Origin: Candidatus Heimdallarchaeota archaeon | GTDB lineage: Archaea > Asgardarchaeota > Heimdallarchaeia > Heimdallarchaeales > Heimdallarchaeaceae | Reading direction: 5' to 3' | Length of the DNA: 27,101 bases | Assembly: GCA_018238545.1 (NCBI GenBank) | Contig: JABCTC010000045.1 | Location: 1-27,101, forward strand | Shown here: positions 1-27,101 of the stretch, piece by piece | How positions within the stretch are numbered: position 1 is the stretch's first letter | Layout of the letters: every line of letters begins with the position of its first letter | The notes under the pieces: model-generated | Told to the model about the DNA's origin: nothing | What the model saw: only the letters and a program-made list of their open reading frames with translations | Database searches by the model: none | Made by a program: the position numbers and the translations under genes

Positions 1-74
1 ACCGTAAGCATCTTTGCAAGAAGCTGTGGGCGGTGTAGGAGGGTAAGTGGCGTCCCCATGATGTGCTCAGGCAC
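1..74 (+). mobile_element. 3' part of a GC-rich structured element; continues from the window's right end
   Basis: 39/70 G+C in 1-70. Hairpin AGC-A-TCTT-tgc-AAGA-A-GCT (7-25). GTGGGCGGTGT (26-36) pairs with GCACTACCC|AC across the 27101/1 join. Terminal hairpin GTGC-tcag-GCAC (63-74). Composition drops to AT-rich after ~75. Confidence 0.55.
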
Positions 75-137
75 TTCTAAAGAATTTGTACAAAATTCAT
101 GTCATATTCAATCTGAATCTTAGTGGAAAAAGAACAA

Positions 138-2030
138 TTAGGGGAAATCAAGTTTAGAATATTTTCCTCTATTAATTCTCACTAAAGCAACTGCTAAGAA
201 TGGGAGACCAATATAACTCAATTTTGCTGTAATTCTTGAGTGAACCATTACAAAAGAGTAATTCAAATCTGCATGAACATCATCAAAGCTATAAGGCATA
301 AGATCGCCCAGGTTTACTGAAGGATAGCTGATTTTTGATGCATATACTGAATTGGTAAATATGGTATTATTAGCAATCAAAGTGGTATCATTATCCCACA
401 AACCATCTCCAGTATTAGGGTTAACTTCAAATCTAGGATAATTAGAACTAGAAATATCGATCCTTAACTGATGACCTTCATTGAAATGGTAAGCTGTACT
501 ATCGAAAGGAATATTGATGTTATAGATAGTTCCTGGTGTCATGAAATTCCAACTAGAAACACTCTCCCTGTTTCTAACTCTCAAGATTGTGTCTGTAATT
601 AGCATTGAAGTATTGTCAGGATACACATCAGTAAGCTTCACTGTGAAATCTGTATCAGTGCAATTCGAGCTAATGAATAGAGAGACTTCAATTTGTCCAA
701 CAATTGTTATAGGTTCAGTTAGGATAGGTGATGAGAAAACTAACACGTCATCTCTTTCTTCCAGTGATTGTTGATCATAAGCACCAGCTGCGATATTGAG
801 GTTTCCTCCTCCAATTGTAGGGACGGGGGAATAAGGATTATAAACAAAATTTAGTTGATCCGATACACTTACACTAGCTGTTGGAAGAAGACTAAGATTG
901 TTGTAGAAGAAGAGGTCTTGAATTGAAGTATCAAGCGGCCACTTGTCAGATTGAAACCATCCATTACCGTTTGTATCTGGGTTAAATTTCGTAGAACTCA
1001 TCAGATAAAACGCAACGGCTGGAAGTTGATTCCACAAGGTGGAATTATCCTTTAACCATTTTTCAAACAAAGCATCACCCGCTTTAAACAAAATACTCAA
1101 ATCTTGATAAGGAAAGGTTATCTCTCCTGTAGGAACTGAGGCCATCCCATGAACCCATGGTCCCATGATTAACTTTGCATTCCCTAAAGCTGATGTTCCT
1201 CCTTGGTATTGATAGGCCATGAAAGCATTTATTGTGTCTTGACAAAAGATATCATAAAACCCACCTAGATGTAGTGATGCAGCATTAATATCTGAATAAT
1301 TGTTAACTATCCTTCCCCCGGACCAAAAATCATCTAGCATCTCATGTTCTTTAAGCAAATCAAGATTATCAGCAGGGTAACTGTTGCCATCCATCCAAGG
1401 AACAAGTAACTCGTAACGGAGTTGCCCCCCTCTAAAAGCTGCTGTATAGGTGTCAGTTGTTGCAACCATTGGCAATTGACAAACTAATGAATCTGGTGCA
1501 TTCGGTGCCATCATATATTGAGCTATTCCCAAAGCTGAAGGTCCCCAAGTTCCAATTTTATCATTACACCATTGCTGTTCAGAAATCCAGAGAAGTGAAT
1601 CATGGCCGTCTGTCTGTTCTGTAAAGAAAGGCATGCCTTTCTCACCATCAGATTCAAAGAAACCACGAAAATCTTGCAAGATTATAATGAAGTCACGTTG
1701 AACATATCCCGCTAAGAATGACCACATCATATCTTTTTCATAAGGTGTACGAACGAAAATTACAGGAAGTGATTCATTGATGTCTTTTGGTATATACACG
1801 TCAGTAGCCAGTTTAACCCCGTCCCTCATTGGGATCATATAGGGTACTTTGATATAATCATCATAGTAAGTACCATTAGCTGGAAACTCCCAGTTAAATT
1901 CTGGATCAGGCAAATTATTGTCTGGTAGATAAATAACAAGCAAAGTGATTGAAGTTGCAAGAACAATCGATGAAACTATTATTAGCGCTAGATACTTGGT
2001 CTTCATAGGTATATTATGTGTTAAGGACAT
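138..2030 (-). CDS. CocE/NonD family (peptidase S15, X-Pro dipeptidyl-peptidase-like) serine hydrolase, membrane-anchored
   Basis: Motifs MRDGVKLATDVY, RTPY, QDFRGFFESDG, nucleophile elbow GTWGPSALG, GGFYD, GPWVH, and C-terminal domain RIDISSSNYPRF. Hydrophobic N- and C-terminal helices. True start may be ATG at 2006. Confidence 0.92.
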   Translation of the reverse strand: MSLTHNIPMKTKYLALIIVSSIVLATSITLLVIYLPDNNLPDPEFNWEFPANGTYYDDYIKVPYMIPMRDGVKLATDVYIPKDINESLPVIFVRTPYEKDMMWSFLAGYVQRDFIIILQDFRGFFESDGEKGMPFFTEQTDGHDSLLWISEQQWCNDKIGTWGPSALGIAQYMMAPNAPDSLVCQLPMVATTDTYTAAFRGGQLRYELLVPWMDGNSYPADNLDLLKEHEMLDDFWSGGRIVNNYSDINAASLHLGGFYDIFCQDTINAFMAYQYQGGTSALGNAKLIMGPWVHGMASVPTGEITFPYQDLSILFKAGDALFEKWLKDNSTLWNQLPAVAFYLMSSTKFNPDTNGNGWFQSDKWPLDTSIQDLFFYNNLSLLPTASVSVSDQLNFVYNPYSPVPTIGGGNLNIAAGAYDQQSLEERDDVLVFSSPILTEPITIVGQIEVSLFISSNCTDTDFTVKLTDVYPDNTSMLITDTILRVRNRESVSSWNFMTPGTIYNINIPFDSTAYHFNEGHQLRIDISSSNYPRFEVNPNTGDGLWDNDTTLIANNTIFTNSVYASKISYPSVNLGDLMPYSFDDVHADLNYSFVMVHSRITAKLSYIGLPFLAVALVRINRGKYSKLDFP

Positions 2031-2069
2031 ATTTAATTTTTTAGTGTAATGGTTGAGAATTTTTTCAAA

Positions 2070-2732
2070 TTAGATATCCTTTAAACACCCTCTAATCTCT
2101 TCAATAAGTGCCGGTCTTTTGATTATTAATCCTAACCAAAAAACCACGTCCATGAGAAACCTACCTGAATCTCCAGTCATTTCAGCTGTCATAACCTTGT
2201 TGATGGCCTCTTCTGTAGCTGTTTCGATATTTTTGATTAACTCAGAATTAGAAATGGCATACCACTCCATTATCTTCTTCTCAAGGCACTCCACATCGAT
2301 TTGTTTCCCTGCAAAATTGTTTTGAAGAACATTGCTAATGAAATCAACAAGTGTTTTGCGAATTTTTATCATACCTTTATCTTCAATATCAGTGAAAGGA
2401 TTTGTTTCAACTCCGATTAGAAAGAATTTCGCAGTTACACCATATAGAGTGTCAGATTTATTGTTCTCATAAACTCTTTTACCACATTTAGTAACCATAT
2501 CTTTAACGGTTAACTTTCCTAAATAACGATAGATTGTTTTGATAGATTTCTCGTTCTTATCCTCCCGGTATTCCTCTAGAATATTACTAATAGTTAATGG
2601 ACCTTTATGATTGAGAATCCGACGCAAAAATAGATAATTTGAATCAAAGACAATCGGATCATTCCTTTCTGTAGGAATGTGTTTCATAGCTTTTGGAGAA
2701 TATCCTGGAGTTATTGCATCGTGATATTTCAT
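2070..2732 (-). CDS. Winged-helix (ArsR-like) transcriptional regulator
   Basis: HTH/wing pattern PLTISNILEEY...KSIKTIYRYLGKL...MVTKCGKRV...TLYGVTAKFF. Divergent from the ABC operon. Confidence 0.65.
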   Translation of the reverse strand: MKYHDAITPGYSPKAMKHIPTERNDPIVFDSNYLFLRRILNHKGPLTISNILEEYREDKNEKSIKTIYRYLGKLTVKDMVTKCGKRVYENNKSDTLYGVTAKFFLIGVETNPFTDIEDKGMIKIRKTLVDFISNVLQNNFAGKQIDVECLEKKIMEWYAISNSELIKNIETATEEAINKVMTAEMTGDSGRFLMDVVFWLGLIIKRPALIEEIRGCLKDI

Positions 2733-2785
2733 AAGCTAACCTTTTCTATCCTAATGTGACATTTGTACAAAGATTTAAAAATATT

Positions 2786-2801
2786 TCTCATAGATGTGAG
2801 A
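2786..2801. promoter_or_regulatory. Imperfect palindrome TCTCA-tagatg-TGAGA, candidate operator
   Basis: Lies in the divergent intergenic region between the wHTH gene and the ABC permease. Confidence 0.3.
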
Positions 2802-2962
2802 TTATTTTCTTATCTCCATAAGATTTATAAATGTTCAAACTTCACAGATATAAAAAGATGATAATTTTCCTTGAAATCCCTTTGCTAATATCTCTTTATT
2901 AATCACTTGGAACATATCTTCTCTATTTAATAAAACATATATAAGTATCAATTAAAATTGGT

Positions 2963-5900
2963 GTGATTGTGTTGAAAAACAAGACCAGAATACTACTACT
3001 AACTATATTACTTATTATGGCTCCTATTTTCACGTTCTCTACTGCAGCTGACAATGAAGAAATTCTCTATATGACAGGATTTGAAGAAGGAGGAGGAATC
3101 GAAGAATCATTTCCAGTAGTAGACATGAATGGTGATTTACATGTTTTCATGCATATCGTAACAGCTGATACTGATCGATTAATTCATCTTTATTATATCG
3201 ATGGCGAAACGATTTTCGATATTATTGTAGAAGATGCAATTGGTCTTGAACTTCGAACAACATATAACACAGACATAAATATCGGCTTAGTATACAGCGT
3301 TTTTACTCTTCTGGGAGACTTGGTTTTTTATAATTATAATTGGATGCCAACTAATATTCAAACCAGAGAAATCTATTCAATCACACAACATGATTTACTT
3401 TACATAACATATTTTGATGTTGAATATGCTAACGGTTTTCTCCACATATTTCACAATAAGTATGATGACCATGATATGACTACATTGAACATGACACATC
3501 ATTTTGGTTTTCTTAGTTTTTGGAATACTGAAACATTTGTTATAACTCCCCCTTCTCTTTATCAAAATGTTGTAGAAACAATAGTAGATAGAAATGGTGA
3601 TTTGTGGTATTTGTATGACTATACTGGTCCATATGGCATTGGCATAGGGGTTCTAAATAGCGCCATGGGGATGATGATACCTGTTGATCAACAAGGTTTC
3701 ACTGGTGTCTCTTATGAAGTTGAGAAAGTTATTGCAGTAGTTGAAGATACAGATTTGTTTAGTTTTATGTTCTTAAATCCAAGCAGAATGTTCTGGGGTA
3801 CTTTTGATGGAATTGATATTAAAGAATATTCTCAAGCTATCTCTTACACCAATCCTTCAGATTTTAATTACAAAGTTGAAGGAGATACTAGGTTTCTAAT
3901 TCTTTCTGACGTGCAAGGGAGTACAAATTTTGTTAATTTATATTATGCCTCTTTGGTATCTGAGACTTGGCTATTTAACCCAATACCAGTGTCAAATCAT
4001 GTCTCAGATGGCTTCTTCTCAACATTCATCTACGGAGAAAATTATGTTCTTTTGTATAATACTACCGTCGCCCCAACCGATTACAGTCCAACGATAGGTG
4101 TTCAATATATAGAAGAAGAAGCGATTAGTTTATTCACTATAACATCCGAAAAACTTGATTCATCAATTTATATTGAAAATCTTACTCCATTTAACCCTTG
4201 GGTAGACTTCTTCACGACACAATGGTATGTTCTGGTTATCATAGTAGTAGTATTGGCACTTCTAATTACTTTATTAGTAATTTATATAAGAAGAAACAGG
4301 GAAAAACTTTCAACTTTTCTAACAGACACTCAAGTTGGAGACCACTCAAAATTTGTCCTGTTCTTCAAAAATGTAGCTAGATACATAAAAAATGTAACAG
4401 ATACTGTTGTTACAATATGGACATCAAATAAGAAAAGAACTATTCTCACTCTAACCGGTTTTATAATAACAGGTTATCTATTGAGTTCAGCGATTATCAT
4501 CGCTCAATCCGAAGAATCTGCAATGATTAAAGCTTATTATGAAGCAAACTCAATGCTAACTGATTCCAACGTTTCAGCAAGAGTGATCACATCACTCATA
4601 TCAAATGGAATAGACAATTTTACTATTGAAGATGATTATGCCAATCTTGCAAAACAAGAAATCCTCGATATATATAGTGGTATGCACGTGCAAAAATATG
4701 TGGATCAAGTAATATCAGCTTACTCTACGTCAACGTATGTATATTATCAGTACACTGAAACTCAATTCTATCAGAATAGCTACGATTTTGTAGGCTTACC
4801 AGATGATTCTGATAGATTTATGCAAACCCTAATTTATGAAGGTCGAGTACCTGAAAACAAGAATGAAGTTATAATAAGTTACAGGTTATCTCAAGATGTT
4901 TCAAGATATGAGCAAATACAAATCAATGATACAATAATGGTTATTGCATCAAATGAAAATGTAGGAGGACAAGCATATAACTACATGATAAATGCTACAG
5001 TAGTTGGTTTCTTCAGTCCGCTAAATATTGCACAACTTAGAAAAATTTCTACATATCTAGACCTTCCTAATGATATCTATTCTGTAGTTGACGAAAAAGA
5101 AATTCTAACAAAAGAGAGTTTATTCTTTGACTTCTTTAATAAAAATGATACTAAACTCGGACTAAATATTGTACGTGGGTATTATCAATTTGATTATAGT
5201 TTTGATGATTTTAGGATAGATGAAAGAGCAACACTGGTAACTGAACAAGAGGAGCTTGAAGGGAAAGTCTTTACTTTCAGCTTTGACACATTATCTGCTG
5301 TTACTATAGGCGTAAAAAATTCTCAAGGTGTATATTCTTCAGAAATCAAAGAATTCTTTGAGGATTTCAATACTTACTATCTAAATAACATGGCTAGATT
5401 GTTGATTTTTGCCATACCTGCTATACTGCTCTCAATCTTCATGGTATTTGAATCTTCAGAATTGTTTTCGTCAAGTTATGAAAGCGAAATTAATATCTTA
5501 AGAAACCGTGGTATACCAAATAAGCAAATAACGTCAATATATCTGTCAATACGATTCTTTGAAATTGTTATTGCAAGCGTAATTAGCTTTGGAATAGCGA
5601 TTCTAACGGCAATACCATTGATAAAAGTAAACGGTTTCATAACTTTTAGAAATCAAGATACAAATCTAGTTATCGGGAATGTACCGGTTGAATTAGCAAT
5701 TGTATTTGTGTTTTTATTTGTAATCTCAGTACCCAGAATCTTGATGATCATAAGAAGAAAGAGAAGTGTAGAAAAAGCACCAAGCACATTCATGAAAATT
5801 GTAAAAGCAATTTCATGGAGAGATTTATTCTTCTTACTGATAGGGATAGCACTATTCTGGTATTTCTACAATCAAGCCTTTGCAGCGTACTATGAATCAC

Positions 5901-7222
5901 ATGTAGAGAATTTTACAATATATTTATATCTGACAATTGTAGGGGCAATATTCACTTTAATAGGTGGATTGCCAATAGTCATTAAAATTCTATCAATGAT
6001 ATGGAAAGGTATAGGGTATACTTTGTGGAAAGCAGGAAAATCAAAAACAAGTTTCCTATTCTCAGAAATTAGCAAGGACATTAAGTATTTTGAAAATATA
6101 ACGTTGATATTCTTACTGATAGTATGTATACTAGTTCCAGTATTAATTGTTCCATATTCAAAAGAAAGCACGTTGAGTCAGCAAGCCTATTTCATAAACG
6201 GAGCGGATGTAAAAGTTGAAAGATGGAATAAAATAACTCAGATAAGTGAGGAACAAATAGAAGCAATGCCAGAAGTAAGGTTTGCGACAAATGTTAAAGT
6301 GTATACAATGTATTCAGGTTCATATTCGAATACTAGGATAGTAGTAATCAATACGACGGAGTTTACGAATATCATACAGAAACCACCTCAAACGGTATCA
6401 GATTTGGCATGGTCAAAGATGAAACAATTGACAAGTTCAACAGTGATTGTTTCAAAATCTGTTGCACAGATATTTAACAAAGAGCTTGGGGAATACATGT
6501 CGTTTATGGCATTAGTAGGAAACACTACCTTAGTGCATAGATTGGAAATATTAGAGTTCTTTGAACTGTTTCCAGTATATTATGATGAAGAGGAAGCAGC
6601 AGATAAAAGGACAATGATGATAATGTCATACGAGGCATTTGATGAAATAGATGAGATCATTACGACAAGATTGAAAACTTTTGATGACCTATATATCAAG
6701 TTGTATGATGTAAATAAAGCAGAAGAAGTGAAAAGGGAGATATTTCCATTCACAGGAGGGCAAGTAGTAAAGACAATGGAAGACGTGAAAGATAAACTAA
6801 AAACACCTCTTTACAATATTTTCATCATAGAGATGATACTATCACTTTTTGTAGCATCATTAGTACTAGTATTTTCTAGCTTTACAACATCAATAAAGAT
6901 TCTAGAAAGAAGAGTGGTGAAACACGACATAATGAAGAAGATGGGAATAAATGTTCCGATGATAATAAACATGTCAGCGATTCAGACGCTAGTAGCAGCA
7001 ATACTGCCGTCGATGATAATAGGAACGGCTGTGGGGTTGTTAGCAGTGAAACCAACTTTGATACAATTAAGTTACGGCACAACTCCATATGAAATGTACG
7101 TGAATTATCCATGGCTAATGATATCGATGCTATTAGTGGGAATACCTTTGATGATCTACCTATTTATGAACCTCTTCCTGAAAAGAGAATTTGGGAAATA
7201 TGCACCAACAATTATGGAGTAG
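2963..7222 (+). CDS. Large FtsX/MacB-type ABC transporter permease with extra N-terminal extracellular domain
   Basis: Signal peptide, ~390-aa beta-rich ectodomain and TM helix. Then WTSNKKRTILTLTG, EGRVPENKNEVII, and two FtsX-like motifs (EINILRNRG; HDIMKKMG), plus GADVKV. Confidence 0.88.
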   Translation: MIVLKNKTRILLLTILLIMAPIFTFSTAADNEEILYMTGFEEGGGIEESFPVVDMNGDLHVFMHIVTADTDRLIHLYYIDGETIFDIIVEDAIGLELRTTYNTDINIGLVYSVFTLLGDLVFYNYNWMPTNIQTREIYSITQHDLLYITYFDVEYANGFLHIFHNKYDDHDMTTLNMTHHFGFLSFWNTETFVITPPSLYQNVVETIVDRNGDLWYLYDYTGPYGIGIGVLNSAMGMMIPVDQQGFTGVSYEVEKVIAVVEDTDLFSFMFLNPSRMFWGTFDGIDIKEYSQAISYTNPSDFNYKVEGDTRFLILSDVQGSTNFVNLYYASLVSETWLFNPIPVSNHVSDGFFSTFIYGENYVLLYNTTVAPTDYSPTIGVQYIEEEAISLFTITSEKLDSSIYIENLTPFNPWVDFFTTQWYVLVIIVVVLALLITLLVIYIRRNREKLSTFLTDTQVGDHSKFVLFFKNVARYIKNVTDTVVTIWTSNKKRTILTLTGFIITGYLLSSAIIIAQSEESAMIKAYYEANSMLTDSNVSARVITSLISNGIDNFTIEDDYANLAKQEILDIYSGMHVQKYVDQVISAYSTSTYVYYQYTETQFYQNSYDFVGLPDDSDRFMQTLIYEGRVPENKNEVIISYRLSQDVSRYEQIQINDTIMVIASNENVGGQAYNYMINATVVGFFSPLNIAQLRKISTYLDLPNDIYSVVDEKEILTKESLFFDFFNKNDTKLGLNIVRGYYQFDYSFDDFRIDERATLVTEQEELEGKVFTFSFDTLSAVTIGVKNSQGVYSSEIKEFFEDFNTYYLNNMARLLIFAIPAILLSIFMVFESSELFSSSYESEINILRNRGIPNKQITSIYLSIRFFEIVIASVISFGIAILTAIPLIKVNGFITFRNQDTNLVIGNVPVELAIVFVFLFVISVPRILMIIRRKRSVEKAPSTFMKIVKAISWRDLFFLLIGIALFWYFYNQAFAAYYESHVENFTIYLYLTIVGAIFTLIGGLPIVIKILSMIWKGIGYTLWKAGKSKTSFLFSEISKDIKYFENITLIFLLIVCILVPVLIVPYSKESTLSQQAYFINGADVKVERWNKITQISEEQIEAMPEVRFATNVKVYTMYSGSYSNTRIVVINTTEFTNIIQKPPQTVSDLAWSKMKQLTSSTVIVSKSVAQIFNKELGEYMSFMALVGNTTLVHRLEILEFFELFPVYYDEEEAADKRTMMIMSYEAFDEIDEIITTRLKTFDDLYIKLYDVNKAEEVKREIFPFTGGQVVKTMEDVKDKLKTPLYNIFIIEMILSLFVASLVLVFSSFTTSIKILERRVVKHDIMKKMGINVPMIINMSAIQTLVAAILPSMIIGTAVGLLAVKPTLIQLSYGTTPYEMYVNYPWLMISMLLVGIPLMIYLFMNLFLKREFGKYAPTIME

Positions 7223-7228
7223 AAAAAC

Positions 7229-8992
7229 ATGATAATATGCAAAGATCTAATTAAAGTGTACCATGATCCTGTAACAGATGTAAAAGTCTCCGCGCTTCGA
7301 GGACTTGACCTTTTCATCAAAGAAGGAGAAGTAGCATCGATCATCGGACCTTCAGGTGCTGGGAAGAGTACATTGGTAAAGATATTGTCCGGAATACTGA
7401 AACCAAGTGGAGGGTCAGTATATATAGGTGAGACAAACATAGCTGAATTAAACGAGAAAAATATGAGAAAATTCAGATTTGAGAGAATGGGAATTGTAAA
7501 CCAACATGTGCACCAAAATCTATTGTCTAATTTAACGGTGGAAAAGAATATCATGCTACCGATGAAAATGAGATATGTCAATAGACAAACAGTGAAAAAA
7601 GATACAGATGAACTAATAAAATTGCTAAATTTAAGTAAAATAAGAACAAATCCAGTGACAAAAATAAGTGGAGGAGAAGCAGTAAGAACTAGTATAGGTG
7701 TGGCTTTAGCAAAGAAACCAACAATGTTACTGGCCGATGAACCAACAGGACAACTTGATACGGCAAATACAAACGACATCATAGCTACTTTCAAAGATCT
7801 CAATGAACAAAGCAATACGACTATACTTGTTGTAACTCACGATCTTCGATTTAGAAATGCTTTCAAGAAAAGTTTCATTATACGTGACGGTCGTTTAGTT
7901 GGAGTTAATCTTGACGTCGATAGAAGCGAACTAGAGTTTATTCTAAGACCACAAGAATCTACACTTCAATCTGTTATAGATAGTTCTCAATTCGTTAGGT
8001 TACCAGACGAAATCTATGTTGCTGGTAATTACAAACACATGGTTGAATTCGACATCCATCCTTCAAAGAAAATTGCTTTCATGTTTAACCCAAGTGATGT
8101 AAGCGCGGATCAGATACAAGACATACTTGATGATTATTCTGCTATGGAAGAGCAACCTGATACTGAATTGGAACAAAATGAAGACGGTAAGGTATCTTTC
8201 GACGAAATCAGACCTCTACTTGAACAGCAATTTGAATATCCTAAAAATGGACAGCCAATTATTGAAATTTCAAATCTTTTCAAGTCATTCCCTGCAGGAA
8301 GAATAACTAACGATGTTCTAAAGGACGTGTCATTTACTGTAAATGAAGGGGACTTTGTTGTTATTTCAGGTAAAAGTGGAGCAGGAAAAACAACTTTGAT
8401 GAATGTAGTATCTGGTGTAGAAACACCTGATGATGGTGAAATCAAAATAAAGGATTTCGATATAGTAAAAGGTGATTCAAGAGATATAGCAAACTTCCGG
8501 TTTAATGAATTAGCTATGATAAGCCAAGTTAATAATCTCTTCAAACAGTACACCGTTCAAGAAAACATGATAATTCCTAGAATCTTCAACTCAGCTAACC
8601 ATTTCACTACAGAAGATGTTCCTGGAATCGCTGAAAGTGTGGAAATCGATCACAAACTCCATCAATATGGAGTGGAATTATCTGCAGGAGAACGTCAAAG
8701 AGCTGCTCTCGCTATAGCTTTAGCACGAAAAGCACCTATCATCTTCGCCGACGAACCAACAGCTAATGTCGACTCAAGACTTGCTAGAAATATTATCACT
8801 CTACTTATGGAAACAGCGAAGCAATATGGCACGACAATACTTATGTCAACCCACGACTTATCTCTTGTAAGACCTGGTTTCAGATTGATACGTTTGCAAG
8901 ATGGGATAATAATTGATGATATGAGAGTTACTAAGGATAAACTAAAAGGTATTATCGAAGATTATCTCAATATAGAAATAGCAGATAAATAA
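7229..8992 (+). CDS. LolD/MacB-type ABC ATP-binding protein with two fused ATPase domains
   Basis: Walker A GPSGAGKS and GKSGAGKT. Signatures ISGGE and LSAGE. Walker B LLADEPT and IFADEPT. H-loops VTHD and STHD. Confidence 0.95.
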   Translation: MIICKDLIKVYHDPVTDVKVSALRGLDLFIKEGEVASIIGPSGAGKSTLVKILSGILKPSGGSVYIGETNIAELNEKNMRKFRFERMGIVNQHVHQNLLSNLTVEKNIMLPMKMRYVNRQTVKKDTDELIKLLNLSKIRTNPVTKISGGEAVRTSIGVALAKKPTMLLADEPTGQLDTANTNDIIATFKDLNEQSNTTILVVTHDLRFRNAFKKSFIIRDGRLVGVNLDVDRSELEFILRPQESTLQSVIDSSQFVRLPDEIYVAGNYKHMVEFDIHPSKKIAFMFNPSDVSADQIQDILDDYSAMEEQPDTELEQNEDGKVSFDEIRPLLEQQFEYPKNGQPIIEISNLFKSFPAGRITNDVLKDVSFTVNEGDFVVISGKSGAGKTTLMNVVSGVETPDDGEIKIKDFDIVKGDSRDIANFRFNELAMISQVNNLFKQYTVQENMIIPRIFNSANHFTTEDVPGIAESVEIDHKLHQYGVELSAGERQRAALAIALARKAPIIFADEPTANVDSRLARNIITLLMETAKQYGTTILMSTHDLSLVRPGFRLIRLQDGIIIDDMRVTKDKLKGIIEDYLNIEIADK

Positions 8993-9010
8993 AGCAGAAA
9001 TATCTGCTTT
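8991..9010. terminator. Hairpin between convergent genes, followed by a T-rich tract
   Basis: AAAGCAGA-aata-TCTGCTTT then CTTTCATATTTTT. Confidence 0.55.
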
Positions 9011-9038
9011 CTTTCATATTTTTATTTTAATTAGATAA

Positions 9039-9797
9039 TTATTTTATCGTCATTTCGGTAACGGATGAAAGGATAATATCTGCATCAACCAATTCTTTTT
9101 CTGTTGATTTTCCAGTTAAAACACCTATGCAACCGAGATTGCCAGCGTTCTTTCCTAGAAGCATATCGCGATTATCATCACCAACTACAATTGATTTTGT
9201 AACATCAACATCCATTACTTTACAAGCATATTGTAACATATCAGGTGCAGGTTTGCGTTGATATGGCGAATCAACATCTATACCTAAGATTAAATCAAAA
9301 TGTTTTCGTATCCCAGCACTTTTCATGTGTTTGGTTGCTGGATTGGTACTATCATGAGTGAAGACAATAATCTTTACACCAGTCGCATCAAGTTTCTCTA
9401 ATAATTCCTTCACACCAGGATAAGGTTTGATGTATGCACTAAAATCAACTTTATCGTCAACTTGATCAAAAACATCTGAAAGCTCACCTATTGTAGCATT
9501 AACAGAGAAGTTTTGTAGAAAATCACGGACATTACGCAAATTGTTAACTCTAGGTTCATGAATTGATCCACCTTCAATAATAGTGTTAGTTTTGGGATCA
9601 ACACCAAATAACTCGAGAAGTTGATCGTAAGCTTCTTCAGGAAGTTTATATTTTTTAACTATAACTTCCGAACGTTGTTGCATAACTGGGATATACATGC
9701 ATATGTCTAGAAGTGTGCCATCTTTGTCAAAACCGACAAGCTCGACATCTTGGAACTTCTTATCTCCACACTTAATGGTTACCATACGAATGAACAA
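9039..9797 (-). CDS. HAD superfamily hydrolase (phosphoglycolate phosphatase-like)
   Basis: FDKDGTL (motif I), PYPGV, RKPAPD, VVGDDNRD. Likely start ATG at 9785. Confidence 0.92.
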   Translation of the reverse strand: MFIRMVTIKCGDKKFQDVELVGFDKDGTLLDICMYIPVMQQRSEVIVKKYKLPEEAYDQLLELFGVDPKTNTIIEGGSIHEPRVNNLRNVRDFLQNFSVNATIGELSDVFDQVDDKVDFSAYIKPYPGVKELLEKLDATGVKIIVFTHDSTNPATKHMKSAGIRKHFDLILGIDVDSPYQRKPAPDMLQYACKVMDVDVTKSIVVGDDNRDMLLGKNAGNLGCIGVLTGKSTEKELVDADIILSSVTEMTIK

Positions 9798-9864
9798 AAG
9801 TTAAACAGTTTAATAATATTACGTATTGAAGGGAAATGAGTATTAATCTAGTCTATTGATTTTT

Positions 9865-11025
9865 CTAAATTATTGGTTCATTCAAAGGATACAAATCGAT
9901 AGAGTTGGAAGGACCACTAATATTGTAAGTGCTATTTGTCCCTAAATCGTTCCAGAAGTTTCCTTCGTTTATGATGGGACTGTACCATAGACTCCAGGTA
10001 CTATTGTCAAATGCCTGGGATGTAGATAGATTATATTGATTATTATCCTTAAACGTGTTATGAAAGACTGTGCAATTGAATACATCATAACTAAGAGATA
10101 CACCATATCCTTGACAATTTTGAATAAGATTCAACATAATCAAATTTAAGGAACATTCATGCATGAATATTCCAAACCAATAACGAATGATTGTATTGTT
10201 AACTATTCTTGCAGAGTTACAATCTTCCATCTCAATTCCACTCATAGTTGCAGAAACATATATTGTCTCTATACGATTATTTTCAATAACAGGAAAATCA
10301 CATGAAGTTAACCAAACACCTAGTGAACAATCATAAATAAAATTGTCTAATACTTTAGCGTAGTTTGAATTATAAAATACAACAGAAGCTCCAGCTCCAA
10401 TTTCCTGGAAAATGTTATCGCGAATGGTTACATTGTTCGAATAGTAAACTGCAAATCCAGTGTAATAATTTTGACAATAGTTATTCATTATTATGCAGTT
10501 ATCTGAAGATTGGAGCTCAATTGCATAGCCTCCAATTTTAGAAGTTCGTGTAAGAAAATCACACTTTGAGATTACTACATCTGATGAGTTTACTATTTTC
10601 ATACTATTGATGCCAATTTCAAAAATTTCTACTGTTTGAGGAATTGAGTAAAACTCACAATTCTCAATTGTAGCTGTCCCAGGTGCTAAATTTTTAAAAT
10701 ATATAGTGTTTTTTCCACCTGTAAATGAGCAGTTTCTAACAACGAAGTGTTTAGTTGTATCTGTAATTTGTAGTCCGATAAATTTGTCTTTTACTTCATT
10801 GTACTCATACAAACCTAAGTCATATTCTTCAATAGTATAGGGATCACCAATTACTCCCGATCCTGGAAGATTATATTTTTCAAAATCGTTATCAGAATGT
10901 ATAGTCATGACTTCTGCTGATGGATAGTGAGGGAATAGATTATAGATATAATAAGAAACTCCTCCAGCAATTGCCAATAGAATTATTCCTGAAAATATTT
11001 TGATTAACAAACTTTGCTTCATCAA
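9865..11025 (-). CDS. Membrane-anchored right-handed parallel beta-helix (NosD/CASH-like) protein
   Basis: N-terminal TM helix, LPGSGVIGDPYTI cap, repeated GI.l..s.n..I.nN turns, C-terminal GNFWNDL...DLYPL. Confidence 0.88.
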   Translation of the reverse strand: MMKQSLLIKIFSGIILLAIAGGVSYYIYNLFPHYPSAEVMTIHSDNDFEKYNLPGSGVIGDPYTIEEYDLGLYEYNEVKDKFIGLQITDTTKHFVVRNCSFTGGKNTIYFKNLAPGTATIENCEFYSIPQTVEIFEIGINSMKIVNSSDVVISKCDFLTRTSKIGGYAIELQSSDNCIIMNNYCQNYYTGFAVYYSNNVTIRDNIFQEIGAGASVVFYNSNYAKVLDNFIYDCSLGVWLTSCDFPVIENNRIETIYVSATMSGIEMEDCNSARIVNNTIIRYWFGIFMHECSLNLIMLNLIQNCQGYGVSLSYDVFNCTVFHNTFKDNNQYNLSTSQAFDNSTWSLWYSPIINEGNFWNDLGTNSTYNISGPSNSIDLYPLNEPII

Positions 11026-11258
11026 CTACAATTATTCACCTAAGTAAATATAAATCATTCGTAGAGTTCAAGAAAATGCTCTATTTCCAACCGGCTGGTA
11101 CTATGTCATCAATCAGAACGTTGTTTAAAGGATTTGAATAGCAAAGTAGGTGCATTTCTAAGTCCGGCGTGTCGGTCCCTGTGAATTTGTGTTATTGTAA
11201 AAAAAAGCCATATTTGATAAACCAACATGTTCATGAACAATTGATTTGCCGTATTCTT

Positions 11259-11733
11259 ATGGGAAAAATATCTGAAACAATTAAACTTGAGATGGAAGCA
11301 GTTTTCAAAATGCTCAAAGATGCTGTTTCAAGAATTGAAGGGGAATTTTGGAAAGATAAGAAAAATAAGTGGATGTATGGATATACTTTTTCATGCAATT
11401 GAAGCAATAGAATTCTATATGTCTGATTCAGCAGATGATTGGAAACCCTTAAACGATGTTTCTGCCAATTCTGAAGAAATCGAGACAAAAACTTTGCGTA
11501 ACAAAGATAGACAGTTTTTTGAAAATTATCTAGTAGAAGTTGAGAAAAAAACATTTGATACTATAGCTAAATTAAGTGATGAGGATTTTCTGGAACCTGA
11601 TGGTTTCTCAAAAAGAGGTTCTATATCTAGATTACATAAATTCTCATATGTGATTAGACATACCATGGTTCATGTTGGAGAACTCTCTAAAACCACTCGA
11701 GACAATAAAATGAAAGGAATAAGATGGGAATAA
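11259..11733 (+). pseudogene. DinB/YfiT-like protein, frameshifted (or sequencing error) at a T5 run
   Basis: ATG 11259 MGKISETIKLEMEAVFKMLKDAV...WMYGYT switches frame at TTTTT 11387-11391 into FHAIEAIEFY...YVIRHTMVHVGEL, giving the DinB His triad (H...HxxxH). Confidence 0.78.
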
Positions 11734-11880
11734 TCTGGTTATGTTCTTCTTAAACATAAGAGTAAACCTTGCTATATTATGGTGTAAAACAATTATAAAG
11801 AGTTTGCAATGAAATTGAACTTATTGTTTAAGTGTCTGGTTATCCACATTCTTCTATGATACTGGTTGATGATAGTGATT

Positions 11881-13047
11881 TCATATTAAAGGCTCTGTGA
11901 GCGGGTACAAATCTATAGAGTTAGATGGACCACCAATCACATAAGTACTATCTGTCCCTAAATCACTCCAAAAATTCCCTTCACTTAGTTGGGAATTATA
12001 CCATAAATTGTTAGATCCTTCATCATATGCTTGTGACCAATATGGGCTAAATTCTTCACCAACTATGAATGAATTATGGAAGATGTTGCAATTATTTGTA
12101 TTATCTACCAATTCTACACAGTACATTGAACTATATTGCACTACATTTAGACTGACTGTAAAATTATAGCCATCTCTAATCCATATTCCCACCTGAACTT
12201 CAAAAATTGTATTTTTCACTATTTGTATATTTTCACATAAAGCAGATACTATTGCCATTCGTGAATCTAAATCTGAACAATACATCCCCATGAATGTATT
12301 GTTCTCAATATTTGTAAATTTGCATTTATCTAAATATATACCATTTCTAGAATAATTTAGTTGATTATACATAATTTCAATATTTATAGATTCTATAACT
12401 GCAATAGGAGCAGTTCCGAACTCTGCAGAGATGCCATTACGTGTTACTATAACCTCTCTCGAATTTTCAATTCTAATTGCTTTGTTCATTTTCCATATCT
12501 CATTTGAGGAAATTATTGAACTAGAAGCATTTTCCAAAAATATTCCTGAAAAACCCTCACTAGATTTCTGCCCTTTAGTAATTTGATTGTATGATATGTT
12601 GATCCCTATGGAATCATAAATTAATATGCCCTCTCCACCTCTCCCATAATCGGATGTAAATTGTATGAGCGCAAATATCTGATTATCAAATATCTGAGCG
12701 GTATTTGCAGCAACATTTGAAATTTTTATGCATGAAAATCCGCCATAAAGTGTGCATTCTTTTACAATAAAGTATTTGTTTGTATTTGAAATATCTAGAG
12801 CTGTATAAAACTCTCTAACATATTTTGAATCAACTCCTAGTTTTTTATTTTCTATTCTGAATGGATCCTCTTTAGTTCCAGATCCTGGCAAATTATAATT
12901 AGTAAAGCCCTCATCTGAAGTTATAACAATAGTTTTTGCAGTAGGATGAGGTCTGAATGGAGAGTTAATCCAAATAAAATAGCCACCTATGCCAGCAGCT
13001 ATTACAACTATCGATATAATTACTGCTGTAACTATCTTTGACTTCAG
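11881..13047 (-). CDS. Membrane-anchored parallel beta-helix protein (paralog of 9865-11025), extended to a CTG start
   Basis: Frame is open upstream of the called start (12891) through KSKIVTAVIISIVVIAAGIGGYFIW...PHPTAKTIVITSDEGF, matching the paralog's N-terminus. GGAGGTG lies 7 nt upstream of CTG 13047. Confidence 0.85.
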   Translation of the reverse strand: MKSKIVTAVIISIVVIAAGIGGYFIWINSPFRPHPTAKTIVITSDEGFTNYNLPGSGTKEDPFRIENKKLGVDSKYVREFYTALDISNTNKYFIVKECTLYGGFSCIKISNVAANTAQIFDNQIFALIQFTSDYGRGGEGILIYDSIGINISYNQITKGQKSSEGFSGIFLENASSSIISSNEIWKMNKAIRIENSREVIVTRNGISAEFGTAPIAVIESINIEIMYNQLNYSRNGIYLDKCKFTNIENNTFMGMYCSDLDSRMAIVSALCENIQIVKNTIFEVQVGIWIRDGYNFTVSLNVVQYSSMYCVELVDNTNNCNIFHNSFIVGEEFSPYWSQAYDEGSNNLWYNSQLSEGNFWSDLGTDSTYVIGGPSNSIDLYPLTEPLI

Positions 13048-13054
13048 CTGAAAG

Positions 13055-13061
13055 CACCTCC
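13055..13061 (-). promoter_or_regulatory. Shine-Dalgarno GGAGGTG
   Basis: Plus-strand CACCTCC, 7 nt before the CTG codon. Confidence 0.7.
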
Positions 13062-13131
13062 TTTGAATACTAACAAACTAAATATAATACTATTTCTTAT
13101 TGTTTTGTGCTCTTATTACTTTTTCGTGGAC

Positions 13132-14319
13132 TTAATCATTAATAGATCTATACTCTTCTATGATAATATTAGAAGCTTCATCAATCTCATCTTGGCTTAC
13201 TCTTTCTCCATCCTTAAAATATCCTGATAGATTCCACTTCAAAGACAGAACTTCCTTGAAACTTAAATCCGTAATTTTTCTTTCGGATACAGATATTCTT
13301 CTAACTATTTCATTCAAAAAAGGATGTTCAGAAAGCTGACTTTCCTCTCTTATACCTGGACAGGAAAAATCTACTTCAATGGTAAAATGATTATTATCTA
13401 CCTTATGTATCATGAAAGGATAACTAAAACAGTTTAGAGGCTTACTTTCTTGAATTGTGCATTTCCTATTTTTTCTGTCTTGAAAAACACAGACTCCTTC
13501 GTTTTGTCGTAGAGCAAGCTGGAAATCAATCATATCTCCTGACTTATTCTTTAAATAAATTATAGGATAACAAAACTCTTCGATTCTTTTTTTAGCTACA
13601 GAAGAAATCTCGATTCCTTCATTTAGAGAGAGACAAGCCAAGTTTGAAGGAAAACCTATCCTCTTCTCAGTAAATAAATCTTGGAAAGGTTGCTCATTTT
13701 TATTTGATATTGGGTTAACTGAATAGTTACTAGGTAACTCACACATATTGCAAGATATGCAAGAAAAATTGATATCTGATGAAAACATATATTCAAACAA
13801 TGTATTTCCTTTTTTTGTTTGTTTTCTCTTTAAAACGTAATTTTCAACTTTGTAAGATAAAGAATTTTTTTCTAGGATATCATGTAATTGACTGAGAATT
13901 TCATCAATTGAAATATCTTCAAATTGTGAAAAGGTTCCTCGAAAAACTCTGTCATTTTTTGGTTTCAATTTTTTCAGACTATACAAATCATTCCAAATTT
14001 TTGATCTTGTTGCATCGTCCTTGATTAAAATAACTAACTCAGAAGAAGAATTAACATTAATACAACCTATTTTTCTTACAAGTATATCTACTTCTATAGG
14101 GAGAGTTAAATCTTTCCAATATTTATCAATTAATTTCTTATCAGTTTTTTCTCCAAGCCCCAAACTTATGCCTTTTTCTAACAATTTCTCATTAATAATT
14201 CTTAAAATATAAGGAGAGTAGTTGAAAAATTCAGGTTGCAGATTCTCTCCAATCATCAGTTTCAGAAGATCTTCTTCAGCTTTTTGCTGTATTCCTTCAT
14301 TGATGAGGAGCCTAGTCAT
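13132..14319 (-). CDS. YkgJ-family cysteine-cluster (putative Zn/Fe-chelating) protein with N-terminal extension
   Basis: FSCISCNMC ... CVFQDRKNRKCTIQESKPLNCFSYPF ... CPG. Confidence 0.78.
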   Translation of the reverse strand: MTRLLINEGIQQKAEEDLLKLMIGENLQPEFFNYSPYILRIINEKLLEKGISLGLGEKTDKKLIDKYWKDLTLPIEVDILVRKIGCINVNSSSELVILIKDDATRSKIWNDLYSLKKLKPKNDRVFRGTFSQFEDISIDEILSQLHDILEKNSLSYKVENYVLKRKQTKKGNTLFEYMFSSDINFSCISCNMCELPSNYSVNPISNKNEQPFQDLFTEKRIGFPSNLACLSLNEGIEISSVAKKRIEEFCYPIIYLKNKSGDMIDFQLALRQNEGVCVFQDRKNRKCTIQESKPLNCFSYPFMIHKVDNNHFTIEVDFSCPGIREESQLSEHPFLNEIVRRISVSERKITDLSFKEVLSLKWNLSGYFKDGERVSQDEIDEASNIIIEEYRSIND

Positions 14320-14412
14320 TATCTCAAAGAACTAGAACAATGTTCACAATAATAATTTTTTCCCATAAGCTTCATAAACAATGAAGAAAGAGAGTTTCTT
14401 TCTTATTTGAGT

Positions 14413-15384
14413 CTATTTCTTTTTTACTATTTTCGTAAAACACTCTTGACAATAAATGGGTTTGTCAGCTGTTGGTTTGAAAGGAATTGTTATTTCCTTA
14501 TTACATTCTCTACATGTAGTTTGGTGCATCTTTTTACTAGCTCTATATGGACCTGGTCTATCCCCAAATCTTTCTACAACTTCATCAACTTTATCTTGAA
14601 CATTAGTAGCTTCTTTTGGAGATTTAGCTTTTAGTTTTGGATCTTGGAAACACGATTTACAATAAACTGGTTTATTTCCTGAAGGTTTGAATGGTACAGT
14701 TGTTTCTTTCTTACATTTATCACATATTACTGTATGGAGTTCTATGGATTCTCTATCTGACTGTTTTCTATCTCTAGAGTCATATCTTGCTGGAGACCTG
14801 CTAGTAGAACGTTTATTTTGTCTATCTTTAGTTCGTTTGGGAAATCGACTTACTGGAGTGGAGCCATCTTGTGGTTTTAGCTTTTTGTAGCATTCTCTAC
14901 AGTAGACTGGTTTAGTTCCTGTTGGTTTGAAAGGTACGGTAGTATTTCTATTGCAGTTACTACAAGTTGTTGTGTAAAGTTCCGGTGTCCCTCTTTCTGT
15001 GTGACTTCTGACTCTAGCGTCATATCTTGCTCGAGACCTGCTAGAAGATCGATGATCTGGTCTACTGCTAGTACGACTAGATAATCGTCTTACAGCACCA
15101 TCTTGTGGCTTTTGCTCATGGAAACAATCTCTGCAGTAAACGGGTTTAATTCCTGAAGGCTTGAACGGTACAGTTGTTTCTTTCTTACACTTAGCACAAG
15201 TTACAGTGTAAAATTCCTTGGTTCCCCTATCCGACTGTCTTCTGTCTCTAGAATCATATCTATTGGATGACCTACTATAAGACGATGAACCTGTTTTGCT
15301 TCTAGACAGACTTGGAGGTTTTCTTTTTGTTTGATCCTTTTCCGTATCTCTAGAACGATTGCTCCTATTTTGCACAAAGCTCAA
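14413..15384 (-). CDS. Protein with four CxxC-x17-CxxC zinc-ribbon domains and Arg/Ser-rich linkers
   Basis: Four copies of CxxC-KETTVPFKPxGxKPVY-CxxC (17-residue spacing), with repeated RYDSRDRxQSDR linkers. Confidence 0.9.
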   Translation of the reverse strand: MSFVQNRSNRSRDTEKDQTKRKPPSLSRSKTGSSSYSRSSNRYDSRDRRQSDRGTKEFYTVTCAKCKKETTVPFKPSGIKPVYCRDCFHEQKPQDGAVRRLSSRTSSRPDHRSSSRSRARYDARVRSHTERGTPELYTTTCSNCNRNTTVPFKPTGTKPVYCRECYKKLKPQDGSTPVSRFPKRTKDRQNKRSTSRSPARYDSRDRKQSDRESIELHTVICDKCKKETTVPFKPSGNKPVYCKSCFQDPKLKAKSPKEATNVQDKVDEVVERFGDRPGPYRASKKMHQTTCRECNKEITIPFKPTADKPIYCQECFTKIVKKK

Positions 15385-15572
15385 CCCGCTTACTTGTTTT
15401 TAAATACGGCGATATAAGTTCTGCAACCTATGGTTACAGTTCTATCTTCAAAAATTCTCCCTCATTAACTTTTCATTAAACGTATAATTTAGTAAATTAG
15501 CCCCCTACCTTATAGGAAGTACCAACCTTTTCATAACTTTGTATGTTATTGTAAAGACATCCTTCTCGTTAG

Positions 15573-15618
15573 GGTGATTAATTACGAACTCTTGGAAACA
15601 ATACCCTTCTAATAAGTT
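15573..15618 (+). repeat. 46-bp intergenic direct repeat, copy A
   Basis: GGTGATTAATTacgaactctTGGAAAcAATACccttCTAATAAGTT; 37/46 ungapped identity to 18254-18299. Confidence 0.7.
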
Positions 15619-15669
15619 CCTATGTTGTTAAGCCAAGTATCAATTATATTTAACCCTACTAAATGATTG

Positions 15670-16518
15670 TTAAGGGATATGTCCTTTTCTTTTTTTTACT
15701 TTTATTATAATTATAACTATCGTGACCATTAACACAATGGGGATAAATACCGCTAAGAAGATAACTAGTAATCTGTAACCAATTGATTGGAATTGATACT
15801 TAATCCAAACTGAATCAACAGTAATTTGTTCGTTTTCCCACTCCCATAAGTACGATTTCCCATCAGGTATATTAGAAACAGTACAATCGTGTGAGTATTC
15901 TTTTGGCTGAAAACCAGTTACTCTGAATTCTACTCTTTCATAGATATTTGAGCTGTTCTCCCAAGAGTTTGCTGTTCCAACTATATACTCTATGAATGTC
16001 TCGTAGTATCCTATAGTAGTGTAAAATGAATCATAACGAAAATAGATATTGGTGATTGCATTTGGATCAAAAGTTACATTACATATTAAAAGGTAAATAG
16101 AATACCTATCAGGGAAATAATAATTAAAATTTTCTGCTGTTTCAATCGTTATTTCACCAAATGAATAATTTGTTTTTATATTATTCACAAACATTGATAT
16201 GTTCTCTCCAGATAGGTCATTGGTGAAAGGAGCAGCAATAACAAGTTCTTGTTGTGTATCGTTGGTACTATAAAAACTATAATTGCCTGTGTAATCTATT
16301 GTTGCATGAAGAGTATTGTCTGCACTTATATTCAGAAAGACATCAGCCCTTTGCATAATAATACCATGTACAACATTCGTAGGCAGAAGTACTCCATGAG
16401 ACATATTTACTATAGATATGGGATTTGCTGATGAATATTGAATGGTTGGTAAACTGATTATTGTACTTGAAACTAATATAAACAAAACCAACATTGCTTT
16501 CTTTTGACTATATCTCAT
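15670..16518 (-). CDS. Secreted, C-terminally anchored beta-rich protein (DUF4424-like)
   Basis: Signal peptide ending SSANP, IAAPF, EYIVGTANSW, C-terminal TM helix and basic tail. Confidence 0.7.
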   Translation of the reverse strand: MRYSQKKAMLVLFILVSSTIISLPTIQYSSANPISIVNMSHGVLLPTNVVHGIIMQRADVFLNISADNTLHATIDYTGNYSFYSTNDTQQELVIAAPFTNDLSGENISMFVNNIKTNYSFGEITIETAENFNYYFPDRYSIYLLICNVTFDPNAITNIYFRYDSFYTTIGYYETFIEYIVGTANSWENSSNIYERVEFRVTGFQPKEYSHDCTVSNIPDGKSYLWEWENEQITVDSVWIKYQFQSIGYRLLVIFLAVFIPIVLMVTIVIIIIKVKKRKGHIP

Positions 16519-16646
16519 AGCTCTAGTAAAATGTAATAGGATATATAAATAACACCCTTCTTGGACGGTTGTATTATATTTGAGTTAAATTACTCAAAAC
16601 TAACCAATCAGAAGAAAAATAAAATCCACCATGTGTATGTGTTCTA

Positions 16647-18167
16647 TTGTTAGGCTGTATGCAATCTGATGGATTTTCAATACTTAATGAGCTAGAAACT
16701 AAAATAACCAATAGGATAAGCAATGAAACAAGCTATATAGAAGGTGAAGAGTTTCTGAAAATTAAGTCAGAAGATGATCTTCTTTCATTGAATCTTCTTG
16801 GATCTGGAACAAAAGAAAGTCCCTTTATCTTAAGTAAACTTCACATATCTAAAACTGATATAGGAATTCAAATTTCAAATATAAAATCTCATCTTCTAAT
16901 AATTAACTGTTATATACATGATGTAAATCAAGGTATTTTGATTGAAGATGTAGTTAGTGGAAGTGTAACAGTAAAAGACACCAGAATTGAACATTCCGCT
17001 AATGATGGGATTTACATCACAAACTCAGATTCTATAACAGTAGAGAATTGTGATATTGTATTAAATGCTGCGAGTGGTATCTCTGTTCTTAATACAAATG
17101 GTACTGTCATAGCAAATAATACATTTGATTATAACTCTAATTATGGGATATATCTTCAAAACTCTACTTATTGTTTGATTTATAACAATTCTTGTAGCCA
17201 TAATTATTACTCAGGAATGAGAATTAATACTGATTCACATTATAATGTCATTGAAAAAAATGTATGCAATAATAATTCAGGTGGAATTCATGTTCAAAAT
17301 TCTGATTATAATAGAATTCATAATAATACCTGTATGGATAATGTCGAAGATACTTACTTTGGAGAACATTACTGGCCTTCAGGAAACGGTATTTATCTAG
17401 TTCAATCAGACAATCTCTTAGTAACAGACAATTACTTAATGAACAACAGTTATGGAGTAGCTTTACAACTAGGTAACTTCAATAACATTTCATCCAATTT
17501 TATAGTAAATAACTTAATACTTGAAATGTTCAGTTTCGATATTGATTCAGTAACTATTGAAGGAAATATAATCTACAATAATTACTTTATCAACTCAAAT
17601 ACTACTAAGGAATTGGCAAGGGATGATGAAGGAGGATCGAAATGGTACAATCAATATACACAGAAAGGCAATTATTGGAGTAATTGGGATCAGGAAGGTA
17701 ATTATGAAATTTCTGGTAATGCTAACCTCAGGGATTGGTACCCACTCACTTACATTGATTCGGATAATGATCTACTGGATGATTTGCAGGAAATATATAT
17801 CTACCAAACGAATCCTTTTCTAAATGATTCAGAATCTGATGGGATGCCGGATGGATGGGAAGTAGAAAACAATCTAAACCCTTTAGTTGATGATTCTACT
17901 GAAGATCCTGATGAAGATGGATTAATTAATGTTGAAGAATATAAGTATGGTACTGACCCGAATAATTGGGATACAGACGGGGATGGTTCATCAGATTGGG
18001 AAGAGGTGATTGAAGGTACAGATCCTAATGATCCTGATGATAATCCTGCGGATATCATAACCACTCCTACTAGTCTTATAATTTCTGTCTGTTATATTAC
18101 CCTTGTATTTTTCGCATTTTCATTTAGAAAGAAATTGCCCAAATGTAGAAAAGAGAATAAAGATTAA
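16647..18167 (+). CDS. Parallel beta-helix protein with TSP3-like Ca-binding repeats and C-terminal TM anchor
   Basis: GSGTKESPF cap, beta-helix repeats, GNYWS. Repeats DSDNDLLDD, DSESDGMPDGWE, DPDEDGLINVEE, DTDGDGSSDWEE. Start uncertain: no clear signal peptide, in-frame TAA at 16620. Confidence 0.85.
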   Translation: MLGCMQSDGFSILNELETKITNRISNETSYIEGEEFLKIKSEDDLLSLNLLGSGTKESPFILSKLHISKTDIGIQISNIKSHLLIINCYIHDVNQGILIEDVVSGSVTVKDTRIEHSANDGIYITNSDSITVENCDIVLNAASGISVLNTNGTVIANNTFDYNSNYGIYLQNSTYCLIYNNSCSHNYYSGMRINTDSHYNVIEKNVCNNNSGGIHVQNSDYNRIHNNTCMDNVEDTYFGEHYWPSGNGIYLVQSDNLLVTDNYLMNNSYGVALQLGNFNNISSNFIVNNLILEMFSFDIDSVTIEGNIIYNNYFINSNTTKELARDDEGGSKWYNQYTQKGNYWSNWDQEGNYEISGNANLRDWYPLTYIDSDNDLLDDLQEIYIYQTNPFLNDSESDGMPDGWEVENNLNPLVDDSTEDPDEDGLINVEEYKYGTDPNNWDTDGDGSSDWEEVIEGTDPNDPDDNPADIITTPTSLIISVCYITLVFFAFSFRKKLPKCRKENKD

Positions 18168-18253
18168 TTTTTTTGGGAAATATTATTCCTTTTTCTCTCT
18201 ATTATCTACAAATTTGGAATAAACGGTAATATTCTGATAAACCATATCTTACA

Positions 18254-18299
18254 GGTGATTAATTGTGATTTTATGGAAATAATACTCATCTAATAAGTT
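18254..18299 (+). repeat. 46-bp intergenic direct repeat, copy B
   Basis: GGTGATTAATTgtgattttaTGGAAAtAATACtcatCTAATAAGTT. Confidence 0.7.
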
Positions 18300-18717
18300 G
18301 GTCGAATCTGCCTGCTTTTACTTGCTTCTGAAAACCTACCGATATTGAGGTACTAAATCGTTAACCTTTGCAAAGCACAATCCTCTTTTTTTGAGAAAGA
18401 TTCATCAATGCACTTCTAATCCATAAGAATAGTCGAGATGAAGAACTTTGAGTCAAAATAAAAACTTCAAATTCTGTGGGCAATCTTTAACTCCTCAACA
18501 AAAATACAAGACCTACACTAATCAAATCTTGGTTTTGGGAACCGCTATGATGCTACCTACTACTATAGAAGAAAGTGCTAATGAAATTCTCTTTGATCAA
18601 CTTCGAAATTATGTGGATAAGCGGTCACAAATTAGAATCTAGTATTATTAAGTAGTTTAGAAACTCCAATGAGTTAAATAATGCTAAACTAACTCTCTAC
18701 ATTATCTTGGAGGTAAT

Positions 18718-19317
18718 ATGATGGCGAAAAAAAACAAGAAATGGAAAGTAAAATTAACTGATGAAGATGCAAAATTGTATGATTTAGTCTATAACCTAAC
18801 TATAAATGTCATACGCGAAGAACACCCTAGTTTCAACGAAAGAATGGTTGATTTCAGAAAAATAATTTTGAATCAAATGAATAATATAAGTAGGGTTGAG
18901 AAATTAATGGATGAAAATGATCAATCCACTTTAGACTTCTACAAAATTGAATCAGGAACAGATCTTGAGAAAGTGGACTATCTTGCTAAAGCATGCATTG
19001 AAACATATGCAGGCTTTTTTTCTACATATCTGATTGCAGATTCAGTCGCAGGTACTGTATTACCTTATCCTGGTATAGAAAAATCACCCATACGTTACTA
19101 TGATAGTGTTTTCAGTACAATATATTACTTTTACCGCAAATATCCAACGTTATACGAAAGAACTGGAATTAGTGCTCTACCTGAAGAAGTAACAGCTTCA
19201 AATAGAACTATAATGGAAAAATTGCTAAAATTTCTATTCATTTACATAGACCATCTATTTGCCGGTGGACTTCATGGACAGATCAATAATCGTATACGAG
19301 AATTAGGTTCTCCCTAA
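18718..19317 (+). CDS. Hypothetical helical protein
   Basis: 199-codon ORF, GGAGGT SD immediately upstream, T-rich tract downstream. Confidence 0.75.
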   Translation: MMAKKNKKWKVKLTDEDAKLYDLVYNLTINVIREEHPSFNERMVDFRKIILNQMNNISRVEKLMDENDQSTLDFYKIESGTDLEKVDYLAKACIETYAGFFSTYLIADSVAGTVLPYPGIEKSPIRYYDSVFSTIYYFYRKYPTLYERTGISALPEEVTASNRTIMEKLLKFLFIYIDHLFAGGLHGQINNRIRELGSP

Positions 19318-19432
19318 TTTCATTTCTTCCTTTTATTTATGTTAATTTTGTTTTTTGAAAAAAATACCCTTTCTTGGAAGCTACTATGAATTTGAGAAAA
19401 ATGTTTTTAGATTGAATCAGCTAAGTTAGATA

Positions 19433-21250
19433 TTGGTGTATATTGTGAAAAAACAATTTTTTATAGTTTTTAGCGTTCTTCTTCTTGTTTCACCCTACAT
19501 TTATCAAAGTAATAGAACTGTAGCAGAAACAAATGAAGAATTCAATAAAATTACTTCTAAAGGTACTGATTATTCAAATTGGTTTTGGACTGAGATTGAA
19601 GTTTTGTCTTCAGGTGATGATGATGCATATCTCGCAGATATGGTTGTGGATGAATCAAATAATATTCATATAACTTGGCTAGATGATACTGATGATTTAA
19701 TTGATTCAGGATTTGACAGAGATATATTCTATATGAATTGGGACTATAGTACAGAAACTTGGTCTAGCATTGAAGTTGTTTCTACTGAGGGAAGTTTAAC
19801 TTCTGAAAATAGCCAACTAGCTATTGATTCACATGGTAACCTACACATTGTTTGGCTAGACTATGCTGATTTATTAGGTGCAGGAGGTTCCGATGTAGAT
19901 GTTTTCTATCGAATGCGCACCTCTGCAGGTGTATGGTCTTCCTATGCTCTCATCTCTGATGTAAGTGAGAATAATTGTCAGGAAATATCAATAGTAATCG
20001 ATAGTGAAGATAACATTTACGTTGCTTGGTCAGATCCTACAGATGTTGGTGATTTGGGGGGAACAGATAGTGATATTTTCTATAATGTCTATGATGATAG
20101 TTCTAGTATGTGGAAGGGGATGACTTTAGTAACTGATGATTCTTCAGGCGTTTCAATCGAACCTCATTTAGTTGCAGACAATATGGACTTTATCCATCTT
20201 GTTTGGACTGATAAAACTGATATTTATGGAGCGGGAATTGATTATGACATCTTTTACAAGAAATTCTCTTCATCATTAGCTACTTGGTCCTCAACTCAAC
20301 TAGTAAGTACAGAAAGCACAGCTGATTCTCGTGATGGACGAATGGGTATAGATAGCGAATATTCTCTTCATGTTGTTTGGCACGATTCAACAGATTATGA
20401 AGGATCAAGTTTCGATATGGATATTTTTTACAAATATTATGATTCCGACCTCTCTTCATGGAAAACAACAGAAGTAATATCGGTCTTTTCAGATCTTGCA
20501 GCTGCTCTCCCTGATATTGTAATTGATGATTATGATACAATCCACTTAACTTGGGAAGATCTAACTGATTATGGCGGTATTGGCACGGATTGGGACGTCG
20601 TTTATCAGTACAAAGAGAAGAATTCTAATCAATGGTCTCAAATGGCTATTGTATCTCTTGACCCTGATGTTAATTCATTTGTTCCGAAAATCTTCCTCGA
20701 TAATAACAACCATATTCTAATTTCATGGTACGATGATACAGACTATTTAGGTTCAGGTGGCGATTATGACATCTTCCTCAGAAAGTTTGTTGGACCCCCA
20801 GAAGCAACTATTCTCCATTCTTTTAGTACTGATAGCATAGAAATCGGTAATTTAACTATTATTTGGGAAGAAGTTCCTAGTGCAGAAAGTTACGATGTTT
20901 ATAGAGATTCTACTTTCATAACTTCAGTTGGATCATTATCACGTTTAGCAACTGTTAATGATGAAAGCTATCGGGATTCTTTAGATACAATAGGAGATTA
21001 TTTCTATACTGTAGTTGCCACGAATCGTTATGGAGATAGTGATCTTTCCAATATAGTATCTATTGCTGTGTTTGAAGTAGAACCACCAGAAGTAGAACAA
21101 ACAGGTTTATTCCAAACTATTAAACTTGGAGAAATTCTTATACTAGCTGGTATCTTAGGTGCGTTTCAATTAGTACTTGTTACGATTGTTGTTGTTCTAT
21201 TCAAAACTGTTCCTTCACAGAAAGAAAAGAAGGGAAGCAAGAAAAAATAG
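19433..21250 (+). CDS. Secreted repeat (probable beta-propeller) protein with FN3-like domain and C-terminal TM anchor
   Basis: About 7 repeats of ~59 aa (IDSxxNIHIVWxDxTDxxGxGxDxDIFY...W...VS), then WEEVPSAESYDVYR...YFYTVVATNRYGDS, TM helix and Lys tail. Confidence 0.85.
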   Translation: MVYIVKKQFFIVFSVLLLVSPYIYQSNRTVAETNEEFNKITSKGTDYSNWFWTEIEVLSSGDDDAYLADMVVDESNNIHITWLDDTDDLIDSGFDRDIFYMNWDYSTETWSSIEVVSTEGSLTSENSQLAIDSHGNLHIVWLDYADLLGAGGSDVDVFYRMRTSAGVWSSYALISDVSENNCQEISIVIDSEDNIYVAWSDPTDVGDLGGTDSDIFYNVYDDSSSMWKGMTLVTDDSSGVSIEPHLVADNMDFIHLVWTDKTDIYGAGIDYDIFYKKFSSSLATWSSTQLVSTESTADSRDGRMGIDSEYSLHVVWHDSTDYEGSSFDMDIFYKYYDSDLSSWKTTEVISVFSDLAAALPDIVIDDYDTIHLTWEDLTDYGGIGTDWDVVYQYKEKNSNQWSQMAIVSLDPDVNSFVPKIFLDNNNHILISWYDDTDYLGSGGDYDIFLRKFVGPPEATILHSFSTDSIEIGNLTIIWEEVPSAESYDVYRDSTFITSVGSLSRLATVNDESYRDSLDTIGDYFYTVVATNRYGDSDLSNIVSIAVFEVEPPEVEQTGLFQTIKLGEILILAGILGAFQLVLVTIVVVLFKTVPSQKEKKGSKKK

Positions 21251-21348
21251 ATTCTTCTCCTTCTCTTATTTTTTTCATTTTCTATATAATTTTGATGTAA
21301 AGTTTAAAAACCAGTACTCACTGATTAAATAAATTATATGGTGATTAT

Positions 21349-21876
21349 TTGGCAAGTCGACGAATACATCTTTTTGGTGGAACCCTCTTCTGGGGTGTTT
21401 TCTTAGGAATTTTCTATGCACTAGATGTGAATACTAATTTGATTGATATTAATTTTATAAATAGTGGAGGTTTTCATGGACTTTGGATTGTACTTTCCTT
21501 CATGGTTACTCATTTCGGTGCCCAACTTCCTGATTATGATCTAATTTGGGATAAAGTTCTTCCACATAGGAATGTTCTCACACACTCAGTTTTCCTTCCT
21601 CTACTCTTATGTATACCCCTATATTGGGTGAATTCAAGTACCCTTTTCCTTGTTCCGATATATGCTTTCTATTTGATTGGACATGCTTCACATCTGTTCT
21701 TTGATTTACGTCCAAAGAGCTGGAAAGGAACAGCATTAATTCATATATTCTGGGTAAACGATGATGGAAGAAAAACTTTCCCAGCAAAATCTTCTAAACT
21801 GTTCTTGCTAATCAATGGAATAATAGTTTTGGTTGCTGGAATAATATTGCTATACTTCTTTCAAGCATGGATTTAG
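21349..21876 (+). CDS. Membrane-bound metal-dependent hydrolase (YdjM/DUF457-like)
   Basis: N-terminal H, GAQLPDYD, HRNVLTHS, SHLFFD. GGTGA SD before TTG. Confidence 0.82.
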   Translation: MASRRIHLFGGTLFWGVFLGIFYALDVNTNLIDINFINSGGFHGLWIVLSFMVTHFGAQLPDYDLIWDKVLPHRNVLTHSVFLPLLLCIPLYWVNSSTLFLVPIYAFYLIGHASHLFFDLRPKSWKGTALIHIFWVNDDGRKTFPAKSSKLFLLINGIIVLVAGIILLYFFQAWI

Positions 21877-21950
21877 AAATAATGAGTTTACCTTTTCTCA
21901 TTTTTCTTTTTAATTCTATAATTTGATTATGTAAAACTTCCTTGAAAGGT

Positions 21951-22415
21951 TCAAAGATTGTTTTGTTTAGATTGCTTTCTATTTGCTATGAAAAAGATTA
22001 GGAGTATTATGATTAATTCTAAAATTAATGTAGCAACATATGCATCAATGAAATAAACATACCATCTTTCAATGTTTCCACACCCTTGACGTTGATATTG
22101 GATAAAACCTACTCTTGTCAATATTCCAAGTATAAAAAGGAAACTTCTGTTAATCACATATATTAACAAGGTCTTTTTTGTTACATGTCTCTCTTTGATG
22201 ATAAGAATTACTATAATTGAAGATGAGATCAAAGATAGAGCAAATAATATAGCTGTTCCTGGGTAAAATGGATAAATGTAACATAACATAGTTGGTTGAT
22301 AAAATAAAAAATAAGATCCCAAGAAACAAATTGCGGATATAAATGTGAATATTTCATGGATTAGCTTTGTTTCTTTAATAAATTGAAAGAAATGTGTGAG
22401 ACTTACTTTTTCCAT
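21951..22415 (-). CDS. Hypothetical 4-TM membrane protein
   Basis: Four hydrophobic segments; co-oriented with neighbours. Confidence 0.6.
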   Translation of the reverse strand: MEKVSLTHFFQFIKETKLIHEIFTFISAICFLGSYFLFYQPTMLCYIYPFYPGTAILFALSLISSSIIVILIIKERHVTKKTLLIYVINRSFLFILGILTRVGFIQYQRQGCGNIERWYVYFIDAYVATLILELIIILLIFFIANRKQSKQNNL

Positions 22416-22541
22416 CTAGCCACATTCGTATTTTACTAATATAAACATAACCAATTGAGGAATAGTAAATATCTTCATAGTGGTTATTGTAACAACGATG
22501 ATGTTGTAGTCAGAAACATGTCGTCTTTTTAGCGTATGATA

Positions 22542-23138
22542 TTACTTTATATGGTCTGTATAGTTAACAAGTTCAACACGGAACTTATCTTCTTTTACTT
22601 TATCGAATCTGATAATGTTTATACAGCAATTTCCTTGAGATAACATTTTAAGAAAAGGTGAACCAAATATTTCAGAGAAAATTGTACGAGTTACTCCACC
22701 ATGAGTTACAATCAAGATGTTACTCTCATCTTCATTTTCATTCACAATCTCAAGAAACTTAGTCCATATTCGTTCCGTGAATACATCCAGACGTTCCCCT
22801 CCTGACTGTAGAACCATCTTATTAAAATCCCCGACACTCTTCAGTTTATCTAAGAATATTTTGATTGCTACACCATCAAGTTTACCTGAAGTATGTTCCA
22901 TGAGTTCATCATATTCTATAACAGGTAAATCCAATTCTGATGCAATAATTTTAGCAGTTTCACTTGCTCTACTCAAACTTGAAGAGAAAATTTTTACAAT
23001 ATTTCTTCCTTTGAGAAATTTAGCTGTAGCTTGTGCTTCTTTTTTACCAGTCTCATTTAGAGGGATATCGATGTGCCCTGTTGTGAAATGTTTCTTTCCA
23101 TAATCTGTTTCACCATGTCTGACAAGGTAGATATTCAT
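22542..23138 (-). CDS. Histidine phosphatase (phosphoglycerate mutase/CobC-like family)
   Basis: LVRHGET, SSSLSRASETA, GE, VTHGG, GNCCI. Confidence 0.93.
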   Translation of the reverse strand: MNIYLVRHGETDYGKKHFTTGHIDIPLNETGKKEAQATAKFLKGRNIVKIFSSSLSRASETAKIIASELDLPVIEYDELMEHTSGKLDGVAIKIFLDKLKSVGDFNKMVLQSGGERLDVFTERIWTKFLEIVNENEDESNILIVTHGGVTRTIFSEIFGSPFLKMLSQGNCCINIIRFDKVKEDKFRVELVNYTDHIK

Positions 23139-23206
23139 AAACGGAATTCAATTAAAGCAAATAAAAAGGTTAGGGAAGCTTATAGAAATCTCTGAAATGT
23201 TATTAT

Positions 23207-23977
23207 TTATGAAAGGAGTCTTATTATTCCCTTTTTCCTACTTGTGGTGATTCTGTTGATTATAACTTTGATTATCAGATACGATCCACACAAAATTAAA
23301 GCTATGTCTATATAAGCACCTAGCAGAATCATTCCGAAAAATCCAAAATAAATTGTTAAAGCTCCAACAAATGTTGTTAGCATGATAGGTATTGGTTTCT
23401 TTGCAAGTATCAATACAGCTGCTATCATGACCAATGTGGGACAATTTACACCTCCTAAAGGAGAATAAAGAAGAGCATTCAAAGCTATTGGCGCCTCAAC
23501 CCAATGCAGATACCAGAAACCAAAGAAAAAACCAACGCCTGCGAACATCCAATCAACAATTCTAGCATTCTCTAAATCAAACTCTAATTTTTTTGATATA
23601 AATGCAATAAGGATTAGGGCTGTTATGACTCCAAAGAAGAGGATATTTGGTATCACTACATAAACACTTGAAACAATTGTGCTAGATAGTGCAAGAATAA
23701 GGATTATTGTAAAAAAGATCTGATTCCTATATCGTTTCCACACAATTCCTGTTACCAGAAGAAGAAATATTCCTATGTGTATTGCAAGAAAATAGTACTT
23801 CAATTGACTGCTGATTATTGAAAGGGTGCTTGTTATTTGTGCAGGAGTCCTCATAAATGTCATAATTACTACTAACAAAAAGGCTAATCCCAACAAGCTC
23901 CACGCAAGTATACTTCTCCAATTATACTTCATTTCGTTTTTATTTTTCAAATCTACCGTTTTATTCATATTACTCAC
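23207..23977 (-). CDS. Polytopic membrane protein with GGVNCPT motif (DUF6064-like, tentative)
   Basis: About 8 TM helices and a CPT motif. Downstream of the ArsR gene, with a shared operator. Confidence 0.65.
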   Translation of the reverse strand: MSNMNKTVDLKNKNEMKYNWRSILAWSLLGLAFLLVVIMTFMRTPAQITSTLSIISSQLKYYFLAIHIGIFLLLVTGIVWKRYRNQIFFTIILILALSSTIVSSVYVVIPNILFFGVITALILIAFISKKLEFDLENARIVDWMFAGVGFFFGFWYLHWVEAPIALNALLYSPLGGVNCPTLVMIAAVLILAKKPIPIMLTTFVGALTIYFGFFGMILLGAYIDIALILCGSYLIIKVIINRITTSRKKGIIRLLS

Positions 23978-24002
23978 TTTTCAGATTTATTATACCTATA
24001 AG

Positions 24003-24024
24003 TATATAAGTATATACTTATATA
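24003..24024. promoter_or_regulatory. Perfect 22-bp palindrome containing TATAAGT-atat-ACTTATA; probable ArsR operator
   Basis: TATATAAGTATATACTTATATA, ~25 nt upstream of the membrane-protein gene. Same core at 24463-24480. Confidence 0.7.
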
Positions 24025-24087
24025 AATATTTCTTAATCTGCATCTCTTGTGTTTCATATTTTTCTTAACTAACGTAAAACTGCTCTA

Positions 24088-24456
24088 TTAACTGGAGACG
24101 TCCTCACAGTCATCTCTAAATGGACATTCTTCACACTGTCCTCCCTGAGAACATCTAGTAAAAGCAAACTCATACATCTTATCTACAAGTTTTTTCTGTT
24201 TTCTGAACTCAACAAGATTCAAGAAATAGTATATCTTTGGTCTTTCCTTTTTTGAATAGAGGATATTAACATTTTTCAGAACTTTCAAGTGTTGTGAGAT
24301 GGCGGGTTGTGATACTCCTAGTTTGTCTGCTAAGTCTACTACGCACAATTTTTCTTCCATGTTAGATGCAAGTAATCTGATCAATCTCAACCTTGTAGGA
24401 TCCGATAAAGCTTTGAAAACCTCTGATATCTCCAGTATCTCCTTCTTCATTGACAT
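24088..24456 (-). CDS. ArsR/SmtB family transcriptional repressor with C-terminal four-Cys tail
   Basis: FKALSDPTRLRLI, LCVVDLA, SQPAISQHLKVLK; tail CSQGGQCEECPFRDDC. Confidence 0.93.
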   Translation of the reverse strand: MSMKKEILEISEVFKALSDPTRLRLIRLLASNMEEKLCVVDLADKLGVSQPAISQHLKVLKNVNILYSKKERPKIYYFLNLVEFRKQKKLVDKMYEFAFTRCSQGGQCEECPFRDDCEDVSS

Positions 24457-24462
24457 TAAGAG

Positions 24463-24480
24463 TATAAGTGATTACTTATA
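24463..24480. promoter_or_regulatory. TATAAGT-gatt-ACTTATA, probable ArsR autoregulatory operator
   Basis: 6 nt upstream of the ArsR ATG; arms identical to 24005-24022. Confidence 0.7.
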
Positions 24481-24539
24481 ATTAAACGTTGTCACTGTAT
24501 CTGGCTTCTACTCCAGTGAACTACAATCTAAAATCGAAA

Positions 24540-25058
24540 CTATACTTCTACTTCTTCTTTTTCCATCTTCTTTTTCTGTTGATATCTTAGGAAGTATTTC
24601 AAACCTAAGATAATCGTCCCAACTAAAAACATTATTCCTAAAATAAGATAAACTGCACGTGAGGATGTAAGATTAAGCAAGATTCCATTTGTGTTTGAAA
24701 ATGGATAAAAGAACATTATTTCACTATAGAGGATAGCATCAAAAAAGATGTGAGAAAACAAACCTAAAATCCCTGAAAGAAGAGAAATATAGATCTTATA
24801 TTTAGGTAGATATCTATCCAGTTTAAGAAATTTGTAGCACAACCAACTTATGAATGATGTAGGAATAAAGAATACGATAACCCCCAAAGTGCTATGCATA
24901 ATTCCATGCATTTGACCGATACCAGTAATTAAATAGAAAATTGGTTCAACATCAATAATTATTGTACCTATCAATAATGCAATAGGATCAACAAAAGGTA
25001 AAATACTAAAAATGAAAATAGCAAAACCGAGATGTACAGGAGTGAAAGGCATTATCAT
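24540..25058 (-). CDS. Membrane-bound metal-dependent hydrolase (DUF4184/YdjM-like)
   Basis: MPFTPVH, IIIDVEP, HGIMHS, SHIFFDA, FFYPF. Confidence 0.8.
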   Translation of the reverse strand: MIMPFTPVHLGFAIFIFSILPFVDPIALLIGTIIIDVEPIFYLITGIGQMHGIMHSTLGVIVFFIPTSFISWLCYKFLKLDRYLPKYKIYISLLSGILGLFSHIFFDAILYSEIMFFYPFSNTNGILLNLTSSRAVYLILGIMFLVGTIILGLKYFLRYQQKKKMEKEEVEV

Positions 25059-25181
25059 TTAATACTTGGAATCAGTATATTTATCTTTTGTCCAATGATT
25101 TGTGCTAAGTTTAGAAAGTATAACATCCCGCTTAATCTTCAATTACAATAATAATTTAAGGAACCAAAACCCTCCAATAAT

Positions 25182-26216
25182 ATGAGTACGGATGATGTTC
25201 AGTCAAATATACATGCTCTAGAAGTACAGAAAGAGTTGAAAAAACTTAATATTATCCCCGACAATTCAGAAATTAATAGCTATAGACAATTACAAGGTGG
25301 AGCCGATACAACAATTTTCGAGATAAGCTTCCACAACCATTCAAAGAAATATATTCAAAGAATTTTTAGACCTAATGTATCAACTCAATCTGCCAAATTT
25401 GAATATAGTATTCAAAAAACGCTCTTTGAAAATGGTATTAGTGTCCCTCAAACATACCTGATGAAATTAACTCCAAACACACGAGAAAGAGCGTATTTTA
25501 TTATGGAAAAAATTGAAGGTATAATATTGGAACGAGTATTAGATAAGAATCCAGAACAACTTATGCAATTAGTAGAAAAACTTCTACAAGAATTACATAA
25601 AATTCACACTATTGATCCAAAGTTATTACCTCAAATACTGTCACCAGATATTCAAAAGAACCCTTTTGCAATAATAGATCAAATACTAAAAAGACGCAAG
25701 TCAGTAATTGAAAGGTTTCCAAAGGAGCTAAACGAATTAAAGCCGGTTATTGATTGGTTAGAAAAAAATAAAACTAATAATCCTTGTAAAAAATTAGTCG
25801 TTATCCACGGAGATTACAACCCTTTAAACATAATCGTTCAAGAAGATCAAAAATTTCAGATTTTAGATTGGACAGGAGTTGATATCAGCGATTTCAGGAT
25901 GGATCTAGGCTTTCCAGTTGTTGCAATAAGTGGTTTAGCAAAGATGAATTTAGCACCCTTGATTATAAATACATATGAAAAGATATCAGGAAGTAAAGTG
26001 GAAAATTTACCCTATTTTATGATATTGGCTAACACGTACAACTTAATAAGATTCTACAGTGGAATAAACAATCCAACAATAACCAATGAGACTGAAGATA
26101 CTATGAATTTTTTCAAGAAGTTCAAAGAATATCCGTTATTTCTTGTAGATCTGGTTAAAGAAACATGTAACATTGAACTCCATCAAATTAAAGACTATTT
26201 TGTTGTGAAATGTTAA
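25182..26216 (+). CDS. Aminoglycoside phosphotransferase/choline kinase-like (APH family) protein
   Basis: LQGG, EY...L...GISVP, FIMEKIEG, LHKIH, IHGDYNPLNII, ILDW. Confidence 0.9.
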   Translation: MSTDDVQSNIHALEVQKELKKLNIIPDNSEINSYRQLQGGADTTIFEISFHNHSKKYIQRIFRPNVSTQSAKFEYSIQKTLFENGISVPQTYLMKLTPNTRERAYFIMEKIEGIILERVLDKNPEQLMQLVEKLLQELHKIHTIDPKLLPQILSPDIQKNPFAIIDQILKRRKSVIERFPKELNELKPVIDWLEKNKTNNPCKKLVVIHGDYNPLNIIVQEDQKFQILDWTGVDISDFRMDLGFPVVAISGLAKMNLAPLIINTYEKISGSKVENLPYFMILANTYNLIRFYSGINNPTITNETEDTMNFFKKFKEYPLFLVDLVKETCNIELHQIKDYFVVKC

Positions 26217-26261
26217 ACAAGAAGATATTTTAGCATAAACATTCAGCATAAAACCCCAAAT

Positions 26262-26429
26262 GTGACAAGAGCATCAGCTGAGGATGGAGATGTTGACACA
26301 GAAAAATGTATTCAGTGCATTGAATGTATAGATGTATGCCAAACATCTGCAATTAATGCTTCATACAGATTTAATAAATATTTCAAAGAATATATAACAG
26401 TACAAAAAACTGATGAGTTCTCTCAGTAA
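26262..26429 (+). pseudogene. 4Fe-4S ferredoxin-type fragment (55 codons; below the ORF-track cutoff)
   Basis: GTG start: VTRASAEDGDVDTEKCIQCIECIDVCQTSAINASY...; CxxCxxCxxxC with Q replacing the usual P. Confidence 0.6.
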
Positions 26430-26554
26430 GTAAATTTAACATATTTTCATTTCTTATTTTTATTTTGCCTCTTCATGGCATTTGTTGAATTTGTGCCAGA
26501 AAGTTAGAAAAAGATATAAAAACAGTATCACATAGTTGTAATAATTAAAAATAG

Positions 26555-26860
26555 GTGAAAAATTTGGCTAAAACTAATACAATTGGAACAATTATGGTGA
26601 GTGTTTTTATAACACTATTGCTTGTTGGAGTAGGAGGTTATTTTGGTCTTCCAGCTCTCTTCCCTAATTTGAATGAAGATTTAACGGTTGAAGGAGATAT
26701 ATTGCAGACAAAATACAATGAGTGGGAAACAGCCGCTTCTGTTTTTTGGACTGACAACATTTATGAAAAAATGCCTGATACAGAGCTAAATATAACTACA
26801 AATGGCGATTCTAAATTAATTGTCTCATTTGAAGGAACATTTATGCTACGCACGTTATGA
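26555..26860 (+). pseudogene. N-terminally anchored extracellular protein, apparently truncated by the terminal element
   Basis: GGTGA SD then TTG 26564. TM helix, then beta-strand-like sequence. The stop TGA (26858-26860) falls just inside the GC-rich segment. Confidence 0.6.
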
Positions 26861-27101
26861 AACTTGGTCAAACTTGCCAGAGGCGGTCTAACCGTCGTTT
26901 AAGTGGGTCCCCTCACGTGCGTTGAGGGGAAGAATCATGAGGATCATGATTGGGGAAGGAATGAAGGGAGTGCGCATTTACTCCGACAACATTTCCTGCC
27001 ATTGCGCTTCGTGCTGTATGGTTCAAACTTTATTAACTGAGGGACAAGTGTTCAAACACTTGCGAACCATAAATATGGCGAGTTTTCGCCAAGCACTACC
27101 C
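26854..27101 (+). mobile_element. 5' part of a GC-rich, hairpin-dense element (candidate structured ncRNA / non-autonomous IS)
   Basis: 120/251 G+C over 26851-27101. Stems: GGCGGT/ACCGTC (26882-96), TCCCCTCA/TGAGGGGA (26908-30), AATCATGA/TCATGATT (26933-51), GGAGT/ACTCC (26967-84), TATGGTTC/GAACCATA (27017-71) enclosing CAAGTGT/ACACTTG, and TGGCGA/TCGCCA (27076-91). G-U pairs favour the + strand. Confidence 0.6.

Follow-up and report, generated by a model that had tools for sequence, protein, structure and literature searches.

The window, that is, the whole 27,101-nt stretch of DNA analysed here, is an entire contig (C37) of a Heimdallarchaeia genome, and it ends inside a repeat that interrupts a host gene (Table 1). 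Regarding this gene, its product had no Pfam match, and its family (~190-230 aa, with a hydrophobic N-terminus) occurs in 9 of the 23 genomes of the genus (L031-L041), sometimes as neighbouring paralogues. Between a phosphotransferase gene and the interrupted gene there is a plus-strand frame of 55 aa (26262-26429) with a CxxCxxCxxxC iron-sulfur (ferredoxin-like) motif, possibly a gene remnant.

Table 1. Features at the right-hand end of the window (window coordinates)
Feature	Position	Strand	Basis or remark
Interrupted host gene, 5' half	26555-26850	+	uncharacterised Heimdall protein, ~194 aa, with a stretch of hydrophobic residues at the N-terminus
Predicted guide, AGCAUAAAUG..., the flank read after the scaffold	26828-26847	-	prediction modelled on the omega-RNA layout of IS607 elements (PMC10711439)
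Predicted ~250-nt omega-RNA scaffold of the ~400-bp non-autonomous IS607 element	26848-27101	-	folding, short-copy alignment
Shared trinucleotide, ACG on the plus strand, CGT in element sense; contains the recombination core	26848-26850	-	both ends and target; once in the empty site
Pseudoknot 3' strand, ACGUGCGU, with which the omega-RNA scaffold ends; core conserved at 26849-26854	26848-26855	-	alignments of copies and ends
Subterminal imperfect inverted repeat/repeated motif, AAACTTGGTCAAACTTGCCAGA	26860-26881	.	resembles a motif near the left end
Stem-loop; the pseudoknot 5' strand is its loop, which reads ACGCACG(U) in element sense (26915-26922)	26908-26930	-	covariation

The first 88 bases of the repeat are present as 27 right-end copies in this genome. 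All copies begin with ACGCACGT or ACACACGT and are preceded by unrelated flanks; over 147 ends, taken from this genome and from related ones, no conservation was seen at flank positions -1 to -8. Of the 60 genomes searched, 23 contain the end sequence, all of them in the same family. Complete copies are of two kinds: long ones of 2.1-2.8 kb, whose genes lie on the strand opposite to the plus strand of the window, and short, gene-less ones of about 250-400 bp, several size classes of which occur across the genus. In the full copies, of 2.7 kb, tnpB is downstream of tnpA (a 647-aa ORF in one of them), and the 200-aa TnpA of the C71 copy passes the NCBIfam IS607 model NF033518 (171.8 bits, cutoff 110) and has the Pfam MerR and Resolvase domains. 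The copy in the window is a gene-less IS607 derivative of ~400 bp on the minus strand, with both ends retained; lacking TnpA, it is non-autonomous. Some other copies of the genome are altered in other ways: the one on C51 (L008:3049-3381) is a 333-bp deletion derivative in which the left end and the start of tnpA are joined directly to the loop, with the loss of one hairpin arm, the one on C4 (L012, G000:C4:58119-60918) has a frameshifted tnpB and no tnpA, and the one on C102 (L013, G000:C102:49320-50270) is a 951-bp form with an internal deletion and half of tnpB left.

As for the ends, they have the subterminal imperfect inverted repeat and the short repeated motifs of IS607 elements (AAACTTGGTCAAACTTGCCAGA compared with AAATCTTATTCAATCTTGCCAGA). 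IS607 TnpA acts on double-stranded ends via repeated motifs (PMC6188088), and by analogy the copy of the motif within the window is likely a TnpA binding site. The GG core dinucleotide of classic members is absent, the core lying in YGT; most IS607 TnpBs tested have AGGAG motifs, and a GG core is not universal in the family (PMC11061315).

Of the six unpaired left ends compared, only that on contig C33 continues the interrupted gene, the 3' half of which lies behind it. Joining C37 to C33 gives a frame of 194 aa. Its C-terminal half matches 11 homologues, and in the four of these that have both halves aligned the distance across the junction is the same to the residue. The link between the two contigs is thus a predicted one, based on gene continuity and not on a unique overlap (one base of the repeat differs). 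Because the C33 flank alone restores the host gene, the empty site was reconstructed as TTTATGCT-ACG-GTTGGG. Only ACG, three of the eight bases of the 8-mer at the element end, is common to the empty site and that end; there is no further duplication, and the core bases are common to the ends and the target, as in other IS607 elements. A host-gene homologue search for an empty allele from a close strain found none (best match ~39%).

The hairpin near this end had been noticed before the element was recognised, and its description was borne out on re-reading the sequence: the 8-mer ACGCACGT occupies 26848-26855; the arms of the 8-bp stem are TCCCCTCA (26908-26915) and TGAGGGGA (26923-26930); the 7-nt loop is CGTGCGT (26916-26922); and ACGTGCGT (26915-26922), once reverse-complemented, is identical to 26848-55. 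A survey of all perfect hairpins of the genome with at least 8 bp and loops of 7-10 nt (n = 389), in which the 8-nt complement was sought within 100 nt, found a partner for 23; 12 of these are copies of the IS607 element and the remaining 11 have AT-rich sequence, so that the present match stands out from a background of ~3%. The initial annotation placed the gene/element boundary across the 8-mer. The boundary does fall inside it, within its first three bases (ACG, 26848-50), and not in the middle; the cut proposed at 26853/26854 is no junction, since 26851-55 belong to the element.

The pairing between the loop and the end of the element covaries. In a set of 87 distinct ends, two-sided changes (e.g. 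C-G to U-A and G-C to A-U) were seen at five of the eight pairs between loop and end, giving 19 compensatory cells, a number reached in 0 of 500 shuffles and opposed to at most 2 cells in slid controls; the shuffle figure is not a probability, the ends being kin, and the changes are nonetheless spread over five separate positions. The outermost two pairs frequently fail to form, which limits the pseudoknot core to 6 bp (26849-54 with 26916-21). Distant relatives (~30-43% TnpB identity) keep the pairing as CGCAUAC/GUAUGCG or CGCAUG/CAUGUG. An internal pseudoknot of an element that starts at 26848 had been offered as the alternative to a target-specifying loop, and it is this alternative that the unrelated flanks and the compensatory changes support. 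The same pseudoknot, in which an apical loop pairs with bases next to the guide, is known in ISXfa1, where activity fell on mutation of the loop and was restored in part by a compensatory change (PMC10711439), and in ISFba1 (PMC11061315); the IS607 TnpBs of both require it for activity.

In some copies the helix or its surroundings differ. The copy L007:677-774 (G000:C43) has its loop inverted in an unchanged stem (ACGCACG instead of CGTGCGT), and this inverted loop cannot pair with the end; either a template-switch inversion or an assembly error would account for it. In L153, L157, L160, L161, L165, and L167, mini-elements from two related genomes, an extra small hairpin is found just 3' of the pseudoknot stem-loop, and the pseudoknot is unchanged.

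Omega-RNAs usually overlap the end of tnpB, and in the full-length elements the stem-loop overlaps the last tnpB codons (FPSTHVRG). The scaffold is conserved and ends sharply at a variable guide, and the 254 nt of the element that lie in the window give a good minus-strand fold (z -4.4); in an alignment of 11 short copies, the upstream helices have compensatory changes in seven pairs. A TATA box, TTTATATA, is conserved on the minus strand of nearly all mini-elements and points to the right end; in the present copy it lies ~18-25 bp past the end of the window, and the left end ~145 bp past it. Against full-length elements, a profile of the mini-element interior had matches in the promoter region alone, which is upstream of tnpB, and none in the coding 3' end. 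The predicted guide matches this site alone in the genome. Rfam searches of the window at gathering level and of a full copy at E 10 gave no meaningful match, and no model fits the scaffold. Regarding the strand, promoter and gene orientation already indicate the minus one; non-Watson-Crick pairs of the core are of the G-U type 13 times if read on the minus strand and 6 times on the plus strand, a bias that may be taken as a modest vote for a minus-strand RNA, the copies being kin and not independent. The pseudoknot most likely acts on the minus strand. A role for the plus strand was considered and discarded, as the apparent plus-strand hairpin GGCGGTCTAACCGTC varies among copies without compensation; an integron attC (GTCTAAC ... 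GTT) was likewise discarded, with no closing site and IS607 ends on the element. Two distant relatives, L194:3240-3400 and L195:3430-3560, end beside tRNA-like sequence: L195 adjoins a tRNA-Cys gene, and the post-scaffold bases of L194, TCCCAAACCAGGG, recur in a downstream tRNA-like stretch that had no ARAGORN call.

As for TnpB, the tnpB product has 635-647 aa (~645 aa in full copies) and falls below HMM cutoffs (NF040570, E 3e-7). A PDB sequence search gave a weak Cas12f match alone (E 0.07); the structure model (mean pLDDT 84) matches Cas12f and ISFba1 TnpB structures with E values from 1e-9 to 5e-8. The RuvC site is D-E-H: the RuvC-I Asp is retained in the 119 homologues where the motif matched, the RuvC-II Glu is invariant in the alignment, and the RuvC-III position is His in 111 of the 111 homologues where that motif matched. 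This Asp-to-His rearrangement of RuvC-III is already catalogued, for instance in the TnpB clade RIIIr-4 (PMC10691335); compared by features and not by tree, the two share a family-wide conserved His at the third catalytic position and differ in the C4 zinc finger, kept in this family and absent from RIIIr-4. Because the third residue is His, DNA cleavage is not assured; the protein may cut empty sites or may only bind them.

The initial annotation suggested that the loop may specify the target or cleavage site. In its general form, this explanation holds that the loop, as RNA or single-stranded DNA, pairs with the insertion site in the manner of EBS/IBS, bridge-RNA, or IS200/IS605 guides, and the copies speak against it: their flanks are all unrelated, and the target holds only three of the eight bases, ACG, its bases 4-5 (GT) being mismatched to the loop. 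Of the covariation between loop and flank that had been proposed as a check, a trace appears: one loop base covaries with one target base. In fact, the third base of the end equals the target base in 54 of the 58 elements with both ends known, in several lineages: A-type ends are at ACAGT in 13/13 cases, and G-type ends have G there, mostly ACGGT, in 41/45, although the genome has 3.4 times as many ACAGT as ACGGT sites. The loop base opposite the third position of the end usually covaries with the target base, which is the point in favour of guidance. On the tnpB tree, whose groups are named from the end base and which leaves out the short elements, the end-base label changes six times and a single clade is rejected. 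Cases in which end and target match are the main A clade, L141/L151, L145, the C90 mini-element, and also L174, a G-type nested in the A clade. In L141 and L151, end and target are both A and the loop is unchanged (G-U pair): the target follows the DNA end, and loop and target covary because both track the terminal base of the element. By analogy with IS607, the matching fits a serine recombinase exchange over identical core bases (PMC6188088), which would account for the link; guidance by the loop is highly improbable, and equally so the specific idea that the loop or its RNA directly helps the serine transposase to choose its target base, that is, base-pair-guided IS607 targeting. If true, one RNA element would couple insertion site, TnpB target motif, and scaffold fold. 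The data suggest that the core is the YG of YGT, with the final T as a target base that is fixed and becomes part of the scaffold, as it does in ISXfa1; the core is placed to within YGT, AC and CR crossovers being both compatible with the data.

Two other explanations were considered. The helix might be a structure of the DNA itself, on which the transposase or replication depends: Watson-Crick covariation alone cannot separate RNA from single-stranded DNA, and the copy with the loop inverted in its stem suggests that the hairpin forms in DNA. This is very unlikely, as IS607 TnpA uses double-stranded ends through repeated motifs (PMC6188088), the helix lies where the reRNA pseudoknot is known to lie, variants of the G-U type are tolerated, and the promoter points into the region. 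It is extremely improbable that the element is a self-splicing intron (group II or group I/IStron) or a self-cleaving ribozyme with the loop marking the splice site. GTGCG resembles the start of a group II intron and some IS607 elements are IStrons (10.1101/2023.11.20.567912), but a full copy searched at E 10 gave no Rfam intron or ribozyme match, the long copies examined have no reverse transcriptase, the present element lies antisense to its host gene, and insertions counted roughly (37 antisense, 32 sense) have no orientation bias. Among specific candidates, a group II intron, with EBS1/IBS1 pairing, a domain V, and a reverse transcriptase, was rejected because the 8-mer is element and not target sequence, Rfam gave no match, and the long copies examined have no reverse transcriptase, and an IStron, whose group I intron would be sense to the host gene, on the missing intron match, the antisense position, and the lack of bias. 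IS200/IS605, with its guide tetranucleotides and Y1 HUH transposase, was rejected because the transposase of the full-length copies is a serine recombinase.

Overall, the window very probably ends in an IS607 mini-transposon in which the loop/end helix is the 3' pseudoknot of a TnpB omega-RNA, with TnpB acting in trans. In the proposed mechanism, a gene-less element of ~400 bp has inserted antisense into the host gene, keeping both ends, an archaeal TATA promoter, and the omega-RNA scaffold. A minus-strand RNA would start just past the end of the window and run through the right end into the flank; the hairpin loop would pair with the last 6-8 nt of the scaffold, and the resulting 3' pseudoknot would position the guide, namely the next ~20 nt of host DNA. 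TnpB, supplied in trans by the full-length copies, would bind this RNA. The serine transposase of those copies would move the element by recombination over a core inside the shared YGT, at ACYGT sites (element sense), leaving no duplication beyond the YGT overlap. TnpB and guide would then target the empty allele, where ACCGT is followed by AGCATAAATG...; the filled allele would be spared because GTGCGT precedes the same AGCATAAATG sequence there, and this targeting would thereby lead to retention of the element by repair.

Compared with the reference elements ISXfa1 (PMC10711439), ISFba1/RAGATH-18 (PMC11061315, PDB 8iaz), and CboIStron (10.1101/2023.11.20.567912), the Asgard elements have the same MerR-HTH serine transposase with tnpB, a right-end scaffold overlapping the 3' end of tnpB, the pseudoknot of an apical loop with guide-adjacent bases, and core bases common to ends and target without target-site duplication. 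The differences are the target, ACYGT here and G-rich there (TGGG, GGG, AGGAG); TnpB, which here has ~645 aa and D-E-H and there ~390 aa and D-E-D; the pseudoknot, 6-8 bp in place of the five nucleotides annotated in PMC10711439; the lack of a group I intron; and the gene-less state of the window copy. Standalone mobilised omega-RNAs acting in trans are known (summarised in PMC10691335), and here too gene-less mobile scaffold copies share the genome with effector-bearing ones; unlike those, the present copies keep both IS607 ends and a TATA promoter, and their activity in trans is a prediction.

In conclusion, the loop/end helix is very probably the already known guide-RNA pseudoknot of TnpB, an ancestor of Cas12, here in an IS607 element of an Asgard archaeon. 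Exact ends, the ACYGT target motif, the TATA promoter, and the predicted guide are now given for an Asgard family of large His-type TnpBs, which is therefore ready to assay. Of specialist interest, where its core base has switched naturally (CGT to TGT, and the reverse), the target site has switched with it and the RNA loop compensates, apparently afterwards; such switches document in nature the constraint that has been proposed, for IS607, to link the transposase core to the guide-RNA scaffold.
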